This document shows positions 1 to 25,387 of a stretch of 25,387 bases of DNA, in pieces. How positions within the stretch are numbered: the first letter of the stretch is position 1; each line of letters opens with the position of its first letter. The DNA is from Elusimicrobiota bacterium (lineage in GTDB: Bacteria > Elusimicrobiota > UBA8919): positions 1 to 25,387 of the forward strand of contig JBDRIG010000082.1 of NCBI GenBank assembly GCA_043816185.1, given 5' to 3'. Both the position numbers and the translations under genes were made by a program. The notes beneath the pieces are model-generated. The model did not search any database and was not told the DNA's origin. It saw only the letters and a program-made list of their open reading frames with translations.

Positions 1-127
1 ACCGGGGTTAAAGTCCGGTGTATATATTATACACCACTTTTGATCGTTTGAAAAGATCACAAAAGGTCTGCGCTTTTATGCGTTACTTTATGACCTCCCC
101 GGAAGGAAGCTTGCTTTTCCATTATAC
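1..127 (-). mobile_element. Non-coding end of a multi-copy insertion element (IS110/IS1111-like candidate), truncated by the window edge
   Basis: 1-134 is the reverse complement of 25251-25384 with one mismatch (position 5). It abuts the REP motif CATTGCG at 128-134. No transposase is visible, so the family is inferred. Confidence 0.7.
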
Positions 128-141
128 CATTGCGAGCGAAG
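128..141 (+). repeat. Truncated GTCATTGCG-type REP copy (insertion target)
   Basis: CATTGCGAGCGAAG matches the intact copy GTCATTGCGATCGAAGCGAAGCAATCTC at 9927 but lacks the leading GT. Confidence 0.65.
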
Positions 142-149
142 TAGGTTTG

Positions 150-176
150 GTAGTGAACGGTCTTCAGACCGTTCAT
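150..176 (+). repeat. GTAG-type REP-like palindrome
   Basis: GTAG followed by TGAACGGTCT-TC-AGACCGTTCA (perfect 10-bp arms). A half copy recurs at 3652-3668. Confidence 0.7.
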
Positions 177-241
177 ATCTTGTGTTTGCTGTAGTAAAAT
201 TTCGCTCTGCTTTTTTAGAGAGCAAAAAGGAGGTTCAAAGT

Positions 242-1246
242 ATGAGAAGTATGTTTTTTTTAATGTTTTTTTGTTTGCTATGTGTTGGTGTTGGCCATGC
301 GCAATCGTTAGATACAAAGTCTAACGAAATTGTAGATGGGAAGTTGATATTTGGAATTGAAGCAGGCACAATATTCAACCAGGAATTAGAGGTAAAAGAA
401 AATCCAACCATGACGGTAGCAGAAACTTTGTATGATACGGTGGAATCAATAACTACTACAAAAAATTATGACTACTTCTACCACAATCAAACAGATGTAT
501 GGGGAGACTCAATAACAACAACTAATTCTTGGGAAGATATACAGAATAAGGCCAATCTTTTACTGTTAAAGTGTGGATACGCGATTACGGAAAAAATTGA
601 AGCAGCGATTAAATTAGGTGTTGGCGATAAACGAATATACTACACCGAAAAAACAATAACAAAATACAGAAGCACCTCACTCTTAGATAATTATGACGAG
701 AATACTGTATCAACCACAAAAATTAACAATTTCCCGCAGGATTTTGGCTATGGCTTAGAAATAAAAGGTGATTTATATAGAACCGATAATTTTCAAGTCC
801 GACTTGGCGCTCAGGTTTATCAGCAAAAAAACAAGACCGATCTATCTGATTGTTATTCTGTTGAAAAATCTACCATGGGCGTTGTTAATGAAATACTCTT
901 GGATAGGTATAGTTTGGATACTGAGGAATTTATATACCAAATATCTCTTAACTGTGACTGCGATTTAGGGTATGATTATATTAAACCGTATTTTGGGTTT
1001 GCGATTGTTGATGGGAATATTAAATTTAAACGAGAAGAGTATTTTGATGAAAAATATTATACAGACGGTGTATTTACTGACGGAGTAAAAGAAGAAACAA
1101 CAGTTGAAGCAGAACTGAAACCAAAAAATAATTTCACTCTAATTTTAGGACTTAATTTTCCGTTTGATGAATCGGGCGGCATAAATGTGGAATGTAAATT
1201 GTTAGGCGAGACAGCAATATCTATTGGTAGTAATGTAAAGTTTTGA
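242..1246 (+). CDS. Putative outer-membrane beta-barrel protein, function unknown
   Basis: AGGAGG RBS before ATG 242; signal peptide MRSMFFLMFFCLLCVGVGHA|Q; alternating beta-strand pattern; C-terminal Phe beta-signal (ISIGSNVKF). Confidence 0.75.
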   Translation: MRSMFFLMFFCLLCVGVGHAQSLDTKSNEIVDGKLIFGIEAGTIFNQELEVKENPTMTVAETLYDTVESITTTKNYDYFYHNQTDVWGDSITTTNSWEDIQNKANLLLLKCGYAITEKIEAAIKLGVGDKRIYYTEKTITKYRSTSLLDNYDENTVSTTKINNFPQDFGYGLEIKGDLYRTDNFQVRLGAQVYQQKNKTDLSDCYSVEKSTMGVVNEILLDRYSLDTEEFIYQISLNCDCDLGYDYIKPYFGFAIVDGNIKFKREEYFDEKYYTDGVFTDGVKEETTVEAELKPKNNFTLILGLNFPFDESGGINVECKLLGETAISIGSNVKF

Positions 1247-1298
1247 AGACAACGGGATTTGAAAACAACTGGAATGATTTTTTGACCTATATAGTGTC

Positions 1299-1327
1299 TT
1301 GACAGAATAATTTAAGTTTTGTATAAT
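1299..1327 (+). promoter_or_regulatory. Sigma70 promoter of the rimP-nusA-infB operon
   Basis: TTGACA (1299-1304), 17-bp spacer, TATAAT (1322-1327): perfect consensus. Confidence 0.9.
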
Positions 1328-1338
1328 CCATGTGTAAA

Positions 1339-1369
1339 AAAGAGTGGCTAAAAACCACTTTTTCTTTTT
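1339..1369 (+). promoter_or_regulatory. rimP leader hairpin / attenuator-like terminator
   Basis: AAGAGTGG-CTAAAAA-CCACTTTT plus a T tract just after the predicted transcription start. It resembles the conserved GAGTGG...CCACT hairpin upstream of rimP. Confidence 0.65.
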
Positions 1370-1445
1370 GTGGGAATATAGATTATGCAGATAAGAATAA
1401 AGATTGTGCGGATATAAAAAATAATTTGTGTAATCGGCGTTTAGT

Positions 1446-1961
1446 ATGAAAGAAAAGATTCTTGAAATAATAAAAGAGGATATTGAAAAAGAAGGTTTTG
1501 AAATTATTGAGATAAAAATATCACGTCTGCATGGAAAAACCAATATCCGCGTATTTATTGACAAACTAAGCAAAATTATTCCACCACCTGCTTCCACGAC
1601 GATAGACGTGACTTTGCCGCGTAATCAAGTGGATGGGGTTACGATTTCTGATTGCGAAAAAGTAACTGATATTATCAATTTTCTTTTAGATGGAAACGAT
1701 TTGAATTTTTCAAATTACGTAATTGAGGTTTCATCGCCAGGGATTGACAGGCCGTTGGTATCTGAAAACGATTTTGCAAAAAACGTAGGAAAAATTGTTA
1801 TGATAGTTTTGTCTGAACCTCTTTGCGATATAAAAAGTTATATTGAAGGAAAAATAATTTCTGTAAAAAGTGAGATAGTAACAATTTTAGATATTAAAAA
1901 TAATAAAAAAAGTATACCATTAGAAAAAATATCAAAAGCAAAACTCAAAATTGAAATATAG
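1446..1961 (+). CDS. rimP: Ribosome maturation factor RimP
   Basis: RVFIDK...GVTISDC and YVIEVSSPGIDRPL motifs; lies upstream of nusA. Confidence 0.96.
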   Translation: MKEKILEIIKEDIEKEGFEIIEIKISRLHGKTNIRVFIDKLSKIIPPPASTTIDVTLPRNQVDGVTISDCEKVTDIINFLLDGNDLNFSNYVIEVSSPGIDRPLVSENDFAKNVGKIVMIVLSEPLCDIKSYIEGKIISVKSEIVTILDIKNNKKSIPLEKISKAKLKIEI

Positions 1962-2042
1962 GGAGCAGCGATAAGCAATAAGGATTAAAAAAAGACAAAA
2001 AAATTTAATCTTTAAAGTGAAACAACTTAATCCTGATTTTAT

Positions 2043-3353
2043 ATGGCCGAACAAACTATTGAATTTTTACCAATACTTGAACAAATCGAGAGAGAAAAAG
2101 GTATAAAAAAAGCTGATTTATTAAAAACGATTGAAATTGCACTTATGTCTGCATTTAGAAAACATGAGGGCAATAAAAATCTTAATTTGGAAGTACATAT
2201 CGATGAAAGCACTGGAAAAATCAAAGCGTATCAGGTAAAAAAAATTGTCGAAAAAATAGTAGATGCAGCAACTGAAATTTCACTTGAAGATGCGCTCATA
2301 TTAAAGCCAAAAGTAAGTCTTGATATGAATTTGAAATTTGAGATTGTTATAAACGATTTTGGTCGTATTGCAGCACAAACAGCAAAACAAGTTATAATAC
2401 AAAAAATAAGAGAAATTGAAAAAGATAATCTTTTTATCGAGCATACGTCTAAAGTTGGTCAGATATTAAATGGAATGGTTTATAAATTTATTGGCAAAAA
2501 TATAATACTCGATATGGGAAAAAGCGAATCAATATTACCTGTATACGAACAGTGCCCGAGGGAAAAATTTAATATCGGTGATCGATTGAAAGTGTACGTT
2601 CTTAAAGTTGAAAAAACTTCTCGCGGCCCGCAAATGGTAGTTTCCCGTCTTCATCCTGAGTTGATAAAAAACCTTTTTCGCTTGGAAGTTCCAGAAATTT
2701 ACGACAATACTGTTGAGATAAAAAATATTGTAAGAGAACCTTTTTCGAGAATAAAAGTTGCCGTACTATCGCACAATATAAAAGTTGATGCAATTGGTTC
2801 TTGTGTTGGAGTGAAAGGTATAAGAATAAAGTCAATTATCCAAGAATTACAGGGCGCAAGAATTGATATGGTTACTTATTCGGACAATCCCTCTCAATAT
2901 ATTACAAGTGCTTTAAGCCCTGCGAAAGTATTAACAATAGATGTTAAAGAAGCGGAGAAAAAAGCGTATATAACTGTTGCTGCGGATCAATTGTCTTTGG
3001 CAATCGGAAGAGATGGACAAAATGTTCGTCTTGCTGTAAAATTGACTGGCTGGAATATTGACATAAAACCTGAATTGAAAAAAACATCGAAGGAAACAAC
3101 TGAAACACTAACTGAAACACTAACGGAAACACCAACGGAAACGTCAATGGCAGAAACACCACAAGAACAAAAAGCAGATGATCTTATAGAACTTAAAGGT
3201 ATCGGAGAAAAAACGAAAGAGATATTGATTAAGGCGGGATTTAAAACAATAAATTCGCTTGCAACCGCTACTGTGGAACAATTAACTGCCTTGCCTAAAA
3301 TAGGTGAAAAAACGGCACAAAAAATTATAGATTCTGCGAAAAATACGAAATAG
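2043..3353 (+). CDS. nusA: Transcription termination/antitermination factor NusA with C-terminal helix-hairpin-helix extension
   Basis: FGRIAAQTAKQVIIQKIRE, S1/KH motifs and QLSLAIGRDGQNVRLA; C-terminal LKGIGEKT and LPKIGEKTA HhH motifs. Confidence 0.98.
   Translation: MAEQTIEFLPILEQIEREKGIKKADLLKTIEIALMSAFRKHEGNKNLNLEVHIDESTGKIKAYQVKKIVEKIVDAATEISLEDALILKPKVSLDMNLKFEIVINDFGRIAAQTAKQVIIQKIREIEKDNLFIEHTSKVGQILNGMVYKFIGKNIILDMGKSESILPVYEQCPREKFNIGDRLKVYVLKVEKTSRGPQMVVSRLHPELIKNLFRLEVPEIYDNTVEIKNIVREPFSRIKVAVLSHNIKVDAIGSCVGVKGIRIKSIIQELQGARIDMVTYSDNPSQYITSALSPAKVLTIDVKEAEKKAYITVAADQLSLAIGRDGQNVRLAVKLTGWNIDIKPELKKTSKETTETLTETLTETPTETSMAETPQEQKADDLIELKGIGEKTKEILIKAGFKTINSLATATVEQLTALPKIGEKTAQKIIDSAKNTK
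3099..3146 (+). repeat. 12-bp tandem repeat x4 in the nusA linker (TETL-TETL-TETP-TETS)
   Basis: ACTGAAACACTA x2, ACGGAAACACCA, ACGGAAACGTCA. Confidence 0.85.
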
Positions 3354-3514
3354 ATATAGAAGTAGGAAACACTCCCATTTAACAATTTGTTTCTCGACGA
3401 GGCAACAAGGTGTCGTTGCAACAAGCCGTCATCCATGGAAAAGCATGTCAAGTAGAAAATAGCATCCACTGTCAAAAATCAGTATCTTTTGACACGCTTC
3501 CTTCCAGCTAAAGT

Positions 3515-3651
3515 GGCTGTCCGACAACCTATTCCGCTTTACCGACGACACAGCATCAGTAAAAAAATGATGTGTTGTTTGTTGCTATTGGTTGCCAAAT
3601 ACTGCTATATTTTACAAAAAAAATGACTGTTTTACGATTTGTCGGACAGCC
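3515..3651. mobile_element. MITE-like miniature element with 13-bp terminal inverted repeats
   Basis: GGCTGTCCGACAA (3515-3527) and TTGTCGGACAGCC (3639-3651) are perfect inverted repeats; non-coding; ends resemble IS1182/IS5-type termini. Confidence 0.65.
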
Positions 3652-3709
3652 TCTGAAGACCGTTCATATTTTATATTAAATTCCACACCAATTTGTAATA
3701 GTTTGTGAG

Positions 3710-5959
3710 ATGAAAATGATAATGAAAAAAAGTGATGAAGAAAAAGATAAAAAAATAGATAAACCAGAAAAACTGAAAAAAGTTTCTACTGCAACTGGTG
3801 AAACTGTAAAAAGAAAAGTGAAAGAAAAAAAAGAAAAAGAAAAAACTAAAAAATCAAAAACAGTAAAAACAATATCAGAAAAAATAAAAGCAAAACCAAA
3901 AAAAATCAAGGTTAAAAAAACTGTTTTATCGTCGCCAAAACCCAAAAAAAAAATAAAATCTGTTAAAGAAGTCGTTATACCGAGTGTCTCACAACCAAGC
4001 TTGGTTGTTTCAGAAAAACCATTAGAAAAACCGTTGGAAAAAATTATTTCTGTTCAACCTGTTCAACCAGAAATCAAACCAACAATTGCCGCAGCAATAC
4101 CAAAAATAACACCACCTAATATTATTTCCCAACCACCCCAGCCACCACTTCAACAACAATCTCAACAACAACCAATAATACCTGTACCTAAACCAATTGC
4201 TGTCCCTCGTCCTAAAATAAAAATTGATGAATCAATTGCCATACCAGATCTCGCCTTAAAAATGAATGTCAAACCAATAGAACTTATAAAAAAAATGATG
4301 GTGTCAGGAATTCTTTTAACAATAAATCAGAGAATTACGACGGATGTTGCATCGCTTGTTGCTGATGAATTTGGCTATGATGTTGAGATTATTCCGCTTT
4401 ATGGGACAACCGAATTAGAATCCGAAATAGAACAAGATAACTCGAAGCTGTTACATCGCGCCCCGATTGTTACAATTATGGGACACGTTGATCATGGAAA
4501 AACATCGCTCATGGATGCTATACGATCATCAAATGTGGTAGCACAAGAAGCTGGCGGGATTACACAGCATATAGGTGCTTATAAAGTAAAAACTCCGGGC
4601 GGTGAAATTGTTTTTCTTGATACACCAGGTCACGAAGCGTTTACAGCAATGCGTGCTCGTGGTGCTAATGTAACTGATATAGTAATACTTGTTGTTGCCG
4701 CAGACGATGGGATTATGCCTCAGACGATTGAGGCAATTGACCATGCTCGTGCAGCAAATGTCCCTATAATAGTTGCTATCAATAAAATTGATATGCCGGC
4801 TGCAAATATCCAAAAAGTAAAACAGGAACTTTCAAATCAAAATTTACAACCAGAAGACTGGGGCGGAAAAACAATTACTGTTGAGATTTCGGCAAAAAAA
4901 CTAATTGGTATAGAAAAACTTTTGGAATTAATTTTATTACAAGCAGAAATAATGGAATTGAAAGCAAATCCTAATCGCTCTGCACTCGGTGTTATAGTGG
5001 AAGCAAAGGTTTCATCAAAACAAGGCCCCGTAGCGACGGTTTTAATAAAAACTGGAACTATTAAAGTTGGTGATTGTTTTGTTGCTGGTACCTCTTATGG
5101 AAAAGTTCGAGCTATGCATAATAGTAAAGGTAAACGGCTTTTCGAAGCAGGCCCTTCAACACCTGTTGAAATAATGGGTTTTCAGTGGGCACCTCAATCG
5201 GGTGATAAATTTTTTGCTGTCAGCAATGAAAAACAGGCGCGAACTATTAGTGATATAAGACAGCAGTCAAGAAGAGATGAAAAAATCACTCGACGAAAGC
5301 ATCTTACGCTTGAAGATTTTCATAAAAATTTTATCGATGGTAAAGCAAAAGAATTAGCGTTAATTATCAAAGCGGATGTTCGTGGTTCGGTTGAGGTACT
5401 TCGCGATTCATTAGAAAAACTTTCGACATCTGGTGTCGCCGTAAAAATTATACACTCAGGAATTGGTGGAATAAATGATTCTGATATTATTCTTGCCGCT
5501 GCATCTGATGCTGTTATTATTGGATTTAATGTGAGAACTGAAACTTCGTCTATAGCGATTGCTCAACGCGAAGGAGTTGAAATAAAAACGTATAGAATTA
5601 TTTATGAAATAATAAACGACGTGAAGTCTGCTATGGAAGGACTTTTAGATCCTGATAAAAAAGAAGTATACGCCGGACGTGCAAGGGTTCTTAAAGTATT
5701 TAAAATTGCAAAGACTGGAACTATTGTTGGCTGTATGGTTATAGATGGTAAAATTTCACGGGTTGGCAATACGCGTCTTTTAAGAGATAACACAATTATT
5801 TATGAAGGCAAACTCGCATCACTAAAAAGATTTAAAGATGATGTTAAAGAAGTTGAAAAAGGTTTTGAATGCGGAGTGGTGTTAGAAAATTTTGCCGATA
5901 TAAAAGAAAACGATGTAATAGAATCGTTTGCAATTGAACTTGTAAAAAGAAAATTGTAG
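3710..5959 (+). CDS. infB: Translation initiation factor IF-2
   Basis: GHVDHGKT, DTPGHEAF and NKID GTPase motifs; C-terminal LKRFKDDVKEVEKGFECG; Lys- and Pro/Gln-rich N-terminus. Exact start codon uncertain. Confidence 0.98.
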   Translation: MKMIMKKSDEEKDKKIDKPEKLKKVSTATGETVKRKVKEKKEKEKTKKSKTVKTISEKIKAKPKKIKVKKTVLSSPKPKKKIKSVKEVVIPSVSQPSLVVSEKPLEKPLEKIISVQPVQPEIKPTIAAAIPKITPPNIISQPPQPPLQQQSQQQPIIPVPKPIAVPRPKIKIDESIAIPDLALKMNVKPIELIKKMMVSGILLTINQRITTDVASLVADEFGYDVEIIPLYGTTELESEIEQDNSKLLHRAPIVTIMGHVDHGKTSLMDAIRSSNVVAQEAGGITQHIGAYKVKTPGGEIVFLDTPGHEAFTAMRARGANVTDIVILVVAADDGIMPQTIEAIDHARAANVPIIVAINKIDMPAANIQKVKQELSNQNLQPEDWGGKTITVEISAKKLIGIEKLLELILLQAEIMELKANPNRSALGVIVEAKVSSKQGPVATVLIKTGTIKVGDCFVAGTSYGKVRAMHNSKGKRLFEAGPSTPVEIMGFQWAPQSGDKFFAVSNEKQARTISDIRQQSRRDEKITRRKHLTLEDFHKNFIDGKAKELALIIKADVRGSVEVLRDSLEKLSTSGVAVKIIHSGIGGINDSDIILAAASDAVIIGFNVRTETSSIAIAQREGVEIKTYRIIYEIINDVKSAMEGLLDPDKKEVYAGRARVLKVFKIAKTGTIVGCMVIDGKISRVGNTRLLRDNTIIYEGKLASLKRFKDDVKEVEKGFECGVVLENFADIKENDVIESFAIELVKRKL

Positions 5960-6423
5960 AGAGTTGTAGAAAGGCACGAAAAAAGCTGCAGAAAACTGCG
6001 AAAAAAGCTGCCGTCCCGTTCCCGCGATCCGGTTCCCAATATCCCCACAACCTCCGCGCCCCCACTCAGCCGCACCACCGCTCCTGTGCGCACCGTGCAC
6101 CCCACGCACCCTCACCACCTCGACTACCGTATTTTTCAGAATGCAATCTCCTCGCCAAATCTTGAATCTTATTAATATATTTTAACTTGTTGAAAAAACA
6201 ATCTTACAAAAATCATCTGAACTACCTACAACAAAATTATTCTCCGCATTTTTATTTCACACTAAAAAGAAATAAATTTATCTAAAATTTTGATTACATG
6301 AATTAAAATAATTGTTGATGGTTTTTTTCACAGTAAAGTCCATTTAAATAACAAACACTACTTAATGGTAAAATTTAGCATTATTCACTTCTAAATAAAA
6401 AAACTTAAAAATAAAAAAAATAC

Positions 6424-6452
6424 TTGACAAAATCTGGTAAAATATGTACACT
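6424..6452 (+). promoter_or_regulatory. Sigma70 promoter overlapped by TGGTAAAATATG direct repeats
   Basis: TTGACA-17 bp-TACACT with an A-rich UP region; 12-bp repeats at 6435-6446 and 6475-6486. Confidence 0.75.
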
Positions 6453-6639
6453 ACCACAAGAACAAGATAAAAGATGGTAAAATATGGTAGTTGCTCGCAA
6501 GCAAATTTTTTTGAGACGCTCGTCAGAACTCACTCTACAATTTACTCCTGGAACGAAAAAGTCGTAAATTGAGGCTCTTCAAAAATTTCTTGCTCACTCC
6601 ACGATTAGGAAAAAGTTGTGACCGATCAAAAGGTAAGAT

Positions 6640-6870
6640 ATGATAGAGACAAAAGACATAATGTCAATAAAAGAACTTGCGGAATATCTCGGTATTGGAA
6701 AATCAAAAATTTATAATTTAATCAGGCAAAATAAAATTCCCGCATCAAAAATTGGAAGACAATATAGATTTTCCAAAGATATTATCAACAACTGGTTGAA
6801 AGAAAAAATTATCACAAAACAAAGTATTCCACAAATGGGACTTTTTGAAAAAAAAGAAATCACAGAGTAA
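6640..6870 (+). CDS. Excisionase/BldC-like (HTH_17, MerR-type) DNA-binding protein
   Basis: MSIKELAEYLGIGKSKIYNLIRQNKIPASKIGRQYRF pattern. Confidence 0.92.
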   Translation: MIETKDIMSIKELAEYLGIGKSKIYNLIRQNKIPASKIGRQYRFSKDIINNWLKEKIITKQSIPQMGLFEKKEITE

Positions 6871-6988
6871 AAATAACATCGAATAAAAACATCAAATACG
6901 ACCAAATATTTTATTAAATTCGGTTAAGATTTGTGGTTCATTCGATGATGAAGAAATATATACGCAAAACAAGGGGGGGTGAGATAAA

Positions 6989-7216
6989 ATGGCAGAACAA
7001 GTTGCGAAGGTAGGCGTAAAAAGAGAAGATGGCTATCTGTACTATATCGACAAGGATGGCGATGTTTCTAAAGCAAAGATGGCACGTGGTCGCAAAAAAG
7101 GTAAAGGCGGCAAACCAACGAAAGTAACAAAAGTTGGCGTAAAAAAGGAGAAGGGTTATCTCTATTTCCTTGACAAGAAAGGTAACGTATCAAGAGCCAA
7201 AATGGTACGCAGATAA
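6989..7216 (+). CDS. Small basic protein with two ~29-aa internal repeats, function unknown
   Basis: Strong G-rich RBS; repeats VAKVGVKREDGYLYYIDKDGDVSKAKMAR and VTKVGVKKEKGYLYFLDKKGNVSRAKMVR; followed by a terminator. Confidence 0.85.
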   Translation: MAEQVAKVGVKREDGYLYYIDKDGDVSKAKMARGRKKGKGGKPTKVTKVGVKKEKGYLYFLDKKGNVSRAKMVRR

Positions 7217-7246
7217 ATAAAAGTTTTAAATTTACGTAAATAAATT

Positions 7247-7294
7247 AAAAAACCCTCGAATTTCCAAAAGAAATAACGGGGGTTTTTTATTTTT
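7247..7294 (+). terminator. Rho-independent terminator, possibly bidirectional
   Basis: AAAAAACCCTCG...CGGGGGTTTTTT stem flanked by A and T tracts. Confidence 0.75.
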
Positions 7295-7358
7295 ACTTAA
7301 CTGTGGACGCGATTCTTCAACTGTATACCATCGTGCGTTGTGACCGTGCAAAAACGCA

Positions 7359-7550
7359 TTACCAATATGTCATTCCTACGGAATTTTTGGTTTGTTTGTG
7401 GTTACTGTTTCTACCGATATTTTGTTCCTACGGAACAATTGGTTTAATGCTTATGAATTTTATAATGTATCGTAGCCCCATAGGGATGATATATTGGTAG
7501 AAAAAATCGTAGTAAATCACATAGCCCCGTATGGACGGCATATTGGTAAA
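7359..7550. repeat. Cluster of four REP-like repeats (two forward, two inverted)
   Basis: TACCAATATGTCATTCCTACGGAA-like copies at ~7359 and ~7408; inverted AGCCCCRTA..GA....ATATTGGTA copies at ~7474 and ~7523. Confidence 0.75.
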
Positions 7551-7640
7551 AAATTATCACAAAACATAACAAATGCTGTGGATGACATAATTGGAAATGG
7601 TGCAGGATAACGCACGAACACAATTCGTATGTACAACAAA

Positions 7641-7667
7641 CACAGGATGAATCCTGCTGCGAACTAC
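7641..7667 (-). repeat. GTAG-type REP-like palindrome
   Basis: CAGGAT-GA-ATCCTG hairpin followed by CTAC (GTAG on the - strand). Confidence 0.45.
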
Positions 7668-7769
7668 CAAATCTTATTTGTGGTTCGTCGTTTGTTCACG
7701 CAATACACATCACGCACGACGAAATAGGCAGGAAGAATGGAGGAAGGGTTAACAGTTAACTCAATTAAT

Positions 7770-8621
7770 TCAGTTTTCTAACTCGTATAAAATGTTTGAT
7801 ATCACAACAATTGGAGCGGTTTCACTACGAAAGATTCTTTTTCCAAGTGTTGTGGAAATTATACCACATTTTTTAGCAAGTTCAATCTCTGAGTTTGAAA
7901 AACCACCTTCGGGGCCGATGAATAAATTGATAGCGACAATTGGTGAGTGATAAGTAGTAAGCAAATTTTTTAATGTGATTTTTTGTTCGCATTCCCAGGG
8001 AATTATTGAAATCACTTCACAGGATGAAAATTGAGATTGCTTCGAAACTTCGCTCGCTAAAACTTCGCCCGTTGAAACTTCGCCAATTGAAACCTCGTCC
8101 ATCGCAGTAATAGACGGTGGAATTCGTAATGACATAACTGAATCTTGAAAAGTTTGAATCGGCGAAATTTCTGGGATAACCGTTCTTCCACATTGCTTCG
8201 CCGCAGAAAGTGCAATTTTTTGCCAGCGAGCATGCTTGGAATTACCACGAGTCGATAAAATCGGTTCTTGCAATGACATCTGAAAAATAGTTCTCTCAGA
8301 AACTACAGGAATTATTTTTGAAACGCCAAGTTCTGTTGTTTTTTCAACGATGAAATCAAATTTTCTACCCTTCGGCAATGATTGATAAAGATTGATTTTT
8401 ATTTTCGATTCTATGTCTCTTTGTATTTTTGAAATAATTTTTAATCTAATTTCTAATTCTCTAATCTTCTCTATTTCCGCCTCATATTCAACGCCTTTAC
8501 CATCAAATAAAAAAAGCACATCACCTATTTTTTTTCTTAAAACATTTTTTATATGATGTGCTTCGTCGCCGAAAATTTCTACTGTATCATTATTTATATT
8601 TTCAACAAAAAATCTTTGCAT
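7770..8621 (-). CDS. rsmE: 16S rRNA m3U1498 methyltransferase RsmE, with repeat-derived in-frame insertions
   Basis: HHIKNVLR, KTTELGV, AAKQCGR, FIGPEGGFS and LGKRIFRSETA motifs; follows dnaJ. Confidence 0.96.
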   Translation of the reverse strand: MQRFFVENINNDTVEIFGDEAHHIKNVLRKKIGDVLFLFDGKGVEYEAEIEKIRELEIRLKIISKIQRDIESKIKINLYQSLPKGRKFDFIVEKTTELGVSKIIPVVSERTIFQMSLQEPILSTRGNSKHARWQKIALSAAKQCGRTVIPEISPIQTFQDSVMSLRIPPSITAMDEVSIGEVSTGEVLASEVSKQSQFSSCEVISIIPWECEQKITLKNLLTTYHSPIVAINLFIGPEGGFSNSEIELAKKCGIISTTLGKRIFRSETAPIVVISNILYELEN

Positions 8622-8642
8622 CGAAATTATTTATCAAAAAAA

Positions 8643-9785
8643 TTATTTATTAAATATTTTCCTAAAAAATCCTTCGTCCACTTTTTCGCCAGATATTGCT
8701 GCAAACTCTTTCAAAAGTTCTTTTTGTCGAGTTGTAAGATTTTCTGGTGGCATAATTAAAATCTTCGCATATTCGTCACCGACATTAGATGAATTAACTG
8801 ATGGCATTCCTTTTTCTTTTAGACGAAATGTTTTATTCGATGCGGTTGATGACGGTATTTTCATTGAAACATTTCCACTAAGTGTTGGAACTGTTATTTC
8901 ACCACCGAGAGTAGCAGTTGCAATTCCAACATGCACATCAACATAAATATCATTTTTGTCTCTGTGAAAAATTTTATGATGCAGAACACAGATAACAATA
9001 TATAATTCTCCTGATGGTCCACCCTTTTCTCCAGCCTCGCCTTTTCCCTTAACCCTAATGGTATTTCCTGTATCAACACCAGCAGGAATTTTGACGGTAA
9101 TTTTTGATTGTTCTTTTACTTTTCCTCTACCAAAACACTTAGGACATGGAACGCCAACTATCTCACCACTGCCACCACATTTTGAACAAGCCTGTTGTAT
9201 AGAAAAAAATCCGCGAGCATATCTGATGGCACCAGCACCTTTACAAGTAGAACAAGTTTTCTTAGATGTTCCTGGTTTTGCACCACTTCCTTGACAAATA
9301 GAACAGGTTTGTGTGTGATAAATTTCAATTGTTTTTTCACAACCGTGAAATGCTTCATCAAGTGTAATTGTAAGACGATACTCTAAATCGGCACCGACGG
9401 TAGCACCACCACGACGACCTCTTCCACGAGATACTCCGCCACCAAAAATATCAAATATGTTTCCAAAAACATCACCGAAACCACTTTGCTGAAAAATATC
9501 CTCAAACCCTGAAAAATCTGTATTTCTGAAAATATCGTCAGAAGTATATCTATTATCAATACCAGCGTGTCCATACTGATTATAAAGATTTCTCTTTTCG
9601 GTATCAGCCAAGACTGCATATGCCTCAGAAATTTCCTTAAATTTTTCTTCGGCCTCTTTTTTTTTATCTGCCTGTACTCTGTCTGGGTGAAATTGCAAAG
9701 CAAGATTTCTGTACGCTTTTTTTATTTCATCAGCAGATGCATTTTTTGAGACATTTAAAATTTCGTAATAATCACATTTTGTCAT
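8643..9785 (-). CDS. dnaJ: Chaperone DnaJ
   Basis: DYYEILNV, HPD motif, G/F-rich region and four CxxCxGxG repeats. Start set at ATG 9785 (MTKCDYY). Confidence 0.98.
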   Translation of the reverse strand: MTKCDYYEILNVSKNASADEIKKAYRNLALQFHPDRVQADKKKEAEEKFKEISEAYAVLADTEKRNLYNQYGHAGIDNRYTSDDIFRNTDFSGFEDIFQQSGFGDVFGNIFDIFGGGVSRGRGRRGGATVGADLEYRLTITLDEAFHGCEKTIEIYHTQTCSICQGSGAKPGTSKKTCSTCKGAGAIRYARGFFSIQQACSKCGGSGEIVGVPCPKCFGRGKVKEQSKITVKIPAGVDTGNTIRVKGKGEAGEKGGPSGELYIVICVLHHKIFHRDKNDIYVDVHVGIATATLGGEITVPTLSGNVSMKIPSSTASNKTFRLKEKGMPSVNSSNVGDEYAKILIMPPENLTTRQKELLKEFAAISGEKVDEGFFRKIFNK

Positions 9786-9926
9786 AAAAACCACCAATTC
9801 GACACAAAATTTTGAAAAACTCTCGCCCAATCTGCTCGACAAATCTGATTAGATTGACGACAGCAAACGGGCACGGAATTAGCACAAAATATTCTATATC
9901 TAACACTACTTCGTTAAGTTCAGTTT

Positions 9927-10009
9927 GTCATTGCGATCGAAGCGAAGCAATCTCGCTTTTGTTTTCAACATCGAGATTGCCACGAGTCCTTCAGACTCTC
10001 GCAATGGCA
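9927..10009. repeat. Intact inverted REP doublet (REPIN-like)
   Basis: GTCATTGCGATCGAAGCGAAGCAATCTCG ... CGAGATTGCCACGAGTCCTTCAGACTCTCGCAATGGC between dnaK and dnaJ. Confidence 0.85.
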
Positions 10010-10123
10010 CCCAACCGCAACGGCACCATGCTGCCACTACTGAACATATAAAAAATTTGATTTTTCAGTGAGCACAAATTATATTTGTATCTGTTCCTCG
10101 TTTTGTTTCACGTCCATCTTGCG

Positions 10124-11992
10124 TTACTTTTCTTCTTTATAGTCTGCATCTATCACATCATCTTTTTTTTTCGGTTCTTCTTTTTTCTCTTCGGTCGCTG
10201 CTGTTTCTCCATTCCCTTCTGGTTCTTTTGATTGCTGTTTTTTCGTTGCTTCCTTATAAATTTCCTCAGCAAGTTTGTGCGAAGCGGTTAGAAGTTCCTC
10301 TTTCGCTTTTTTAATTTTTTCAAGATCGCTTGATTTCAATGCCTCTTTGGCATCGCTAATCGCTCTTTCAATTTTCAGCCGATCTTCGGCAGAAACCTTG
10401 TCGCCGTGGTCCTTTAAGGATTTTTCGGCAGAATATACAACAGCATCTGCTTCATTTTTAATCTCAATTTCCTCTTTGCGTTTTTTGTCGTCCTCGGCAA
10501 ATCTCTCCGAATCCTTTACCATTTTTTCTACTTCGTCTTTAGAAAGTTTAGTGGATGCTGTAATTTTTATCGACTGTTCTTTACTTGTTCCTAAATCTTT
10601 TGCAGAAACATGAATAATTCCATTTGCGTCAATATCAAATGTTACTTCTATTTGTGGAATCCCACGAGGTGCCGCTGGAATACCAACCAAATCAAATCTA
10701 CCTAACGAAACATTATCTGATGCCATTTGTCGTTCGCCTTGCAAAACATTTACGGTAACCGCTGGTTGATTGTCTGCTGCTGTTGAAAATATTTGCGACT
10801 TTTTCGTCGGAATTGTAGTATTTCTATCAATAAGTTTTGTTAAAACGCTGCCCAATGTTTCAATTCCTAAAGAAAGTGGAGTTACATCAAGAAGAAGAAT
10901 ATCTTTCACTTCACCAGTTAGAATCGCCGCCTGAATTGACGCTCCTATAGCAACACATTCCATCGGATCAACCCCACGCTCAATCTTTTTACCGACTAAT
11001 TCTTCTACAAATTTTTGTACCGCTGGCATCCTTGTAGGTCCTCCTACAAGTATAACGCTATCGATATCTCTGGCTGTCAGTTTTGCATCCGAAAGTGCCT
11101 GCTCGACGGAATGACGACATCTCTCAATAATCGGATTAACAATGGATTCAAGTTTGGCACGAGAAATTTTCATTACAAGATGTTTAGGACCCGATGCATC
11201 AGCGGTAATAAAGGGTAAGTTAATATCTGTTTCCAGAATATTTGAAAGTTCAATTTTTGCTTTTTCAGCCGCCTCTTTTAGACGCTGCATTACAGTTTTA
11301 TCATTTCTTATATCAATCCCCGACTCTTTTCTGAATTCGGAAGCGATAAAATCAATAAGTGAATTGTCCATATCTGTTCCGCCTAATTGTGTATCTCCAC
11401 TTGTCGATTTTACTTCAAAGACACCGCCACCAAAATCCATAATTGTGACATCGAGTGTGCCGCCACCAAAATCAAAAACAAGAATCTTTTCATCTTTGCC
11501 TTTCTTATCAATGCCGTATGCAAGACAAGCCGCCGTCGGTTCATTTACAATTCTTTCAACTTTGAGTCCTGCGATTTCTCCAGCATCTTTAGTTGCTTGT
11601 CGTTGGTTATCATTAAAATACGCAGGTACGGTGATAACCGCTCTATCAACTGTTCCGCCCAAAAAAGTTTCTGCATCTCTTTTTATTTTTTGTAAAATGA
11701 ATGATGATATTTGTTGAGGCGTGTATTCTTTGCCATAGACGCTATATTTGTAATCAGTACCCATTTTTCTTTTTGCAGCACTGATTGTGCCTTCTATATT
11801 CGCAACTGCCTGACGACGAGCTGGCTCTCCAACAATCAACTGTCCATCTTTTGTGAATGCAACATACGACGGAAACGCCTTGCCTCCAAGTGTCATTCCT
11901 TCCGCAGACGGTATAATCGTCGGTTTTCCACCTTCCATAATAGCGGCACCAGAGTTAGATGTTCCTAAATCAATCCCAATAATTTTTCCCAT
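10124..11992 (-). CDS. dnaK: Chaperone DnaK (Hsp70)
   Basis: [27 protein letters not shown] and [22 protein letters not shown] before ATG 11992. Confidence 0.99.
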
Positions 11993-12069
11993 AATTTCCT
12001 CCCCCATTTAGTATTAAGTTATAGGTCGTAAAAAAGTCGTAAAAGTTAAAAAAATTTACTATCTACCAC

Positions 12070-12690
12070 TTAATTTGCTCTATTTGTGATTTTTGCTATT
12101 TTAACCATTGCTGGCTTAAATACCTTGCCAGCCATTTCATAACCAGCTCTTAACTCCTCTAAAATCACACCCTCTTCTACATCATCTTTTTCAATCACCC
12201 CCACAACTTCATGAAAAAGCGGATTGAATTTTTCACCAACCGTTATAATAGTCGCAATATCGTGTAATTTTAATATTTCCGATAATTTATTCTCTATAAG
12301 ATGTAATCCTTCTCGGATAGATTCACCACTTGCTGATTTTTCTATCATACCTTTCGCCAATTTTACCGTTTCAAAAACATCAATCAACTCGATTATAAGA
12401 AACTTTTTTCCATCTTCAAAATGTTGTTTCTTTTCTTTTTCAGACCGCGTTCTATAATTTTCAAAATCGGCTTTCAATCGCAAAAGTTGCTCATAATAAT
12501 CTTGTGTATTTTTTTTCTGCTCTTCAATAGATTGTCTCATTATCTCCAATTCTGATTCCGAAATTAAAATTGATTTTAAAGGTTTTTCTTTCAGACCCTC
12601 CTTTTCTTTTGAATTTTCTCCCTCTTTCGGGTTCAAACAAACTTCTTCAATTTTTATATCGTTTGTCTCATTATTTTTTTCATTATCCAT
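12070..12690 (-). CDS. grpE: Nucleotide exchange factor GrpE
   Basis: LLRLKADFENYR, GEKFNPLFHE and GYEMAGKVFKPAMVKI; upstream of dnaK. Confidence 0.96.
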   Translation of the reverse strand: MDNEKNNETNDIKIEEVCLNPKEGENSKEKEGLKEKPLKSILISESELEIMRQSIEEQKKNTQDYYEQLLRLKADFENYRTRSEKEKKQHFEDGKKFLIIELIDVFETVKLAKGMIEKSASGESIREGLHLIENKLSEILKLHDIATIITVGEKFNPLFHEVVGVIEKDDVEEGVILEELRAGYEMAGKVFKPAMVKIAKITNRAN

Positions 12691-12791
12691 ATTTAATGCC
12701 TTCTTTTTTAAGCAAAATAAGCAACCTTATTGCAAAAACGAACAGCAAACAGCAGATAGAAAATTTTTTATTTTCTACCTACCATCTATCT

Positions 12792-13787
12792 CTACCCTTT
12801 TATCGTCTTGTCGTCCACTATCTTTCTTTCTTCACCTATTACTTTTATTTCCAATTCTAATTTTTTGTTAAATTTTTCTTCTACTTTTTTTTGGATTTTT
12901 TCTATAAGACTTAAAACATCTTCTGCTGTTGCTGTGCCTGTGTTATTTATAAAATTTGCGTGTATTTTTGACACAACTGCACCACCAATAGATGCACCTT
13001 TCATTCCCGCTTCATCTATAAGTCTGGCAGCGTAATCGCCTTGTGGATTTTTGAAAATACAGCCAGCGTTATAAGAGCCAACTGGTTGAGTTTCGGTGCG
13101 ATATTGCATCAGTCTATTCGAATTTTTTATTGTACTATTTTTACCGTTTTTTTTCAATAGGGCTTTCTCGGATAATAAAAATTCTGCGGAAATTATTATA
13201 CTTTTCTGTGGAATATTTGAACTTCTATAAAAAAATTTCAGCGATTTTTTTTCAATTTTTCTTATTTCACCTTTCTCATCTATAGTAGTCACGGATTTTA
13301 CCAAAGAGCCAATATTGCCTTCTTTTATACCAGCATTCATAATAAGTGCACCGCCGATGGTTCCTGGAATGCCGATAAACAACTCGGTACCACTTAAATC
13401 ATTATCTACACACTTTTTCGCAAAAAGTTGTAACGCACAACCACCACCAACAGCAATAATACAATTTCCTTTAAAATTAAAACTATAAAAATCGTCTACT
13501 AATTTAATAACTATTCCTCTTATTCCTCCGTCCTTAACAAGAATATTTGAACCGAAACCAATTATTTGGTACGGAATTTTTTCTGTAAAACAAAGTTTTA
13601 CAAGTTGTTTTAACTCGGTAATTGTTTTTACTTCAATATAAAAATCGCATGGGCCACCAATATGAAATGTGGTGTGTTTGCCCATTGGTTCATTTTGCAA
13701 AACTTTCCAACCTATTTGACGGCCCGTTTTGCAACTGGACGAGCAAGACAGATTTACAGCTTTTAAGATCTCAGAATGATTTAGCAT
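12792..13787 (-). CDS. murB: UDP-N-acetylenolpyruvoylglucosamine reductase MurB
   Basis: HTTFHIGG, GSNILVKD, GIPGTIGGALIMNAG, GCIFKNP and HANFIN. Confidence 0.97.
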   Translation of the reverse strand: MLNHSEILKAVNLSCSSSCKTGRQIGWKVLQNEPMGKHTTFHIGGPCDFYIEVKTITELKQLVKLCFTEKIPYQIIGFGSNILVKDGGIRGIVIKLVDDFYSFNFKGNCIIAVGGGCALQLFAKKCVDNDLSGTELFIGIPGTIGGALIMNAGIKEGNIGSLVKSVTTIDEKGEIRKIEKKSLKFFYRSSNIPQKSIIISAEFLLSEKALLKKNGKNSTIKNSNRLMQYRTETQPVGSYNAGCIFKNPQGDYAARLIDEAGMKGASIGGAVVSKIHANFINNTGTATAEDVLSLIEKIQKKVEEKFNKKLELEIKVIGEERKIVDDKTIKG

Positions 13788-15153
13788 TATTAAGCACCTT
13801 CAAAATTTCGTCAATCTTCTTCCATACATCGCCAGCACCAAGCGTAATGACAACATCTCCGTTTTTTATTTCTTTTGAAATAGTATCGACATCAGAGAAT
13901 TTTCCTGCATCTTTTCCATCATTTTTTTTAATCGCATCTACTATTGTTTGCGAAGAAATTCCTAAAATGGGTTTTTCGCTGGCAGCATAAATATCCAAAA
14001 CTCTTATCACATCCGCATCGTCAAATGCAGTGCCAAACTGGCCTTTAAGTGATTGCGTTCTTGTGTATCTGTGTGGTTGAAATAAAACAAATAATCTTTT
14101 TTTCGGATTAATGGAACGAATTGCTGAAAGCGTTGCCTTAATTTCCGTCGGATGATGTCCATAATCATCTATAAATACCACGTCTTTATAGCTACCTTTT
14201 TTTTCTAACCGCCTGCCAACACCGTTAAAATCAAATAGTGCCTTTGCAATTTTTGAAAATTTAATTTCTAATTCTAAACCGCACACAATACTTGCAAGTG
14301 CGTTAAGAACATTGTGTCGTCCTGGTGTTTTCAATTCTATATTTCCTAAAAATTTACTGTGGTGCGAAACGTCAAACTTACTACCCATATTTGTCGTCTC
14401 AACATTTTCTGCCTTAAAATCAGCGGAATCGTTAAAACCATATGTGTAATATTTTCTTGTTATTTGTGGAATTATACTTTTCAAATTTTCGTCATCATTA
14501 CATAAAATTGCGCAACCATAAAACGGAATTTTGTTTATGAACTGAACAAATGCATTTTTGATATTTTCGAGGATTCCATAATGGTCAAGATGGTCGTTGT
14601 CAATATTTGTTACGACTGCAAATGTAGGAGAAAGTTTTAAAAATGAACCGTCGGACTCGTCCGCTTCTGCAATGAGATATTCCCCTTTTCCAAGTTTTGC
14701 ACCTGTACCAAAATTGTTAAATTTTCCACCTATAACAACGGTTGGATCAAAACCTGTGTTTGCCAAAATCAAAGATGTCATAGAGGTTACAGTTGTTTTG
14801 CCATGACAACCAGCAATCGCAATTGAATATTTTAGCCGCATAAGTTCCGCAAGCATCTCTGCACGAGGAATAATGGGAATTTTTTGCAAATTAGCGGTGA
14901 CAACTTCCGGATTATCTTTTGTTACGGCAGTCGAAGTAACCACAACATCAATTTTAGAATCTTGTATGTTTTCCTTTTTGTGACCGATTTTTATTTTTGC
15001 ACCAAGTTTTGAAAGTCTTTTTGTTACATCGGTTTCTTTTAAGTCGGAACCACTGACATTGAAACCAAGATTTAAAAGTACCTCCGCAATTCCCGACATT
15101 CCACTTCCACCAATTCCTATAAAATGAATATTCTTAAATTTTTTTCTAAACAT
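13771..15153 (-). CDS. murC: UDP-N-acetylmuramate--L-alanine ligase MurC
   Basis: IHFIGIGGSGMSGIA, GCHGKTT, EADESDGSF, DDYGHHPTE and FQPHRYTRT. Confidence 0.98.
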   Translation of the reverse strand: MFRKKFKNIHFIGIGGSGMSGIAEVLLNLGFNVSGSDLKETDVTKRLSKLGAKIKIGHKKENIQDSKIDVVVTSTAVTKDNPEVVTANLQKIPIIPRAEMLAELMRLKYSIAIAGCHGKTTVTSMTSLILANTGFDPTVVIGGKFNNFGTGAKLGKGEYLIAEADESDGSFLKLSPTFAVVTNIDNDHLDHYGILENIKNAFVQFINKIPFYGCAILCNDDENLKSIIPQITRKYYTYGFNDSADFKAENVETTNMGSKFDVSHHSKFLGNIELKTPGRHNVLNALASIVCGLELEIKFSKIAKALFDFNGVGRRLEKKGSYKDVVFIDDYGHHPTEIKATLSAIRSINPKKRLFVLFQPHRYTRTQSLKGQFGTAFDDADVIRVLDIYAASEKPILGISSQTIVDAIKKNDGKDAGKFSDVDTISKEIKNGDVVITLGAGDVWKKIDEILKVLNNAKSF

Positions 15154-15232
15154 AATTTATTTGGCTCACCAATGATGTTTTTAGTTTGTGCTGTTTTGCG
15201 CAACGCAATATGATATGTGCATCACGCACGAC

Positions 15233-15255
15233 ACACGGTTACAAGCCGTGCCTAC
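15233..15255 (-). repeat. GTAG-type REP-like palindrome
   Basis: Minus strand GTAGG-CACGG-CTTGTAA-CCGTG between ispG and murC. Confidence 0.5.
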
Positions 15256-15259
15256 ATAA

Positions 15260-16339
15260 CTATATTTTCTTTACTTCTTTCAAAATTTCTTCAATCCATC
15301 TACTTTGTGGAATTTTTTTGATTGGCTTGCCTTTTTTAAAAAGCAAACCAAAACCCTTTCCACCAGCAATTCCAACATCGGCATCTTTTGCTTCTCCAGG
15401 ACCATTGACGATACAACCCATTATCGCAATCTTGGCAGGTTGCAAGGAAGCGGGAAATGACGAGCAAGAAGTAAACAATTTCTTTTCTAACTGATGAACG
15501 ATTTTTATCAAATCAACCTCGCATCGGCCACAGGTCGGACAGGAAATTATTTCAATACCTCGTTTTCGTAATCCCAATGTTTTTAGTATCTCCCAACCCG
15601 CTCTAATTTCTTCTTCTGGTGAAGCAGTCAACGACACACGAATTGTATCACCAATTCCTTGATTTAACAATATGCCAAATGCTGCTGTTGATTTAATGAT
15701 TCCTGAAAACTCCGTCCCAGCCTCAGTAACTCCTAAATGAATTGGATAATTTTTTTTTTGGGAAAAAAGTTGGTTTGCTAAAATTGTCGTCGGCACATCG
15801 TTCGCTTTTAATGAAACAACGATATCAAAAAAATCCATATTTTCAAAAGTTTTTATATTTTCCATCAGTTCTTTTACCATCTGATTAGCTCGTTCTTTCG
15901 AGGACATTTTCAACCAACTATCTGATTTTTTGAGAACTTTCAACGAGCCAGCATTTACACCAACTCGAATAGGAATTTTTCTCTCTTTTGCAGCAATTAT
16001 AATTTTTTCAATATTTTCTTCTGAACCGATATTTCCCGGATTTATCCTGATTTTATCAACACCCTGATTTATTGCCTCAACTGCAATTTGCCAATTGAAA
16101 TGAACATCTGCAACAAGTGGAATTTTTATACTTTTTTTGATTTTCGAAAGAACCTTTGCCGACGGTATATCTGGCACAGCAACACGGACAATTTCACAGC
16201 CAGCATTTTCAAGTTTTTTTATTTGCTTAACGGTGCTTCGCCAGTCAATTGTTTTTGTTTTCGCCATTGATTGAACACGAACTGGCTCACCACCACCTAT
16301 ATAGATATTTCCAATTTTTATTTTTTTTGTTTTATTCAT
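15260..16339 (-). CDS. ispG: (E)-4-hydroxy-3-methylbut-2-enyl-diphosphate synthase IspG
   Basis: VRVQSM, RINPGNIG, HLGVTEAG, GIGDTIRVSLT, SCPTCGR and MGCIVNGPGE. Confidence 0.98.
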   Translation of the reverse strand: MNKTKKIKIGNIYIGGGEPVRVQSMAKTKTIDWRSTVKQIKKLENAGCEIVRVAVPDIPSAKVLSKIKKSIKIPLVADVHFNWQIAVEAINQGVDKIRINPGNIGSEENIEKIIIAAKERKIPIRVGVNAGSLKVLKKSDSWLKMSSKERANQMVKELMENIKTFENMDFFDIVVSLKANDVPTTILANQLFSQKKNYPIHLGVTEAGTEFSGIIKSTAAFGILLNQGIGDTIRVSLTASPEEEIRAGWEILKTLGLRKRGIEIISCPTCGRCEVDLIKIVHQLEKKLFTSCSSFPASLQPAKIAIMGCIVNGPGEAKDADVGIAGGKGFGLLFKKGKPIKKIPQSRWIEEILKEVKKI

Positions 16340-16378
16340 AACAGTATGGGTGTCCGCTTAAATTATTATCGGACACAT

Positions 16379-16440
16379 GTCATTGCAAGGGCTGAACCCC
16401 GATTAAATGGGACAAGTTTTATCTGGATGAAGCAATCCCG
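16379..16440 (+). repeat. Expanded GTCATTGC-type REP copy at the distal island border
   Basis: GTCATTGCAAGG...GAAGCAATCCC; preceded by a GTGTCCG...CGGACAC hairpin. Confidence 0.65.
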
Positions 16441-16507
16441 TTTTTAACGATGAGATACTACAAACAGAACGCTCTTATGTGTTGACTAACGATACATTGT
16501 ATAATAA

Positions 16508-17530
16508 TTATTTTTTATTTTTACTAACCATCTTAATTGCTTTATTCGCAAAAGTTTCAAAATCCTTATCTGCTTTGCTTGGTTCTTTCAAACTGTTTTT
16601 ATAACAAATATAATATTCTTTTTCTGCCAATTCTTTTGCCAATTCGTGTGATATTTTTCCGGCATCTTTCAAAATATTCTTTCTGTTAATTTGTAAAAAT
16701 TCATCAAGTCTTTCTATCCAATCTGCCATATACATCGGTATTCTCTGCATTGCTTGTCCTTCGGCAAATACAAGATATTGTTCAACGAGGTTATTTAAAA
16801 CGAGAAGTTCTTGCTCATTTAAATAATTTTTGGCGATTGCAACTTCTTCTTTGGTTGGCTTGCTACCCCTAAAACTTGTCATACCTACATTTGGTTTTTT
16901 ACTATCTACTCTATTTGCAATTATTTCCGCAGCAGTATTTCCCGTAATTGCATAATGAACTTTGTTCTGCACTGTCTTAAAAAATAAAATGCTTTGCTCA
17001 CTCGTCGGGTCATAATCAACGCTGGTGGCATAAATATCGGTTATTTTTTTGTAAAATCGTTTTTCGGAGGTGCGAATGTCAGCGATCCGTCGTGTCAAAT
17101 TCTCAAAATAATCAAACGGCAAATCAGGATTTTTCAGCCGTTCATCGTCCAGCACAAAACCTTTGACAATATATTCTCGCAAATGTGCTGTCGCCCACTG
17201 GCGAAAAGCGGTAGCAATAGAACTTTTGACACGATAACCAACAGAAATAATTAAATCCAAATTATAGTATTCAATATCTCTGGAAACCTCGCGAATACCT
17301 TCTTTTTGAACTGTTAAGAATTTCTTAACAGTTGTTTCTTGCTTTAATTCTCCCTCTTCAAAAATGTTTTTCACATGCATACTAATATTATTTTTTGTAG
17401 TTTGGAACAGCTCCGCTAAAGCATTTTGCGAAAGCCAAACGGTCTCATTTTCAAATCGAACTTCTATTTTCGTTTGTCCATTCTCGGCTTTATAAATAAT
17501 GATTTGCGATTTTTGGTTATCTTTTTTCAT
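16508..17530 (-). CDS. RhuM-family protein (copy 1)
   Basis: [53 protein letters not shown] and VQNKVHYA. Confidence 0.93.
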   Translation of the reverse strand: MKKDNQKSQIIIYKAENGQTKIEVRFENETVWLSQNALAELFQTTKNNISMHVKNIFEEGELKQETTVKKFLTVQKEGIREVSRDIEYYNLDLIISVGYRVKSSIATAFRQWATAHLREYIVKGFVLDDERLKNPDLPFDYFENLTRRIADIRTSEKRFYKKITDIYATSVDYDPTSEQSILFFKTVQNKVHYAITGNTAAEIIANRVDSKKPNVGMTSFRGSKPTKEEVAIAKNYLNEQELLVLNNLVEQYLVFAEGQAMQRIPMYMADWIERLDEFLQINRKNILKDAGKISHELAKELAEKEYYICYKNSLKEPSKADKDFETFANKAIKMVSKNKK

Positions 17531-17576
17531 AAAATTTTAGTTACTTCATATAAACATTAACGGAAACATAGCATAT

Positions 17577-17765
17577 TCAGGAACGGTTTCCCACCAGCCA
17601 CACATCTTGCTCGGCCATATCCTCAATAGTCGGTTTGTAATTGGTGTCTTTCGCGAGAATATCTTTTATTGCTTTGGCAATGTCATGCTCGCCATTATAA
17701 GACGCGAGAGATTTTTGCTCTCGGTCTAAATTTTCAAGATAAGTTTTAATTTCGTTATGAAGTAT
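17577..17765 (-). pseudogene. Gene fragment (ATA in place of a start codon; LHNEIKTYLENLDREQKSLASYNGEHDIAKAIKDILAKD...)
   Basis: Protein-like open frame of ~62 codons directly behind the nuclease gene, lacking ATG. Parent family not established. Confidence 0.5.
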
Positions 17766-17784
17766 ATTTTACGCCTTTAATACA

Positions 17785-18951
17785 TTACCGATTTCCTTTT
17801 GCTCGATTGTGTGTCTTGCAAAGCATCTCGCAGTTTTTTATCGAAGTCGCACCGCCCTTACTCCAAGCCGAAACATGGTCGGCATCCATATCGCTCAAGC
17901 TCCAAATTTTCGCTTTGTTTGCGTCGTGTCCTATGGCACAATGCGAGCAATTTGATACGCCATTTTTCTCTGCTTTAGCGGTTTGTGTTGCATAAACCGC
18001 TTTTTTGGTTGCTTCATCAAAAATTCGGACTTCAAGCAATTTCGTATCAACAGCACCACCTAAAATAAACTCAAAAATACCTTTGCGATTTTTAATATAC
18101 GGATCACCATAAAGATTACGCACTTCGGCTGACACCTTCTTGGGGCCATAAGATTTTTTATGATACTGCTCATACAGTCGTCCCCATTCTAGCCCCTGCA
18201 TTTCACTTTCAACATCTATAAATACGCTAGAAATCCAATCAATCACGCTGTTAAAATATTTTTTTAATTCGTTTATATTTTTGTCGTTGCGATGACTACT
18301 CATGTAATCATCAATATTTCCTTTACTTACCCAATCTAAAGCTCTCTCAAAAAATGCCTGTCGGTTTGCACTGCCTTTTATGTAAGCACTCCATTTTTGA
18401 ATATTTGAATTTTGGCTATTGCTAAACTCCTCTTTGCCCAATGTAACAAATGGTCCAGAATAAATCGCATTTAACAATTCTTGAGGGACGAGCGGAACTC
18501 CAGCGATGTTGATCGTTTTAAACCATTCTTTTATTTGGCTTTCTGTTCCCTCACATTCATAAATGAGTAGTTTGGTTTCCAATATTTTATCTTTTTTGTC
18601 TTTTGCCATACCGCCAAAATACTGCATACCATTTTCGTCTTTGATAGCAAATTTGTCAGTCACAAAACGTCCAACACTGGTGATTCGCTGTTGTCCGTCC
18701 AAAACTTCAAAATTAATGTCGTTTACTTTATTAAAATAAATCAATCCTATTGGGTATCCCTTGAGTATTGATTCAATGACGGCCATTTCTCTTTTACCGC
18801 CGTCAGACGCATAAATATAATTGCGTTGGTATTCTGGTTGAATAGTCAGCTTGCCAGACAAACCAAATAAACCCTTTCCTTCAAGTTTGTTATAAACGAA
18901 TCCTTCGCAAATATCTTTGACAGTAATAGTGGTTTTTAAAATTGTTTTCAT
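17785..18951 (-). CDS. DUF262 (GmrSD N-terminal, ParB-like) + HNH endonuclease
   Basis: [17 protein letters not shown] and FKTINIAG (DUF262); C-terminal CSHC...DADH...GG.T...[14 protein letters not shown] (HNH). Confidence 0.9.
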
Positions 18952-18967
18952 ATTATTAAAATTTTTA

Positions 18968-19999
18968 TTAATTTTTACCTTTTATTTTTTTCTCCACCTT
19001 TTTCTCCAGCAATTTAATGTTTTCCAAATAGGTTTTTTCGACGGGAGAGAGTGTTTTCGCTTGATATTTTTTATATTCCTTAGTCGCCTTTTCAACTGCT
19101 TGTTTATAACTTACTTTACCGGCATTTTGCAATACGCCCTTCCCATAATTTTTAGTAAATTTATCCAACTCAAAAACCCAATCTGCCATACGCATTTGTT
19201 GTTTTTCCCGTGCCTTTATTTCGGCCAAATCAAAAAATGCTGAAACCATACGATTAAGTCGAAATAATTCGTCTTCTGTCAGATAGTTTTTTGCTATTGT
19301 TATTTCGGACAATATTGGCAATACGCCGACAAAAGTTGTTAGCCCCATAAAATCTTTTTCAGCATCAGCCCTCTTGGCTATTATTTCTGCGGCAGTATGC
19401 TTATTTGTAGCATAATGAAGTTTGTTTTGCACTACTTTGAAAAATGCAATGGACTCCAGACTGTGAGGATTATAATCAACACTCGTAGCGTATAAATCAA
19501 GCACTTGGCGATAAAGTGCTTTTTCACTGCTTCGAATGTCACGAATGCGATCGAGAAGTTCTTTCCAATAATTGCCTCCACCTGTTTCCTTCAAGCGCTC
19601 ATCATCTATAACAAAACCTTTTACAATATACTCTTTTAATTTCTGTGTTGCCCAAATGCGAAATTGAGTGCCTCGCAATGATTTCACGCGATAACCAACC
19701 GAGATAATAACATCAAGATTATAAAAATTAGTGTCATATGTTTTGCCGTCTGAAGCAGTATGCTGGAATTTCCGGCATACTGAATTTTCCTCTAATTCTC
19801 CCTCTTTAAAGACATTTTGAATGTGTTCCGTGATAGTTTTTCTGTTCTTATTGAAAAGTTCCGCCATCTGCCTTTGTGAAAGCCAAACAGTTTCATTTTT
19901 CATCCGCGCTTCAATCTTGGTCTCGCCATCTGCGCCTTCATAGATAATTATCTCGCCGAAATTATTATTTATCATATTGTTTTTATCTTGTTTATTCAT
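18968..19999 (-). CDS. RhuM-family protein (copy 2)
   Basis: [35 protein letters not shown] and IRDIRSSEK. Start set at ATG 19999. Confidence 0.93.
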
Positions 20000-20004
20000 A
20001 ATTT

Positions 20005-20058
20005 TTACCCTTCGCAAATATCTTTGACAGTTATGTTAGTTTTTAAAATTGTTTTCAT
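20005..20058 (-). pseudogene. 17-codon stub duplicating the 5' end of the DUF262-HNH gene
   Basis: [17 protein letters not shown] versus [17 protein letters not shown] at 18951; ~50-bp imperfect direct repeat of 18902-18951. Confidence 0.85.
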
Positions 20059-20288
20059 GGTATTTTTTTCTTGTTTTCTTCTAAAAACTTTTGATTTAAA
20101 AAATTATCTCTTGAAATCACTTTTTTACCGGTTTGCTTAGCAATAATGTCAAGAGCTGGTCGACTTGTTTCCACATCCACAAACTTTGCGCCTGTAGTTT
20201 CTTCAAAGAATTTCATGAATGCTTCGGCATCAATAATTGGTTTTCGCATAGAGGTTCTCATATCATTTTTTATGTGTCTTTTTTTCAT
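20055..20288 (-). CDS. Hypothetical protein (77 aa)
   Basis: ATG-started ORF co-oriented with the island genes; ATGA overlap with the downstream stub. Confidence 0.6.
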   Translation of the reverse strand: MKKRHIKNDMRTSMRKPIIDAEAFMKFFEETTGAKFVDVETSRPALDIIAKQTGKKVISRDNFLNQKFLEENKKKIP

Positions 20289-20389
20289 AATATTTATTGT
20301 TTATACCAACTATAGTAATGTAAACTTTTTATGTTGTTTTGTTTACATTGGCAAGCGAGATATAAACTAAATGTAATTCAATTTTCATA

Positions 20390-21505
20390 TTATTTTTTCT
20401 TATGCTTTATTAAAATCCTTTGATAAATTTTTCTGCCATTTGAAATGGGATTATTGTAAACTTTAAAATCCCCAATCTTAAACTCATTTGGTACTTGTCC
20501 GTTTGCTGAACCCCCAATAATTTCAAATTGCTCGGGGGAGTATTTATCAAGAAAACTTAATGGCACACCCATTACACCACTATAATCACTTGGTATAGAA
20601 TCTGTGAACGGAATTTCTATGGCATTATAATTGTCATATTTTTCATACACTTTTTTGCCTTTAATTTCTTTGTGCTTGCTGTATTTCAAATTTTCTTCCA
20701 TTGTCATAAGTGGTAATGGTTGGTGGCGTCGTCCGTGATCAAGGTTGGTAAACCAACAAACATTCCTAAATTTTACTAAACCAGTTTCGGGCATATAAAC
20801 CCCCTCTCCATATTCTTTAGCAAAAGGTGTTGAAAAAAAGGCGTTGCCAGCGTGAAAGCCGTTGCCAAACCACATTTTATTTTCTTTGATCAACGGAAAC
20901 GTCTCCTTGTAAGTAATTGCGTTCATACCACCAATAATCACAAACTTTTTATTGTAATCAAAAAGTTGTTTAACATATTCGCGAAACAGACTGAACGGCG
21001 GATTTGTTGCGACTATATCGGATTGTTTAAGTAGACTTACGCATTCATCACTTCGAAAGTCGCCGTCGCCTTCAAGTGGTGTCCATTCATTGTGTTTGTT
21101 TGCTTTTAACTGTTTGGAAACATCCTTCAAATTGAATTCGCCGTCGTCGTCTATGTCGCGTACTTCGTTGATAATAAATTTGTTGGCATTTATCTTTGGA
21201 CGGCCTTTTGATTTTGAAAGAGTTTTATCATTACCGAATAGCGCCAGTTGCGTATTGGCTACGGGCGAAGGTTTGTAGCTAGTGGTGATAATCTGTTTTA
21301 ATCCAAGCCTGTTGAAATTAAGCACAAAATACCGAAAAAAGTTGCTCTCGAACGGATCGTCACAGTTGCAATACACCACCTTGTCTCGAAATATATCGGG
21401 GTTGAATTCTAAATACGCCGCAATCTCTTTTTGAATATCGCCGTATTGAGTATAAAACTCGTCATTTTTTGCCTTTTTTGCGTTTGTAAGATTTTTGTTT
21501 GCCAT
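20390..21505 (-). CDS. Adenine-specific DNA methyltransferase, EcoRI family
   Basis: AKKAKNDEFYT, VYCNCDDP, GDFRSDEC, catalytic TNPPFSLF and MGVPLSFLDKY. Confidence 0.93.
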   Translation of the reverse strand: MANKNLTNAKKAKNDEFYTQYGDIQKEIAAYLEFNPDIFRDKVVYCNCDDPFESNFFRYFVLNFNRLGLKQIITTSYKPSPVANTQLALFGNDKTLSKSKGRPKINANKFIINEVRDIDDDGEFNLKDVSKQLKANKHNEWTPLEGDGDFRSDECVSLLKQSDIVATNPPFSLFREYVKQLFDYNKKFVIIGGMNAITYKETFPLIKENKMWFGNGFHAGNAFFSTPFAKEYGEGVYMPETGLVKFRNVCWFTNLDHGRRHQPLPLMTMEENLKYSKHKEIKGKKVYEKYDNYNAIEIPFTDSIPSDYSGVMGVPLSFLDKYSPEQFEIIGGSANGQVPNEFKIGDFKVYNNPISNGRKIYQRILIKHKKK

Positions 21506-21507
21506 AA

Positions 21508-22257
21508 TTATTTCCTAGTTATCAAATCATAAGCCAAGCTGGCGAGTGATATGTAATGAATCACCAAATTTTTATCCAAATCTTGAGCGGGAGTATGCGC
21601 TTTTTCATTTCGCAAAAATTGAATAGACATATGCAAAAATTTTACTCCCTCGAAAAAGTCCTTTTCCGCTTCGTTTTTCGGTTTGCGTCCGAAAATCTTT
21701 TCTTGATTTAATTCCGCAAAAGCCTCATGCGCTTTTTCTTTTCCTGTAACATCTTTGAGTTTCTGCCGAACGATTTTATATGCTTCTTCTACGGCATTAA
21801 AATAATGCCCGCTATTCAGTAATTTTTGAACATGGTCAAAAACTTCTTTTTGCAAAGTTATATTGATATTGCCATTCTTGAAAGTGGCTTGAGATTTATT
21901 TTCAACTTTCACTTTCGTTCCAAAAAGTTTTTCCCCGATATTTTTTGCAGCGGTCATTCTGTCAGTTGGAAAATCTGCTCGCTTTAGATTATCAAGCAAA
22001 ATTTGATTTTCAATATATTCAATAAGTTTTAATATGCTTTTGCCAACAGTTTTTTCATCTGCCTTTAACCACAAGCCACGTATACGATTAGCTTTTGAAC
22101 CGCTTGCGTAGTTATATTTTTGATTGTAAATATCAATTCCTATATCGTCTCTAAAAAAATCTCCCATTGTCCGATCTGAAAAATTCAAAACATAACCACC
22201 GTTCATTTGGAATAGTTTTTCAAATATTTGTTTTTCAAGTGTGGTTAAGTTTGCCAT
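21508..22257 (-). CDS. TIGR02391-family (Ymh-like HEPN) protein with Abi-type N-terminal domain
   Basis: N-terminal GGYVLNFSDRT; C-terminal HYFNAVEEAYK and the HEPN RxxxxH motif RNEKAH. Confidence 0.8.
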   Translation of the reverse strand: MANLTTLEKQIFEKLFQMNGGYVLNFSDRTMGDFFRDDIGIDIYNQKYNYASGSKANRIRGLWLKADEKTVGKSILKLIEYIENQILLDNLKRADFPTDRMTAAKNIGEKLFGTKVKVENKSQATFKNGNINITLQKEVFDHVQKLLNSGHYFNAVEEAYKIVRQKLKDVTGKEKAHEAFAELNQEKIFGRKPKNEAEKDFFEGVKFLHMSIQFLRNEKAHTPAQDLDKNLVIHYISLASLAYDLITRK

Positions 22258-22261
22258 ATTC

Positions 22262-22396
22262 TTATTTCATTAAAACATCAAGATGAATGCCGAGAGCAGT
22301 TGTGATTTGGTCAACCTGTGCCTTTGGATCAAGAACTTTGCCGACAAGTATTTGTCTGGCAGAGTATATCTTTCGTTTTGTAGTTTGATTAAGCAT
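22262..22396 (-). pseudogene. 44-aa remnant: N-terminus of an N-6 DNA methylase (HsdM-like), possibly fused to an XRE-HTH tail
   Basis: Translates as MLNQTTKRKIYSARQILVGKVLDPKAQVDQITTALGIHLDVLMK*. The ARQILVGKVxDPKAQVDQITTAL stretch resembles HsdM-type N-termini (from recall). Confidence 0.6.
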
Positions 22397-22397
22397 A

Positions 22398-23453
22398 TTA
22401 TTTTTTATTTTTACCTTTAGATTCTAATAGTTTTTTGACCTCACGATCAAAATCGGAAATGTAATTTTTATCCTGTTCTACGCGATATTTTTCATATTCT
22501 GCTTCAGCTTTAATTTTTGCCTCTAACGCTGTAAATTTTCCTGCATTCATAAGAATAGAATAATCTGAAACAGATAAAAATTTATCTAAAAAAATAACCC
22601 AATCTTTCATATTCATCACAATATGTCTCTGTGCTCTGTTTTCCGCCAAATCCAAATAAGCAGATACGATTTTTTCTAATTGCTCCAAATAATCTTGGTT
22701 AAGATAATTCTTGACAATTGCTACATCCAATTTTGAAATTTTTCCTTTTGGGGACTGTTTCCAAGTTTTTAGTCCCATATAAACTTTTTTAGCATCAACT
22801 TCGGTATAGATAATTTCAGCGGCTGTTTTGCCAGTAATCGCCCAGTGTAATTTGTTTTGAACGGTTGCAAAAAAATCCTTAGTTAGCAGATTATTCGGAT
22901 CATAATCGGCAGATAGTGCATAGATATCAGTAATTTTTTGATAAAATCTTCTTTCACTCATACGAATTTCACGAATTCTCTCAAGTGCTTCATCAAAATA
23001 ATCTTGTCCAAAGTGTTTTATTTGTTTTAGTCTTTCATCGTCCATCGCGAAACCTTTGATAATATACTCATGTAAAATTTCTGTCGCCCATTTGCGAAAT
23101 TCCATTGCTCTGTGGGAATTTACACGATAACCAATAGCAGTGATGACTTTCAAGTTATAATATTTCACTGATTTATTTTGAGTTTTGCCTTCTATCGCCC
23201 CATGTTGAGTGGTATGTTCCAAAATGGAAACAACCACTTTTTCATCTAATTCCCCCATTTTAAAAATATTTTTAAGATGTTTAGATATTGCAGAAACATT
23301 AACTTCAAAAAGTTCGCTCATTTTCTTTTGAGTAAGCCAGAGAGTGTCATTTTTAAAAAAGACGTCAATATTCACCTTGCCATTTTCTGTTTGAAAAATA
23401 ACAAAATTATTAAATAATTGAAGTTCTGAATTGTTTTGGTTATCTTTTTTCAT
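22398..23453 (-). CDS. RhuM-family protein (copy 3)
   Basis: TLWLTQKKMSELF, YYNLKVITAIGYRVNS, FRKWAT, IREIRMSERRFYQKITDIY and VQNKLHWA. Confidence 0.93.
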   Translation of the reverse strand: MKKDNQNNSELQLFNNFVIFQTENGKVNIDVFFKNDTLWLTQKKMSELFEVNVSAISKHLKNIFKMGELDEKVVVSILEHTTQHGAIEGKTQNKSVKYYNLKVITAIGYRVNSHRAMEFRKWATEILHEYIIKGFAMDDERLKQIKHFGQDYFDEALERIREIRMSERRFYQKITDIYALSADYDPNNLLTKDFFATVQNKLHWAITGKTAAEIIYTEVDAKKVYMGLKTWKQSPKGKISKLDVAIVKNYLNQDYLEQLEKIVSAYLDLAENRAQRHIVMNMKDWVIFLDKFLSVSDYSILMNAGKFTALEAKIKAEAEYEKYRVEQDKNYISDFDREVKKLLESKGKNKK

Positions 23454-23555
23454 AATAATTTTGGGTTACCTCATATAAACATTAACAGAAACATAATCTT
23501 TAACATATAACAATTTCAGTGCGTTTGCAATTTTAACAATATCAACAGTCAATTT

Positions 23556-23629
23556 TGCGCCCAGCAGGACTCGAACCTGCAACCTTTTGCTTCGAAGGCA
23601 ATCGCTCTATCCAATTGAGCTATGGGCGC
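23556..23629 (-). tRNA. tRNA-Arg (anticodon TCG), CCA not encoded
   Basis: GCGCCCA/TGGGCGC acceptor stem, GCTC/GAGC D stem, CT-TCG-AA anticodon loop, GCAGG-TTCGAGT-CCTGC T arm. Confidence 0.96.
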
Positions 23630-23653
23630 ATATATTTGTGCGAGGTAAACTCC

Positions 23654-23687
23654 GCAATCGCTCTATCTAATTGAGATACAGTGGCGC
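23654..23687 (-). pseudogene. Degenerate copy of the tRNA-Arg 5' half
   Basis: TATCTCAATTAGATAGAGCGATTGC matches the tRNA at 23/25 nt; preceded by GCGCC. Confidence 0.75.
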
Positions 23688-24103
23688 TATTCGCCTATTA
23701 TTTTTACGAGAACGCGTTTTTTTCTCTGCCCGTCAAACTCGCCGTAAAAAATCTGCTCCCATGTACCAAAATCCAACTCTCCATTTGTTATTGCAATTAC
23801 GGTTTCTCTACCCATAATTGTTCTTTTCAAGTGCGAGTGCGCATTATCTTCACCTGTCAAATTATGTTCATATTTTTCAGGCGAATATGGTACAAGTTTT
23901 TCAAGCCAATCCTTGAAATCATTTTTCAGCCCTTTCTCCTCATCGTTAATAAACACGCTTGATGTTATGTGCATTGCATTGACAAGACAGAGCCCTTCTT
24001 TCACGCCACTTTTTTTGACGAGTTTTTCAACTTCGTCGGTAATATTAATAAACTCGATTTTAGTTTTCGTGTTAAACCACAGATATTCGGTTAAAAATTT
24101 CAT
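23687..24103 (-). CDS. yjbQ: YjbQ/UPF0047 family (secondary thiamine-phosphate synthase) protein
   Basis: [21 protein letters not shown] and [13 protein letters not shown]. Confidence 0.93.
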
Positions 24104-24106
24104 AAC

Positions 24107-25183
24107 TCATTTCACCCGTTCCATTTGTTTCCAAAAACCACTTTTTGAACGTAGGATATCTCGATATGTCGCATAAAGCGCAAGCGTTATTAAAAGTGCA
24201 AAACCGGCGGATGTCGCAAATTGTATAATCTTTTTATTCAGAGGTTTTCTGAAAATACCTTCAAATAGATAAAACATAATATGCCCACCATCAACAAAAG
24301 GAATAGGCAAAAGATTGAACATTCCGAGTGCAACTGAAACAATTGCTATAAAATTAAGAAACACTTTAGGTCCAAGTTTCGCAGCAAAATAAGCTGATTG
24401 CATAATTCCAACTGGACCAGAAACCTCAGATGGTGCTTCCAAAAGTATCAATTTCATATAAAGATATTTAAGAGGAACAATCGTCCAGAAAACTATTTGA
24501 TCTAACGATTCTTTCAGTGCTTTTACAAACCCCACTTTTATAATAATCGGTTTTGAAGACATATCATATGCGATTCCAATGCGAGATGTTTTCAATTTCT
24601 CGTCGTAACAAGGTGTAATTTTCATATCAAGAATTTCGTCATTTCTTTTTACTGAAAAAAGTAATTCTTTATTTGGTGATATTTTTACAATTTTTGATAC
24701 AAGTCGTGCATCCTCAAGTTTATTTCCATCGATAGCAATTATTTCGTCACCATTTTGAAGTCCCGCAATAAAAGCAGGCATGTCTTTCTCTACTAATTTT
24801 ATAACGGGACGCTGATATTGTAATCCCCAAACAAAAATAATAAACAAAAAAATAATAAACGCAGAAATATAATTCATTGTTGCACCAGCAAAAACAATAG
24901 CAATCCGTTGGTACCATTTTTTTGAAAAAAATTCGTCAGGAGCACCATTTACATCACATATTTCTTCGCCAGCCATTTTTACAAATCCGCCTATGGGTAT
25001 TGGCCTGATTGAATATCTCGTTTCGCCTTTTGTCCATCCAAAAATTTCCGGTCCGAAGCCAAACGAAAAATTCAAAACCTTCACTTTTAATTTTTTCGCA
25101 ACAATAAAATGTCCGAATTCGTGAACCATTATCACAAAACCAAACATTAACGCAACCGCCAATATGCCCAAAAGAATTGTCAT
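24107..25183 (-). CDS. rseP: RIP metalloprotease RseP (M50, PDZ)
   Basis: HEFGH, PIGGFVKMAGE, PDZ domain and FNLLPIPFVDGG; AGGAG RBS before ATG 25183. Confidence 0.95.
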   Translation of the reverse strand: MTILLGILAVALMFGFVIMVHEFGHFIVAKKLKVKVLNFSFGFGPEIFGWTKGETRYSIRPIPIGGFVKMAGEEICDVNGAPDEFFSKKWYQRIAIVFAGATMNYISAFIIFLFIIFVWGLQYQRPVIKLVEKDMPAFIAGLQNGDEIIAIDGNKLEDARLVSKIVKISPNKELLFSVKRNDEILDMKITPCYDEKLKTSRIGIAYDMSSKPIIIKVGFVKALKESLDQIVFWTIVPLKYLYMKLILLEAPSEVSGPVGIMQSAYFAAKLGPKVFLNFIAIVSVALGMFNLLPIPFVDGGHIMFYLFEGIFRKPLNKKIIQFATSAGFALLITLALYATYRDILRSKSGFWKQMERVK

Positions 25184-25230
25184 TTTATCTCCTGTTAGCG
25201 ACAATGAAACTGATAACTAACTGATACGGA

Positions 25231-25257
25231 CGAGATTGCTTCGCTACGCCCGCAATG
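25231..25257 (-). repeat. REP copy interrupted by the element (insertion target)
   Basis: CGAGATTGCTTCGCTACGCCCGCAATG; the expected terminal AC is replaced by the element end. Confidence 0.8.
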
Positions 25258-25387
25258 GTATAATGGAAAAGCAAGCTTCCTTCCGGGGAGGTCATAAAGT
25301 AACGCATAAAAGCGCAGACCTTTTGTGATCTTTTCAAACGATCAAAAGTGGTGTATAATATATACACCGGACTTTAACCTCGGTAAG
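25258..25387 (+). mobile_element. Second copy of the same non-coding element end, truncated by the window edge
   Basis: Inverted near-identical copy of 1-127; the junction reads TG-G-TATAAT. Confidence 0.7.

Follow-up and report, generated by a model that had tools for sequence, protein, structure and literature searches.

REP-targeting elements of the IS110 family are described in Pseudomonas (PMC12288879), reportedly also by Tobes and Pareja in 2006. Among the seekRNA elements of the IS1111 group, the transposase has a published length of 330–350 aa and a C-terminal motif GL-P----S(t)G, the sub-terminal inverted repeats are 11–13 bp long, and extensions of 7 bp and 3 bp lie outside them at the left and right ends, respectively (Siddiquee et al. 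2024, PMC11187229). In the seekRNA, the segment complementary to the top strand comes first, the reverse of the order in the IS110 group (PMC11187229), and the bridge RNA of IS1111 elements has been placed in the right end (Durrant et al. 2024, PMC11208160). Junction promoters have been reported for ISEc11 (PMC11187229) and for the family generally (PMC12288879).

The window, i.e. the whole stretch of DNA analysed here (25,387 nt), is an entire contig (G000:C82) of the studied genome, G000, which comprises 112 contigs and 1.44 Mb. Its termini (1–141 and 25244–25384) form a 141-nt inverted repeat that is 98% complementary. The initial annotation had described 1–134 as the reverse complement of 25251–25384 with one mismatch, and both ends as joined to CGCAATG. 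Both statements were reproduced: the mismatch is at position 7, the remaining differences lie in the flank beyond position 134, and the copy at the right terminus (copy B) has 3 more element bases than that at the left (copy A). CGCAATG comprises 130–134 plus the TG at 128–129 on the minus strand for copy A, and 25251–25257 on the plus strand for copy B. The termini are very probably the left ends of two copies of a ~1.47-kb RNA-guided IS1111-type insertion sequence, located at a 9-base motif that is supplied mainly by REP repeats. The features of the window are as follows:

1–129, minus strand: left end of IS copy A, pointing out of the contig; 94% identity to the left end of the complete copy L018, upstream of a 333-aa ORF
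1–111, minus strand: 5' leader of copy A, running toward a ribosome-binding site and start codon just past the contig end
112–122, minus strand: 11-bp sub-terminal inverted repeat of copy A
121–126, minus strand: TATAAT −10 box at the tip of copy A, with TGG before it; as integrated, no −35 box
123–129, minus strand: TG core plus GTATA of copy A, together the 7-bp extension
130–134, minus strand: left target half CGCAA of copy A, in a flank without a canonical REP partner arm
3430–3505, minus strand: solo fragment (~76 nt) that is similar to the right end of the IS, with tip CCATGGATG and AC after it
9927–9935, minus strand: vacant exact target CGCAATGAC within a palindromic REP
16379–16387, minus strand: vacant near-target TGCAATGAC, one mismatch to CGCAATGAC
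25231–25255, plus strand: REP unit (GAGATTGC arm ... CGCAA) holding the left target half of copy B
25256–25387, plus strand: left end of IS copy B, its leader running to the contig end
25256–25262, plus strand: TG core and 7-bp extension of copy B
25259–25264, plus strand: −10 box of copy B
25263–25273, plus strand: sub-terminal inverted repeat of copy B

A REP had been claimed for both flanks. It is present on the right, with its GAGATTGC arm, but the left flank has a 9-mer half-site and no partner arm. Similarly, of the two uninterrupted copies of the target that had been listed, the one at 9927 is exact but the one at 16379 carries the single mismatch. Another contig end, on C14, goes 18 nt deeper into the element and there reads AAGGAGG, four bases and ATG on the outward-reading strand, indicating that the window ends consist of the left end and 5' leader, and that the gene lies past the contig ends. 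Several close homologues of the protein start MVKYIGMD, in agreement with the ATG GTA A.. on C14. The window gene at 24968–25185 (minus strand), which we take to encode a membrane protein with an HEFGH motif resembling an RseP-type site-2 protease, begins ~70 nt from the right-hand insertion. The ~76-nt right-end-like fragment at 3430–3505 is fused to a palindromic repeat (3506–3650, ~145 nt, arms GGCTGTCCGACAA..), and the same fusion is also found on C7 and, twice, on C36.

We took a census of element junctions throughout G000. The left end occurs on 26 contig ends, always pointing inward and with 98–100% mutual identity; two additional copies are internal and truncated, with the innermost bases missing. 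The flank at the junction reads CGCAATG in 25 cases and CACAATG in one, such that all 26 left junctions read C(G/A)CAATG next to 26 different flanks, consistent with the independent, site-specific insertions proposed initially. A second family, found on 33 contig ends, consists of right ends with the tip ..CCAT(A/G)GAT(G/A) / ..TTGACATGCTTTTCCATAGATG. With internal fragments and two copies that pair a left-end body with a right-end tip included, there are 48 right-end tips. The flank after the tip starts with A in every case, continues with C (42 tips) or T (6 tips), and has G as its third base at 24 tips. Hence, the far end resumes with the AC of the REP, as had been anticipated, and TG, which had been put forward as a possible core, is present at both junctions. 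Left flanks that finish in CGCAATG and right flanks that open with AC together make up an uninterrupted CGCAATGAC, which is vacant 50 times in the genome, compared to ~5 occurrences expected by arithmetic from base composition.

The claim that the element targets REPs held in part. Using a loose pattern, we found a REP partner arm (GAGATTGC-like) no more than 75 nt away in 16 of the 26 left flanks; however, the target is a short motif that also occurs outside canonical REPs. In three non-REP left flanks (C29, C99 and C49) the motif lies beside ..GACTGTGT/..CACAGT of another repeat family, and the remaining non-REP flanks, the window's left end among them, represent other contexts. The other arm of the REP, GCAATCTC, has no TG, which would explain why insertion into the REP is one-sided and in one orientation. 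G001, which belongs to the same genus, has an uninterrupted orthologous REP (..CTCGCAATGAC.. / ..CTCGCAATGACATC..). Together, the junction census, this empty site and the excision of a homologous element (L020, see below) indicate that insertion is site-specific and causes no duplication beyond the shared core. A search for the far-side contig of the right-hand insertion, based on synteny with G001, returned only a 147-nt match to C79, and the two sides of one insertion were therefore not paired. The ~141-nt overlap of contigs with the repeat is probably a product of the k-mer assembly graph. Repeated contig ends of at least eight other families (5 to 12 ends per family) were seen in G000 and point to several other multi-copy elements; one such family is a MITE of ~115 nt with ACTGTGTCGCAAT ends, in which the IS target motif is found as well.

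An exact-pattern scan of metagenome contigs yielded seven loci, including the complete copy, L018. This element is 1,472 bp long, counting the TG once, and has a REP flank (..GCTCGCAATG). It consists of a 134-nt 5' leader, the 333-aa ORF, a 336-nt 3' non-coding region and a right end of the second family; thus, the left-end and right-end families are joined within one element. Domain matches were read on this metagenome copy rather than on G000. The L018 ORF matches PF01548 (DEDD_Tnp_IS110) over residues 5–144 (E 3.9e-13, 49.9 bits, cut-off 29) and PF02371 (Transposase_20) over residues 208–290 (E 4.3e-9, 37.1 bits, cut-off 21.3), and matches no other Pfam family at E ≤0.01. It also aligns over the whole of the NCBIfam model NF033542 (IS110 family RNA-guided transposase, cut-off 140), with a score of 126.6 bits, as does the L020 ORF, with 144.8 bits. 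Residues D8, E54, E55, E57, D90, D93 and S252 are invariant in a 24-row alignment, as are G244 and L245 of a C-terminal motif, GL-R----S(S/A/G), that has the spacing of the published IS1111 motif and differs from it in sequence. A PDB search with the single L018 protein returned only a weak match to 9mty_A. The alignment profile reached the transposases of IS621 and ISCro4; for IS621 (8wt6_A, E 1.2e-8; residue numbering from PMC11208158), KTDkLDA aligned on KTDTVDA and the Ser region on ..ESGS...

L018 and a contig end of G007 have the same flank; G007, which is of the same family as G000 but of another genus, has the same left end on four contig ends. The complete copy is thus a close relative, and not G000's own. 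The same junction is therefore found in a second genus, as well as in two metagenomes. Searches of the assembled G000 with PF01548 and PF02371 gave no match, and a protein search found no transposase copy in G000, G001 or G007. We read the lack of a match in G000 as the interior of the repeat being unassembled, and not as absence; the gene is thus presumed to be present. Left ends in G000 contigs extend for at most 152 nt, and the 3' region is represented by a long stretch in one rearranged copy (C89) and by shorter parts in C44, C48 and C70. The ORF with DEDD_Tnp_IS110 and Transposase_20 domains that the initial annotation expected was accordingly found in the near-identical L018, but not in assembled G000. 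This ORF and the sub-terminal inverted repeats bear out the IS110/IS1111-like reading.

The layout of the element fits the published features of IS1111 elements (PMC11187229, PMC11208160). The sub-terminal inverted repeats are 11 bp and perfect, the left extension is TGGTATA (7 bp) and the right extension is AGA (3 bp), reproducing the asymmetry of the family; as had been noted for IS1111 left ends, the repeat begins with ATGG 7 bp in. The longer non-coding region is downstream of the gene (336 nt, versus 134 nt upstream), and the length of the ORF falls within the published range. These sequence comparisons support assignment to the IS110 family, IS1111 type, as a real, high-copy element that is a new member of a kind already known. 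Consistent with the earlier idea of a promoter at the circle junction, the junction predicted from joining the right end to the left end via one TG has TTGACA and TATAAT separated by 17 nt in G000 and L018, with TGG before the −10 box; the predicted junction of L020 reads TTGACA-17-TAAAAT, with the same spacing. In the integrated copies of the window, REP sequence occupies the would-be −35 position upstream of the −10 box. A promoter scan of linear L018 was uninformative (7 sites versus 4.9 expected), and a candidate −10 box just past the L018 stop codon was below the threshold of that scan.

Three short guide-like segments occupy the same alignment columns of the 3' non-coding region in L018, C89 and L020, the three RNA sequences compared, which together provide one alternative target. 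They read as follows:

First segment: GTCATTG in L018; GACGTCATTG in G000 (C89); TAATCATTG in L020
Second segment: CGCAATG-GT (..CGCAATGGT..) in L018; as L018 in C89; AATAAGATG-GT (..AATAAGATGGT..) in L020
Third segment: ATAGATG-AC (..ATAGATGAC..) in L018; as L018 in C89; ATAGATG-AT (..ATAGATGAT..) in L020

The targets matched are CGCAA-TG-AC for L018 and AATAAGA-TG-ATTA for L020. Read as its reverse complement, the first segment gives the part of the target that spans the core (CAA-TG-AC, or A-TG-ATTA for L020). The second repeats the left target half and core, followed by the first two bases of the element, and the third is the right tip of the element and core, followed by the first two bases of the right target half. 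Between L018 and L020, the first two segments change along with the target, as do the two bases that follow the third segment. For the third base of the flank, the first segment of G000 predicts G, which is also the most frequent base there (24 of 48 tips). We compared these matches to mononucleotide shuffles of each non-coding region, counting the shuffles that reached the observed match length. The second-segment match was reached by 14 of 5,000 shuffles for L018 and 6 of 5,000 for L020, and the third-segment match by 31 and 21 of 5,000, respectively. The first-segment (top-strand) match is weak alone, being reached by 335 of 5,000 shuffles for L018 and 1,379 of 5,000 for L020. All three matches together were reached by none of 5,000 shuffles, for L018 and L020 alike.

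In the consensus fold, one predicted internal loop has the first segment on its 5' side and the second on its 3' side; a conserved stem and a small hairpin border this loop, and one pair of the hairpin is kept through a two-sided change. Folded as single sequences, the RNA regions did no better than their shuffles (z −0.28 and −1.60). The top-strand match precedes the bottom-strand match in L018, as in IS1111 seekRNAs. A candidate right-donor guide, UUAUAUC, could pair with GGTATAA (7 pairs, including one G-U) and is unchanged in L020, although the L020 left end differs. The two-base extensions appear to match the non-cognate rather than the cognate partner, suggesting a likeness to the handshake guides of IS621 (PMC11208158). 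The initial annotation had pointed to the non-coding ends of the element as the place to look for a guide. Segments matching CGCAATG and the junctions do exist, but they are in the 3' region and not in the 134-nt ends. Guide-like matches in the 109-nt leader of the window were not above chance, being reached by 1,401 to 2,890 of 3,000 shuffles, and we therefore rejected a 5' location for the guide RNA. Hairpins in the leader are conserved; of 36 predicted pairs, 2 are maintained despite substitutions in both partner bases. Rfam searches of L018 and of a second IS110-family element, L012, gave no meaningful match, with two weak ones far below gathering scores.

The retargeted homologue, L020, is contig G204:C140 of an Endomicrobiales MAG. 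Its protein is 74% identical to that of L018, and its target is different, with ..AATAAGATG as the left flank and ATTAATGG.. as the right flank. When the L020 element is removed together with one TG, an open frame of 285 codons is restored on the opposite strand, which may encode the transposase of another insertion sequence; the interrupted ORF occupies 392–1093 and 2316–3329 on the minus strand. This target, too, may be a multi-copy sequence. A protein search of 301 genomes of the phylum found two with a match at E ≤1e-20, and a complete copy only in G204; a profile search of 104 genomes from the order of G204 found G204 only. The scan of genome contigs gave two loci and that of viral contigs gave none. 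With so few genomes and loci, no larger comparative set of RNAs was available. A protein search returned 488 transposase relatives at E ≤1e-5. Among the 120 of these matches that were listed, most are 327–349 aa long and are found on contigs of 1.1–3 kb, with source names that include Saccharimonadaceae, Brocadia, Elusimicrobia, Nanoarchaeota and Chlamydiota. The clade is widespread in uncultured lineages, and its occurrence mostly on collapsed contigs of 1–2 kb suggests that it is routinely lost from binned genomes. Other IS110-family elements were seen in related genomes, namely L012 (G001:C28:1–2219) and L011 (G004:C6). The L012 protein is 468 aa long with both Pfam domains, and the L012 contig begins with CTGGTATAAT, giving a similar tip with a −10 box.

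We propose that the element consists of a gene for a 333-aa DEDD/serine recombinase and a downstream bridge (seek) RNA. One loop of this RNA would pair with both strands of the target, CGCAA-TG-AC, and a second region would match the element's own right-end junction. In the predicted circular form, the right end would be joined to the left end through one TG, and the recombinase would exchange the TG of the circle with that of the target. Recombination of this kind would place the element between CGCAA and TGAC, with only the shared TG duplicated. The consensus promoter (TTGACA, 17 nt, TATAAT) would exist on the circle only, and would read through the 134-nt leader into the gene. Supply of the motif mainly by REP repeats would lead to about 26–33 copies in a 1.44-Mb genome, with the assembly broken at each. 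We infer that G000 contains full-length copies, that their RNA is made and bound, that circles form, and that strand exchange proceeds in the order given here.

We also identified derivatives of the element in G000. The C89 copy (27727–28226; locus L025) is ~510 nt long and has both ends and the RNA region, without the gene; it retains 106 nt of left-end sequence and the complete 3' region, in which 36 nt are duplicated within the target loop, together with 17 nt derived from a different repeat. Copies on C14 (1–160) and C2 (23292–23383; locus L030) combine the left-end body with a right-end-type tip (..CCATAGATG-AC). That on C2 is a miniature of ~150 nt, bounded by ~27-nt inverted repeats (GACTGTGTCGCAACTCCACTTTTGGTC) that have 12 nt in common with the IS leader. 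The copies on C44 (1–134) and C48 (9387–9522) are gene-less and start exactly after an internal ..CAATG, with REP-like flanks upstream; the point at which they start is the copy of the left junction that lies internally and codes for the putative guide. The DNA for the bottom-strand guide would be a copy of the element's own left junction (CGCAATG-GT), and the gene would be lost if this internal look-alike recombined with the true left junction. The expected product, a module of ~270 nt, would retain the right end plus one half of the RNA region, and a target would still flank it. Two such modules, on C44 and C48, are present in G000 with different flanks. It is conceivable, if rather doubtful at present, that the element generates its own miniatures through this guide-encoded self-mimicry, and that such a route is general in IS1111-type elements. 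Modules with only the RNA or only an end may, like ISPpu9's ssr9 segments, be mobilized in trans. If true, this would give IS1111-type elements a built-in route to shed the gene and seed MITE-like families.

These derivatives raise the possibility that all the ends in G000 are non-autonomous remnants (deletion derivatives and MITE-like pieces), with no functional copy of the recombinase. The lack of IS110-family domains in the G000 assembly, the presence of C89, of the ~150-nt C2 miniature and of C44 and C48, which start inside the 3' region, and the existence of solo right-end fragments would all be expected of remnants. However, the 26 contig-end copies pass the deletion point of C89 (106 nt) and continue through a conserved hairpin to the contig ends, extending to position 129 or beyond where the contig reaches so far; C14 has a ribosome-binding site and an ATG; and mutual identity of 98–100% fits recent activity. 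Moreover, a k-mer graph would probably stop contigs ~141 nt into the repeat whatever follows, and a collapsed interior contig of ~1.2 kb would be smaller than the shortest contig kept (2,105 nt). We therefore consider it unlikely that G000 harbours remnants only.

The exact start of C44 and C48 after the internal ..CAATG, next to REP-like flanks, could also mean that the internal CGCAATGGT is not a guide, but the fossil of a junction at which gene and RNA modules, once separate, were joined. ISPpu9 is modular in this way, with tnp and ssr9 segments that move separately (PMC12288879). This explanation is very improbable: the internal target stretch is just 9–11 nt long, and the opposite-strand match covers the intact target, including the core and right side, which is impossible in a junction fossil. 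In addition, both segments flank one predicted internal loop and change together to the L020 target, and their order is that published for IS1111 seekRNAs (PMC11187229). An IS3-type REP-targeting element such as IS1397, named initially as an alternative, or an artefactual repeat, has the association with REPs and nothing else in its favour, and we give it almost no credence. The IS3-type element is excluded by the L018 ORF, whose only Pfam matches at E ≤0.01 are DEDD_Tnp_IS110 and Transposase_20, and the earlier concern that the duplication might be an assembly artefact is answered by the presence of the left end on 26 contig ends, far beyond chance, with 26 different flanks, and by the same junction in a second genus and two metagenomes. 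We retain the RNA-guided IS1111-type insertion sequence as the most probable explanation of the window termini.

This one element accounts for 61 of the 224 contig ends of G000: 26 are left ends, 33 are right ends and the other 2 are breaks within the right-end region. It illustrates how far an RNA-guided element whose target is a dispersed repeat can spread through a small genome. L018 and L020 form a natural pair of recombinases, 74% identical, with two targets: the REP motif and a site in a transposase-like gene. Such pairs help to define the programmable positions of the RNA in a less studied branch of bridge recombinases, that of IS1111.

The Pseudomonas elements ISPpu9, ISPpu10 and ISPa11 (PMC12288879) resemble the present element in their site- and orientation-specific insertion into REPs and their multiple copies, and ISPpu9 further resembles it in having small separate modules with only the downstream RNA region (ssr9-only segments). 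By contrast, the REP family and motif described there are different, and ISPpu9 has 7 copies in 6.2 Mb, compared to about 26–33 in 1.44 Mb here. ISPpu9 belongs to the IS110 group and forms no junction promoter, whereas a consensus junction promoter is predicted for the present element.

The likeness to the IS621 bridge RNA (Durrant et al. 2024, PMC11208160; Hiraizumi et al. 2024, PMC11208158) lies in a putative target loop with a separate donor-matching region, a dinucleotide core common to target and donor, two-base extensions that would pair with the non-cognate partner, as in the handshake guides, and alignment of the catalytic Asp, Glu and Ser residues. Unlike in IS621, where the RNA is 5' of the gene, the RNA here is 3' of it; the guides come in the opposite order; TG rather than CT forms the core; the sub-terminal repeats are long; and the extensions are on the bottom-strand guides.

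Also among the closest described systems are the IS1111 seekRNA elements ISEc11, ISKpn4 and ISPa11 (Siddiquee et al. 2024, PMC11187229). The present element differs from these in its distant protein (126.6 bits for L018 and 144.8 bits for its homologue with NF033542, cut-off 140), in the motif GL-R----S(S/A/G) in place of GL-P----S(t)G, and in its hosts, which are uncultured Elusimicrobiota and other candidate lineages. It shares with them a DEDD transposase of 330–350 aa (333 aa here), sub-terminal repeats of 11–13 bp with a 7-bp left and a 3-bp right extension, and a long non-coding region downstream of the gene. As in those elements, the RNA segment complementary to the top strand is 5' of that for the bottom strand, with overlap in the target; a promoter like that of ISEc11 is predicted at the circle junction; and close relatives are naturally retargeted.

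Follow-up and report, generated by a model that had tools for sequence, protein, structure and literature searches.

A divergent, high-copy IS1111-type insertion sequence in an Elusimicrobiota genome and the predicted occlusion of the Shine-Dalgarno sequence by its recombinase mRNA leader

The last bases of a contig from an uncultured Elusimicrobiota lineage begin with CGCAATGGTATAATGGAAAAGCAAGCTTCCTTCCGGGG..., run through three hairpins and break off at ...AACCTCGGTAAG. This raises the question of what kind of element ends here, and what role its structured left end may have. The window analysed, 25,387 nucleotides in length, is the whole of contig C82 of genome G000, an assembly of 1,444,528 bases in 112 contigs that is 94.28% complete. 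A sequence-only reading had described an extended -10 element, three hairpins and a long-range stem in this stretch, all of which are found in the sequence (Table 1). It had regarded the stretch as an element end whose RNA is either a leader repressing translation or part of a guide RNA. The last 130 bases are the left end (LE) of a high-copy insertion sequence of the IS110 family with an IS1111-type layout. Considered as a whole, positions 25258-25387 probably combine an IS1111-type left end, inserted into a REP-like CGCAATGAC sequence at its TG, with the -10 half of a split promoter and a recombinase mRNA leader which pairs with its own Shine-Dalgarno sequence (SD) and lowers translation, the guide RNA being encoded 3' of the gene.

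The left-end stretch matches 38 places in the genome. About 137 nt of this sequence, typically in lengths of 107-141 nt, form 26 contig ends, including both ends of the window contig. The repeat at these ends, together with the defined junctions described below, confirms the proposed element end. The two copies within the window form an inverted repeat (1-141 against 25244-25384) with 98% complementarity, and the sole difference between them inside the element is T versus C at position 25380. Another family of 32 contig ends opens with ATGGAAAAGCA and then diverges. It was considered as a second, related insertion sequence and rejected, being the right end (RE) of the same element. The copy number is about 26-32 in the 1.44 Mb genome. 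The 12 largest contig-end repeat families comprise 131 of 224 contig ends, and the element explains where this contig and much of the assembly end. At least ten further repeat families also end contigs, such as ATGATACCGTTGAAAAA... (12 and 9 ends), CTTGTCAACTCATTTAATAATCTAACCC... (9), TGTTAGCTAACGATACGTTG... (8) and a GC-rich family (7, 6 and 5). The insertion-sequence load of this 1.44 Mb genome is heavy.

Table 1. Positions of the features in the window and in the full-length copy of contig L050
Feature	Position	Strand	Basis
Second, inverted left-end copy	1..129 (element 1-127, core TG 128-129)	-	inverted repeat I1
Solo right-end copy, terminal ~90 nt, subterminal repeat through GGAAGGAAGC, no transposase gene	3428..3519	-	
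Left half of insertion site, REP-like GAGATTGCTTCG...CGCAATG, ending in left target CGCAA and core TG	25231..25257	+	
Core dinucleotide TG, common to target and element, also TG of the extended -10	25256..25257	+	
Extended -10 TGGTATAAT	25256-25264	+	
Left end of IS110-family element, most of the 134-nt transposase mRNA leader	25258..25387, cut by contig end	+	repeat at contig ends; full element in L050
-10 hexamer TATAAT, half of predicted split promoter (-35 TTGACA at the element's right end)	25259..25264	+	
Subterminal inverted repeat ATGGAAAAGCA, partner TGCTTTTCCAT at the right end	25263..25273	+	
Anti-SD arm AGCTTCCTTCCGGGG, 5' strand of closing stem	25274..25288	+	MFE and duplex folds
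CCTTCCGGGG, within the 5' arm, pairing with CCTCGG-T-AAG	25279-25288 vs 25378-25387	+	
Hairpin P2, AGGTC..CGC-ATAAAA-GCG..GACCT, inner CGC/GCG stem	25289..25321	+	
Hairpin P3, TGATC-TTTTCAAAC-GATCA	25326..25344	+	
Hairpin P4, AAAGT-GGTGTATA-ATA-TATACACC-GG-ACTTT	25345..25375	+	
3' strand of closing stem, CCTCGG-T-AAG; SD AAGGAGG and ATG past the contig end	25378..25387	+	C14, L050, run contigs
L050 left junction	2984-2986		
L050 leader (134 nt)	ends 3119		
L050 recombinase ORF, 333 aa	3120-4121		
L050 3' non-coding DNA	334 nt after ORF		
L050 right terminus, ...CTTGACATGCTTTTCCATAGA, then TGAC at contig end			

The insertion sequence measures ~1.46 kb, and a whole copy is present in contig L050 of a related organism (L050:2986-4452). 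An exact-pattern scan for the element matched 7 metagenome contigs and 4 contigs of the MAG Elusimicrobia bacterium RIFOXYD2_FULL_34_15. The ORF of L050 matches PF01548 (N-terminal DEDD, RuvC-like; 49.9 bits, cut-off 29) and PF02371 (C-terminal Transposase_20; 37.1 bits, cut-off 21.3). A profile of this ORF and four homologues matched the IS621 transposase 8wt6 at an E-value of 1.7e-14, with the serine of its ...ESG... motif aligned to S252. This serine is invariant in the five homologous recombinases, as are D8, E54/E55, D90 and D93. The score against NCBIfam NF033542 (IS110 family RNA-guided transposase) is 126.6 bits and thus below the cut-off of 140, which makes the recombinase a divergent IS110 member. 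Seven records were found in a plasmid collection, the best matches being 23-30% identical to the recombinase. Residues 120-300 of the ORF also gave a sub-threshold match of 59.4 bits to NCBIfam NF052498, named 'TIGR-Tas system RNA-guided endonuclease' (cut-off 100).

A search of the home genome G000 with PF01548 gave 0 matches, because the interiors of the element copies are not assembled. The element is spanned by contigs of four sequencing runs, ~92-93% identical to L050, which carry the letters of the copy in C14 at L050 positions 3108, 3119, 3123 and 3126. The version of this genome is therefore also a complete element, and its recombinase gene can be deduced from the 92-93% similar relative and the run contigs. 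Two of the four runs are RNA libraries; as assembled contigs, which hold neither transcript starts nor strand and may stem from DNA, their coverage of the leader is no proof of transcription. A search for relatives in the family of G379 was positive in 4 of 80 genomes, and none of 43 pattern matches was confirmed when viral contigs were searched for full-length relatives. Homologous elements at other insertion sites are found in four genomes of the phylum, with protein identities of 74% (L056), 57% (L057), 53% (L058) and 34% (L059).

The layout of the element is that of the IS1111 group, for which the published descriptions give a short LE, a long RE, subterminal repeats of 7-17 bp and a bridge/seek RNA in the RE. 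Here, the LE of 134 nt contrasts with an RE of 334 nt (L050), and an 11-bp subterminal inverted repeat, ATGGAAAAGCA / TGCTTTTCCAT, is separated from the left terminus by 5 nt and from the right one by 3 nt. The element shares with ISEc11, ISPa11 and ISKpn4 of this group the DEDD recombinase with a PF02371 C-terminal domain, the subterminal inverted repeats, site-specific insertion into a repeat, and a long non-coding region 3' of the gene with short matches to both target strands in the same order. It differs from them in its divergent recombinase (23-30% identity to the best plasmid matches) and its host, an uncultured Elusimicrobiota lineage. The clade is of IS1111 type by layout, and RNA guidance is predicted for it. 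The element is thus a divergent, high-copy IS1111-type member of the already known IS110 family, and it adds a clade from an uncultured lineage to the RNA-guided IS110/IS1111 recombinases.

The boundaries were defined from the copies in the genome. CGCAATG precedes 25 of the 28 left-end anchors, CACAATG one, and GGTCATCT, a rearranged form, the other two. Among 43 right-end anchors, 36 are followed by ATAGATGA, and the next base is C in 30 of these, so that CCATAGA-TG-AC is read at 30/36 right junctions of the TCATCTAT form. The junctions are CGCAA-TG-GTATAAT on the left and CCATAGA-TG-AC on the right, and the empty site is CGCAA-TG-AC. The empty site CGCAATGAC terminates REP-like GAGATTGCTTCG... 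repeats and is found 50 times where 4.9 occurrences would be expected; in some cases it is followed by CCAAAAGTAGAGT, as are 10 right junctions. Since the CGCAA|TG|AC model fits both the junctions and the empty sites, the element extends from GTATAATGG to CCATAGA with a TG core and starts at window position 25258. Insertion is sequence-specific, occurring at a short core (TG in the target CGCAA|TG|AC) without long target duplication. The core of the homologue L059 is CG. A first boundary model, CGCAATGGTATA-AT-AGATGA, was discarded: it yielded no empty site at up to 3 mismatches, and its 29 matches were all left junctions or unrelated.

The REP-like repeat is the preferred target of the element. 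Repeats of 27-28 nt like it occur elsewhere in the genome; in the window it is present at 25231-25257 and 9929-9955, and many G000 contigs carry it in the form GAGATTGCTTCG...(variable)...CGCAATGAC or the inverse GTCATTGCGA...CGAAGCAATCTC. At least one other repeat family inserts beside the REP-like repeat (ends of C46, C57 and C79).

Parts of the element are also found on their own. Among the 43 right-end anchors of the genome, 11 are internal to contigs. Besides the solo copy in the window, solo right ends of ~90 nt with an internal hairpin and no recombinase are present in G000 contigs C36, C94, C39, C64, C10 and C48, arranged in tandem in C10 and C48. Recombinase-less derivatives occur in G000 at C89:27733-28226 and C2:23292-23383. 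The left end of each is truncated behind ...CAAAAGTGG and passes directly into AGTT(A/G)(T/C)GACACAGTCT. In the C89 derivative, this is followed by the complete 3' non-coding region, which contains an internal duplication of 35 nt, and by the right end; the derivative may represent a non-autonomous element that still bears the guide region. Two further loci, L033 (G009:C235) and L034 (G004:C2), read ...AATGGTATAATG(A/G)AAAA(G/A)CA... and then pass into unrelated sequence with a common CTACAAAAG motif. These are probably left ends of another related element family with the same terminal motif.

The leader itself can be followed beyond the end of the contig. It had been predicted that the next bases would be GAGG, followed by a start codon. 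The copy in C14 is 15 nt longer and reads ...CCCCGGTAAGGAGGCTCTATGGTAA, so the SD and the start codon lie exactly where they were expected, with GAGG and then ATG. The full-length copy in L050 reads ...CCCCGGAAAGGAGGCTCAATG, followed by the 333-aa ORF, and the contigs of four sequencing runs show the same continuation. With these bases, the closing stem comprises 15 bp, AGCUUCCUUCCGGGG / CCCCGG-U-AAGGAGGCU, and spans the whole SD. Folding, proposed earlier as a check, gave a minimum free energy (MFE) of -48.6 kcal/mol for the leader with the 15 nt from C14, compared with -29.5 +/- 3.5 kcal/mol for 300 dinucleotide shuffles (z = -5.45), and 0 of the 300 shuffles reached the observed value. At gathering thresholds, Rfam matched only a tRNA over the window; Rfam matches on the full element, with E-values of 2.2-5.7, were taken as chance.

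The same closing stem, formed between the 5' arm and the SD, is found in the MFE structures of 6/6 leaders (G000, L050, L056, L057, L058 and L059), the arm beginning 8-12 nt past the subterminal repeat. The duplex energy of arm and SD is -25 to -40 kcal/mol in 6/6, a value reached by 0-5 of 500 arm shuffles. The stem tolerates sequence change. The single difference between the two window copies had been read as a G-C to G-U change that preserves pairing, and the genome supports this: at position 25380, the copies reaching that base have C in 12 and T in 5 cases, and the partner is G in 28/28. In L050 the same pair is mismatched (A x C), and in L056, L057 and L058 it is A-U. The outer stem pair changes from A-U in G000 to G-C in L057, and L059 forms the stem from unrelated arms, GACGGUCUCC / GGAGACCGUC. 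The stem is thus kept by compensatory changes in homologues of as little as 34% protein identity. The covariation anticipated across homologous ends was seen in part: compensatory changes are evident in the duplex folds (6/6 homologues), but the covariation term of RNAalifold is small, at just -0.67. RNAalifold recovered part of the stem from the raw MAFFT alignment, which misplaces L059 and L058 at the 3' arm; per-sequence duplex folds were therefore relied on. The inner hairpins are conserved to different degrees. P2 is kept in the homologues, with changes on both sides at one pair (RNAalifold column 32/56: CG 5, UA 1), and P3 in its window form is absent from L057, L058 and L059.

These comparisons bear on another explanation, in which a repeat at the end of the assembly happens to fold in this way without any function. 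The region is a repeat at a contig end, but its sequence runs on into a gene, its z-score against shuffles is -5.45, and the same architecture with different sequence is present in 6/6 homologues of other genomes. A chance fold is contradicted by the comparison of the homologues and has next to no probability.

The leader is instead predicted to sequester its ribosome binding site, as the sequence-only reading had suggested, by a 15-bp stem over the whole SD whose compensatory changes extend to 34% protein identity. The calculated probability that the SD is unpaired is 0.01 in each of three transcript models, namely a start after the -10, read-in from the host flank, and a transcript crossing the modelled circle junction. 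For the host genes of the window (n = 19), the median is 0.53, and 1/19 has a value of 0.05 or below. In the proposed mechanism, the first 15-20 nt of the leader, just past the likely transcription start, would pair with the SD ~100 nt downstream. This pairing would close the multi-hairpin domain and result in low translation initiation. According to these models, transposase translation would be held low by the leader stem. The leader is probably an ordinary, well-conserved control device of a mobile element.

Twelve distant IS110-family loci of the phylum were examined, and two of them, which lack the motif used to set the start codon, were dropped. In 7/10, the SD is paired by MFE to a 5' arm just past a TAATATGAAAGC-like motif, with a probability of being unpaired of 0.05-0.36; in two others (L068 and L069) a free SD lies behind a large structured domain. 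In this phylum, many IS110-family elements share this predicted occlusion of the SD by the very 5' end of the leader. It may be a general brake in the IS110 family, where it has so far been studied in ISPpu9 alone.

Stems that occlude the SD and limit transposase translation are known from the fold-back inhibition of IS10 and the 5'-UTR stem of IS200. The inhibitory upstream strand of IS10 is known from read-through transcripts alone. The leader described here resembles both in its SD-occluding stem. It is unlike IS10 in that its arm lies downstream of the predicted transcription start, so every transcript should carry it.

This would be different if the stem blocked only foreign read-through or junction transcripts, while the working mRNA started without the anti-SD arm at an internal promoter in P4, as in IS10. 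A candidate for such a promoter is TTTTCA-17-TATAAT (10/12) at 25331-25359, downstream of the arm, and TATAAT also occurs in P4 of L050 and L056. However, the promoter scan gave 2 promoter-like sites where 1.5 are expected in shuffles, and the site is missing in L057, L058 and L059, whose leaders nevertheless keep the closing stem. In addition, the much stronger split promoter (12/12) would place the start just upstream of the arm. An internal start in P4 is considered unlikely for these reasons.

The left-end DNA carries the right-donor site, the 11-bp subterminal inverted repeat and the -10 half TGGTATAAT of a split promoter, which would be complete solely in the excised circle. The recombination core doubles as the TG of the extended -10. 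The earlier suggestion of a -10 at the junction is consistent with the modelled joint of right end, core and left end, which contains TTGACA-17-TATAAT with an upstream TG, 12/12 in both G000 and L050. The modelled junctions of the homologues score 11/12 (L056), 9/12 (L057) and 8/12 (L059). Among the integrated copies (n = 26), the closest approach to a -35 agrees at 1-3 of 6 positions. No joint of right end to left end is present in the contigs of four sequencing runs, which as contigs drop rare forms, and the activity of the circle promoter accordingly remains a deduction from the model.

For IS621, a sigma-70-type promoter is described whose two halves lie in the right and the left end and come together in the circle. 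The element resembles IS621 and IS492 in its split sigma-70-type junction promoter, modelled here in silico. The junction promoter of IS621 is used for a bridge RNA in the left end, whereas the left end of the present element is predicted to be an mRNA leader, with the guide 3' of the gene.

The closest precedent for the leader is the 5'-UTR of ISPpu9, an IS110-family element of Pseudomonas putida KT2440 that is inserted in REP sequences. Its tnp mRNA is reported to have a 244-nt 5'-UTR that folds over the ribosome binding site, and translation increases when mutations weaken this fold. Opening of the 5'-UTR is aided by an antisense sRNA, Asr9, and orphan copies of the downstream module are found in the genome. 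Both elements thus insert into REP sequences and have a long 5'-UTR folding over the ribosome binding site, in the present case by predicted fold, and the orphan ssr9 modules of ISPpu9 resemble the 11 internal solo right-end units described above. There are also differences. The leader has 134 nt compared with a UTR of 244 nt, and Asr9 was shown experimentally, whereas the antisense RNA of the present element is represented by a promoter-like motif alone. Finally, ISPpu9 circles are reported not to form a hybrid promoter, unlike the modelled junction with its 12/12 matches.

The antisense motif, TTGACG-18-TA(T/A)A(A/C/G)T, occupies the minus strand of L050:3127-3156 and is directed back over the SD. 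An RNA similar to RNA-OUT or Asr9 could arise from it, or the motif could simply reflect codon conservation. An antisense RNA might be the main control if it started in the first recombinase codons, ended at the minus-strand P4 and paired with the SD region, either blocking it, as RNA-OUT does in IS10, or unfolding it, as Asr9 does in ISPpu9. In L050, the motif has 11/12 matches (TTGACG-18-TATAAT) in codons 3-12, and sites with at least 10/12 matches lie at the same place in L056, L057 and L058. Read on the minus strand, P4 resembles a terminator both in the window (25368-25350, 8 pairs, tail ACTTTTGATC) and in L050, and the 5'-UTR of ISPpu9 has a documented antisense sRNA. On the other hand, the motif lies over the conserved YIGMDAHSS codons and may owe its presence to coding constraint, and it is absent in L059 (8/12). 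Inspection of the antisense strand of the L057 sequence did not reveal a hairpin with a U-run that would resemble a terminator, and for the copies of this genome the promoter region is known from the run contigs alone. Control mainly by such an RNA appears rather unlikely, and pairing of the SD within the leader itself is preferred.

A further layer of regulation is conceivable. Each right end bears a block, GGAAGGAAGC, which is the exact complement of the anti-SD arm of the leader. In L059, where the arm is GGUCUCC, the block is GGGAGACC and has changed together with the arm. As the block complements the arm and changes with it, a right-end RNA could titrate the arm and free the SD, so that the leader would act as a switch. 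Either the 3' portion of the recombinase/guide transcript or a circle-junction transcript could serve as the titrating RNA. In that case, recombinase production would be tied either to the guide RNA being present or to the element being excised. This switch is regarded as improbable. The block was tried as an anti-anti-SD sequence and rejected: in equilibrium folding, even of the junction-spanning transcript, the SD stays paired (probability unpaired 0.01) and the block pairs locally.

The remaining proposal was that the structured left end is part of a guide RNA. In each element, CCA-N7-GGTT is present in the 3' non-coding region, and its N7 corresponds to the element's own left flank. The cognate matches between N7 and the left flank are 6, 6, 7, 7, 5 and 5 of 7, and non-cognate combinations between five distinct lineages reach at most 4. 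Since G000 and L050 share one left flank, the guides covary in five lineages rather than six. A second segment lies ~30 nt upstream; its reverse complement corresponds to the right flank, with cognate matches of 3, 6, 6 and 5 of 7 compared with at most 3. In an unanchored scan, the 3' non-coding region contained target matches of 7-9 nt (P 0.01-0.04) at homologous positions, which change with the flanks. The same scan of the leader gave longest matches of 4-6 nt (P 0.14-1.0) in 4/4 elements. The guide (bridge/seek) RNA of the element is thus predicted to be encoded downstream of the recombinase gene. The order of the segments, in which the top-strand match precedes the bottom-strand match in the 5' to 3' direction, agrees with that published for IS1111-type seekRNAs. 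With the boundaries and the target CGCAA|TG|AC, the candidate guide segments are defined well enough for testing.

A leader that is itself a bridge or guide RNA, or a part of one, as in IS621-type left ends, is very unlikely in view of these results. The left end does have features of such an RNA, being a structured, promoter-proximal, non-coding stretch of ~130 nt, and the left-end bridge RNA of IS621 is expressed from the junction promoter. The large structured domain upstream of a free SD in 2/10 distant loci also points in this direction. However, target matches in the leader stay at chance level, and these elements carry the segments that covary with their flanks in the 3' non-coding region, from which it follows that the leader is not a bridge or guide RNA. 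The IS1111-type layout, in which the RE exceeds the LE in length and the subterminal repeat has 11 bp, also argues against this assignment, as does the lack of an Rfam match. This part of the earlier proposal was therefore abandoned. The two exceptional loci, L068 (G244) and L069 (G076), possess a structured domain of ~150 nt with a closing stem of 12-15 bp just upstream of the free SD, and may represent a left-end bridge-RNA arrangement, unlike the element described here.
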